This document shows positions 1 through 64,000 of a DNA stretch of 64,000 bases, piece after piece. The stretch lies in the NCBI RefSeq assembly GCF_006345805.1, contig NC_043008.1, forward strand, positions 31,620,001-31,684,000, written 5' to 3'. The notes beneath the pieces are model-generated. The model was not told the DNA's origin and did no database searches. It saw only the letters and a list, made by a program, of their open reading frames with translations. Positions within the stretch are counted from its first letter, which is position 1. The number at the start of each line of letters is the position of its first letter. The translations under genes and the position numbers were made by a program. The stretch is from Octopus sinensis (taxonomy: Eukaryota).

Positions 1-9
1 GTGTGGTGT

Positions 10-89
<80 letters not shown>

Positions 90-2704
90 CTTGTGTGTGG
101 GAGGGATGGTTTGTTCATTTCATAATTTCTCTTTTCAATTCCATTTTTTTCCCTTTCACTTTGATTAATAACGGTTGTCTTAATAACTTTTAAAATGTCA
201 TTGTGATACATTAGTTTTAATACACGTCCACTTGCGCCAGCTGCTGCAGTCTAAGAAGGTCAAGTAAGTATGCAAGTTTGAAACTCATCCTTTGCCCACT
301 GTGTTTATGTGCATCTAAGGCTATTTACGATGTCTCATATAGGCTTGTAATATATGCTTGTTGTCTTTATCAACTTGTCCGTTGTTATATTATATATCTA
401 AGACTACATATGCATGCTCTATTATATTTTGTGTACAGTATGCATTACAGGACCTTATTCCTCTTGTGTATTCTTAATTCTTTCCACTGGTTCCACTCAG
501 TTCCCAGCAGCCATATTAAGGCATCATCTTCATCATCATCATTGTTCGACCGTGGTCGAGACAATGGAATTTACCATGCTACGCCAGACTTCACGGTCCA
601 TCATATTGACCAAGGATTTTTCATCGAATGGATAAGTTTATTGAATGTATAAATTATGGTTTTTGTCATAAAGGGATACGATTGGAGGTGGCTTACACTG
701 GAAAACATAAATGCTCACACACACACACACACACACACAAACAAACAAGCAAACACAAACAAGCAAGAAACACAAACGCAACAGGTTTTGCTCCGTTTTT
801 ACCAACCTAATTCCACTTACAAGCTGTTGATAAACTGCAGTAGAAAGTAATTCCCCAAGGCGCTGGGCTTTGAGATCGAACACGGAATCATGTCCTTATA
901 AAGCGAATTTTTATAACTTCATTGTCGGACATACTTCTTTTTTTAAATTTATGGATTTATCAGAGTACCATTTTGGAGGATTTCTTAAACAAATGAGAAG
1001 ATATCCTCCGACCGGAGAGATGCCCTGATTGCTTACTTGCTTACAATCAGGATTCTCTTATTGACATTCAAAAACCAGGGACAAATGTTAAACAGGGCGA
1101 TGGAGTAAGCCTTTGTTTATGGTTCAAATGGTCTTCTTGGATCAATTTTTGATAAATAGCATTTTGTATCTGCCATATAAAAAGAAGACTATGTAAACAT
1201 GTGTACTTAAAAAAGAATCGTTTTACACGCATTTTCTTATTTACTGAAGAATTAATTCTGCATTATCTGCCTTATTAATACAGAGTGGAGACTGACAGAG
1301 ATATCTTACGGGTAATATATCCTACGGCATTTGGATCCATTTACTTTCAAGGTCGACTTGGCTTTACCACTTTCTGAGATCAATAGAGTATCGTCAACAA
1401 CTACTGGGTCGCTTTAATAGATAATATCTCACCTCCTAAAGACTGACTTTAGAACTGTTAGATCTTATAAATAAGTCTCTGTGGATGTGTGTGGATGAGT
1501 GTGGATGTGAGTGTGTGTATGTGTGCTTGCTTGTATGTGTGTGTGTGTGTGATCTCTTCACAAGTGAATAGTTGAAAACTGGGAGTTCAAACTTCGTCTC
1601 GAAACGTAACTCGAATCGACAAACAATAAAGAAAGAAAAAAAGACTGAAGACAATATGCAGTTTAATTTTTAAGTAAACCACCAAAAAAATACGAAAGAA
1701 ACATACGAAGTAGTTCATTCAGATCGATATATCAATAAGTTATATAAATATCAACTCCAATTCGATTTTACTAAAAACAGCAGAAAAGAAACTTTGTATG
1801 AATCACATTGTTATGTCAATTTATTGCGTAACAGTGACGTAATAATTTCTTGGAATTCTCACAGATTTTAAACAAGCAGGAGACGGTGTTTGATGCCTTG
1901 AGAAGAATCTCATACAAGTTTATTTTTGGGACAATTGACGTAAGTATAAAAAACGATTTTTCTTCTTCAGCTTTCTAATTTTTCAAAAACACCCAACCAA
2001 TATTAAACGATATTGGAATAAACATAATTTAGCTGTAGCTGGATAAAACTTATGAGTTGAAGAAATGTTTTTACTATGTCTATTGAAAGTAGCCTCGGAA
2101 ATATTTATGTAACCTTTATATTTTTAGAAGTATAAACAGAGCAGTGAATAAAAAAATAAGCTTTATAATTGAATTGTGTAATTGGAATCATCAATATTAA
2201 AAGAATCTTGGAAACCACACAGTGATTAAAAAAAACATAAATATGAGTGTTTTCGAGAATTTTCTTGACAAGGCAAGCTTTAATAATTCTTTTCTCTCGG
2301 TATAATTTACATACTCCAAACTAATTAATAAGCAGCTTTCTTTATTATAATTTAGATGCAATCTACAGTATAAATATACATACGATACACTAATATATTT
2401 ATGTATAGTGAAGGCAAGTGGCTTAGTGGTTAGTGAATTCGGTTCACGGTCGTAAGGTCGTGAATTTGATTCCAGTAATTATGTTGTGACCTTGAGCAAG
2501 ACACTTTGTTTCACATTGCTCCAGTTTACTCAGCTGGTAAAAATCAGCCACGTTGAATCTTCCTGAGAACTACTTTAAGAGTATGCAAATCTGTGGAGTT
2601 CTCAGCCACTTGAAAGTTAATTTCACAAGAAGACTGCTCCGTTGATCGGATCAACTGGGACCCCCGTCATACCTATGTATGAGTGCCAGCATACCTATGT
2701 ATGT

Positions 2705-2747
<43 letters not shown>

Positions 2748-3829
2748 ATTTCTCTCCGTCATTGTATTGGAGCCATACCAAGGCACAGACACGAAGGGTT
2801 TTAGTCGAAATTAGCTCTAGTACTTATTTCAAGTATGTTTCTTATTCTATCAGTCTCTTTTGCCGAACTACTAAATTACGAGGACATAAATAAACCAATA
2901 TCGATCGTCAAGCGGTTGGGATCAAAACAACAAGACATGCACATATGCAAACATAAAACATAATATATGCGCACATTCATAAACCAGCATACACCCGTAT
3001 GTGTGTATGAATTGCCGCCTTATAATCAGAAACTACAAAACAAATATCCCCCAAAACTTACACGTTATTATCTCTCATTTCACAGGGAAATTTTGTATAA
3101 CATTTATTATGAGCAATAACAGACAAATCTCCCTCAAACCACACCCTTCGACAAAATTTCCGTTTTCAAACATAGAACCCTTTGAATACGGCAATATATG
3201 AATAGTAACGATAATTGAAGGTATTAAAATGGTGTCATATTGGTTTCAAATTTTGGCACAAGGCCAGTAAAATCAGGTGAGGATGTAGTTACTTATTTTA
3301 TCGGTCCCGGAAGGATGAAAAGCAAAGTCGATTTCGGTGGAACTTAAACTCAGAACGAAAATAGTGTCAAATTAATAAAAGTTCTCTTATAAGAATGTTA
3401 ACTCTGAGATACTCTTGTTGTACTTACCAACAGCACTAGGAAAGCAAATAAATGAAAATACGTTCATTGCATTAAACAAAGATGCTTAGATAAACATACT
3501 ACGCAATATTTTAAATGGCAGGACAACATTATCCTCCATCAAAATTTGAACGCAGTGACTGCACTTAGAAGAAACAAGAGTAGCAAACTACTAAATGAGT
3601 GCCTTAGTGTGTATGTGCAGTTGTAAGTATGCATGCATATAAATTGAATGAGCCAATGAGGAAGGTCTCTACATCTCAGATAGGCCTGATTAAAATAGCA
3701 GTTACGTCTTCTTAAAACCACACCTTCTCCTTAGTGTGTTCTATAAACCGTACTCTGCGATGCTATGCACTACTACACGCATACACGCGCGAATACATAT
3801 ACATGTATGCATACATGCAACCAAAACTG

Positions 3830-4527
3830 TTAGAGCTCCAAGATGCAACCGAAAATGTAGATTATGTCATATTTCTGAGGAAGACATTACACGTTTGATA
3901 GGTAACTGCCCAAATATGTCATCAAGGTACCACCTCTCTATGTGATACGACGTAGTCGCAAAAATAATCTACAGTGCCATTCAGAAAAAAAGACTTACCT
4001 GGAATAAATATAGGGAACTCCTCTGTTATTGAATACATATACAAACATCAACACAAGAGATGCTGATGGAACATTTCCATCAAAACTTCTGTCAAGTATA
4101 ACGATAACAGGCTGTATATTATTGTTTGGAACAGAAAAGAAAAGAGGTCAGCTGTCCTTACTGATGTGAAAATTTCTTTAAAAATCAAAGAGAAAGAGAA
4201 TAACTATGGACAGCTGCTTCGAAACCTCCAGCTTCTATATCCAAATTACAAATTTACATTTATACCAATAATAATTGGTGCACTTTGTTTTGTTAGTAAA
4301 TGCCTAAGTGACAATCTGGATAAGCTAATGTTTTCAGAGGAAGGAATCAACCAATTAACTTGCATATTGCATATATAATCTGTAAGCGGAACGATAAAAT
4401 TATGCAAGATTTTTCTCAAGTTTAAAATGTGAAAATTATTTTTGTTATATCCATTCCAAAGGTGGCGCTTTGTATATTTTGTAGAAACCAGCTCCTTCCC
4501 CAGAGGAAGAATCGAAATAATTAAAAA
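3830..4527 (+). mobile_element. Degenerate 3' fragment of an RLE-type (R4/Dong-like) non-LTR retrotransposon
   Basis: Broken frames encode a CCHC finger (CRLCHISEEDITRLIGNCP) and the post-endonuclease segment KEKENNYGQLLRNLQLLYPNYKFTFIPIIIGAL. The 3'UTR is shared with the copy at 43.1-43.9 kb. Confidence 0.75.
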
Positions 4528-4575
4528 TAGAATATACGTGTCTTTGTGTGTGAGTGTGTATGTGTGTGTGTGTGT

Positions 4576-4626
<51 letters not shown>

Positions 4627-4635
4627 TGTGTGTGT

Positions 4636-4672
<37 letters not shown>

Positions 4673-5494
4673 CTTTTTATCCTTTTTTTCGTTTCAGTCA
4701 TTGGAGTGATGCTTGAAAGGTTTAGTCGAACAAATCGACCACCACTACAGATTTTTTTAAATCGGGTACATATTTTCACAGTTTCCTTTGGCTAAACAAA
4801 CCAACACCGGTTTTCAAGCAGTGTGGTGACATGCACAAACACAGACGACATAGGATAGTCGATAACATCGACCCCAGTACTTGACTGGTACCTCATTTTA
4901 TCATCGCCAGAAGGATGAAAGATAAAGTTAGCCTCATTACGGAAAGCCAGTGTGGTGACACGCACAAACACAGACACACATGTATGTATACAATAGACAT
5001 CCACACAGTTTCCATCAATCAAAATCACTCACAAGACATTCGAGGTGCTAATATTAAAATTCACAAGAGTATATAGAAAGTTCGGAGAGAGAAGTTCAAA
5101 TTAAAATCCAAATGTGAAAATTAACGTATACAGCCTACGGCCATTTTAGGAACGTAATGGTAAGAGTAGATATCGATTTAAAATCCATTCCAGTGTCGCT
5201 AGTTTCTTCATCAGGGATACTAATTGTTGGCATGAATCTAAACATCGCGACTCAACACATCGTTATAAACACACCATATCCCTTTATTAATACACAACAC
5301 AATTTTCTAAAAGATGTACATAAAAGTAGTTTTTCTGTGACAATAAGAAAATTAACAAAGATGAATATTTTTTTGAAGGTGACTTGTTTATTCAGAGACT
5401 CTGTCAAAACAATTTTATTGCTTTGCTGCATAATTTTTCATTTCTCACATTAATCATTTTTAGGAAAATGGAAGCAAATTTGTAGATATTTATT

Positions 5495-5782
5495 GTTTGT
5501 TCCTTCTCGAGCCATGCCTGGCTCATTAGGGCCGGTTTCCCGGTTTCCTTGGCGTATAGATTCCCCGCCTGGACGGGACGCCGGTGAGCTGCAAGATGCA
5601 GGAGGAAAGAGTGAGAGAAAATTGTGGCGAAAGAGTCAGAAGTTCGCCATTACCTTCTGCCGGAGCCGCGTGGAGCTTAGGTGTTTCGCTCATAAACACA
5701 CACATTGCTCGGGCTGAGATTCGAACCCGCGATCCCTCGACCGCGAGTCCGCTGCTCTAACCACTAGGCCATGTGCCTCCAC
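5495..5782 (-). mobile_element. tRNA-derived SINE (CpG-rich, apparently young)
   Basis: The minus strand has pol III A-box TAGTGGTTAG and B-box GGTTCGAATC, then a core shared with 44287-44675 and a tail ending in (AAC/AAT)-type repeats. Confidence 0.8.
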
Positions 5783-6589
5783 GTAAATATTTATAATGAC
5801 AAGAAAATTCAGAATATCAACTGAGATGTCTTTCGCAGTGGTTTGGTGTATAAATGCGCATGCAAACTAATAAAAACAATTAGCGAAAAGATGCAGTCAC
5901 GTGAGAAAATAGAACGAGAGCATTGGTGTATAGTTTTAGAACATTCAATGTGAATCACTGTATTTAGCTAAAAACAATTTGTTTTCCACTGGGACTTCCG
6001 ATATATCTCACTACTCAATGGAAAGTCTAGTAAAATTTGATCTGGCAAATGAGCGCTTATTAAGAGGCATGTTATATCATAGGAATCATTGCAGTGGGTT
6101 ATGGCTCAAGAAACTCATTGAATATTGAGGAAAAACTGTTCAGAATGAAATAAACAATTTTGGGTGGACAGCAAGCTAAATATTTCAGTCTTATTCTTAG
6201 ACTGCATGCCAGATTATGTTTCAGTTAATATTTAAATATAAAAGACGAAGTAACAAAGAAGCAATTTGTTAGTTATAAACCAGAGATATTACAGGCAAAG
6301 ACTTCTATAAAGGTATAATTGATTTTATGAGAGAGAGAAAGGGCGAGAGATGAAGAGAGAAAGAAAGAGGAGAAGAGAGAGAAATGAGAGGGAGAGGAAG
6401 AGAGATTTAGATTTTAGAAATGCTGAGATCAAGGGATCAATAATGTATCAAATATTTGAGTGGATCATGAGGAATAATTCATGGAGGACACCGATATCGT
6501 TTATCAATGACTTGTAGGGACGCGGTATTTCGTTATGGAACCATGATATACTGTGAAGTATATTAAACGTTTTTATAAGTCTAAACTCT

Positions 6590-6801
6590 GTTAGCAGTGT
6601 GCTTTGCGGCCATGCTGGATACGGCCTTGAAGAATTTTTAGTCGAATGAATCGACCCTGCTACTTACCATTTTTAAAGTCTGGTATTTATTCCATCAGTC
6701 TCTTTTGCCGAACCACTAAGTTACAGGAACGAATGCACCAACACCGATTGTCAAGCGGTGGTGGGAACAAATACAGACGCAAAGACACATGTACATAGAT
6801 G

Positions 6802-6843
<42 letters not shown>

Positions 6844-7040
6844 ATATTATATATATATATATTATATACATGCACGACGAACTTCTCTCAGTTTCCGTAT
6901 ACCAAATCCACTCACAAGGCTTTGGTTGGCCCAAGGCTATAGTAGAAGACACTTGCCCAAGGTGTCACGCAGTGGGACTGAACCCGGAACCATGTGGTTG
7001 GAAAGCAAGCTTCTTACCATACTGCCACGCTTGCGCCTAT
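6590..7040 (-). mobile_element. tRNA-derived SINE family B with internal (TA)n
   Basis: Homologous to the full copy at 44913-45323 (CCTTGGGCAAGTGTCTTCTACTATAGCC core; GGAAACTGA..AGAAG before the microsatellite). Confidence 0.8.
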
Positions 7041-7682
7041 CCATACAGCCACGCCTTCGCCTATATTTATATATATGTGTGTCTATGGATGCACGTGCGC
7101 ATGCGTGTGTGTGTATATGATAGCCTTAACTTGATAGCTCAAGCTGCTGGGTATCCACTTCATTTTGAGGTTACTGTAGAGCACTTACATGTTTTGTTTT
7201 CTGCCTCACTTGGGCGATGGCATGTACTGAAAAAACATGTTAAATGCCTCACTGCAAAACCTTTATGTGAGACCAGATGGGAGTGCAAATTAAAATGTGT
7301 CAAAGCCATTAAATATGAATCATAGGAATTCGGGAAGCTCTTTATGAACTTTCAGAAATTCCTGTCTCTGATCCTGCAATGCGACATTAAGCAGAGACTT
7401 GTATGACAAAACGAAGATCACAGTTTATTTGTGTTTCTGATATGATGTCTTAAGCAGAGTTAATGTTGTCAAGCACGGTGGCAATATATGAAACTATCCA
7501 CTGCAATTTCATTAAGGAATACTCTTCCTAATTGCTCTATTACCGTGCAAATGGATATGAAAGAGTACTAGTAGCAGTAAAAGAATTAATTATAGAATAG
7601 ATGCAATACCCATTTATAAAAAGAAAAGAAAAGAATAAATACAGCGATAAAAGGCAGTTGGAATATCAGTGCTTGGATCTTT

Positions 7683-8113
7683 TCGGTTTGAACGGCAGTT
7701 TTTTCTAGCGGTGTCATATGAAATTGTCACCCATAATTATGATCCTAGTATCGATCTATTGCATTTCAATCTGTTTTAGGGTTAGGGTTAGAGTTAGGGT
7801 TAGTTAGGGTTAGGGTTAGGATTAGGGTTAGGGGTGGGAGGAAGTGTATCTTTTTTTCTTCAGAAATGTAAATAAACTCAATCTGTTTCTTAAACGAGAG
7901 ACACATTCATACGACACAAAATGTTTTCACCTCAGTAGACGCCATTGACTGGTTGAAATTGCAGAAAAAAACAACAAATATCTCACAAACTATAGATTTT
8001 TCTCAATAAAGCCAAGAGAAAAAGATGTTTTATAAACACATTCTACCAGTATACGAAGTTTAAAAGTCTTTAGTTACGTGGAAATTATTTTTAAAAGCTG
8101 CCGGTCAAACCGA
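7683..8113. mobile_element. Non-autonomous TIR element carrying internal (TTAGGG)n
   Basis: TIRs TCGGTTTGAACGGCAGTTTTT and AAAAGCTGCCGGTCAAACCGA match at 19/21 positions. A degenerate TTAGGG array lies at about 7776-7832. Confidence 0.7.
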
Positions 8114-8445
8114 TGCTAAGATTCCAAATATAGTGTATTAAAAAGAAAATTTTTAAATCATTTTTTCAATGCATATTCGATACAGTTATTCATTCAGTTA
8201 TCAGAGATTTGAATATTTACAGTTTCAGTAACACGAGGCGATTTCTAAATAACGTAGAAGACTTAAGAAATGATGTTAAACTGAGATTAACATGTTAAGA
8301 TTCGGCGGATAAGTTAAGTTGTACATAAGAGTAAAAGGATTAATAGATATGATCTTTTAACTAAATTCTATGTTACAAAAGAATTATTTCTTAAAAGGTT
8401 CATAGCCTCGTTTCGAAACCATTAAATTCATCAATAAGAAAGTTA

Positions 8446-8579
8446 CAGGCTGTGTGGTAAGTGGCTTGCCCAAGGTACCACTGTGTGGTACCTTGGGCAA
8501 ATGTCTTCTACTATAGCCTCGGGCCGACCAAAGCTTTGTGAGTGGATTTGGTAGACGGAAACTGAAAGAAGCCCGTCGA

Positions 8580-8613
<34 letters not shown>

Positions 8614-8840
8614 ATGTATGTATGTATGTATGTATGTGTGTGTGTGTTTGTCCCCCCACCCCACCATCGCTTGATAACCGATGCTGGTGTCAGCAAAAAC
8701 TTAGCGGTTCAGCAAAAAGAGAACGATATAATAAGTACTAGGCTTACAATGAATAAGTCCTAGGGTCGATTTGCTCGACTAAAGGCGGTGCTCCAGCATG
8801 GCCGCAGTCAAATGACTGAAACAAGTAAAAGAATAAAAGA
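8446..8840 (+). mobile_element. SINE family B with internal (TA)n(TATG)n
   Basis: Same head, core and tail (CTCCAGCATGGCCGCAGTCAAATGACTGAAACAAGTAAAAGA) as 44913-45323. Confidence 0.85.
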
Positions 8841-10334
8841 AAGAATATGATATCCAATCTGCGATGTTGCAGTGGCTACAGAAGAGAAGAGATTTAATGA
8901 AATAAAGCGTTTATTGACATATAATATTGTAAAACGATATAGAAAATGGCATGTAAACATTTTCAAATCCAAAGTTAAGATACACAAATAAACAAATAAA
9001 TAAATAAATGTGTGTGTGTGTAAGTGTGTGGGTGTGTCTGAAAAATGCTCCAGTATGGCCGCAGTCTAATGATTGAAACAAGTACAAGTAAAAGCAAATA
9101 AATACCTATGCAAACACACAAAAAAAAAACTGAAATGCACTTTCACATGATTCGTGTAGACGGAAACTGAAAGAAGCCCGTCGCATATATGTGTGTGTGT
9201 ATGCATGTATGTATGTATATGTGTACATATGTTTGTGCGTGTGTTTTCCCCCACCATCGCTTGACAACCGATGCTGGTGTGTTTATGTCCCCGTAACAAG
9301 AATAAAAGCAATAAGCACAAAATTAAGTTCAGAACAAAAGACTAATATGCGTTTATGTATATAATAAACCTGAATTACTTTTCCTGTACGAATGGCAAAG
9401 ATAACGCAATCGGAGAACATCTGAAGTTTCACGTTACAATCAATCAATGGTATCATTGTTACGTCATAGTAACTCTAATCAATCTACCTTTATTAGATGC
9501 TAGTTCGATTCCTCTCGCTTTGTGGCAGCAAGTTTGAGACCTATCACTTTGCTGATGGTTACCTTTAATTTTTTTTTATCTTTCACTGGTTTTAGTTGTT
9601 GGATAGCGGCCATGCTGGGGCACCGCTTTGAAGAGTTTAGTCGAACAAAACAACCGCAGTACTTATTTTTTTATGTCTGGTATTTATTCTACTTATTCTA
9701 TCGCTCTCTTTTGCCGAACTGTTCGATTATGGGGACGAAGACAAACCAATACACACACGGTAAGCTTTCACACAGTTTCCGTCTACCAAATTCTCTGACA
9801 AAGTATTCGTCGGTTCGGATCTACAATAGAAGACATTTGCCGTTCAGTGGGAGTGAACCCGAAATCACGTGGTTACAAAGCAAGCTTCTTAACCATACAG
9901 CCATGCCCGTTCCTATGAGATAGTAAAACATGAGATAGTCAACATTTTTGCCCATTTAAAATATTACTTTTGATATTGGTTTCAAATTTTGGCACAAGGC
10001 CAGCAACTTCGGAGGAGGAGGTGGCAAGTCGATTACACCGACCTCAGAGCTCAACTGGTACTTATTTTATCGGCCTCGAAAGGATGAAATGTAAAGTCGA
10101 CCTCGACGGAATTCGAACTCAGAGCGTAAAGACGGATGAGATGCCACTAAGCATTTTACCCGGTATGCTTACGATTCTGCCTACTAGCCGCCTTAATGCT
10201 ACTGCTAATATAAAATTTATTTAGTTTAAATACAGTCCTCGAGAGATTTTGGAAATTATTAACTTTACCTCTGTTTTCATTTTCAGAAAAGTGAATGTTA
10301 TATTAAGCGCTTTTTAATTAGGCTAATTATTGCC

Positions 10335-10430
10335 TAATAAATAATCTTAATAAATAATCTTAATAAATAATTTTAATAAATAATCTTAATAAATAATCTT
10401 AATAAATAATCTTAATAAATAATCTTTTAA
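10335..10430. repeat. 13-bp minisatellite (TAATAAATAATCT)n
   Basis: Direct tandem copies are visible. Confidence 0.85.
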
Positions 10431-10586
10431 TATTGTTTAACTCAATAAATAATCTTTTAATAAATAAATAGCTTAATGAATAATCTTTTAATACTGTTTA
10501 ACTAAAATCGTATATTTTAGAAATACTTAAATTCATATTTTATAAACTCAGTATATACATTGTATAATATTTACATTCATTTAGAT

Positions 10587-10647
10587 CAGTGTTCAGGTTA
10601 CACCGTGACACACCAGTGTACCGCGGCATACCAGTTGCGGAGCACTG
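10587..10647. mobile_element. 61-bp hAT-like miniature element
   Basis: CAGTG...CACTG termini flanked by 8-bp near-duplications ATTTAGAT / ACTTAGAT. Confidence 0.55.
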
Positions 10648-11340
10648 ACTTAGATGACTTCTCCATAAACATCGTTCTTTGTCAAGGTTCTGTTTTCATT
10701 ATTATGATGTGTGGTTAGCTAGCTAGCAGAATCGTGAGCACTCCAGGCATAATGCTTAGCGGCATTTCGTTCGTCTTTACGTTCTGAGTTCAAATTTCGC
10801 CGAGGTCGTTTTTTGCCATTCATCCTTTCGTGGTCGATAATAAACGTACCAGTCAAACACTGGGGGTGGAGTAATCGATTTAGCCCCTCCCCCGAAACTG
10901 CTGGCTTTGCGCCAGAATTTGAAATCATTATTACGATGTGTCTTTCTGGCTGATTTGAAGGAGACTTGATTGCTATTTCTAGCACCTCAAGACACCATAT
11001 AAAAACGCTTACGTTTGTGAACAGGTCTGCGTGCTTGTGTGTTAGTGAGCGCACGCGCGTTAGTAATATCTGCAGCAAACGATGAATACTAAATAGTTTT
11101 GTATGAACATAGAAACCTCTCGTTGAAAATTTTCTATGGCGGATCGTACTTTTAGAAGTTACACTAAAGATAATTCATTTACTGCAAACAATTACAAAAG
11201 ATATATGTTTTTCAATTCAATTTGTTTCCGTTCTTTAATACTATGTTCATATAGATGTATAATAATATACGTGTGTATGTATATATGCATATATGTATAT
11301 ATTTATATATACCTATGTCTGTCTGTATGTATAAATATAT

Positions 11341-11718
11341 ATATTGTTGTATTTAGGAATGGTCATTTTGCCAGTTTAGCCAATAAAAACACACGCACGA
11401 TATATTTGGTGTTACTTTGCTTCAGCGTAATTTATTTTTTACATTAATCTTAATCTTATTTCGGCCAGAGTTCTTTCGTCACATACAATAGAAATACAAA
11501 ATGGCTGACCGTTGGTAAGGAGAGACACACAAATAAGAAAGAAGAAAACAAAGGACCACTGATGCGGTCACAGGAGTGTGACGAAAGAACTCTGTCCGAA
11601 ATAAGATTAAGATTAATGTAAAAAATAAATAACGCTGAAGCGAAGTAACACCAAATATATAGTGCGTGTGTTTTTTTGGCTAAACTGGCAAAATGACCAT
11701 TCCTAAATACAACAATAT
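11341..11718. repeat. Long inverted repeat (~140-bp arms, 93-nt spacer), probably Penelope-like element derived
   Basis: 11341-11483 is the near-perfect reverse complement of 11577-11718. A hammerhead-like motif overlaps the inner right arm. Confidence 0.8.
11553..11597 (+). ncRNA. Degenerate type-I hammerhead ribozyme-like motif
   Basis: GGACCA-CTGATG(C)G-GTCACA-GGAG-TGTGAC-GAAA-GAACTC-TGTCC: perfect 6-bp stem II, GAAA core and NUH triplet CUC, with one core substitution. Confidence 0.45.
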
Positions 11719-13948
11719 CTGTTTCAACACACGATTTCACATCAAAAATCTTGCAAAACAAATATTTAAACGTAAATATATATAGTCATGTATATATGCA
11801 TACATACATGCATACAACATCCATACATACACACGTACATCCGCGCCAACATATACAAGAGCAAATATTCAATTTGAAAAACATTTTGAAATTATATATA
11901 TTGATAAGTATCGTGAAGTAAAAGTTGATATTTTGAATTTATGTTTCTTGTTTAAAGACCAGAATAGATTTTAGCAGAATTATGTAATCCTTGAAATGAC
12001 TGACATTGCTAAAGTGCTAGCCATAGCTCTGATCATGACACTGCTGATACAGGATATGCAAAGGTAATAGTTTACCATAATCTAAGTTTAAGACTACAGA
12101 TGTTTTCCTTTAACTTCATGGCACCCGCAGTGATTACAAGTGTACCTACATTTATATGGTTGTTTTATAACGATGTGTTGCAACAAATCCTTTTATAGTA
12201 TGATGGGGCTAGCAAGAAATCACGACGTGAGCAAGGGGACGATTGCTGGGGATGTTAAATCGATTTAGGGATGAAGGCATATGCTTGCGGGCGCCGAAGC
12301 ATCCCCACAGCCCAATCGGGAGATATGAAGGCGGAGAGAGCACCAAAACCTCTTAACATCCTGAAGTACATGAAAAGTACATGTCACAATGAAGGAAAAA
12401 AAAATTCGAAAATGTTAGCATACGATCTTCAGCGTAAACAAAAGTAATCTGATCTTGTCAGACAGAACAGATAGGAGACTGAATCAGCTTTCTTAGGTGT
12501 TTCATTACAATAACGTCTGAGTAGTATCATTTTAGTCAATGTAACTGTATTTATAACCTTAATAAGTTATGTTATTACAACCGGCACAAAGCTGTAGCGA
12601 ACAGCGACGAAAAAGCTAAGTGACGTTTCGGAAACAAATTCTCATTTTTACACAGTCAAACAAATCCTCGATCCATTGTCGCAGCCTTTTTGCACTCGGC
12701 GATTAATGGGAATGTACTGACCTCATGAACTTTCTCGGAGCATTCTTCAGTTAATTCTGATCAAAGACGAAGAACCCTATTGTTTTAGCTGACCTAATTT
12801 GGATACCAGTAAGTTATATAAACACATGCAGATAAATATCTTCCTCTTTTTGATCAATCGTCCCTGGACAAACAGTGACCTTGTCAGTATGTTGACCAAC
12901 GCGTGCGAAGGTAGATCTCCTACTGTGTCATAACAGCCAACACCTATCTCTGCCGTTGGAACTACCACTGCCTTGATTGTTTTACTGTCTTTCTCTTTAG
13001 CTACACAGTGATGAAGCTAGCCTCCACACACAATGACCACGGAACAAGAGACAAATATTTTACTGCATCTACAAACTAGGTATACACACAAACAGACAAC
13101 TCGTCAAGGTTGTATATAATATTTCTTATATATTGTAACGACTGATATCGTAACCAACTTAATGAATGGCCATGTTAATAACCTATCAATTATTGTTATT
13201 CAATCATTTCTCCGATGCTTCATAACTAGAGACTCCGTCGTTAAAAACGTTACAAACTATCTTATTTACATTATAAAGTTGTATTATCGAAAACCATCGC
13301 TAAGTTGTGTCAATGTACCCACCGCTTAGCTGTTTCAAAACAACTAATACTGAGCTGTTTCTTAAAAAGCTAAGAACTGTGTATATAAAAGCTGAGATAT
13401 TACAAATATTACCATTGAACTGTTTCATTTAAATAACCACAAAATTTTAACATTACAACCACTGTTAAGTTATTTCATTATTACCACCACTGAGTTGTGT
13501 CATTACATAGTAATGATTTCATTACTATAAACGATGTTTCAATATAACCACAGCTCAGCTGTGTCATTACTGCCAAAACCTACTTGTGTCGTTACAACTA
13601 CCACCAAGTTATTTTATAGCAATCAGCACTGAGTTATGTCATTACAGCCAACACTGAAGTCATTACACGTCAACTACCTACACTCTTTCATTGCAATCAG
13701 CCTTTATCTGCACCATTTTTAAATAAACTGCTGAGGCGATCATTGCAATCACAATCGAGTCACGTCATTACAACTATTGCTGATCTATGACATTACAACA
13801 GTCTTAACTGTTTCACTATATGTATGTTCGAACTGAGCTTTGCCTAGGTACTACTGACCAGTATCGTTACAATCATGGCTGTCTTTATTTATTTATCCAT
13901 TTGTCTATCAATTTGTTCATCTGTGTATCTAGCTAACTAGCTTCATAC

Positions 13949-13949
<1 letters not shown>

Positions 13950-13996
<47 letters not shown>

Positions 13997-14045
13997 GTAT
14001 GTAGGTAGGTAGGTAGGTAGGTAGGTAGGTAGGTAGGTAGGTAGG

Positions 14046-14076
<31 letters not shown>

Positions 14077-14099
14077 GTAGATAGATAGATAGATAGATA
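13950..14099. repeat. (GATA)n/(GGTA)n array flanking the 3' end of the Tx1 cluster
   Basis: Directly visible tetranucleotide array. Confidence 0.95.
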
Positions 14100-15494
14100 T
14101 GTTTCTTTATTAGCTACACAGGGCTGCACACAGATAGAACAAATTACAAGGTAGAGCTTTTCTTTTGAAGGTTTAAAAAAAAAAAAAAAAAAATTAAAAT
14201 ATTAAAATAAAAAATAAAATAAAATAAAAAAGGGGGGGTCGATCAAAAGGGATCGTAAAAGGAGAGAAAGAGGACAAAAAAAGGGGGGGTTAAAAAAAAA
14301 GGGGGAGAGGAAAAAAAATTGATCAATAGGGATCGTTATCACAGAAATGTCAATATGAAGTGTAAAGGGGAGGACAGGTGAGGTTTACCCGTGGAAAGAA
14401 AAGCCTACGGAAAAGACCACGGTAACCTCGGTCAATGAAGTCACATGTTATATTTCTTTTTTTTTTTTTTTTTTGCAAATAAGCAACTCTCTGTATTAAT
14501 TTTTACGGTTCATAGAATCATAGTCAAGGTGGCTTCGTCATTCATACGTGCCATCCTTGCTACATTCACCCATCTTTTTTTAAAACATTCACTAGACAAA
14601 ACTTGCCTCTCTACTCTCACTTTTTTCTTCAAGTGATACTTGAAGAAGTTGATGAGAGATTGACCAGAGAGGAAAGTGTTTCTCTCTAATCCTTTCAGAC
14701 GCGTCCACCAGATACATTCTTTCGCCATAGCCACAAGTATGATAAAAATAGCTCTTCCTTCCCGTTTGAAGGAAGGAGGCGTGACGATATTAACGATAGA
14801 CTCGGCTGATAAACCGACACGTCCCACACGTGACAGCAGTCGTTCGACATAAGCCCACAGGTGGGAAATTGCTGGACACTGCACGATTGGGTGCAGAGCG
14901 GTTTCGTCGCTCTGCCCGCATCTCGGGCAGGTCGGCCCCGTGTTTCTCGAGCCATGCCTATAGAGCTTATCCCGAACGGGTAGCGCTTCTCGGTAGCACC
15001 GCCAGGCCAGGGATCTCTGGAAGTTGTCCATAGGTCCCGGGCCGAAAGTCGTTTGAAACAGGCGGGTCAGGTATTCCTCGTCGACGCCCAGGTTTGCCCC
15101 GAGCTCGTCGTCGTACCTCCCCTCCACTAATCCCCTATAGAATGCTTGGTTGTGTTGAAGTCACTCAAGGTCGACCCGGGACGGCAGAGTTGCTTGAGAG
15201 CAACGCGACACTCGCGGTGCCATTCGCCCTTCTTCGGCCTCTTTTTGATCCACGACTGTAGTTCGGTCATGGAGACGAGTTGCGGGAATGCGTGCCTCAC
15301 AAACGGCGACCACACCTGTTCACCGTCGTCTACATAGAGCCGGAGATGTCGCAGTCTCAGCGCGTGTCTGCGCATCATCAACCACGGCATGCCCAGCCCT
15401 CCTTTTAACGGGTGTTGACAGCAAATGGATCGCCTGACCATCGGGACGCATCCTTTCCACAAGAAGCGGAAGAGGATGCGTTCTAGTTTGGTGA
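14100..15494 (-). mobile_element. Tx1/L1-clade LINE copy 1 (subfamily A), 5'-truncated
   Basis: ORF2 C-terminus from TKLERILFRFLW to the stop at 14510, with CCHC CPRCGQSDETALHPIVQC and a 1-nt frameshift near 15140. Both ends abut (TATC)n. Clearly diverged from copies 2 and 3. Confidence 0.92.
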
Positions 15495-15558
<64 letters not shown>

Positions 15559-15859
15559 CTTTCTTTTATTAGCCACACAGGGCTGAATACAGAGGGGACA
15601 AATACAAATGCAGAGCTTTTCTTTTCGAGGGTGGAAAAAAATAAAAAATGTAAGATTGCGATCAAAAGGGATCGAAAGGAGGAAAAAAAGGAAAAAAAAG
15701 AAAATCGTGTATCACAGAAATAATGGTGTAAACATTGATATAACAAGATTGGGTTCATCCGTGGGAAGAAAAGCCTACAGAAAAGACCACGGGAACCCCA
15801 GTCAGGGAGGAAATAAACACATGAGGTCAAAAATGCTCTCTTTCTTTCTTTTTTACGAT

Positions 15860-18800
15860 CTACAGGATCATGCTCAAAATGGTTTCGTTACTAGCACGCA
15901 CCATCTTTGCAACATTCACCCATCTTTTTTTGAATCTTTCGCGAGACAAAACTTCCCTCTCCATTCTCACCTTCCTTTTCAAGTGGTACTTGAAAAAGTT
16001 GATGAGCGATTGGCCAGAGAGGTAAGTGTTTTTCTCTAATCCTTTCGCTCGAGTCCACCACACACATTCTTTCACCATGGCCACCAGTACGATGAAAACT
16101 GCCTTGCCTTCCCGGTTGAGGGAAGGGGGCGGAGCAATTCTCACGATAGACTCGGCCGATAGGCGGATTCGTCCCACACGTGACAGCAGCCGTTCGGCAT
16201 AAGCCCACAGGTCGGAAATGGTTGGACATTGCACGAGTGCGTGCAGAACGGTTTCGTCGCTCTGACCGCATCTCGGGCAAGTCGGTCCAGTGTGTCTGGA
16301 ACCGTGTCTGTAGAGCTTATCCCGAACAGGTAATGCTTCTCGATAGCACTGCCAGGCCAGGGATCTTTGGTGATTGTTCATAGGTCCCGGCCCGAAAGTT
16401 GTCCTGAACAGGCGGGTCAGGTGTTCCTCGTCGACGCCCAGACTCTGCCCGAGTTCGTCGTCGCACCTCCCCTCCACTAATCCTCTATAGAATGCCTTTG
16501 TTGTGATGGAGTCGCACAAGTTCGGTCCCGGACGGCAGAGTTGCTTGAGAGCAACGCGACACTCGCGGTGCCATTCGCCTAGCCTCGGTCTCTGCTTGAT
16601 CCATGACTGTAGTTCGTCCAAGGAGACGAGCTGCGGGAAAGCGCGCCGCACAAAAGGCGACCACCCCTGTTCACCGTTGTCTATGAAGCGCCGGAGATGT
16701 CGCAGTCTCAGCGCATGTCTGCGCATCATCAACCACGGCATGCCCAGCCCTCCATTTAGCGGGTGTTGGCAGCAAATGGATCGCCTAACCATCGGAACGT
16801 TTCCCTTCCACAAGAAGCGGAAGAGTATGCGTTCCAGTTTGGTGATGGTAGGGTCGGGACAAGGCACGACGGTCAGACGATACTCGATGACGGATGCGAT
16901 GTACGCGTTCGCCACCTCCGCCCGACCTTTTAGGGATAGCTTTCTCTCAGTCCATTTCTGGGTGAGAGTAGCCACCCTAGTCGTTATCTCGCCCCAGTTC
17001 TTCTCCATTTGGAGGTCCGGACCGAACCAGACCCCGAGCAATTTAACCGGTCCGTCCGTCCAGCGTCCCACGATGGAGACGCTGTTGGACGGCATGGGCT
17101 TGCTTCTCCAGGTGCCGAGCCGCAAGCCCACTGACTTTTCCCGGTTAATTTTTGCTCCCGTTACCGCTTCGTATTCTTTCAGTGTCTCGCCGACCAGCTC
17201 GATGTGCTCGTAGCTCGACACTATGACGGTGACGTCATCCGCGTATGCAGACACATTCCTCCCGCTTCCCAGCTCTCGTGGGATGCCCCTCAGCGTCGCC
17301 AGTTTCCGCAGTAGTGGCTCAAGAGTCAGTACATACAACAGCGATGAGAGGGGGCATCCCTGACGAACCGAACGCATGATGTTAAAAGGTCTGGATAGAT
17401 GACCATTTACGCGAACTACTGAGCGGATGCCGCTGTATAAGGCAGCGATCCAACCGCGGAAAACTGGACCGAAACCAGCCGCCTTGAGGACAGCCTCCAA
17501 GTAGTGATGGTCTACCCTATCGAAGGCTTTTGATTGATCCAAATTGATCAGCGCCCCACCCATGCCAGGATTTTTAACTACCCTGTCTATGATGTAGCGC
17601 ATCAGGTGGAGGTTGTCATGAATACTTCTACCCGGCACGGCGCATGTTTGCGCCTTGTCGATTAGTTTCTTGATGACAAGCGCCAACCTCTCGGCTAACA
17701 CCTTGGCCAAAATTTTCAAATCTGCGTTGAGCAGAGTGATGGGCCTGAAATTATCTATGGCGTCCCCCTTGTTTGGGTCTTTCTTGATCAGTGCCACTGC
17801 TCCTCGCTTTACAAAAGCAGGAATACTCCCGTTCTGCTGCCAGTTGCAGTAGACAGCTGCCAAGACGCCTCCAAACAAGTCTGGCATATGAAAATAAAAT
17901 TCGTAGGGCAGACCATCCAAGCCTGGTGACTTGTCTCTCGCGCAGCCTACCATCGCATCCTGTACGTCCGCAGCTGTGATAGGCTTTTCACAAGACTCCA
18001 CCTCCCTTGCTGAGAGTCGTGGCAAGGCATGCAGGTAGGCACTAAAGTCCACTCTGCTTTCTGACTCACCACTTGTCCCAAACAGTTGGGTGAAGTGTTG
18101 TTGAAAAACCCCACACATCCTTTTAGGCTCGAGCAATTCGCGCCCCTGTTTATCTATAAGAGACTTGATGGTGGCTCTGTTGCCTCGTTGCGTCTCCACC
18201 ACTCGGGCCTCTTGGGCGGCTCCAACTCCTTCGTTCCTCAGAGCACGCATCCTTCGTGTTTGGCGTTGAGGTGTTGGTCGAGGGCCAATCTCGCCGCCAG
18301 TACGTTGGACGCGATGCCAGTTCTAAGTGCCTCTTCTAAAACCTTAACTAAATCTCCCTCTATTCTATTTCGGTCTAATGCTAGGGCTCTACTGTATCTG
18401 ACTGATTCTGCTTTAATCGCTTTTTTTAGGGCATACCACCATCTGTTGTTGATGATGGTACCCGTCAAAACTCTCTTAACTAATGTGCTGATCCGGTCCC
18501 TGTAAACCTGTCGTGCTGTAAAAGACGCGTTCAGTTTCCAGTAACCAGGACCCTGCCTATGTGTCTTATCTAAGTCAAGTGTACAAGTCACAAACTTGTG
18601 ATCTGTGTAACTGACTATATGAAATTGTGGACAACCTACACTATTTTTATCTATTGTCCTACAGAAAACTCTATCTAAGTATGATCTGGACGACCCGATG
18701 CGGTTACTCCATGTCCACATTGGCACATTCGGGTGGTCCAGTCGGTACCTGTCAGACAGTTGGAAACGTCTGAGCAGGTCTTTGAGGCATTTGCATCCCC

Positions 18801-19278
18801 TTCTATTGCTATCTCTGCCCACGTAGTCTAGATGCGTGTCCAGGGTGGCATTCCAATCCCCCACTAAAAGTAAAGGACGAGACGTTCCCATGAAAGACTC
18901 TAGACGTCGAAAGAAATCTGGTCGGCCTGTTAAGGACGGAGCATAAACTGCTATCAGTCGAAAAGCACACTCATTGCTGCCATCGACATCCAAAATGACC
19001 AGCCTACCCTCCGGGTCTAGGAAATTTGCTCTTACTTTGAGATCCAGACTCTTCCGGATAAGCACCGCGGTGCCACCTCCGCCCATTCTCGGTAGACACG
19101 GAAAAAAATAAATGTTGAAATGTGTACCGAAAATGTGCTGGAGTGCCCGCAAGCTGTGGAGTCTGGTCTCACTGATGGCTATGATATTCAGATTTAGTGA
19201 CTTGATGTCATTTAACAGGTAGCCTTGTTTCCAAGGCGACCCCAAGCCACGTACATTTATACTACCTATTCTGAGCAT
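15860..19278 (-). pseudogene. LINE ORF2: APE endonuclease + reverse transcriptase + C-terminal CCHC, one frameshift at ~18245
   Basis: APE motifs GSINVRGL, ISET, AVYAP, GDWN, SYLDR, YTDH. RT motifs KSPGLDG, FRPITLLNAD, LDQSKAFDRVDH, VRQGCPLS, YADD. CCHC CPRC..H..C. Corresponds to the 352-aa and 796-aa ORFs in the track. Confidence 0.95.
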
Positions 19279-19320
19279 GTTCCGATAAAAGTGCAAAAAA
19301 GGAAAAGGAGAGAGAAAAGG

Positions 19321-21478
19321 TTACTTGTTTTTCGAAAGTTCTTTGTCTTTCACCTCACGGTCTTCTTCTATGAGGCTTTTATACAGTTTTTTCGATGAGT
19401 ACTTTTGAAATCTCCCTACTGCATCAGGGTAAAGAGATTTCAGGGTGCTGTATGTGTTCTGTGTCACGTGTATTATTTTAATGTGTTGTGGTGGTGTTGT
19501 GTGTGGGTGGTTACTTGTTTTTATGTCGTTTTCAGTAATGTTAGTGTTTGACCTAATGTGTTCCATTAGGTCGTGGTTGTTTGTGTTTATGGCTGTCAAC
19601 ATTTTTGGGGGGTTTGATGATGGTGTGTTTGTGTTGATGTGTGTGTTTTCTGTGGATGTTTTTGTTTCGGGAGTGGTGTATCTTCCCGCTTTGTTTGTTA
19701 TTTTTTCTTTTCTTTTTTTCCCCTTTTTCTTCTCCCCCCTGTGGCTATTTGCCAATCTTCCGTGTCTTCTTCGTCTAATGACAGATCAGACGAATCGGAG
19801 TCTGGAAGAGGGAAAGTATTGGGGTCTATTGTCGACTGTGTTGGTTTTGTTGTTGGTGTTGGTTGGTGAGCGTTTGGTTGTGGTGTATGTGATTTTGGAT
19901 GTGGGGTTTGGGTATTTTGTGTTTGAGTGATTGTGGGTATTGTGTTGTTTAGGGTCTCAATTTTGTGGGGATTTGGAGTTGTAATTGTTTCTTCATTTTT
20001 GCTGGGTGTCTTTTTGGCAGATGTCCTTGGTTTGGGAGTTGGTATATTCTTGGTTGTTGTTGTTGGTGATGCTGCTTCTGTTCTTGGTGCTGCAGTTGGT
20101 GTGGTTGTTTGTTGGTGAGGTTTGTTCCTGCAAAAAGTGGTGTGGGTAGTAAACCTTGTTTATTTGTTTTTGTTTCCGGCTGCTGTTGTTGTTGCTGTTG
20201 TTTTCTTGCGGCAGATTTGCAGTCTTTTTTGAGGTGTTGCTCACTGCCGCATATGTAGCAACGTGGTCTTCTGCCATCGACGACCACATATAACTTGTGG
20301 TCGTCTGATACACATATCTGGGTGGGTATTTTTTTTATATCTTCATGATGTATATGTAGAAGAAATTCTATTTTTTTTCCCACCCAGTTTTTATGCTCTG
20401 TGACTGTGGTTTCCAAAATAGTATAATTCGCCATTTTTACGCATAAGGCCTTTACAAGCCATAGACTATTGGCTATTTTGGGGACATTGTTTAGAGTGAT
20501 CTTAGTCACTTTCTGTCCCCGATAGCTTGGTGTAAGTTGGAGTTCATCTGAGTGAAGAGTTAGCGTTGAGAAATGTCTAGCTAACTCTTCGGTGTAGAAA
20601 ACAACTTGTATGTGGGCAAATTTGTTCCACCAGGTTACATATTCTTTGTGATCCCAGATGGGTTTCAAGCACTTCTCTATTTTGCTTGTGTTGGCCTTCT
20701 CTGGGATTTTTGTTTTTTTTGTTAACTATTTTATAAATGATTGTTCGTCTTTTTTCATTTTCCAAAATATCTTCTGGTATGTTTATTTTTACTATACCTT
20801 CTGATTCTGTTATTTTGATGTTCGTGTCCTGTATTTGTTGAGCCGTAAAGTATATTGTTGTTTTTTTTTCTTTAATCGCCTCAGCGAAATTTGTTGTTGT
20901 TTTGTTATTGTTGTTGCTTGTGGTGATGTTGTTGTTGGCTGCAGTTTGTAAAATTGGTGTGTTTGGTTCGGTCGTGCAAGTAGGAAGGGGTGGAAAATTG
21001 CCTGCGTACTTTAGTCCTGCACAAGGGCAAATTTCGACATTTCGTTTGCTTGTCGTCGTTATTTTTTCACTTGTTGGTGATGGAGTGAGCAGTGGTTGAA
21101 GGGAATTGTTGTTGTCGTCGTCGTTGTTGTTGTTGTTGTTGTTATTGTCGTTCTTGGTGACGGCGGTGGTGTTGGTAGTATTAGTAGCATTGACGGCACG
21201 GTCTTTGGTGGCGGTGATGGTGATGTTGTGTTGTTATTGGTGGCGATATCTTTAGTAGGGATAGCAGTTTTAGTAGCAGATTCTGCCATGGTGTTGGTGG
21301 TGGTGGTGGACTCACTGATGGTGTTGACGGTGCTTGGCCTTGCGACCTTTGTTTTGTATTTGTTGCTGTTGATGGTGGTGGAGTTGTCAGGTTCGGCGTA
21401 TGCTAACAGAGCATCCTGTTTTTCTGTTTGTGCGTCACGCTTGACTTGCACCTCAGCCTCGTGGTGGCCAGTGGCCAT
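19321..21478 (-). pseudogene. LINE ORF1 (gag-like, CX2CX4HX4C zinc knuckle), interrupted by several frameshifts
   Basis: ATG in strong context (AAAATGG) at 21478, Thr/Pro-rich N-terminus, CYICGSEQHLKKDC in the 19949-20668 ORF, and a stop at 19321 just before ORF2. Confidence 0.8.
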
Positions 21479-21699
21479 TTTGGAAATAAAATGGCTAAAT
21501 GAAACCACGAAGGCTATGAGAGTTTTTTCTTTTAAATTTTGCCCACAAGGGGCAAAATTTTGTGTCGATATTTATCAAAGGTTTACAGTGGATGTTGTTG
21601 CACAACTTTTAAGCACAAAATGTTTGTCAATATACACTTTTAAATAGTCAAAATAAATGATTACCTTCGGAGCTGAAACGACATCACATCCGTCAATAG

Positions 21700-21732
<33 letters not shown>

Positions 21733-21733
<1 letters not shown>

Positions 21734-23405
21734 CTTTCTTTTATTAGCCACACAGGGCTGAATACAGAGGGGACAAATACAAATGCAGAGCTTTTCTTTT
21801 CGAGGGTGGAAAAAAATAAAAAATGTAAGATTGCGATCAAAAGGGATCGAAAGGAGGAAAAAAAAGGAAAAAAAAGAAAATCGTGTATCACAGAAATAAT
21901 GGTGTAAACATTGATATAACAAGATTGGGTTCATCCGTGGGAAGAAAAGCCTACAGAAAAGACCACGGGAACCCCAGTCAGGGAGGAAATAAACACATGA
22001 GGTCAAAAATGCTCTCTTTCTTTCTTTTTTACGATCTACAGGATCATGCTCAAAATGGTTTCGTTACTAGCACGCACCATCTTTGCAACATTCACCCATC
22101 TTTTTTTGAATCTTTCGCGAGACAAAACTTCCCTCTCCATTCTCACCTTCCTTTTCAAGTGGTACTTGAAAAAGTTGATGAACGATTGGCCAGAGAGGTA
22201 AGTGTTTGTCTCTAATCCTTTCGCTCGAGTCCACCACACACATTCTTTCACCATGGCCACCAGTACGATGAAAACTGCCTTGCCTTCCCGGTTGAGGGAA
22301 GGGGGCGGAGCAATTCTCACGATAGACTCGGCCGATAGGCGGATTCGTCCCACACGTGACAGCAGCCGTTCGGCATAAGCCCACAGGTCGGAAATGGTTG
22401 GACATTGCACGAGTGCGTGCAGAACGGTTTCGTCGCTCTGACCGCATCTCGGGCAAGTCGGTCCAGTGTGTCTGGAACCGTGTCTGTAGAGCTTATCCCG
22501 AACAGGTAATGCTTCTCGATAGCACTGCCAGGCCAGGGATCTTTGGTGATTGTTCATAGGTCCCGGCCCGAAAGTTGTCCTGAACAGGCGGGTCAGGTGT
22601 TCCTCGTCGACGCCCAGACTCTGCCCGAGTTCGTCGTCGCACCTCCCCTCCACTAATCCTCTATAGAATGCCTTTGTTGTGATGGAGTCGCACAAGTTCG
22701 GTCCCGGACGGCAGAGTTGCTTGAGAGCAACGCGACACTCGCGGTGCCATTCGCCTAGCCTCGGTCTCTGCTTGATCCATGACTGTAGTTCGTCCAAGGA
22801 GACGAGCTGCGGGAAAGCGCGCCGCACAAAAGGCGACCACCCCTGTTCACCGTTGTCTATGAAGCGCCGGAGATGTCGCAGTCTCAGCGCATGTCTGCGC
22901 ATCATCAACCACGGCATGCCCAGCCCTCCATTTAGCGGGTGTTGGCAGCAAATGGATCGCCTAACCATCGGAACGTTTCCCTTCCACAAGAAGCGGAAGA
23001 GTATGCGTTCCAGTTTGGTGATGGTAGGGTCGGGACAAGGCACGACGGTCAGACGATACTCGATGACGGATGCGATGTACGCGTTCGCCACCTCCGCCCG
23101 ACCTTTTAGGGATAGCTTTCTCTCAGTCCATTTCTGGGTGAGAGTAGCCACCCTAGTCGTTATCTCGCCCCAGTTCTTCTCCATTTGGAGGTCCGGACCG
23201 AACCAGACCCCGAGCAATTTAACCGGTCCGTCCGTCCAGCGTCCCACGATGGAGACGCTGTTGGACGGCATGGGCTTGCTTCTCCAGGTGCCGAGCCGCA
23301 AGCCCACTGACTTTTCCCGGTTAATTTTTGCTCCCGTTACCGCTTCGTATTCTTTCAGTGTCTCGCCGACCAGCTCGATGTGCTCGTAGCTCGACACTAT
23401 GACGG

Positions 23406-23406
<1 letters not shown>
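21733..23406 (-). mobile_element. Tx1/L1-clade LINE copy 3 (subfamily B), 5'-truncated just after YADDV
   Basis: Almost identical to the 3' 1.67 kb of copy 2 (I see two substitutions and one A-run length difference). It begins TVIVSSYEH directly after (TATC)n. Confidence 0.95.

Positions 23407-23498
<92 letters not shown>
23407..23498. repeat. Pure (GATA)n array at the 5' flank of the Tx1 cluster (other spacers: 15496-15557, 21697-21732)
   Basis: Directly visible. Confidence 0.95.
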
Positions 23499-24306
23499 TA
23501 CGTACTTTAGCAGAAAACCGTTCTCTGGGCGGTTCCCCTGATCGAAACAACAATAATAAAAATAATAATAGTGGTGGTGGTGGTGGTGGTGGTGGCGGCG
23601 GTGGCGGCTAAGGCAATGACGACCGTAGTTATCTAAAACCATGAACAGATTTTTACCATTACACTGTACTCTAAAGCATTTTGGGAGGTGGGAAAAAAGC
23701 GTTTTTCTCTTCCTTTCTGTACTACAAATATTCAAGGTCAAATGCATTCACTTTAGTTTTGCAATAACACAAGTGCTATCATAACCCTCGTACATAGTCA
23801 ATAATTAGTTTTAATAGCTGTTTTCTACTATGAAGCTGTTTGCCATTTCCAGTGCTACAGTGATTCAGTAAGGTCTTCAGTTTTATACAAATTTCAGCAT
23901 ATTAAAGTTAACCTCATACACAACCCGTTCTACGATATACACACTGAAATGACATTTTCAGATATAAAGAATAAACAACGAAACACCCAGAGCTAAATCG
24001 GAATTATACATTCCAATCTGAAATAGAAATACCCAGAGAATTATTATAGAGCGGGTACATACAGAAATACTTTATATATTTTGCGGTGTGTTATCTACTT
24101 ACCTCGTTCCTTAAATACTAAATCAACAACACCGGATGTTGTATTTTGGTTAATGAGCAGACTGACTGTGGGAATATTTGGTGTTCAAACTGCATTCAGC
24201 TTGCATGCCGCTGTTGTTCAGCCTCAAATCTGTTCTGATCAAGTCTACGTATGATCAAAAAACGTTCCAGCCATGACATTTCGTTATGCACGCATGCATA
24301 TGTGTG

Positions 24307-24338
<32 letters not shown>

Positions 24339-24348
24339 ATATGTGTGT

Positions 24349-24446
<98 letters not shown>

Positions 24447-24525
24447 ATGTATGTATGTATGTATGTATACACACATGCAAACGAAAGAAAAGGGCACTCA
24501 ACACACTTAGTAGGAGTTACATGCA

Positions 24526-24678
24526 TTATTTAAAGCAGTTTGATTTGGTTCCATGCGATTTGAAGTTTCGCAGGTCTCTTCCAAGCTTTAGATTTCTGAA
24601 TCTATAACCTGAAAGACACGAGCTTCTGTTAGAGGCCTGCGAAATTTTAAGTCGCATAGAACCGAATCAAATTGTTTT

Positions 24679-24684
<6 letters not shown>
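24526..24684. repeat. Inverted repeat / MITE-like hairpin (54-bp arms, 51-nt loop)
   Basis: Arms align without gaps at 45/54 identity. Confidence 0.8.
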
Positions 24685-24722
<38 letters not shown>

Positions 24723-25085
24723 ATATATATATATCATAAGTGTGCTTTTCAAACAAAGTAGGGTACGATTTGAAACAATCTGACTGCTATTTCTTTTTCA
24801 GCAGTCGAGAGAGAGAGATCACTATTTTGAAGGGAGACCCTATTAGGTCGGCATCAGATTCTTTCAGTTATTGAATCCTATTTTCTTTACAATGTTTCTG
24901 CCCAGAAAATTATTTTATAGACGTATTTTCGTGCCAATCACCAGCATAATAATTTTAAAGAGTCATTATTATACTACTCTTTTACTGATTCTAAATATCC
25001 ACCAAGTTTGAGTCATCTCCAGAAACTACATAAATTATATTCCAAGTTGCACATAAGCTTAATGCTATAATATTTTCAGTCGGAA

Positions 25086-25420
25086 AGGCGGCGAGCTGGC
25101 AGAAACGTTAGCACGCCGGGCGAAATGCTTACCGGTATTTCGTCTGCCATCACGTTCTGAGTTCAAATTCCGCCGAGGTCGACTTTGCCTTTCATCCTTT
25201 CGGGGTCGATAAATTAAGGACCAGTTACGCACTGGGATCGATATAATCGACTTAATCCGTTTGTCTGTCCTTGTTTGTACCCTCTGTGTTTAGCTCCTTG
25301 TGGGTAGTAAAGAAATCTGGGTTGATAAATTAAGTACCAGTTGCGTGCTAGGGTCGATCTAATCGACTGGCTTCCTCCTCCAAAATTTCGGGCATTTTGC
25401 CTTGAGTAGAAAAGAATGTT
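25086..25420 (+). mobile_element. tRNA-derived SINE family A with Nin/Deu-like core, followed by a partial second unit
   Basis: B-box-like GAGTTCAAATTCC; core GGTCGACTTTGCCTTTCATCCTTTCGGGGTCGATAAA; tail TTGT..CCTCTGTGTTTAGC..CTTGTGGG. Confidence 0.8.
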
Positions 25421-25968
25421 TTCAGTCAGAAATACTGCAATAGTATGATACATTCCTTCAAAATAAGGCAGTGATTCATACTTCGTTCGGAGCTTCAAGC
25501 TCTCGACTAATGGAATTTCAGTACAATAAGATGTAAGGCCCATTTCGTGTACAAAATTCACATTCGTGAAAGACCATCTGTCAAAGTAAATCATCGAAAG
25601 TTTATAATAGAAAAATATTTAGTAATCGACCCCCAAGATTTCAGGGGCACTTCCTTCGTCTACAAACTACATAGACCGGCGTATAGGATATATGCTTTTG
25701 TTTTATTCATAAATTTATTCTTTTATTAGAATCTGTCATTGCATTACAGTCATATGAAGTCCTACTTTCAACGGTTTTGGTCGATCAGATCAAAACTAGA
25801 ACTTATTTGAGTCTCGTATTTGTTTTATCGAATTCTATACATCAAACGACTTGGTTGCAGTTTTTCATACAAACCCAATCAACACAATGCCATTTTACAC
25901 TGACAAGCACAAATAAACACAGATTCAAACACGCATATACACATACCCATATCTATACGTATATGCAC

Positions 25969-26006
<38 letters not shown>

Positions 26007-26957
26007 AATAAATGTGTGTGTGTGTGGAAATTTGTGGGTGTGTTTGTGGAGTTGTTATCTAATTCCTCTCACATCGTTTTATCGATTTTGATGAAACTTG
26101 ACACGTGAGTAGAAATCATGTCTGGAAAACTAGTGACGTAATTAGATTGTTGAAAAATATCGATAATAGGGCCACTGGAAGGGATTCTTATATCTACTAC
26201 ATATGACTAATATATTATTTTTAAACATCCAATGGAAATAACTCATTCGCTCCTGGAAGGGACCCTTATATATAGCCAAGAGAAATAACCCATTCATGTT
26301 CGTAACTTATTTGGTATAAATCAAACTGAGTATGCTTATTTCTTAGTATTTGAACTATTTGAATTATTTTCGCAATTTATCCAGTACAACGCTTAAACAA
26401 GTAAATAATATTTAGATCCACTTATTTCGGTTAGTGACTTATTCACGAATATTCCAACACTAGCGCCGCTGAGGGTAATATTCTCTGCGAACGCACAAAA
26501 GCTTTTTTCAGAGTTATTTACATTGAATTGTTGTGTGTGTGGATATGTGTGTATATATGAGCACGTACATACACATATATGTTTGTGTATGTGGGTGTAC
26601 GTATGTTGACTATATGAATGCAGGAGGTTTATGCCTATGTATTGTGAGAATATGGTTACGTGTATTTTTTCTCTTTCCCTTTTTCTTTTTCTACCAATTA
26701 GAGTAACTTCCCTTTCATTCAACGGTTTTTCATAGCATTTATTGTCATTAACAGCTGACAAGAATGCATCGTAGCTCTTCGCTCCGACATTCGAAACTCC
26801 GAGTACTATAGTGACAACTTACTGTTTGTTCTAAAGTATATATATATATATATATATACATGCACACATATATATATGTATATATATATATATCTATATA
26901 TATATATATATTATATATATATATATATAATATATATATATATATGTATGTATGTAT

Positions 26958-26997
<40 letters not shown>

Positions 26998-27896
26998 TCA
27001 TATATAGATATGTCTGTGTTTGTATGTGTGTGCGTGTGTGTGTGTGCGTGTGTTTGTGTGTGTGCGTGTGTGTGTTTGCGTGTGCGTGTGCGTGTGTGTG
27101 TATGAGTGCATTAGGCGTATCATAGCTGAATGACTATGAAGTTCATTTCGCTATCACAGAGGCTTCTTGGATACAAGTCTTTTAACCTAGGCTCAGGTCG
27201 ACCCATATTTTGCAAGTGACACTGAATTAGTCGCAAGCTACATGCAAGACCGCCATATAGATTCAGCTGTAATTCACAAATGCAGTCTTGTCACACACAG
27301 CATCACACTGATTCTGCTTGAAAATTACGTTATCAGTTCACATATCTGTGGAATACGCAAGTACTTTCATGCGAATTCAATGAGCAGATACTTTTAGTTG
27401 TTCGAACAGCAGAAAATTCATCGTCGAAACTGACGAAGTTCCATATACTTATTTTATTAGTGCATGCATACACATGCACACATGCTCATACACATATATT
27501 TTTGCACATATAAACGCAATAACTCACTCAAATATCCGCGCGGAAACCTCAGTTTAAGTGTAGCAATTCAAACCTTTATGCATCCCTTTATACTCCTTTT
27601 ATAACTTATGCAAAGATATTGCAAGAGTACACTGTACACCATGCCCCCGCTCCAGTTGTGGCAACATTACGCATGTCATGAGAGGGAAATGGTGGTGGAG
27701 AAAGGGTTAGTCACACTCCGCCCTTTTATATTTGTGTCACTTTCTGCATATATCTTCACAGTCCTTGATATTTAAGTAAAGGGTCTATGGTATTACCTTC
27801 AATAATCTCCGTCCTGTTGTCCATCTATCAGCTTGCCTGCCTGTTATTATCTCACACCCACGCGTGCACACGCATCCAAAGATTCATACAGCTAAA

Positions 27897-27927
<31 letters not shown>

Positions 27928-28799
27928 GCACTCATATTCACGCATGTGAGAACAAACAGAGGTGACTATGCATTTATTGATACATACGAATGCATTTAAT
28001 CTTACGTACACTTACACAAAGCATACGCATACTCTTAGATCAATAAACAATGGTACAAACATAAACAACAACACAAATGTGAGTCAACGAATAAGCGTCT
28101 ATGCAGTCGCTCGACCTGCTAGAAATTGCAGTCAAATCTTCCTCAAATTATATTTTACCACCTTAAATGCAGAATACATTGGACAATGTAGTCCTAGATA
28201 TAAATACCACGAACGTAGTTTAGTTACTAGTTAGGATTTCGACTAAGAGTCGCCAGTTATTGAAAATGGATCCACCAATCTGTTTGCGACATCAGAGATC
28301 TGTTAATTTTTTATTTTTTGTCTTGTTTCAATCTGTGAAACCGCCCGAAAGAATTTTTAGTCGAATGTTTCGAACCCAGTACTTATTTAGTGTGTTCATT
28401 ATCTATAACACATTAACAGTCAGTTTTAATATTGCTTGCTTGCTTGCTTGCAATGTTACTCAGGCAAACTGGCGCATAATGGGAAAATACTATGAATTAA
28501 GTTTACACTGAAATGTTAATAGGAACAGAATGAAACAAGTTTTGCGTAAATTGAAGCAGTAGTTATTGAAATATTCGGGGTTTGGAATATAAATACACAT
28601 AACGTTAATGTTAAAATGTTCCGAATTTAACTTCATCCCGAAAGGGAAGAAAATCTAAGCTTTCGATTAGACTGACTTGACAACGAAAAAATACGATTTG
28701 TTTTTTTACTGTAAAGATATATATATATATACAACCTTCGACACAGTAAGTCATATATACAATTTGAACAGACACACATATCAGTACATAAATATACAT

Positions 28800-29123
28800 T
28801 TACATATACATACACATATACACACACGCAGAAACGTCAACACACTTACATACGTAAATACTCACATACATACATCTATACATACAAACATGCATGCATG
28901 CGTGCATACATACATGCATGTGTATATGCGTATATACATGCATACACATGTACACATCTGCATACGTATATGCATAGATGCATACATACACACATACATA
29001 CATACATACATGCGTATATGCGTATATACATGCATAGGTATGTACACATCTGCATAGTACATGCATACAGGCAAACATACACGCACACACATACATGTAT
29101 ACATACATACATACATACATACA

Positions 29124-29154
<31 letters not shown>

Positions 29155-29155
29155 C
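28800..29155. repeat. Compound (CATA)n/(CA)n/(TA)n microsatellite
   Basis: Directly visible; source of several spurious ORFs. Confidence 0.9.
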
Positions 29156-29460
29156 ATGAACTTCGTAACTTAGGTGTGAAATAGTTTTTCTCCCTGTTTT
29201 TTTTTTTTTTTTCGAGAGCACTCAACGTTATCTCACCTCCAAAGATTTGGCTAGCGCGCCCTGCTACTATGTAACAGCTATTTGTGATAAGGGATCGGAC
29301 ATATCTGTTACGTGGTCGCAGGGCGTGCAAGAAATAGCAGCCAAATCTTTCCTTTTCTGGGGGAGAGGAGCCGTTTACGCGTGATTTCTATGTCACATTC
29401 GTTGAAAGCATGCAAAATAACCTGGAAATAAAAAAATCCCACAAAAAAATCTCCGTTGCT

Positions 29461-29506
29461 GGGAAACTGAGTTTCCCGGTGACCCAACGGGTCACGGGTA
29501 GTCTAG
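29461..29506 (+). mobile_element. Helitron-like 3' terminus
   Basis: GC-rich hairpin GTGACCC-AAC-GGGTCAC a few nt before CTAG, preceded by a second hairpin GGGAAAC-TGA-GTTTCCC. Confidence 0.55.
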
Positions 29507-29939
29507 CTTACCATGAATTTAGTATGAAATGATTAATAACTAAATGATTTATAAAAGAGAAAATGATTACTTGAAAACTACAAGGTGGACAAAATTAGAG
29601 AACGTATGGTTTAAAATTCGAAAAGTAAAATCTGACAACACTGCAACCGATGTAAACTAAGTTTTGAATTTTTGAATTTTGTCATGCGGTCTCTTGTTTT
29701 GTCCCTCTTGTATTTTTCAAATAAACATTTTTTCTATTATGAATTATTTAGTTATCAATCACTTCCTATAAAGTTTATTGTAAAGAATGAAGATGCTTCA
29801 AAGTATATACAGTAAAAATGCCATTCATAAAAATGAAGTAGAAATGTAAATATCTTTATTTTTTATTTTCGTTCTCTAATTTTGGCCACTACTATATATC
29901 CTCCGATAAAGAAGCATTAGAGCAGTAATATACTTTTTA

Positions 29940-30059
29940 GAGTGACCATTGGTTTCGCACCTATAAAGCGCATAGCAGTATAGGCGTCACCTTTTCTGCA
30001 TGGCACGTATGGTGCCTATACTGCTAAGAGCTTTATAGGTGCGAAACTAATGGTCACTG
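29940..30059. mobile_element. 120-bp Tc1/mariner-type MITE (near-complete fold-back)
   Basis: TA|(C>G)AGTGACC...GGTCACTG|TA; ~49-bp arms with 5 mismatches and a 20-nt loop. Confidence 0.7.
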
Positions 30060-30143
30060 TATGACCGGCCATAGCTTTTGACTTCCTAATATGTGTGTAC
30101 ATACACACACACATATATGCACGAATGTATGTATATGTGTATG

Positions 30144-30210
<67 letters not shown>

Positions 30211-30695
30211 CATGTATGCATGTATGTATGTATGTATGTATGTATGTATGTATGTATGTGTATGCATGTATGTATGTATGTATGTATGTATGTATGTATG
30301 TATAACCACATGTGAAGTAGTCTACATATGTCTGGGTTTGTTTGAGTCTAACTTCTTTCCGCTGTTCTTGCTGTCGAATGCAAAACAAAAAATTAAGTGA
30401 AAACATTACAAAGCGAGGCTATATAAACAAATACAGCGAGGATATATATATAAGACATATGATACTAGATTATATACACACGGTGTCGTGTAGGGATGTA
30501 TAAACACGAACAGAAAAAAGGAACCATCTTGCTCGCTTTTGTTTCTCAAAAGTCTTTTGAATTTTTTGAATAAATCTCTGAAGAGACAATGGAGGTTTTA
30601 TTTTCAGACAGCCCTGGGGAAATATTGTGCCTTAACCCTAAAATAAACAGAATCTAGGGATTTTTGTCCCTTTTTGTGGTTTGGGGCGAAGGTTG

Positions 30696-30780
<85 letters not shown>

Positions 30781-32632
30781 TTCTATACATATACACTTTA
30801 CAATATAGTTTATTCCATTGTTTGTTTATAGTTCTCAATGCTTTGCTTTCGCTTCGTAAATTATTTTAGTATTTATATCTTTCGCTTATTTTCATTTTAT
30901 TCATTGCTTTTTACATCTCTTTTTAGTTGTTTGTGAAACTCTACTTTTCAAAGATGTACAGTTTGTATGAACGAACCTGTGCAATGTACAGTAACGCGCA
31001 ATCGATGCTCAAATGTTTACGAGAGCGTGGGCATGTGTGTGTTTTGAGGATGGTTGGTGGTGGCATTTGTATGTGAGCGCGTAAAAATGTGAGTACATTT
31101 ACAACATATATGTAGTCTCCCCATTCTTGCCGTAAACAACTAGAGGTTGATGTGAACAGTTTCTAGTTTTATTAATCTTTCAATAGGAAAAAATACCCAT
31201 CCTTTGTCGATGGAGCCTAGTTGTACGAAGTAATTAGAGCTTAATCATATATATACATACAGAATTCATTATTTTGTGGTGTCAAATGCCACAAAATTCC
31301 GTCTGTTGCAAATTCTGGAAGCCCTTGTTCTTCACGTCCAGCACCAGGGACTCACAAACGTTTTTCAAAACATTGCAGCATTTTACAATTTATCTACTTA
31401 ACCTTTCGAAGATTCGATGAATTTTATGAAGCTTGTGTTCCTGCAGAATATTTAACTGTTTAAAAAATGTCAGTCTAATATGAAAGCTGCATGATTTATC
31501 CACATCATTCTGTCAAGCTAATCAATTTTTATCCTGGACTTCAAAGAGTAATTTGAACTCGTCTTTTAAGTTCAAATACATATTCAGCTACATTCCCTCC
31601 AGAAAGTTGTCGAGCATTTGAATGGAAAAGAAGCCGAAACTCAGCTCAGTAGCAAGGGCTACAGTATATAGAATTTTCATATTTGGCTGCGACGGTCCTC
31701 ATCAGATGATATTGGCCCACATTTCTACCAATCATTGTTCTGGCGCATTCGAGTGTTGTTAAGGTTAATGGAAAACCCCAGTAATCGTGATTATAAATTG
31801 AATTGTGCTGTAAATGCAAAGCAGAGGGGACAGAGGACACGTAGAAACTTTCTCAATTACCGGATAGCTATGTCACTCTAGCTTCTCGCCGAGTACGAAG
31901 ACATAACATTTCCTCCTTTCGCCGAGCATACATTCTCACACACCAGCTACTGGTATTCAGCAATTCAGCGTAACAGCTTTCTGTAAGGTAACGATTGTAA
32001 ATCTGCAAGTAAAATCTAAATAATGTGATTGGTTTTATTGAGAGCAGCCACACCAAATAATCGGAGCGCCCAGCCAACCAGCTCACAATTTCATAATACC
32101 ACTGATGGAAATGTCAGTTAATAGTTCGTTTTTTGTCCAAATTTACAATTTCAATTGATTGATTCCAAATCTAGTGGAGTACATGTATTTTCTTTTTTCC
32201 ATTCAGGCACAAATGTGGCTGTGTGGTAAGGAGTTTGCAGTCTCACTTCGTCGCAACTTAAGCAAGTGTCCTCGACCATAACCTCGGCCAGCCAAAGCCT
32301 TGTGTGTGGATTTGGTACACAGAAACTGAAAGAAGCCCGTCGAACATGTGTATGCGCGCGCGTGTGTGTGTATGTGTGCGTGTCTTCTATTTTTTAATTA
32401 TTATAAATCTTCCACTGAGGAGGAAGCCGGTTTCCAACAACAATACAAGGCTCCGTATTTGGGATGTAGTTAACACAGATAAATTCACATTTGGAACTTG
32501 AGAAAAGTCTTGCATATTTTTACTGTTCCGCTTACAGATTGCACGAATCAGCCGGTCAATTTCTCTTTCTGAAAATCCCAGTTTAACCAGATTCTCCTTT
32601 ACGCATTTACTAACAAAACTTAGTGCTCCAAT

Positions 32633-33052
32633 TATGTATGTATGTATGTATGTATGTATGTATGTATGTATGTATGTATGTATGTATGTATGTAGGTATG
32701 TATGTATGTAGTATGTATGTATGTAGTATGTATGTATGTATGTATGTATGTATGATGTATGTATGTATGTATGTATGTATGTATGTATGTATGTATGTAT
32801 GTATGTATGTATGTATGTATGTATGTATGTAGTATGTATGTATGTATGTGTATGTATGTATGTAGGTATGTATGTATGTAGTATGTATGTATGTAATGTA
32901 TGTATGTATGTATGTAATGTATGTATGTATGTATGTATGTATGTATGTATGATGTATGTATGTATGTATGTAGTATGTATGTATGTATTGTATGTATGTA
33001 TGTATGTATGTATGTATGTATGTATGTATGTATGTATGTATGTATGTATGTA
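32633..33052. repeat. Long (TATG)n microsatellite
   Basis: Directly visible. Confidence 0.95.
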
Positions 33053-33159
33053 CAGGATGCGTTGAATAAATTGTCTAAATTATGCAAACATGAAAATAAC
33101 ACTGACATCTCATTTAAAAATATATTTACCAAAATTACATAAAAATATCTTGAAATACT

Positions 33160-33960
33160 AACGAGTAAATTTATTCAATAAAATTGCCATTGGCTTCAAC
33201 CACGACCTCCAGACGACTTCGGAATCTCCTGCAACTCTTCTGGAGGGTCACCTTGTTTAAGTTGCTGAATGCTGCCATAATCTTTGCCTTCAGTTCTTCT
33301 TTGGGGTTACAAGGAATTTTGTTGGACTCTCGCTTTTGCAGTCTGGAGAGTTAAGTGGTTAGATGTTAGGGGTGATGTGGTCGCAGAAATTGTTTGACAG
33401 TCATAACTGGGTTCCTCTGCTTGTGTGACATGGTGCAGAGTCCTGCTGCCAGACATAGGCTCTTCCAGCAGCCACCCTCTTGACCCAGGGCAGCACTACC
33501 TCCTCCAGGTATTTGATGTAGGCCTCCGTATTCAATCTGAAGCCGCGTGAGAAGATGAATGGAGGCATAACGTCGCCATCGCTAGTGATCACTCCAAAAA
33601 CCATGATGTTGATTAGATTTTTGACTTTTATCACTCTCGGTACATGTTTTGAAGACACAGCAAGCCAATGGTCGTTCGGTGTGTTCACCATCTGATCCTG
33701 GCAGAAATTGTTGTCGTCTAAGAAAAACCAAAGCATGTTTTATTGGAGTGGGTGATTGAGTGTGTTCACAAGCTTCGTAGTGCGGTCTTTTCTCTTCTCC
33801 TTGATGGCTTGGGATAAAAACTGGCCTTCTCTTGTATGAGGAATACTGAATGTCTTCATGTAGTATCTGCCTGATAAGAAACTCAAACACTCTAAATTCT
33901 CTGGCGATGGACCTGATTGACTTGAAGCGGTCGTTGTCAATCATGGCTTAGATTGACAAC
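33160..33960 (-). pseudogene. Degenerate Tc1/mariner transposase fragment, maT (DD37D)-like
   Basis: MVFGVITSDGDVMPPFIF...YIKYLEEVVLPWV...WQQDSAPCHTS, followed by a broken PPNSPD-like motif. Confidence 0.75.
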
Positions 33961-34794
33961 AAATTCAGGAGTTCTTTTCTCATCAGAAAGATCAGAGTGA
34001 GTTTTCTGAGCTATCGTATGATAAATTTCTGGAAATTTTTACAGATTTTTACAGTTCCAGTGATGGATTGGATCTGTAGTCTTCGAATTAGGTTTTTCCT
34101 TTCTGATTTTGTGAAGCCTAATTTCTCAAGACTGGTATTTTAGGGAGTGTGTTACATATCCTAGTTCCCTAATAATTACAGATATAAACCTGAACTTGTG
34201 ATGTGGATAGAGTAACTGCAGATTTCTCAATAGTTCAGTGTGTGTATTCTCTTTTTTACTGATCTTCAGCTTTATGTTAGCATCCATTGGGCTGCAAATT
34301 TCCACAACTGTACAGTTTCTCTTCTCTATCCTAAATCATTATATCAAGTCTGTTGTGCTTAAATTTTATTGAGGTCTTTACTGGGACATTCCACCAGTAC
34401 TCCATTTTATTATGAGTGGCTACGGTTTCTACCATACAGTGGGTTCTTATTTCTCTGTCCTCGGGGTTATCCTTCCGACGGTAGTAATCCGGCTATTGGT
34501 CCATGATAGACTTGATGATACGTATGAATGTATGTATGTATGTATGTATGTAGTATGTATGTATGTATGTATGTATGTATGTATGTATGTATGTATGTGT
34601 GTGTATGCTTGTGTATATATCCATACGCACAGACATACCTACACAATACATATATCTGTGCATGTGGTCGTATGTATGTGTGCACATTTGTATGGGAAAG
34701 TATCTTCGTTGAAAGGTCAATATTTTTTTAACTTAGCAGAAAATATTGTTTACTTGCAAGATGAGAATTTAGTAATCAACTTATTCACTTGTAC

Positions 34795-34873
<79 letters not shown>

Positions 34874-35635
34874 CTTTACATACACACGTGTGTTTATTAT
34901 ATCAGATATACATATATTTACACGCATACTTAGACAAATATATGTACATATATGTTTACGCATGTGTGTGTGTGTGTGTTGTATATATGTATATGTATGT
35001 ATTACACTATGCGTGTGTATACAGACGTGAGAGAGAGAGAGGGAGTGAGAGTGTGTGTGTGAGTGGTGTATGTGCATGCGTGTGTGCGTGTGTGTGTGTG
35101 TGTGTGAGTATGTGTGTGTGTGTGTGTGTGTATGTTTATGTGTGTGTGTGTGTGTGTATGTTTATGTGTGTGTGTGTGTGTGTGTCTGTGTATTTCTCTC
35201 GCACTACCCATCCTTCGCACCGTCTGTAAAGCCCCTAATCCGAATGTCTCATATCGCTCGCTACTGATTCGAAGCTATTATCGCGAAGAGTAACCCAGAC
35301 ACTTCGCCTAATATATATATATATATACATTAGTGAAATGTCATATTAATTGTCTTGTAACTACCATAAAAACGTTCTAAAAATGATCAATGTTTTGCTT
35401 CTGTGTGTGTTTTTTTTACACAGACAACGACCATCTGTTGGCAGTATAACTGAAATGTGTGGTTGTCTGTGCGTTTGCCTTTTTGTGTTTGCGCGTATGT
35501 GTTTGTGTGTGTATCTGTGTGTGAGCACGCGCGGCTTTGTATTTAGATAGGCAAACACTTATACTTACATGTATGTTAATATGTACATACACACACGCAT
35601 ATATAAGTATACGTATATACGCACACGAAAATATA

Positions 35636-36926
35636 TTGGGTTGGCATGAATGTAGTTTCGGTTTTTTAGTGTAAAATAAGTCATTTTTTTTCATACAAAG
35701 AATGAACTTTAATCAATTATATTTTTTCCATTTTGTTCGATGACCTTCTGCCATCTTTCTGGCAATTTCATGATTCCGCGCTCATAGAATTTCTGGTCCT
35801 TATCAGCCCAAAACTGAAGTAAGTACGATTTTAGGTCATCATCATTATTGAAAGTTTTACCATTCAAAGAATTTTGCAAACTTCGAAATAAATGGTAATC
35901 TGATGGTGGACGATCAGGACTATATGGTGGATGTGTCATCACTTCCCAACCAAGCTCCAATAATTTTCACGAGTTAACAAAGACATATGTGGCCTAGCGT
36001 TGTCACGGTGGAACACGATTCCTTTACGATTTGCCAATTCTAGACGTTTTTCTTTGATTCCTTCCTCTAGTTTCATTAGTTGTTGATAGTAAACATCTGA
36101 ATTGATCGTTTGGTTCCTTGGAAGCAGCTCAAAATACACAACACCTTTGTAATCCCACCAAATTGACAGCATGACCTTTTTTTGATTCAATTCAGCTTTC
36201 GATGAGGCTTGTACTGGTTCATTACTCTCGGACCATTATCGTTTTTGATTGATGTTATTGTAGACAATCCATTTTTAATCACCAGTGATGATTTGTTTAA
36301 GAGAAATTGTCGATTTGATTGCGTTTGAGATGCATATCTCAAATATTAAGGTGTTGTGTTAAGTGAATCTCTTTCAATTTATGTGGAACCCAAATATCGA
36401 GCTTCTTAATGAGTCCAAGACATTTTAAGTGATTTTCAATTGTTGTGTGTGATCCATTTAACCTCCCTGTAATCTCTCGCACAGTTATATGACAATCAGA
36501 TTCAATTATGTCTTTGATTTGGTCATCATCAACTTCAGTAGGTTGACCAAAACGTTGGTCATCTTTGAGAGAAAAATCTCCAGAACGGAATTTTTAAAAC
36601 CATTTCTGATATGTGCATTCTGTTAAGCAACCAACACCATAAACCTCACATATCTCTTTGTGAGCCTCAGCAGATTTCTTGCCTTTACAAAAATTAAAAG
36701 TAAAATATGTCGAAAATGCTCGTTTTTGCATTCCATGTTAAAATCGACACTGAACTAACAGCTGTATACAAAATTACACGCAATTTGCTTCTAAAGTAAG
36801 CTAAAAGTAACGGGTATCAAATGTCAACAGGAAAAAATCATAACATTAACAAAAGTCATACAAAAAAATCGTAACTATAGAGTTACAATTTTTTTACGAA
36901 AAACGAAATTACTTTCTTGCCAACCC

Positions 36927-36928
<2 letters not shown>
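35636..36928 (-). mobile_element. Full-length degenerate mariner (DD34D), mellifera-subfamily-like TIRs
   Basis: ~30-bp TIRs TTGGGTTGGCA(T/A)GAA(T/A)GTA(G/A)TTTCG, with TA on the left flank. The transposase runs from ATG 36736 (MECKNEHFRHIL) through VMLSIWWDYKGV, HRDNARPH and HPPYSPDRPPSDYHLF to the stop at 35709, with frameshifts. Total 1293 bp. Confidence 0.92.
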
Positions 36929-36970
<42 letters not shown>

Positions 36971-37131
36971 TATGTAAGTACCCTAAATCATTTGTTTCGT
37001 GAAATGGTAACAGCCGGCTCAGGTCAGTTTGAACGTCCGATTGTGTTTTGCGTTTTGAGTTTTTTGTTTTATCCCCATTGCTTGTTTGTTTTATGGTTTT
37101 AATTTAACAGTTTTTCATTATCAATATAAAA

Positions 37132-37278
37132 CAGTGGTTCCCAACCTGTAGTCCGTAAAGGTCGTACTAGGAGTCTGTGAACATGTTAAGCTGACAGACC
37201 TTTCAATATCCTGGGGTCCGTGGGAAAATTCATTTAAGTAAAAGGGGTCTTTGAAAGTGAAATGGTTGGCCACCACTG
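37132..37278. mobile_element. hAT (Charlie-like) MITE
   Basis: CAGTGGTTCCCAACC...GGTTGGCCACCACTG with 8-bp near-TSD ATATAAAA / GTATAAAA. Confidence 0.75.
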
Positions 37279-37671
37279 GTATAAAACGTTGTTTCGTTCA
37301 CTTATTTTTATATCTTATTTTTTGATTTTTTGATTTTTTGTAAGTCACTTTATCGCTTATATGAGAAGAGTTCTACATTATAACCCAATTTCTCATGTAG
37401 ACGTGTAACGAACTACAATTACCAAAATATATTCAAATGGAAATAAGCGAAACGGAGGTGCCTTTTGACAAACCACCTTACGGGAGACATCTTCCCCTAT
37501 GATGCACTACAACTATGATGACACGATGGAACGAAACGTTCGTAGTGAAAAATAGTCTCGTGAATTCCATTTTATTTCTCTCATATTTTATATACATACA
37601 AATACATGCATAATGTATATTTGAGCTAACCCAGTTTACGCGCGAATAAATATATATATATATATATATAT

Positions 37672-37897
37672 TACTAAGCAATAAAGGGTTTAGCAACGAA
37701 TTGCCTTACCACATACCGATTTAGGAAATAGCAGTCAAAGGGTTATAGCTATTTCTTCTACTAAAAAGGGAGATCTCAGTAAAAAACAGCTACTGAGATC
37801 TCCCTTTTTAGTAGAAAAATAGCTATAACCCTTTGACTGTATTTATAAATCGGTATGTGGTAAGGCAATTCGTTGCTAAACCCTTTATTGCTTAGTA
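37672..37897. repeat. Long palindrome (~110-bp arms, 9-nt spacer)
   Basis: 37672-37781 versus 37791-37897 are reverse complements with a few indels. Confidence 0.9.
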
Positions 37898-38005
37898 TTA
37901 CTTAAATTTTCTCGAATGAGGTTTTACATGCCGAAGACTACTTGGTGTAATTGATAATTATTCCATTAATTTCACCTTCATTATTACGGATAACTATATA
38001 TAATC

Positions 38006-38123
<118 letters not shown>

Positions 38124-38206
38124 AGAATTCACCGAAAAAACAAAAGACGAAGACAGGGTGTAAAACAAAAAAGATGTAGAGTATAACGAGAGAGGAATTG
38201 AAAAAG

Positions 38207-38244
38207 TCTTTTACGTTTCGAGCCTACGCTCTTCCACAGAAAGA
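38207..38244 (-). ncRNA. Minimal type-I hammerhead ribozyme (Penelope-type), one core substitution
   Basis: Minus strand TCTTT-CTG(T)GGA-A-GAGC-GTAG-GCTC-GAA-ACGT-A-AAAGA: stem I 5 bp, stem II 4 bp, palindromic ACGT stem III, GUA triplet. Confidence 0.6.
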
Positions 38245-38298
38245 AACTCAGAGAGAAACAAGGAGAGAAAAAAATGTGTGCAGAGTGGCTACCGATCT

Positions 38299-38595
<297 letters not shown>

Positions 38596-38805
38596 AATAG
38601 TAACACACAAATTGTGCCTAAATCAGCGACAACCGTTCGATAGAATTTCATTCAATATAATCGTAAAAGATTAAATAGTGTTATGTGATTCCACCATCAT
38701 CATGCATAATTTAAACGTTCAATCAAGGACATAGCTTGTCAATCAGGGACATAGTTCAACAAGTGTTAAATGAAGAGAGATAGAGAAATAGACAGACAGA
38801 CAGGC

Positions 38806-38866
<61 letters not shown>

Positions 38867-39500
38867 CATACATACATACATACATACATACATACATACA
38901 TACATACATACATAGACAGAGAGGGGGAGAAAGGGAGAGAGAGTGAGAGACAAATAGAAAAGCAAACACGCACACACACAAATACGCACATACGTATAAA
39001 ACATACACGAAAGTGAGAGCCAAAGAACTAGATTAATCCGTCACCATGCTAACCTGATACTACATTGAATGATAGGACACAAGTAAAATATGCACAACGA
39101 TTCAGACAAAATATGCGCAAAATTACAGAGGAGACGTAGAAAATTGCCGTTTATTATAGCAGAATCTAAGCCCTATATAAACTTACAGCTGAAAGGTCAT
39201 CTCCATGTCGCTAAATTGTTTAATTATCTCATTATTCTATCCACTATGGCAAGTCCTTGATATTCCAGTATACACGAAATGGTTCCAGGTTTAAAATGCG
39301 TGTATTAACCACGTGACTTTCTTATCTCCCCGAAAACACAAGTAAACCCCCACAAGGAAATATTGATTCTGTAGAAACGGTGCTGCTGCAACTACGCGCA
39401 GAAACCTTTTTAATCGCATTCAAAAGAAGCCTGTTAAAAAATACATATTAGCGACAAAGGCAGTATTGATATCGAGTGGTAATATCTATGCCCACTTAAA

Positions 39501-40039
<539 letters not shown>

Positions 40040-40422
40040 TGAATGTTCTGTTGGAACAAACTATACTGTAGTAGATACCATGAAAGAAACTCTCATATTG
40101 GCTTTTGGTACAAAATGCTCTCTTGTTTATATCACTAGCGAAGATATAAATCCTCGCCGTCTCCAGCACCGAGACCACCAGTTCATGTGATTTCAACCTT
40201 TCTTGATGTCGTCAGTGATGGACAGCGAGATACAGCAGTGACTCATCTCCCCGCCTGCGATATACAGAAAAACAGCGCCAGAGCAGGCGCTGGTGTCACG
40301 ATTAGCCAGTGAGCTTGTTTAAAAAATATTTATGAGCGACAGAGGCAATATTAATACTGAGATGTAATATTAATCCCCACTTAAACGCGAGTGTTCTGTT
40401 AAAACAAATTATACTGCAGTAG

Positions 40423-40482
40423 GAGAAACTCTCATATTGGCTTTTGGTGCAAAAAGCACTGAAGCCAATATGAGAGTTTCTC
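40423..40482. repeat. Perfect 21-bp-arm hairpin; one arm also repeated near 40085
   Basis: GAGAAACTCTCATATTGGCTT ... AAGCCAATATGAGAGTTTCTC. Confidence 0.75.
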
Positions 40483-40818
40483 TCGTGGTATAAACGCGGT
40501 GTACTTTGTTTTATCAGGACATTCACTTTGAAGTGGAGATAAATATTACCCGCAAAATAAGCCATCCAATTGACAGACAGAAGCTCACTTACCTACATAC
40601 TAACATCTCTGACACAGATGTAATGTTTCTTCTCTGTCTTTTCTCTGTTAGCGTGTAAACGTCTGTGTTGTTGAGTGGTTTTCCTCGCAGCCATGTGATT
40701 TCAGGTTCAGTACCAATGCGCTGCACCTTGGGCAAGTCTCTTCTACTATAAGGCTGAAGCGATTATGGCCTTGCCAATGAATTTGGTAAACAGAAATTGT
40801 ATGGAGGACCCCGTCGTA

Positions 40819-40852
<34 letters not shown>

Positions 40853-41547
40853 CGTGCATTTATCCCAACAAACCACTGGATATCCAGTGTTGGTTCATTT
40901 ATGCCACTGTACCTTTAAAGTCAGCAAAAAACATTTTTAAAATACGCACTAATCCTTCAATGTATGTATGTATGTATGTATGTATGTATGCATGTATGTA
41001 TGCATGTAAGTATGTATGTATGTATGTATGTATGTATGTATGTATGTATGTATGTATGTATGTATGTACGTACATTTGTGTATATATGTATATACATGTA
41101 AAGACTTTAAACTTCAGCCTGTAATGGGATTCTGGTTCGGGAATTCTAAGGTTTTGAGAAATTAGAGATTCTTAGCTGTTGTCACAGCATTCTTCTAGGA
41201 ATGGGACCACTCTGATATAAAACCTGCGATTTCATATGATTACTGGTCATCTCTCTTCATCCTGTCTATGGGTACTAATCATGGAAACTCAATGAGTGGT
41301 ATTTGTGCTGTACAAGCGTTTATCACTATAATCCAATGACATCTCTTTACGATGGGTGACCTCATTTGTCATTCCATCTTACTGAAAGTCCTGCGACGAT
41401 GGAAGAGTGGTGACGTATGCAGACTTAATCAATTAGAAGCGCACTTAATTCTCTTGCCGAATCGCTAATGTTATGAGATCGTAAACAAACCAACATTGAT
41501 TGTCAAGTGATAGTGGTGGTGGTGGTGGTGGTGGTGGACAAACACAA

Positions 41548-41588
<41 letters not shown>

Positions 41589-43058
41589 CATTTACGTACA
41601 CACACACGTGTGTGTGTGTGTGTGTGTGTGTACGTTGAGCTTCCACACAGTTTTTGTCTGCCAAATAAATCGCTCACAAGGCATTAGTTGACCTGGGGCT
41701 GTAGAGGAAGACACTCAAGGTGTCGCACAAGTGAGACAGAACCCGAAACTTCATGGTTGTGAAGCGATCTTCTAAATCGCACAACCGTGTCTAATACATA
41801 TGTATATAAGGGGTGTAAAGGCACATAACCTATTGGTTTGGTATCATAAGGTCTGAGTGAGCAATTCTTGGTGTAAGTGGCACATTATGTTCTCGAATAT
41901 AGTGTTTCATTTTACGTAGCTTCGGGCAACTTCAGGTGAATATGAATGCCGGAGAAGGGAGGAGATTAACTCTGCGACGGGCTGGTGTCGTGTTCAAAGG
42001 TGTTCTATTTTTCAGTCGTTTAAAAACAATGGAAGCTGAGATAAGCCCCGATCAAATGGGTCTGTAGACTCGTAAACTCGAAACAATAACTATATATCCT
42101 AGACACACTATTTAGTCAACGACACCATAATTATATAATTGTTTCAGATTTAGGCTCAAGGATACTCATTTTAAGAAGTTGTTGATTAAGTCGATCCCAG
42201 TAATTGACTGGTAATTTGTTTTATTGATCCCGGAATGCTGTAAGCCAACGTTGACCTCGGTGGATTTGAATTGAGAGCGTAAAAATAGATCAAATACTGC
42301 AAAACAAGCTTCTGTTTTGTCGACGCTCTAATTATTCTGTCACTCTGCTTCCCATAGCGGCACTATAATATGTAATAACATTTACATTAGAATTAGTCTG
42401 TCTTGCTCAAAATACACGCTGTACGAAGATTGCTGATTCCTTCAAACTGTTCTCCCTAGACCTCATCATCTCAGATGTTTCAAATTTCTAATGAATTTTT
42501 GCAGCAGCTGTAGTGCCACATCATTAATGTGAATTAGGGTTGGTAATGTTTGCTAAAGATCTCAAAAAAGATCAAACATTACAAGTTTAATCAAGCTGCT
42601 AGTATCGATTAAAATGTTTGCGTTTGAAATTCAAGCCAAAAGCTGATATTAACAGGACGAAAGTAGTTGTTTGTGAATAAATCTTGGAGAAATTATTGAA
42701 GTTTATCAATCTATATGATTCCTCCAATTAAAATTTTAAGATAATGCACCAGTTCTGTGTATCATCAATGTTTTTAAAATAGCAAATCGCATTTCATCTT
42801 GTAGTTGGCATGTTAGTAATTTATTCATGCAAAATGCAATTAAAATATAAAATTACTATAAATATTTTTAGCTATTGACGGTTTCATAAATGAGTTTGCC
42901 CGAAAATAGCAGTTCTTGAACTACGATAAGTTATACACATATACATGCACACATTTACACATTTGTGGCTCCCAGACCGAAAATCATAGTTCTGGAGTTA
43001 TATGTATGGGTACATACATACATACATACATACATACATACATACATACATACATACA

Positions 43059-43874
43059 ATACTTGATGAAGATAGTAACATTGACATGTAGCGAAGCCTC
43101 CCTTGGACTCGTGACCGCTACATCACATCACACTTCGAGGGCTATGCATTTGCAGTCCAAGAACAGGAGATTTCTACTAAATACTTAATCAACAAAAGAA
43201 ACACTGAAGCCCTTGGAGTTCCAAGATGCAGCCGTAAATGTAGGTTATGTCATATTTCTGTGGAATACATCATATGTGATTAGCAAATGCCCCAAAATAT
43301 CATCAAGGTACTACCTCCCAATGCGACAATCGTTGTCCCATAAACATAAAAAGACTGTCCTAGAATAGATATAGAAAATTCCCTTGTTATTGAATACGTA
43401 CACAAATATTGGCATAAGGAATACTGGTGGGACATTCTCACCAAAGCATTTGTCAAGTGTAAGCATAACAGGTCGGATATTGTTGTTTGGGACAGACAAG
43501 AAAAACTATGTACCGCCATAGAAATCAGCTGTCCAAATGATGTGAATATCTCTTTGAAAATCTGAGAGAAAGAAGATAACTACGGACAACTGCTTCGAAA
43601 CTTCCAGTTTCTATGCCCCAATTACAAATTGCATTTATGCTAATGATAATTGGAGCACTTGGTTTTATAAATAAATGCCTAACTATCAGTCTGGATAAGT
43701 TTGGATTTTCAGAAAAAGAGATCAACTAACTGATTTGCACGTTACAAATGCAGTCTATAAGCGGAACAGTAAAACTATGCAAGACTTTTCTCGGGTTTAA
43801 AGTGTGACAGATGGAGCTTTGTATCTTTGTTAAAAACCAGCTCCTTCTTCAGAAGAATTTGGGTGATTAAAAAA
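43059..43874 (+). mobile_element. Degenerate 3' fragment of an RLE-type (R4/Dong-like) non-LTR retrotransposon
   Basis: FEGYAFAVQEQEISTKYLI, CRLCH finger, KHNRSDIVVWD..IEISCP (PD-(D/E)xK endonuclease remnant) and EKEDNYGQLLRN; several stops. Confidence 0.8.
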
Positions 43875-43878
43875 CGGA

Positions 43879-43947
<69 letters not shown>

Positions 43948-43983
43948 TACATACATACATACATACATACGTACATACGTACA

Positions 43984-44014
<31 letters not shown>

Positions 44015-44180
44015 TATATATATAAATATAGGGGCAGGTATGACTTCCCAATCACACGGCTCCGAGTTCAGTCCCACTATGTGGCAACTTGGGTGTTTTC
44101 TGCTATAGCCTCGAGCCGACCACATCATTGTGACTGGACCTGAGAGAAGGAAACTGCAAGAATCCCGCTATCATGTGCGG

Positions 44181-44220
<40 letters not shown>

Positions 44221-44286
44221 CCCAGCTATTTCCTCTTGAAGCACATCTACTTATTCATTATTACAATCCAGTATTACTGTAAGGTG

Positions 44287-44675
44287 TGTGAAGCACTCCG
44301 TCGGTTACGACGACGAGGGATCCGGTTGATCCGAATCAAATCAACGGAACAGCCTGCTCGTGAAATTAACGTGTAAGTGGCTGAGCACTCCACAGACACG
44401 TGTACCCTTAACGTAGTTCTCGGGGATATTCAGCGTGACACAGAGAGTGACAAGGCCGGTCCTTTGAAATACAGGTACAACAGAAACAGGAAGTAAGAGT
44501 GAGAGAAAGTTGTGGCGAAAGAGTACAGCAGGGATCACCACCATCCCTTGCCGGAGCCTCGTGGAGCTTTAGGTGTTTTCGCTCAATAAACACTCAAAAC
44601 GCCCGGTCTGGGAATCGAAACCGCGATCCTATGACCGCGAGTCCGCTGCCCTAGCCACTGGGCCATTGCGCCTAC
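44287..44675 (-). mobile_element. tRNA-derived SINE, same head/core as 5495-5782 but a different tail
   Basis: Shared GCAGCGGACTCGCGGTC head and CACCTAA(A)GCTCCACG..GCTCCGGCA core. Confidence 0.8.
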
Positions 44676-44912
44676 TGTAAGGTACATATTAGAACTGAAG
44701 ATTTTGGAATTACTGTTTGCAAAATTATTATATAACAAAACAGGATATTGGAAAACTTTTGTGGTATTATTTATTCCATCATTACATGATTCATTTGCTA
44801 ACAGGAATTACGAAGATTTACATATTAGATTAAACACGTAAGCGATTTCCTATTCGAAAATTTACAGGCAGAGACGCGAATAATCATTCTTATTAGCAAA
44901 TGAAATGTATGT

Positions 44913-45323
44913 AGGCGTAGGAGTGGCTGTGTGGTAAGTAGCTTGCTTACCAACCACATGGTTCCGGATTCAGTCCCACTGCGTGGCACCTTAAGCAAGT
45001 GTCTTCTACTATAGCCTCGGGCCGACCAAAGCCTTGTGAGTGGATTTAGTAGACGGAAACTGAAAGAAGCTCGTCGCATATATGTGTATGTATATATATA
45101 TATCTGAGTGTGCGTGTGTTTGTGAGTCTGTGTTTGTCCCCCCACCAACATCGCTTGACAACCGATGCTGGTTTGTTTACGTCCCCATAACATAGCAGTT
45201 CGGCAAAATAGAACGATAGAATAAGTACTAGGTTTACAAAGAATAAGTCCTGGGGTCGATTTGCTCGACTAAAGGCGGTGCTCCAGCATGGCCACAGTCA
45301 AATGACTGAAACAAGTAAAAGAG
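44913..45323 (+). mobile_element. Full-length SINE family B
   Basis: tRNA-like head (GTGGCTGTGTGGTAAG ... GGATTCAGTCCC), core, short internal TA/TG microsatellite and tail ending GTAAAAGAG. Confidence 0.9.
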
Positions 45324-46001
45324 TATATATGCCTTTGCCACTCTTCACTTATGCTGTACAATAACAGTTTAAATGTGGATCGAAAGCAATCGCATTGATA
45401 TCAAATCACAGATTGACTTCATAAGAAGTTATTATTCGCTAATATGTTGAGTAAAATGAACCGGAAATAAGCTTGCAAGCATGAAAAACCCTGGAATTAA
45501 GGAGTAATCGCTTTGCTTCGAAATGTTTTTATTATAGTAAACCTCAAAGAACTTCGAGTGAAACTGGTTTGTAAACATTAAAAGCTGAATAAAACCAGCT
45601 TGCTATCTCGATATCATGTTGTTTCTACTAATTATTTTTATTTTCACTCCGTATAAATGTCTTTTAAGTATGGGCTGTCACAATGATAGAAATTCCTGAC
45701 AAAACAACATTATCAGTGGAGATGAACCATAAGAAGAAACAAATGTCTTTTAAGCTGCTTGAGTGACTTTAGCTGCTCTCAGTTCGAGTTTAGTTCAACC
45801 CTTATTTAGAGTGTTAACAGGTTGCTCTCTCCCTCTCTTTCTCTCTAACCTTTCTTTCCTTCTTTCGTCCTTACATTCACATATGTTTTTCTTGTACTCG
45901 CGATAACGATTTATTTTTTTTACCAGCTGTTGTTGATTAGCCTCAAGTCAACCCCGGCCCGACCAAACAGTTGTGGCCATCTCGTCGTTTTCCAAAGTAT
46001 C

Positions 46002-46272
46002 GGCATTCTTTCGATATAACTCGACAAAATCAAAACACTTCACTTCGGGTATTTCCGTGGAAGCAAATGACAGTTCGATTCTGTTTTCTGCTTGGAAATT
46101 TGCGGATTTTACATACACACATGAAACAGTTAAGAACAAATATGGAAGGCTTTTTTTCTTCAAGTTTAAAATGAGACATTGCTGGCATAATTTCGTTATA
46201 TCTATACTCCACAACCCACGGAAATACCCGGTCAAATGTTTTGATTTTGTCGAGTTATATCGAAAGAATGCC
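46002..46272. mobile_element. 271-bp MITE with ~57-bp TIRs and perfect 8-bp TSD
   Basis: AAAGTATC|GGCATTCTTTCGATATAACTCG...CGAGTTATATCGAAAGAATGCC|AAAGTATC. Confidence 0.85.
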
Positions 46273-47049
46273 AAAGTATCTAGGTGGGTTAACAGTATTG
46301 TTCTTTGAAGGTAGTATGATGTTATTTGAGGGAAGGAAATTCAGCAGTTACTTTTAGCAAGCTGAGCAGCCATGTTGAGACTCTCTTATTGGCTCTATTT
46401 GCTAGTTTTTCCCTGTTGTTGTAATTGCTAATAGTTATTGGTTTTGCTAATCTTGTTGCTTAGCTTTCAGTTTTTCCCTATATTATTTCAAAGATAATAC
46501 AGCACAACTTCATCATCATCTTCTTCTTTTCCATCATCATCCTCATTCGCTTTATCTTCTATTGTCCGTTTCTTTCCCTAATCTTCTTCCTCATCCTCCT
46601 CCGTCTTATCATCATCTTATCCTCCTTTTCTTTCTCCTTTTCTTTCTCCCATTCCTTTTCATCATTTTCATGATCATCGTCTACCATCCCCACTTCACTC
46701 CTCCCCCATTCTCCTCCTCATCTACAACATCAACGCCAACAACCCTACCAACAAGTAATCAGAAGTATGCGATAGTTAGTTCCCCTGGTAATATTAGCCT
46801 GTCCTCGATGACATGTTCACGGAACGTTAGACGTCATCATAGTTATCTTGCTTCCTCAATGATTAATGTATTCAGACATTTTCATTTTTGCCCCAAGGGA
46901 AACCATCTTGCTCGAGTCTTGCTGCTTTACTACTTCAACGTTTTCTGTTTGATTAATACAGGTTTTTTCTTCCATTTCATTTAATATTAATCAGAGATAA
47001 CATGGAACATAAACGCGCATACACACACACGCACAAACACATATGCGCG

Positions 47050-47300
<251 letters not shown>

Positions 47301-47725
47301 AGACAGACAAATAGTTAGATAGAGAGATAGAGAGGGGGGTAATTATGCGGATAATCAAATTAGATATATTAAATATAACAGTTTGAGTATGAAATACAAA
47401 ATATGCGTTCATGTATGCATGCAAAACGAGAGAAAGCAAAGAGTGGAGACTTTCAGGAGAAGAATATATAAATATAAATATATAGATATCTATATTAATA
47501 GATCAGACTTACACAGAGTACAAACGACAGAGTAAATTAAAGTGGGATAAGAAAAGGGGTTATAAGTCCAACAGCTGTTTCTGAGGGCTCGGAGATCCAT
47601 CATAATGTTGGTAAATGTAGTTAATTACAATATGCGGCCGTAATGGAAGCAATCATAATTACCGCCATATCTGCTCAACTTGATCCCTCTTATATTCATT
47701 ATTTACCCTGTGGAATTGATCCGCT

Positions 47726-48165
47726 ATAATAATAATAATAATAATAATAATAAACATTGTGTACAGTGCTCAGGTGCACTACAACTCATCTAAAGTGCAT
47801 ATATAATCAGGTGTAGTTTCGACGGATTTCGGAAAGCATGAGGGCCTTAAAGGATGCAGTGTCATGGCAGTCAACAACTGACGCAGGCAGTTTATTCCAT
47901 GCTTCAGCAACTCTGAACGTGAAGAAATGTTTCCGAAAGTCATGGGAGCTGTGTTGTTTTCTGACTTTGTAGGCATGTCCACGTGTGTTAGACACATGGA
48001 GATCAAAAAGGTGTTCAGTGTTGTTATTGGTGAGGTGGTTGACAACTTTGTGGGCATTTACCAAGTCCGTCGCCTGACGCCGGAGCTTCAGTGAATCCAT
48101 GCCCAGGGAAACAAGGCGCTCAGAATATGGTAGGTGTCTGATGGAGGGTAAGGACATTGGATTCT
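47726..48165 (-). mobile_element. CR1-clade LINE 3' end with (ATT)n tail
   Basis: LPYSERLVSLGMDSLKLRR..TRGHAYKV..RKHFFTFRVAEAWNKLP is the typical CR1 ORF2 C-terminus. The 3'UTR has a TGCACT..AGTGCA stem and then (ATT)n. Confidence 0.85.
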
Positions 48166-48254
48166 AAGTTTGAATCATTTGAACGCTATCTGAGAATCTC
48201 TGGATCTTATCCGTTAACTATATGCGTCTGTTTGTAAACATATAGACATACACA

Positions 48255-48299
<45 letters not shown>

Positions 48300-49609
48300 G
48301 CATATGTGGGCACAGGATATCACAGAACGTAAACAACAAAAAAATACGAAAATATGGAATACGAATACAAGGAATATGAACTTTTTTGCGAGCAACGAAG
48401 GAAATAAAGACACGCAATATAACGAACGACCCTTCATTACGTGTGTAATTATGTATGTATGCATCCATGCATGCGTGCATCTTTGTATTCATGTATGTAT
48501 ATGTTGGTAAAAACACTGCAACAAAAGAAACTAGTAGTGGTTGACGTGGTCAAAAGATTGTATTTATTTGTGAAGCGTAAAGCCTCATTATACTTTACAA
48601 ATAAAGACTGGGCTTAATATCGTTGAGAGAAGAGTTACCGATGTTTCATACCCGAGTCCTTAGGGAACCGAGAAAATGTTTACTCAGGCTTGAGTTCACA
48701 ATTGAGTGGAAAATGTGACAATTGAGTAGAAATGATAAAGAATTCGTAGTTGCATTGATTCTGAAATGAAGATATACAAAATATCACTTATATTCCGCAA
48801 ATATTACAGGAAGACGTATTATTGAGACTGACTAATTTGATATGACCAACAACGTTATTCAGAAATTACAAGGACCTCAAGCAGTACCGTCATAAGACGT
48901 GTGCACACTGGGCACTTACCTGGATGCCCTAGGGATGTAGGGGCCCGATTCTAATCTTTGTATCCTGTATCTTACAGTGAGTAAGTAAACACCATAGGGT
49001 CCAGTGCATTGATTTTCCCAGGGGGCCTATAATGCTCCTAAGGCAACCCTGGTCTCGAGTCAACATTCAATTTAACTGGTGAAAATAAAGAAATTAACTT
49101 AGTTTTAAAAATATGTTAACATAAAAAAAAATATTGTTGATAGAAGAAATGTTTGTTAATCGAAAGGGTATATGACAAAGAATCGATTGGAATTTTAGTA
49201 CAGCCGCATTTAGTTAAATGCATGCCACTGGTGCTTGGCTAGATGCAAATAGGATTCTGTGGCGTAAAAATGTCGGTTCACAAAACTTGCACGGAAAGCT
49301 ATTGTTTCTGTGACGTCAACAAGAAATGATGAAAGCAAAAACGCTTTCCATTTCAAAAGATTCAATTTGTCGTGATGGCAATACGTGGAATATATTAAGT
49401 CATCCACACTCACTGTCTCTACTCTTTTCTGTGCTATCACTGCTTGTTCTGGCTGATTGCCTTTCTAACCTCTGCTCTGTTATTCGTTTTGTGCTCAAAT
49501 TTCGTAGAGTTTTTCACAAATTATGCAATAAATGTGTTCATTACAATGTTTACTCTAGGTCTCTAACAACAGATATGACGTCAGTTGTGATGTGTTATTA
49601 ATATTATCG

Positions 49610-49820
49610 TTGTTGTCTGCCGCTACGTTCTGATTTCAAATTCCGCCGAGGTCGACTTTGCCTTTCATCCTTTCCGGGTCGATTAACTTTGCCTTTCATC
49701 CTTTCGGGGTTGATTAAATAAGTACCAGTTACGCACTGGGGTCGATCTAATCGATTTAGTCCCTTTGTCTGTCCTTGTTTGTCCCCTCTATGTTTATCCC
49801 CTTGTGGGCAATAAAGAATT
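49610..49820 (+). mobile_element. SINE family A (5'-truncated, internal core duplication) with Tx1-like tail
   Basis: Core GGTCGACTTTGCCTTTCATCCTT appears twice; tail TTTGTCCCCTCTATGTTTATCCCCTTGTGGGCAATAAAGAA. Confidence 0.8.
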
Positions 49821-50424
49821 ATATTAATATTATCGTTGTTGCTAATGAAAACGGCATCTTTAGTCGCTTTTGTTTTTGTTCCGTTACCATAATGGTTCAA
49901 TCACATTTGTTGACAATGTTTTACAACCAAGCTGAAGATCCGATTTCGATCCCAGACAGGTCACAAAATAAACAGAATATTTTCTTCTGCAAATTGGTTG
50001 CTGTACAAGCAGGAAATGCGTGGAAAGAGACAGGCAGAGAATTTTAGGAAGAGTGGAGCTGGAAAAAAGAAGAGGAGAAAGAAGCAGACTATCTATTGTA
50101 AATGTTTGTTTTTGAATGCCAGTTCTTGCAGGCATATGCATTGTAGAAATATGAGTTTTATGCGTATATACATATTGTTTACCACGAAATCGTGTACCCC
50201 TGTGCGGGAGCGCGAATGTGTATGTGTGTAAGATAAGATGCGAGCTAACAGCCTAGTTTTTTAAAGATGCATTTATATAAGTGTGACCAATATATTGATT
50301 TAGACAACCTTTTCCAAGAAGCTGGCCGCATGAGACATCGCTTATTCTCAGGCGGGCCGCACTACCAAAAAAATTCGAGTAATTTTTCGCGTATATCATT
50401 TAGAAAGCCGCGCGGACCGCAGTT

Positions 50425-50453
50425 GGATCTGTTCAGTTTGGCACACAGAGTTT

Positions 50454-50484
<31 letters not shown>

Positions 50485-51391
50485 GTAATTAAACAGTTTG
50501 AAAGTTCGTATACTGGTTGAATCACCTAGAACACAGTTTACTTTGAACATTTTGGACAAAATTTCGTATTTTAGAAGTTATTTCGTGTCAAAGTTATCGT
50601 ATTTGGGTAATTTTAGCCAATTAACGACGTATTCCGTTGAAGAATGCTACTGCTGTTTGTGATAGTAATCGAAGAGGAAAAACTTCCGTGTCTTCTCTAC
50701 TTAATGTCACCACTGTTCTATTCGTATGTCGAGCGAAGACGATGTCACCTTTATCTTTTCTTCCTTTCTAGTCAGCACCCTGCATTCCTTACTCTTTCCC
50801 TCCCTGCTGGCGTGCCCGGAAGAAAACAAAGCACATTCGTTTAGTTTTACCATGTTTTGATAATATTTTTAATCTAATAAAGACGAAATATTGACGAAAT
50901 GTGTTTGCTGTTGATTATACTTAGATAAAATCATAATAACATCCCATAGTTGTAAAATAAGGCATTTCGAAACTACATACATGTCAACAACAACAAAAAT
51001 CTAGCTGCGAACCAGTAGCTCTAAATGCTTACTAGTCGCTTCGACACGAGAACAAAAAAAAAAGCGTGTAATATGCAATACGGGCAGTAAGCAAAAAATT
51101 AAAAATAGAACAGAGTGGTGAAATATTGTAGAGATGACCTGGAAGTTGTTGCTCTTCGATTACTATCGCAGCAGTAGTAGCTTTCTTCAACTGAATACAA
51201 GTCGTTGATTAGCTAAAATTACCCAAATACGACAACTTTAACACGAAATAACTTCTGAAATATGAAATTTTGTCAAAAATGTTCAAAGTAAACCGTGTTC
51301 TGCGTGAGATATTCCACGAGTATACGAAATTTCAAATTGTTTGGTTAAAAAAAAATAATTTAAAAATCTGTGCACCAAACTGAACAGATCC
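50425..51391. mobile_element. Non-autonomous DNA transposon with ~230-bp imperfect TIRs
   Basis: 50425-50655 versus 51169-51391 are reverse complements (GGATCTGTTCAGTTTGG ... CCAAACTGAACAGATCC). Confidence 0.75.
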
Positions 51392-52539
51392 CATAAATGA
51401 AATTTAAAATATCTTAAATGATACTAATGAGATGTTCCTCTCTCTCTCTCTTTCTCTCTCTCTATCTCTCTTTCTCTCTCTTGCTCTCTCTAACTCACAC
51501 GCACACACACACACGAATGCATAGTAGTGTGGGAACGAAAACAATTTTTTTTTTTCTTAAACTCATAAGGCATAGTATGTAAATTAAGGAAGATTTTAAA
51601 AGATACAATATTTTCCCATTAGAATATATTTCTTTTCTCACACAACAGTTAAGATATAGTTATTTTAAATTGATTCCTTGTACACAGAGAAAACTGATTC
51701 TCTGAATCTCGATTAGAGTTTCGGGTGGGAAAACGTGCAAAGGGAAAGTGAACAGATCCCCGCAGTTTTTCCATGCCAGATTTAGACTCTTTGTATGATG
51801 AATGTAAAGAGACATGCATCATTGACAAGCTATCAGTCAGTGAACTGGCCAACGATATTCTCTGAAGAAAAACTCAGTCCAAAATATCGAAAAATTCGAC
51901 CCCAAAAGCATACGAACTCAGAAAACATTATGCTTAATATATAATTCACATAAAGCACTCAGTGTCGCATTGACTGAAAAATAGCTATAAATGGCCCAGA
52001 ATATCCTTAATATTTGTTTTAACACAATTCTTTCTTCAAAAGTTATCTTTCTGAAAAGAAATATAATTGTTTTCCGCCACCTTTATAGCAGTCTGGTGTC
52101 TAATCCACTGTTTTACAGATTAAAGAGACAGCCATCAACAGTGAACGAACTTGGCTTGGTAACATGTACCGTGCTTTTGTTAATTGTTTTAGGTACCTGT
52201 GAAATCGTGAGCAAACATAAACACCCTCTCCACTCCACAACACTTCGACCTAGTACATGCAAAGCGTGGTAGCAGGTGGGGAGAGAGAGAGAAAGAAAGA
52301 GAGAGAGAGAGAAAGGACTGCATCACCACTAGGATGGTACTCATTTTCAGCTGAGTAGACTAGGGCAGCGTGAAATGAAATGTCTTTCTCAAGAACACAA
52401 CGTGCTGCCTGTTATAGGAATTGAACTCATAATACTACGATCTTGAGTCGAATAACTTAATCACTAGGCCACATACTTTTCACTTGTACTGCGGATACAC
52501 ATTCAATACCTGTAGTATATTTAAGACACCAAAATGGTG

Positions 52540-53130
52540 GACGTGTTAGCACGCTTAGCGGTATTTCGTCTGCCGTTACGTTCAGAGTTCAAATTCCGCC
52601 GAGGTCGACTTTGCCTTTCATCCTTTCGGGGTCGATTAAATAAGTACCAGTTACGCACTGGGGTCGATGTAATCGACTTAATCCGTTTGTCTGTCCTTGT
52701 TTGTCCTCTCTGTGTTTAGCCCCTTGTGGGTAGTAAAGAAATGGGTATTTCGTCCGTATTTACGTTCTGAGTTCAAATTCTGCCGACTTTGCCTTTCAAC
52801 CTACCGGAGACGATAAAATAAGTATCAATTAAACACTGGGATCGATGTAATCAAGTTTTTAACTCCCAAAAATTATTGGCCGTGAGCCAAAATTTGAAAT
52901 CAATATTTTTCGTATATATGCAAGCCAGCAAACTGGCAGAATTGTTAGAAAGAATGCTTTGCGATATTTCTTCCAGTTCATAACGTTCAGAGTTCAAATT
53001 TTGCTGAGATCGACTTCGCCTTCCATCCTTTTGCGGTCGATAAAATTAGTATCAGTCAAGTACAAGGGTCGATGTAATTGATTTGCCCCCTCCACTCATA
53101 ATTGCAGACTTGTGCTAAAATTGAAAAAAA
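52540..53130 (+). mobile_element. Three tandem SINE family A units with different tails
   Basis: Repeated TTACGTTC(A/T)GAGTTCAAATT..CGACTT.GCCTT.CA core at about 52575, 52760 and 52980. Confidence 0.8.
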
Positions 53131-53168
53131 TATTAGCAGGATATTTCATAACCTGTGTAAAAGACATA

Positions 53169-53365
53169 CACGAGGGGGTACTGAAAAGTCTCTGACGTTG
53201 AAGGTGTCACGAAAGGCCTGGTTGGAGGGCCAACTTTCCGAGTTCTTTTAGAGGGCTTAGAAAAACTGAAGGACTGCTGCAATAAGTGTGTGAATCTAAG
53301 AAAGTAATATATTCAATAAAATCATAATCAACTGATCCTCCCGTATTTTCTTTTACCTAAAGTGT
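53169..53365 (+). mobile_element. Internally deleted mariner remnant
   Basis: ACGAGGGGGTACTGAAAAGT mariner-like end followed by an LEGLEKLKDCCNKCVNL transposase C-terminal remnant. Confidence 0.5.
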
Positions 53366-55904
53366 ATTAAAAAACAGGATTAAGTCAAATACTTTCACTT
53401 CATTTGAAACTATTGGACGTAATATTTTTATTTATTCTTGAAATTCTTTAACTCTTAAAATACTTTGAAAATGGGTACAAACTGGAGTGTTAGGAGGAAA
53501 AGCACCAGTAGAAATAAAATCATTCCTATAATGCGTGAAAAAGGGACGCCCAGAGGAAACCAATACATCCAAATATCGTATGTAGTTACAAATAATAATA
53601 ATGATACTGTCTACTATAAGCACAAGGCCTGAATTTTGTGGGAGGCTGTAAGTCGATCACATCGACCCCAACATTTGACTGGTACTTAATTTATCGAACC
53701 CAAAAGGATGAAAGGCAAAGTCGGCCTCGACAGAATTTCAACTCAGAACGTACAGAGTCGGAAGAAATACTGCTAAGAATTTTGTCCGACGCGCTAACGA
53801 TTCTGTTTGCTCTGATCTTAAGATATATTGATTGACATGGTTAAGCCTAGGTATACTAGATACTGAATCGAAAGAATACATTTGTTAGCATGAGTATAGC
53901 TGTGCACTCTCCATTGCATCCAGTGAGAATTGTAGTCTCTATGACACGTGACACATACTTTTTAACCATTAGTCTTGTATCATTGATATTCCATGGTTGA
54001 TCTAAGTCCTGCAGCAGCATTAATGGGGTCTTTTTTCTAGCAGAAGCCTGTGAGCGGTAAACCAGGAGGTTCCAATGAATTTTAATATTCTATAGTATAG
54101 CAAACTATTCTCTCCTGGCCTTCGACACTGAATTAATTTGTAGATATGACAATTTTTGGAAGTGAAACAGATGGTACACATTTGCTTGTGTTAATGATTA
54201 TGCCGTTTGGGAAACATCTTCAGCACAGGTTCGACTGTTGCCTAAACTACTCTGTTTATGGAATCTGGGTCCATGGCACCATTATTGACAAAGAGAAATC
54301 TGATTTCTCCAACTTGTTACAAATTTTTAGCAAAATGACCTGACATCTGATCTTAAAAAAACATTGACTCTCGTGTTTATAAACTTGAAGGTCAAAATCG
54401 ATGGCGGTTTAAAGCAAACACGGATCTCGTTTTCTTTTTTCCTTTTCGGATCGCTTGCGAGGTTTGGCAAAAGTCAAACATCTCTGCAGCTTTTTCCATC
54501 TGGGATCTGTTGTTTTCTGCTAAGCCGGTTGTGTCCTGTCGTGCAATTATCCAAGACAGTAATTTAGTATCTCTTAAAGACTTATCCATTTGCAAATGGG
54601 TGCATCATTTATGCTCAAGTCTAAGAGCAACTTCGAAGCATTATATGCTTAAACGGCAACAGTGGATGTGTATGGTGGTAATACCTGAAGAAACAATACC
54701 TCTGCTTCTTATTCATCAAACAATAGACTGAGCAGGAATGTGTTTCCATTTACACCACGAAGCAAATTTTAGACTCTTGTTGCTAAACCATGTAAAAAGT
54801 AATAGAAAAACTATGTTCTGATCTAAAATGAAGTTGGATTTTTTCATTCATGCGTCATTGCTTTATAATACTTTCTTTCGAAATATCGATTGCCAGATCA
54901 TTGACTTCAAAGTAATTAGGTCGACAAAGAGCTTTTTTTTTTTTCTTAATTCTTGAACATTTATATCGTTAAGTTTGTCGATGAGAGTTTCGTTGTAGAT
55001 TTCGTCAATGGATATATATATTGTTTTCATTCCGCGATACATCCGTTGAGCTTAATACACGAATTCTTTACTAAGATCATGACGATGCTTAATCAAACCT
55101 GAAGCATAGTGGATGATTCACAGTATTTTAACAGCATGATTCATAGACTCTATGCTATTTGGGATAGCTTCTGACAATATCGCATCCCGCTGAGAATTGT
55201 TCCCCAAATATAAAAAAATCTGGGATGTGTTATCGAAAGTAAAACGCAATTGTGAGATAATTAAAACATTCTTTCATAAAATTACTTCTTTGTTTTCTGA
55301 GTTTTTTAAAATCTATTTTACTGAACACAGCAAACAAATGCGTGTAAAATACTTTCTACTATAGGCACACGACCTGAAATTTTGCGGGAGTGGCCGAGTC
55401 GATTACATTTACCTCAGTACTCAATTGGTGCTTATTTTATCGACCTTGAGAGGATGAAAGGCGAAGTCGACTTCAGCGGAATTTGAACTTAGAACATAAA
55501 ACTGGACGAAGTGCTGCTAAGCATTTTACCCGGCGCGGTAATGATACTGCCAGCTCGCCACCTTACGTGTGTGTAGAATTATGCGTATAATTTATATGCA
55601 TTCAACATAGAGGTTTACATTAATAATACTTATTGATATAAACTCAATGATAAAGATGTAACAATGGCAGCTTCCAAAGAATTTCAATGCTACTTCGCAT
55701 TTTCAAAGTAACGTAATAAAGAACTCTTTATGTAGTTCTTTGTTCAGTGAATTGCCAATCATCTATATTTAATTCGATTCTAACAGAATATCATAAATAT
55801 GATCACAAACAGGGAAACAATTCAAAACTATTTCCAAAGCTATGCCCTGCTTATATATGCTTTTGTAGATATTACCACAACAAAAATAAGATCCTAAAAC
55901 TACG

Positions 55905-56103
55905 ATGCCACGTAAAAGCACTTGCTGATGGTGCCACGTAAAAAGCACCTAGTACACTCTGGAGTGGTTAGCATTAGGAAGGGCATCCGGCCATAGAAAC
56001 CAAACCAAAACAGAATATGGAACCTGGTGCCTTGCCAGTTCCTGTCAAGCCGTCCAACCCATGCCAGCATGGAAAACAGACGTTAAATGATGATGTTGAT
56101 GCC
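55905..56103 (+). mobile_element. SINE 3' part with RTE-like tail and (GAT)n end
   Basis: GGAGTGGTTAGCATTAGGAAGGGCATCC...AACCCATGCCAGCATGGAAAACAGACGTTAAATGATGATG; minus-strand relatives near 61.9-62.9 kb. Confidence 0.65.
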
Positions 56104-56215
56104 TAGAGCTGAGTGTTGTGAAAATGGTACCACTTTAGCATGCGGTTTACCTTACCATTTACACTTTAGGATGCAGTCTAACCCCAACCAGGTCATTTCA
56201 CAGATTAGACTAACC

Positions 56216-56520
56216 CAGTGCTACTCAAAGTGGTGGTCCGCAGACCGGCGCCGGTTCGTTCAACCATCAGCTGTCGGTACACGGCGAGATTCAACAAAAG
56301 AAAGAAATACTATAAAATGCTTATGTAATATTGTATTTGTTTACAAAATAAATACAAAATTTTAAAAATTGTCAACTTTTATTATATTCATTATATATAT
56401 TGTTTCCAGTATAAGTTAATATTGCTAAGAAATATTATCGGTCCCTGGCACATCTGAAAAGACAAAAAAAAAACTGTACAAACCGATACTGCAGTAGACC
56501 GAACGTTAAATTAGCACCGA
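56216..56520. mobile_element. hAT/Charlie-like MITE
   Basis: Begins CAGTGCTACTCAAAGTGGTGGTCCGCAGACCGG; the right end is degraded. Confidence 0.55.
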
Positions 56521-58746
56521 GAAAATTTACTATGTCAAACAAGATAGAGGCGTCGGTACTTTGGAAATAAGGGGAGTAACTTACTTTGAACAAATTGGAT
56601 TACAGCAAGAGATGACCTGCAAACTGAAAAATTCAACGAAAGCTTTATATCCGTTGATTTGATCTGGTTCATTGCGCAAATGAAAGACACCCACCCCAAC
56701 ACACGAGTTAACTTCAAAAAATTTGTAAACTTGAAACTGGGGAACAAACGATTTAAAGTATCGTACAATGATAAGTTTAATTGCTTTTGTTTTACACTGT
56801 TGTCCTAAATCTCTGGCAGGTGTACAGCCGCTGCATCTGTATGCACCATCAAATTTGGATTGTTCAGATCTCTGATCCCTGATTGTCATACCCATTAGCT
56901 AACAAAAAAAGAATTTCTTTTTGTAATTGATCAGGTGTGGTGAGTTGACAACTTTAAACCACAATACCAAAAAAAGATAATTGTCACACCTTTTCAGCTA
57001 AGACAGCAGGTATAGATCTCTCGTCCTTAGTTTATCAATATAATTAACTTTCTTCCTAAACTTAAACCTCTTTCTCTCACCCTTTCTTTTTTTATTGGTG
57101 CTGTTTGTGAAGCCAAACATCGATTTACTGCCTATTTTAGTTGGTTGTTTTTATTGCTATCATTCATCTAAGAATGTTTAGAAACTACATGCAAGGGATA
57201 TTTCTGATCAATTGTTGCCTATTCAATTAGGTGTTGGTTCACCTTTTACGTGTATGACACCTGTTGCATGACGTCAGTTATTAACCGAACTGTTGAATAC
57301 AGTCCTAATTTTGTTCTCATGCTTAACATCTCAAACTCTTGTAATTCAATATATTGAAACAAATTTCTCCCAGATAATTATCCATTCAACTGAAATTGTT
57401 ATTCATCACCATCTCTTTTGCCATTTAAACTGAAGCAGTTGTCTTCTGAATCAAGGGTTTCAGCAGGGAAATTCACAAGGTCCCTCACACTTTGCTATAA
57501 CAATTGAAAGTGTAATTCTAGTGTTTAGTACCTGAATGATGCTTGCATGGGGGGTGGCAACCCTGTCCAGGTACTGAACTCTGTTGAACACCTTACATTT
57601 GGCATCATTTGCTCTGGTGGCAAATGTAAACTTAATCACAATTAAAATGACCACAAAAAAAAAACCAGAGTCGAGATGTCCACCTTACATCACTCCTTGT
57701 CTCTAAACCTCAAAACTAGTGGTTCCTCATCGCCCCATTTACTGACTCCAGAATTCCAACCTACAAAATATGTGTGTTCTTCATTATAGAACTGAAGAAT
57801 TAATACAACAAGCCTCTTTATTCTTAAAAATTGTCTTTTGATTCTAAAATGTTTTTTTCTTTCCATAAGTGACCCTATTTTTAAATTCCTTGATCTTTTA
57901 ATTGATTCCAACCATTTTATGGAACAAAAACTAAAGAAAATTTGTAATGTTGATTTATCAAATAATCTTATTTGAGCACAAACCACTTTATCATTGAATA
58001 ATGATGATTTGGGGTTTTGTAGTTGTAGAGACTATTCTTTTCCTTGCTACTGGGCATCTTTCTAGAATTGTTTGCCTTTGGAGAAGTAAATTCTTTTAGA
58101 CATTAACAGGAATTCAAGTACCTTCAGGGAGATGTGGATACCCTTCACAGAATGAACAAAGAACATTGCATTAAAGGTGAGACGCTGCTTTGTCAATGAA
58201 TAGTACTTAACGGACTCATGGCCATATATTAACAGCACAAAGCATAGTATATATTATGTGACCATCAAGAGGATGTAAGATATTGTGAAATTGTCAACAA
58301 TCTAATGTCAGCAAATTGTTAAATACCAATTATACTCAACAGACAATACTATGGTTGGTTGTACAACTGAAATGCTTGAAGATTGGACCCTGTACAGAGA
58401 CAATGCAAAATATAGAACATTGAATTATGAAGGCAGTGATCCAGCATGGGCTTAGCTTTGGTGATTAAAACAGACTAAAGTACTAAACAACACACTCACA
58501 CACATATTGAAGAAAACAAGAGCAATGCACCTTATAAATTCAAACAGCAATTAAGTTATTTGCAGTAAAAATACAAATTTACTGAAACCTAAAAGCTATA
58601 AAGAAACTATTACATCATGTGCATAAAGTAATAATAGCAGGAAAAATTTATAAATATATATATATATATATATATATGAAAGCTTCCATGATATCAAAAT
58701 AGAGTTCTTTGAAGATACGATGATGTTCACGATGAGGTTGCTTCCT

Positions 58747-58784
58747 TTACATTTCAGATGTAGTTGAATATTTCCGGGAGTTCA
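58747..58784 (-). CDS. Terminal coding exon of unidentified host gene (VNSRKYSTTSEM*)
   Basis: Strong acceptor T10-CTTGCGCTTTACAG; phase 1 matches the previous exon; TAA at 58747-58749, followed by repeat-poor AT-rich sequence consistent with a 3'UTR. Confidence 0.7.
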
Positions 58785-59665
58785 CTGTAAAGCGCAAGAA
58801 AAAAAAAAGATATCAATAATAAACGGAAAATTATAAAAAGTAAGCCAAATAGCTGAGATAGTATAAAATGTTCTGTACAGGGAATGAACTGTTATTTTTC
58901 TTTAAATTATGTTGCTTGGTAGGAAAGAGTTTCCTTTTTGTACAATTCCAGATAAGGAAAGTTCCCCTACACAAGAGATTTTAATGGTAGACCAATATTG
59001 GTCATGCACGCAAGCCTCCCTTTTCCATGCCACCAGTGTTGTAGAAGGTTACAGCAACAACTAGTACAGCTTAGTACCAATCTCACTACAGACATTGCCA
59101 TCAGAAGGCAAAGAATGGAACAGATACCAGAAGGCATCCCGTCAGTTACTCTAAAATTTCTACCAAACTAATTATGAACTCGAAAGGGTGAAAAGTGAAG
59201 TTGATATCAACAGGATTTTAACTCAGAACATAGAGGGCCAGAACAAATACTGCAAGACACTCTATTCAATGATCTAATGTTTCTGCTAATTAGTCATTTT
59301 ATTATAGCTGCAGTTTATATTTATACATAGTTAATGGTGGAGGAAGTAATTGATGACAATGTTGTCATAATGAGAGTTGCAAAATTGTTACTGGGTTGCA
59401 GAACTGTAACTGTGTTAGTTGCATAAGTGAGATGACTTGGCTTCTTGCAAATGAGCCACTGGCTTCCTCTTCAGTATTCATCAACTTGTTTATTTTTTAT
59501 AATGAATTCAAACAAAATAATAATGTCAAATTAGTATTACTCCTTGTATACTTGTTTTATTGTTAGAGTATTTCTTCCTGAAATCAGGATAAGATGAGAA
59601 GTGGGATAGAGTTAGCAGCAACTACTAGATGTGGAAAAGATGTGTTTTGCTTCCATTCCACTTAC

Positions 59666-59826
59666 CTGATTTACTAGCAGATGTTGGCCTTGGTACAGAA
59701 TCAGAATATTTTGGAGTTGGTGGAGATCTGTTTTGTGTATTTCGGGAAACAGAATTACTGGAACCTTCTACTGGTGTTCTCAAAATTCTTGGACGGGACA
59801 TAAAAGCTTTGGAGTAATTACCACCT
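59666..59826 (-). CDS. Internal exon, 161 bp (GGNYSKAFMSRPRILRTPVEG...PRPTSASKS)
   Basis: TTATTCTTTTGTTACACAG acceptor, CAG|GTAAGT donor, open frame, phase 2 to phase 1. Confidence 0.8.
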
Positions 59827-60516
59827 CTGTGTAACAAAAGAATAACAGCATATTGTTTTGTATTGTTGTTTTTTGCTAGTTGACATTGGCAGGAAATTGA
59901 ATTTAGAAAAGGATGCAATTAAATACCACAAATCGGTTATCATTTAATCAATTACACTGAGAAACAAATTTTGTCCTTGGGTATCAACTTATTCCATATT
60001 TGCTTACCCCTAGAAAGAATGAAAAATGGCTAATATTTCTTTCAGACTTTGCTTTTGTGACATTTATTCAAATCCCAAAGAATCCCTCTCAATACATGGC
60101 TATGATGTTCCCCAACTACTCCTGCCCATCATCAGAGATGCACATATTGTCAGCAATTAAAGGACATGCCCAAGTGGTTAAGGTCAAGCAACTGAAAAGC
60201 AAATCTGTGGTACAGAGCAGAATATTATTTTGTTTATTTTGCTGTAATGATATTTCTGCTTCAGCAACTCAGTGCTGAATCTGTCTGAAATGTAATGGAA
60301 AATAGATCAGTTTCAAAACATTGATGTCCAGGTCACAAAAGCAAAGTTTGAAGGGAATAGTAGTCATTTCCTCTGATTTCTAGATAGAAGCAAATAGGAA
60401 ATAACACTTACTGACCAATGACAAATAAAGAAAATTAAAAATTTTGTTACACAGTGTTACCAAACATTCTTATAAGAAAAGCAGTATAATGGGAGAGTAT
60501 AATGTAAAACACTTAC

Positions 60517-60604
60517 TCAGCAATTGATTCAGCATCTTGGGTTTTACTTTTCTTTGATGAAGTTGATTTGGAACTTCCTGTTGGACTTGGAGTATTGTTT
60601 TCTC
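60517..60604 (-). CDS. Internal exon, 88 bp (ENNTPSPTGSSKSTSSKKSKTQDAESIA)
   Basis: TTATTTTGTTTAG acceptor, |GTAAGT donor, phase 1 to phase 2. Confidence 0.8.
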
Positions 60605-62383
60605 CTAAACAAAATAATAAACAAATAAATAATATAAACAAATTCTTTCTTATAAAGCAAAATTTTCCTGAATTCTCTTTCATGGAACTATAGAAATTTT
60701 TTATCATTAACATTTAGTTTACTTTCAGAAAAGTATTAATCATATACTCTCAAAAAATTAGTCATTAAAACTATTTCCTAAACATTATTACCCAACAATT
60801 ATTCCCTAAGCAATGTTCTTTAACCATTATTTCTCGAGGCCATTTCCTAAATATTGGTTTCAAATTTTGGAGCAAGGCCAGTAATTTTGGGGAAGTGGGA
60901 ATGTTAATTACATCACTCGCCATGCTCAACTGATACTTATTTCATTGACCCTGAAAGAATGAAAGGCAAAGTCGACCTTGATGGAATTTGAACTCAGTGT
61001 ATAAAGACAAAAGAAATGCTGCCAAGCATTTTACCCCACAGGCTAACAATTCTGCCAGTCCCATTTCCTAATTATAATTCAATCAAATTATTTGCTAGAC
61101 AATTTTTTTAATGGTTTAGTCAGGTAACGAGCTGCAGTTTCCATGAATTTGCAAAGCCTCTGAGAGTGGTAAAAGAAACAGATCAAGATGTTAGCCAAGA
61201 GAGCTGGTACAAAATCCTGCAACAGATTGGGCTCTTCTAAAGCAAACACAAAATCCAAGTGTCAATATTAAACAGAATGAATGATTATGAACAGGCACAG
61301 TACATCTGATGGGTTCCTGTAGAGTTTTGCCTACCCAATGTTGATCAGAAATTTAGGAATGTCTTGAGATTATGGTAGAAGACTCTTGACCAAGATAGTG
61401 TCTTGTTGGATCCAACAACAAACCCCCAAAACCACGTGAAGTGGAAGAAAAGGTTTTTAACTATCATCTATGACTGCTTACTTATTTAAGTCCATCACTC
61501 TCAATGGGGAATAGGCTATTAATAACTTTTCTCACTGTTCTTTGAACTGGACTGTCTTTTCCCTGAGAAAAGACCTTCTGCTCTCATGTCTCATTGATGA
61601 CAATTTGAATTGTCATCAATGCTTCTGTAACTTTGATTTTTTACTAGGCAGAGTGTTGACCCTTCACAAACCTATTTTCACTTCTAGTTTCTATTCTTTA
61701 TCCTGTCCAGCATGGGAGGCCCTGCTAAGAGCTTGTGCTCCACTGACATAGCTCTCAGAGTCATTGAAATACACAAACTGTCACACTGCTACAAGGAATG
61801 GACCTTGTGGTGTATCCATGACAACATTCAGGAATAACTGTTTCAGAAATAAACTATCAGGTAACTTGCATTTTGCTGCCAAAAATAAAATCATCATCAT
61901 CATCATCATCAATTTCATATCTGCTTTTCCATGCTGGCATGAGTCAAATAAGTTTTCTGAAACATAGTTTTATGGATGAATGCTCCTCCTGTCACCAACC
62001 CTTCCAGTTATCTCCTATGATATGCAAGGATACAGTGTTTCTATTCTGAAACCAGAACACACAAGGTATACTGTCAAAAATCACTGTATTGACCAGACTA
62101 TTGGATGTCGCTACACACTGTTGGTTACAATGCATTGCCTTGCATTGCTGCAGCTTTTGAGTGATGCCTCTCTGCTGGCTGGGTAGGAAGGCCAATATCC
62201 CTATAGAACAGAATGCCAGTCCATCACAAGGTTTTTCCTATGATGATGATGATGGTGATGGTGATGGTGATGGTGGTGGTGGTGGTGGTGGCGACGACAA
62301 CGACGATGATGATGAAAAAAACACACACAAATTGAAAAAGGGAAGTGTATTTCTACTCCTAACAAATTACAATATTTACTTAC

Positions 62384-62496
62384 TGGAAATTGCAGTACTG
62401 GCAGTAGGTGGTGGTTGACTCCCACTGCGAGTTGGTGGTCGCTCCAAGGTCTCATTAATAGGTTCAATTACAGTATAATTTGGAACTCTGTCATTA
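62384..62496 (-). CDS. Internal exon, 113 bp (NDRVPNYTVIEPINETLERPPTRSGSQPPPTASTAIS)
   Basis: GTGATTTCCAG acceptor, |GTAAGT donor, phase 2 to phase 1; bridges the neighbouring exons exactly. Confidence 0.8.
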
Positions 62497-63310
62497 CTGG
62501 AAATCACAGCATAAAATATTTTACAAGAAAATTTAAATAACACGCATATAGTAGACTTTATGAATTAACTGATTCTACAAAAATATTTCTAGCCTTGCTT
62601 TAACGAGGTTAACAACAGAATGGTTTATATCAAATCAAAATACATTAGATACAAGAGAATGTTACTTATTTTGTACTAAAGATGAGCCTCATCGTCGTCA
62701 TTGTTTTACATCTACTTTTCATGCTAGCATGAGTTTGATGGGTTGATACTGTTCTTCAAGATAGATCAGAGAATTACATCTTGCTTTAAGTTTCAGTTTG
62801 GGCTTGATTTCTATGGCTGGATGCCCTACCTAACACCAACCACTTTAATGAATGCCTTCTTTGTTGAACCAGTACTAGAGAGGTGATCATACCTTTAACA
62901 AAACCAAAGGGTTCATTTAACTCCTTACTTAACAGAGTCTACTAGGTAAACTTTATCATAGTACCAGCACTAGAAAGGAGCAAGGAGAGAGAGAGAGAGG
63001 ATGGTAAGAGGTGGATAAAGGGTGAGGAGGGTAAAGACTGATGTCCATATCAAATGGCCGGAGGAGAGTATTAGTAAAGTTACAAACACACATAACCAAA
63101 ATACAGATCTACTGTTCGGTCCTCTCTCTTTCTATTTCTCTCCTTCACCTTCTTTCTTTCTCTCTTCCTTTTTCGACAATCCTCACTATCTTTCATCCTC
63201 CCGCCTATTTCCTCTTCCTTTCTATTTTTTTCTTCCTATCATACTATCATTCTTTCTCTTGTTCCTCTAAAATTATTGAAAATAATTGATTCAACCCTTT
63301 AGAATTTAAA

Positions 63311-63720
63311 CTCTTTTACTCTTTTACTTGTTTCAGTCATTTGACTGTGGCCATGCTGGAGCACTGCCTTTAGTTGAGCAAATCAACCCCAGGACTTATT
63401 CTTTGTAAGCCTAGTACTTATTCTATCAGTCTCTTTTGCCGAACCACTAAGTTACGGGGATGTAAACACACCAGCATCGGTTGTCAAGCAATGTTGGGGG
63501 GACAAACACAGAAGCACAAACATATACACACACACATATATATATATATACTTATATACGATGGGCTTCTTTCAGTTTCCGTCTACCAAATCCACTCACA
63601 AGGCTTTGGTCGGCCCGAGGCTATATTAGAAGACACTTGCCCAAGGTGCCATGCAGTGGGACTGAACCCGGAACCATGTGGTTGGTAAGCAAGCTACTTA
63701 CCACAGAGCCACTCCTGCAC
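63311..63720 (-). mobile_element. Full-length SINE family B in an intron of the host gene
   Basis: Homologous end to end with 44913-45323. Confidence 0.9.
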
Positions 63721-63933
63721 CTAAATATTCTAACTATTTTATGTTCAAACCAGCCAGGTCTGGCTTTTCACACCTACCCTACAATGTAATTCCAAAAATA
63801 AGCAATCACATCATTGAAATTTCAAAACTACAAGCTAAATGCATGACTAATTCAAAACAATGTAAATAAATAATTTAGCATTTTATCACTTTAACATTTA
63901 CAGGCAAGTGCTTTCAGCTCTTCCAATACTTAC

Positions 63934-64000
63934 TTTGTTTTAGTTGGTGATACATCAGTATTCTTCATTTGGCTTGGTGTCACTGGACGTTGCAGAGGTT
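63934..64000 (-). CDS. Exon running off the window edge (PLQRPVTPSQMKNTDVSPTKT)
   Basis: Only one of the three frames is open; |GTAAGT donor at 63933; phase 2 matches the 62496 exon. Confidence 0.75.

What the first reader, a model, noticed from the sequence alone, without database searches (positions are those of the whole stretch)
13950..23498. Candidate (GATA)n-microsatellite-specific Tx1-clade retrotransposon: three independent insertions stacked in one array
Seen: three same-orientation copies (14100-15494, 15558-21696, 21733-23406). All six junctions are in (TATC)n on the sense strand. The three 5' ends differ (mid-ORF2, full length, just after YADDV), and copy 1 is a different subfamily, so these are separate retrotransposition events, not a tandem duplication. 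Known: Tx1-clade APE elements include sequence-specific families (Keno in U2 genes, Mutsu in 5S rDNA, Dewa in tRNA arrays, Kibi/Koshi in microsatellites). Inference: a cephalopod family whose APE endonuclease targets GATA/TATC repeats, active across at least two subfamilies. I cannot confirm it is absent from Repbase/Dfam.
Basis: partly seen in the sequence, partly recalled or inferred. Interest (0 to 1): 0.9.

Follow-up and report, generated by a model that had tools for sequence, protein, structure and literature searches.

The report
LINE copies stacked in GATA microsatellite
Three copies of an L1/Tx1-type jumping gene from an octopod genome sit head-to-tail inside one (GATA)n microsatellite, which points to microsatellite-directed insertion (a known habit of this kind of element, here with a new repeat motif) but cannot prove it from a single locus.

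Summary
Three minus-strand copies of one LINE lineage lie at 14100-15494, 15558-21699 and 21733-23406, and all six junctions are in (TATC)n on the sense strand.

- **Copies.** Copy 3 is 99.8% identical to copy 2. Copy 1 is 81-84% identical, so it is a different subfamily.
- **Native array.** The stack sits inside a pre-existing array. The outer upstream (TATC)23 abuts unique DNA, and the outer downstream array has the compound TATC/TACC form seen in empty arrays of this window.
- **Chance.** GATA arrays cover only 0.85% of the rest of the window, so random insertion is very unlikely.
- **Type.** The element has an APE domain, RT, zf-RVT and a CCHC ORF1, and its best solved relative is human L1 ORF2p. 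Tx1-clade membership could not be tested by phylogeny.
- **Relatives.** Related elements also stack head-to-tail: one family at a fixed target sequence, and an Argonauta stack of SINEs and a LINE around (ATT)n.

No other copy from the same genome could be reached, so family-wide GATA specificity is unproven. The mechanism (endonuclease choice or annealing of a TATC read-through or tail) is also unproven. Copy 2 is full length but defective. I rate it a likely new member of the known microsatellite-targeting LINEs.

The parts
13945..14099 (.). Downstream (3') flanking array. On the sense strand it reads (TATC)5 TACC (TATC)7 (TACC)11 TACATACC (TATC)13. It is compound, like the empty native arrays in the window.
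   Evidence: The comparison array is the empty compound array at 38430-38596.
14100..15494 (-). Copy 1: 5'-truncated, different subfamily. It carries the C-terminal third of ORF2 and an expanded 3'UTR, with one frame break near 15127. Its 3' end is ...GTAGCTAATAAAGAAACA|TATC.
15495..15557 (.). Pure (TATC)16 array (sense strand) between copy 2 and copy 1
15558..21699 (-). Copy 2: full length, about 6.14 kb. The 5' end is uncertain within 21696-21699.
15558..15859 (-). Copy 2 3'UTR. It ends in the conserved terminus CAGCCCTGTGTGGCTAATAAAAGAAAGT, with AATAAA 7 nt from the end and no poly(A).
   Evidence: The terminus is conserved in Argonauta LINEs and SINEs and in a JGI contig.
15860..18250 (-). 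Copy 2 RT part of ORF2, 796 aa (RVT_1 plus the zf-RVT zinc-binding domain)
   Evidence: RVT_1 E 3.6e-32, zf-RVT E 7.9e-8. (human L1 ORF2p E 4e-49).
18238..19296 (-). Copy 2 APE endonuclease part of ORF2 (ATG at 19278). It ends in a stop because of an out-of-frame deletion near 18250, relative to intact relatives.
   Evidence: Exo_endo_phos E 1.6e-14..
19321..21478 (-). Copy 2 ORF1 region. It has a low-complexity N-terminus, a core with one CCHC zinc knuckle, and a conserved C-terminal block, spread over at least three reading frames.
21700..21732 (.). Pure (TATC)8 array between copy 3 and copy 2
21733..23406 (-). Copy 3: 5'-truncated directly after the YADDV codons, 99.8% identical to copy 2
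23407..23498 (.). Pure (TATC)23 array upstream of copy 3. It borders unique DNA (...gctaaagtacgtaa) and not another element's 3' end.

Best explanation
**What it is.** A pre-existing genomic (GATA)n/(TATC)n microsatellite was hit at least twice, and possibly three times, by an L1/Tx1-group LINE lineage that integrates preferentially into such arrays. Insertions go in a fixed orientation (the sense strand reads TATC) and a fixed 3' register (...AGT|TATC).

**Proposed mechanism (inferred).**
1. The APE endonuclease nicks the bottom strand inside the array, at 5'-GATA^G.
2. The exposed ...GATA-3'OH primes reverse transcription at the conserved 3' terminus of the RNA (...GGCTAATAAAAGAAAGT).
3. Priming is probably helped by pairing with a few UAUC units carried on the RNA. 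The AATAAA signal lies only 7 nt from the element's end, so transcripts of resident copies should read into the downstream TATC units.
4. Incomplete reverse transcription produces the 5'-truncated copies.
5. The second-strand break also falls in the array.
6. Each insertion leaves TATC arrays on both sides, so the locus stays a target and copies pile up head-to-tail.

**Shown:** the anatomy, the native status of the outer arrays, the separateness of copy 1 from copies 2 and 3, and the same stacking habit in relatives.

**Inferred:** that the preference holds genome-wide, and which component (endonuclease or RNA-target pairing) sets it.
For: - **All six junctions are in TATC.** All three 3' junctions share the register |TATC, and all copies share one orientation.
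- **The outer arrays are native.**
  - (TATC)23 abuts unique DNA.
  - The 3' array has the compound TATC/TACC form also seen in the empty array at 38430-38596.
- **Random insertion is unlikely.**
  - Pure GATA/TATC runs cover 0.85% of the window outside the locus.
  - All copies of this lineage in the window (3 of 3) are in one array. None is found elsewhere.
- **Two subfamilies show the same junction.** They differ by 16-19% in nucleotide sequence.
- **The 3' terminus is conserved.** About 35 nt are shared by LINEs and partner SINEs of Argonauta, a JGI contig and the window. This fits recognition of the 3' end rather than of a poly(A).
- **Relatives stack in the same way.**
  - The ERZ21867824 family (42-44% aa identity) has constant 5' and 3' flanks in independent loci. 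It forms head-to-tail arrays in 5 of 9 contigs.
  - Argonauta locus L022 holds at least six same-orientation elements with this 3' end, around (ATT)n.
- **Precedent.** Microsatellite-targeting APE-type LINEs are an established category: Kibi (TC)n, Koshi (TTC)n, and crocodilian Tx1 families in (TTCC)n or (TTTC)n (PMC4494074, PMC3812793).
Against: - There is only one locus. No other copy from the same genome was reachable, and the best external identity is 79% nt.
- Five other GATA arrays in the window are empty.
- The nearest relatives do not use TATC.
  - One has (ATT)>=30 after the same 3' end (L003).
  - An Argonauta full-length copy has only about 4-5 ATT units after its end, which looks more like a tail than a target.
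  - Another Argonauta copy has a 17-bp AT-rich TSD and no microsatellite.
- The three inner arrays are 100% pure. RNA-templated tails would look the same.
- Copy 2 is coding-defective. This locus therefore says nothing direct about the specificity of its own APE.
Confidence: 0.6

Rival explanations
1. **Self-made tail plus tail homing.** The family ends in an RNA-templated (TATC)n tail, as its relatives end in (ATT)n, and it is not array-specific genome-wide. One copy landed in or next to a GATA array by chance. Later copies then primed on the tails of resident copies through tail-to-tail pairing.
For: - Relatives with the same conserved 3' terminus are followed by (ATT)n of very different lengths: >=30, 19 and about 4-5 units. 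This is typical of LINE microsatellite tails.
- The inner arrays are perfectly pure.
- There is no poly(A), and the junction register is fixed, as templating would give.
Against: - The 5'-most (TATC)23 has no element upstream of it.
- The 3'-most array is compound, like native arrays. At least one insertion therefore went into a native array, with a prior of about 0.85%.
- Tail homing puts younger copies downstream of older ones. Here the most degenerate-looking copy, copy 1, is the most downstream.
- An element with a TATC tail would still be expected to favour GATA arrays through pairing, so this rival merges into the main explanation.
Confidence: 0.25
2. **One event for copies 2 and 3.** During a single target-primed reverse transcription, the RT finished the full-length RNA (copy 2). 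It then jumped to the 3' end of a second RNA and copied 1.67 kb of it (copy 3) before joining the upstream array. The locus would then record two events, not three.
For: - Copies 2 and 3 differ by only 2 substitutions and one homopolymer indel.
- They are separated by a short, pure (TATC)8.
- End-to-end template jumping is known for non-LTR reverse transcriptases. This is from my own knowledge of the R2 and L1 biochemical literature and was not checked here.
Against: - Nothing in the sequence requires it.
- Two successive insertions of a young family give the same picture.
- It does not explain copy 1, which is a different subfamily.
Confidence: 0.25
3. **Assembly artefact or recombination product.** The near-identical copies 2 and 3 and the arrays between them result from mis-joining of reads at microsatellites or from unequal exchange.
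For: - Microsatellites and 99.8%-identical repeats are hard to assemble.
- Copy 2 carries frame breaks in A-rich, low-complexity ORF1 sequence, which could partly be homopolymer errors.
Against: - Copy 3 has a clean 5' truncation joined to an array that continues into unique DNA.
- Copy 1 is a distinct subfamily.
- Analogous stacks occur in independent assemblies of other species.
- The ORF2 break in copy 2 is a deletion of roughly 17-20 nt, not a homopolymer slip.
Confidence: 0.07

Closest known systems
Kibi and Koshi (Tx1 clade, teleost fish) and crocodilian Tx1 families that insert in (TTCC)n or (TTTC)n
   Same: They are APE-type LINEs of the L1/Tx1 group whose copies are flanked on both sides by one microsatellite motif (PMC4494074, PMC3812793). 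The domain set is the same: APE, RT and a C-terminal zinc-binding region.
   Different: - Their targets are polypyrimidine motifs: TC, TTC, TTCC and TTTC. Here the motif is TATC/GATA, which none of the papers I found lists as a target.
- Their specificity rests on many copies. Here it rests on one locus.
- The host is an octopod, not a vertebrate.
- Phylogenetic closeness to them was not tested.
Tx1L of Xenopus (inserts in the Tx1D transposon) and other site-specific Tx1 families such as Keno (U2 snRNA genes)
   Same: They choose another repeated sequence as target. The ERZ21867824 relative found here behaves this way: it has a constant target sequence and forms head-to-tail stacks.
   Different: The window's element sits in a simple repeat, not in a complex unique-sequence target.
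Dong/R4 in (TAA)n and Waldo or Mino (R1 clade) in (ACAY)n or (AC)n
   Same: They are microsatellite-inserting LINEs (PMC3812793). The (TAA)n motif is the one that follows the 3' end of this lineage's relatives in Argonauta and in L003.
   Different: - They belong to different clades. Dong/R4 is placed in the restriction-like-endonuclease R4 clade (PMC4640811).
- The element here has an APE and is closest to L1 ORF2p.
Mammalian L1
   Same: It is the best solved-structure relative (ORF2p, E 4e-49). Its priming depends on pairing between the RNA 3' tail and the nicked target. That point is established L1 biology and comes from my own knowledge.
   Different: - There is no poly(A) tail here.
- ORF1 has a CCHC knuckle and not the L1 type II ORF1p.
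- The 3' terminus is conserved and shared with SINEs.
- Copies stack at one site.

Membership tests
APE-type non-LTR retrotransposon, L1 group | N-terminal apurinic-like endonuclease domain in ORF2 | tested here: met
   Exo_endo_phos, E 1.6e-14, residues 12-233 of the 19296-18238 frame
APE-type non-LTR retrotransposon, L1 group | Reverse transcriptase followed by a C-terminal zinc-binding region, closest to L1 ORF2p among solved proteins | tested here: met
   RVT_1 E 3.6e-32 and zf-RVT E 7.9e-8. Human L1 ORF2p scores E 4e-49, against about 1e-21 for R2 proteins.
APE-type non-LTR retrotransposon, L1 group | 5'-truncated copies with a common 3' end | tested here: met
   Copies 1 and 3 are truncated at different points and share the 3' terminus with copy 2.
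Tx1 clade | RT domain groups with Tx1 reference families in a phylogeny | not testable with these tools
   No labelled Tx1 or Repbase reference sequences could be obtained. The supplement of PMC4494074 is not held, and database hits carry no clade names.
Tx1 clade | ORF1 of the RRM/zf-CCHC kind (a Type I variant), not the mammalian Type II ORF1p (PMC5203782) | tested here: inconclusive
   - There is one CCHC knuckle: E 7e-4, 20.0 bits, just under the 20.8 cut-off.
- The same knuckle occurs in the intact Argonauta ORF1 and, above the cut-off, in the ERZ ORF1.
- No RRM or Transposase_22 hit was found.
- ORF1 of copy 2 is broken.
Microsatellite-specific LINE (Kibi/Koshi kind) | The same microsatellite on both flanks in a large share of copies (more than 20% of flanks in PMC4494074) | tested here: inconclusive
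   In the window, 3 of 3 copies and 6 of 6 junctions meet it. All are in one locus, and no other genomic copy was reachable.
Microsatellite-specific LINE (Kibi/Koshi kind) | The microsatellite pre-exists the insertion and is not only a tail | tested here: met
   The upstream (TATC)23 borders unique DNA. The downstream array is compound, like empty native arrays. This holds for this locus only.
Microsatellite-specific LINE (Kibi/Koshi kind) | The endonuclease cleaves the repeat specifically | not testable with these tools
   This needs an in vitro nicking assay.
LINE with a self-made microsatellite 3' tail | The repeat is present at the 3' end only, and 5' flanks are unrelated | tested here: not met
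   In this locus the 5'-most copy has TATC upstream without an upstream element. In relatives the pattern is met or possible.

The most novel reading that the evidence does not exclude
An octopod LINE lineage, together with SINE partners that share its conserved 3' terminus, homes to microsatellites and has switched motif between lineages: (ATT)n in Argonauta and a JGI-sampled relative, (TATC)n here. It would do so through a short nick-site preference (bottom strand ...ATA^) combined with pairing of read-through repeat units on its RNA. Repeated insertion and target duplication would then seed, lengthen and interrupt the unusually dense tetranucleotide arrays of octopus genomes.
Probability: 0.2. 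Interest if true: 0.55.

Novelty: new member of a known kind. Interest (0 to 1): 0.4.

Why it matters
- **New target.** If the preference holds genome-wide, it adds a new target motif, (GATA)n, and a new host group, cephalopods, to the short list of microsatellite-targeting APE-type LINEs.
- **Test of retargeting.** Sister lineages share the same conserved 3' end but are followed by different repeats. They would be a natural system for asking how target choice is reset, by the endonuclease or by RNA-target pairing.
- **Genome annotation.** It bears on how microsatellites and retrotransposons shape repeat-rich octopus genomes. It also bears on repeat annotation, because stacks like this are easily merged or misread.
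- **Limit.** It does not change the known picture of how LINEs work.

Tried and rejected
**Searches for more copies of the same family (all failed)**
- A metagenome scan with a degenerate 3'-end pattern gave three chance bacterial hits.
- Genome-contig scans by protein and by DNA gave nothing.
- Viral-contig scans gave nothing related.
  - Close relatives sit on short contigs that end before or at the 3' terminus (L002, L004, L019, L020, L021).
  - The Logan unitigs all break exactly at the conserved terminus.
  - P0018 is not on record.

**Other lines that led nowhere**
- A search of the window for SINE partners with the same tail found none.
- I looked for short truncated copies next to the other GATA arrays (30696, 38430, 38774, 39787, 47050) and found none.
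- Rfam scans of the window, of the ERZ target and of L022 gave no hits.
- ARAGORN found no intact tRNA in the Argonauta SINE stack.
- Cluster names gave no clade label.
- Literature searches found no report of a GATA-targeting LINE.

**Rejected**
- Chance co-occurrence of three random insertions.
- Simple tandem duplication. The 5' ends differ, and copy 1 is a different subfamily.
Full report
**1. What is there**

On the minus strand the region reads, 5' to 3':

unique DNA | (TATC)23 (23498-23407) | copy 3 (23406-21733) | (TATC)8 (21732-21700) | copy 2 (about 21699-15558) | (TATC)16 (15557-15495) | copy 1 (15494-14100) | compound array (TATC)5 TACC (TATC)7 (TACC)11 TACATACC (TATC)13 (14099-13945) | unique DNA.

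BLAST of the copies against one another gives:
- Copy 3 against copy 2: 99.8% over 1674 bp.
- Copy 1 against copy 2: 81.5% over 1120 bp, or 84.3% over 996 bp in a second run.

The only differences between copies 2 and 3 are two substitutions and one T-run indel.

The 3' ends are ...GTGTGGCTAATAAAAGAAAGT|TATC (copies 2 and 3) and ...GTAGCTAATAAAGAAACA|TATC (copy 1). The register is the same each time and there is no poly(A). The 21-nt terminus is not expected by chance.

The 5' ends all differ:
- Copy 3 starts directly after the YADDV codons (...TATCTA|CCGTCATAGTG).
- Copy 1 starts at TCACCAAACTAGAAC, about 480 aa into the RT frame.
- Copy 2 carries a 5'UTR of about 220 nt before the first ATG of ORF1 (21478). 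The two full-length Argonauta relatives have 190-240 nt.

**2. What kind of element**

Copy 2 encodes three things:
- An APE endonuclease (Exo_endo_phos, E 1.6e-14; ATG at 19278).
- A reverse transcriptase with the zf-RVT zinc-binding tail (E 3.6e-32 and 7.9e-8).
- An ORF1 region with one CCHC knuckle, just under Pfam's cut-off.

The best solved relative is human L1 ORF2p (E 4e-49). R2 proteins score about 1e-21. This places it in the L1 group.

The ORF1 type (CCHC, no Type II L1 ORF1p domain) is what PMC5203782 describes as consistent with the Tx1 clade. The O. vulgaris repeat annotation lists L1-Tx1 among its recently active LINEs: 13 families and 421 insertions (PMC13282606). I could not obtain labelled Tx1 references, so clade membership by RT phylogeny remains untested.

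The nearest database proteins are 71-76% identical on short NCBI, JGI and ENA contigs. Two Argonauta hians proteins are 60-66% identical. An octopod origin is therefore reasonable, but the window's own species is not in the collections: the best nucleotide identity is 79%.

Copy 2 is not intact:
- Compared with the intact relative P0001, it lacks roughly 17-20 nt between the APE and RT parts. The APE frame therefore stops at 18238 and the RT continues in another frame.
- ORF1 is spread over at least three frames in A-rich, low-complexity sequence. Some of these breaks may be homopolymer errors of the assembly. The ORF2 deletion is not.
- Copy 1 has one frame break near 15127.

**3. Is it more than chance, and is the array a target or a tail?**

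Pure GATA/TATC runs of at least four units cover 464 bp in five arrays outside the locus. That is 0.85% of the remaining window.

No other fragment of this LINE lineage occurs in the window. All copies present are therefore in one array, and three random insertions are excluded for practical purposes.

Two facts show that the array is native and not only self-made:
- The 5'-most (TATC)23 is preceded by unique sequence, not by an element's 3' end.
- The 3'-most array has TACC blocks. This is the same compound style as the empty array at 38430-38596, which reads (GACA)(GATA)(GGTA).

At least the first insertion therefore went into a genomic array. The later ones went into TATC again, in the same orientation and 3' register. 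Copy 1 belongs to a subfamily 16-19% diverged from copies 2 and 3, so at least two independent events are recorded.

**4. Evidence from relatives**

(a) *ERZ21867824 family.* This ENA assembly holds a large family that is 42-44% identical in the RT frame.
- In ten loci the element is flanked by the same sequences. Upstream: ...GAATATTCATCTCGGTGTTAAGT. Downstream: TAACTCCAGCCTAACACTTTGGCAGTCAGACTGA...
- In 5 of 9 contigs, two or three full-length copies lie head-to-tail at that site.
- Site-specific insertion that regenerates its target, and so stacks, therefore occurs among this element's relatives.

(b) *Argonauta locus L022.* The LINE here is 65% aa identical. The locus holds at least six same-orientation elements that end in the same conserved terminus:
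- a SINE-like unit;
- a short 3'UTR fragment followed by (ATT)19;
- three copies of a 157-bp SINE separated by TATTTGT-like spacers;
- a full-length LINE followed by AATTATTATTATTAT.

(c) *JGI contig L003* (72% aa). It ends ...GTGGCCAATAAAAGAAATC followed by at least 30 ATT units.

(d) *Argonauta locus L001.* A full-length copy plus a further unit with the same 3' terminus are bracketed by a perfect 17-bp duplication, TATTTTTAAAATTTGTA. No microsatellite is involved.

An alignment of twelve 3' ends shows about 35 conserved terminal nucleotides shared by LINEs and SINEs. This fits a reverse transcriptase that recognises its own 3' end.

The sequence just after the end often begins with TAT. It reads TATC in the window, and TATTTGT, TATTTTT or TATTATT in several Argonauta junctions, though not in all of them. 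A short nick-site or pairing preference would fit this, and every unit of a GATA array would satisfy it. This last point is my inference from a small sample.

**5. Mechanism and rivals**

The best-supported reading is array-directed target-primed reverse transcription:
1. A bottom-strand nick in (GATA)n.
2. Priming from ...GATA-3'OH on the conserved RNA terminus.
3. Probable help from UAUC units carried by read-through, because AATAAA lies only 7 nt from the element's end.
4. 5' truncation.
5. Regeneration of target on both sides, hence stacking.

I put this at about 0.6.

The main rival (about 0.25) is that TATC is a self-made tail, by analogy with the (ATT)n of relatives, and that later copies homed to tails.
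- For it: the three inner arrays are perfectly pure, and one Argonauta copy has only about 4-5 ATT units.
- Against it: the native outer arrays.
- In practice a TATC-tailed RNA would still favour GATA arrays, so the two readings differ mainly in which component sets the choice.

Copies 2 and 3 could be one event with template jumping. This does not affect the main conclusion. A misassembly is unlikely but cannot be excluded without reads.

**6. Comparison with what is known, and novelty**

Microsatellite-targeting APE-type LINEs are known:
- Kibi in (TC)n and Koshi in (TTC)n.
- Crocodilian Tx1 families in (TTCC)n or (TTTC)n.
- Waldo and Mino in the R1 clade.
- Dong in (TAA)n. Dong/R4 is placed in the restriction-like-endonuclease R4 clade (PMC4640811).

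These come from PMC3812793 and PMC4494074. I found no report of a GATA/TATC target, and none of target preference for octopus L1-Tx1 families. I could not check Repbase or Dfam.

If confirmed, this is a new member of a known kind, with a new motif and a new host group. The interest is moderate. The anatomy is clean and the parallel in Argonauta is suggestive, but the central claim rests on one locus and the decisive census could not be run here.

Noticed in passing
L022:1480-8200 (Argonauta hians, GCA_054771915.1): A stack of at least six same-orientation elements that share the LINE's conserved 3' terminus. It comprises SINE-like units, a 3'UTR fragment followed by (ATT)19, three 157-bp SINE copies and a full-length LINE. 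It indicates a LINE-SINE partnership and a stacking habit in this lineage.
   Followed up: partly
L009-L018 (ENA ERZ21867824): A large LINE family, 42-44% aa identical to the window's RT. It inserts at one fixed sequence (...GGTGTTAAGT | TAACTCCAGCCTAACACTTTGGCAG...) and forms head-to-tail arrays of two or three full-length copies. The host organism and the nature of the target repeat are unknown, and Rfam gave no hit.
   Followed up: partly
L001:4864-10662 (Argonauta hians): A full-length LINE plus a downstream unit with the same 3' terminus are together bracketed by a perfect 17-bp duplication, TATTTTTAAAATTTGTA. This suggests retrotransposition of a read-through transcript of an already stacked source locus.
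   Followed up: no
window:39495-40040, also 63306-63717, 44921-45325, 8475-8840, 6637-7028: A multi-copy SINE-like repeat whose two halves are separated by a variable microsatellite block. In the copy at 39690-39872 the block includes a (GATA)n array, so some GATA arrays of this genome lie inside SINE copies.
   Followed up: partly
window:7776-7833: An interstitial run of about 10 TTAGGG telomere-type repeats
   Followed up: no
window: whole; for example 32633-33052, 47050-47331, 28847-29153, 30125-30303: The density of tetranucleotide and compound microsatellites is very high. Examples are (TATG)106, (TAGA)74 and (GACA)(GATA)(GGTA) blocks. TRF lists 93 rows in 64 kb.
   Followed up: no
window:16503-17213 and 22679-23389 (+ strand): A 236-aa open frame lies antisense to the RT coding region and is identical in copies 2 and 3. 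It is probably a by-product of the codon composition of the sense frame. It was not examined.
   Followed up: no
window:14175-14318: The 3'UTR of copy 1 carries expanded A-rich and G-rich runs (plus strand) that copies 2 and 3 lack, so its 3'UTR is about 100 nt longer.
   Followed up: no
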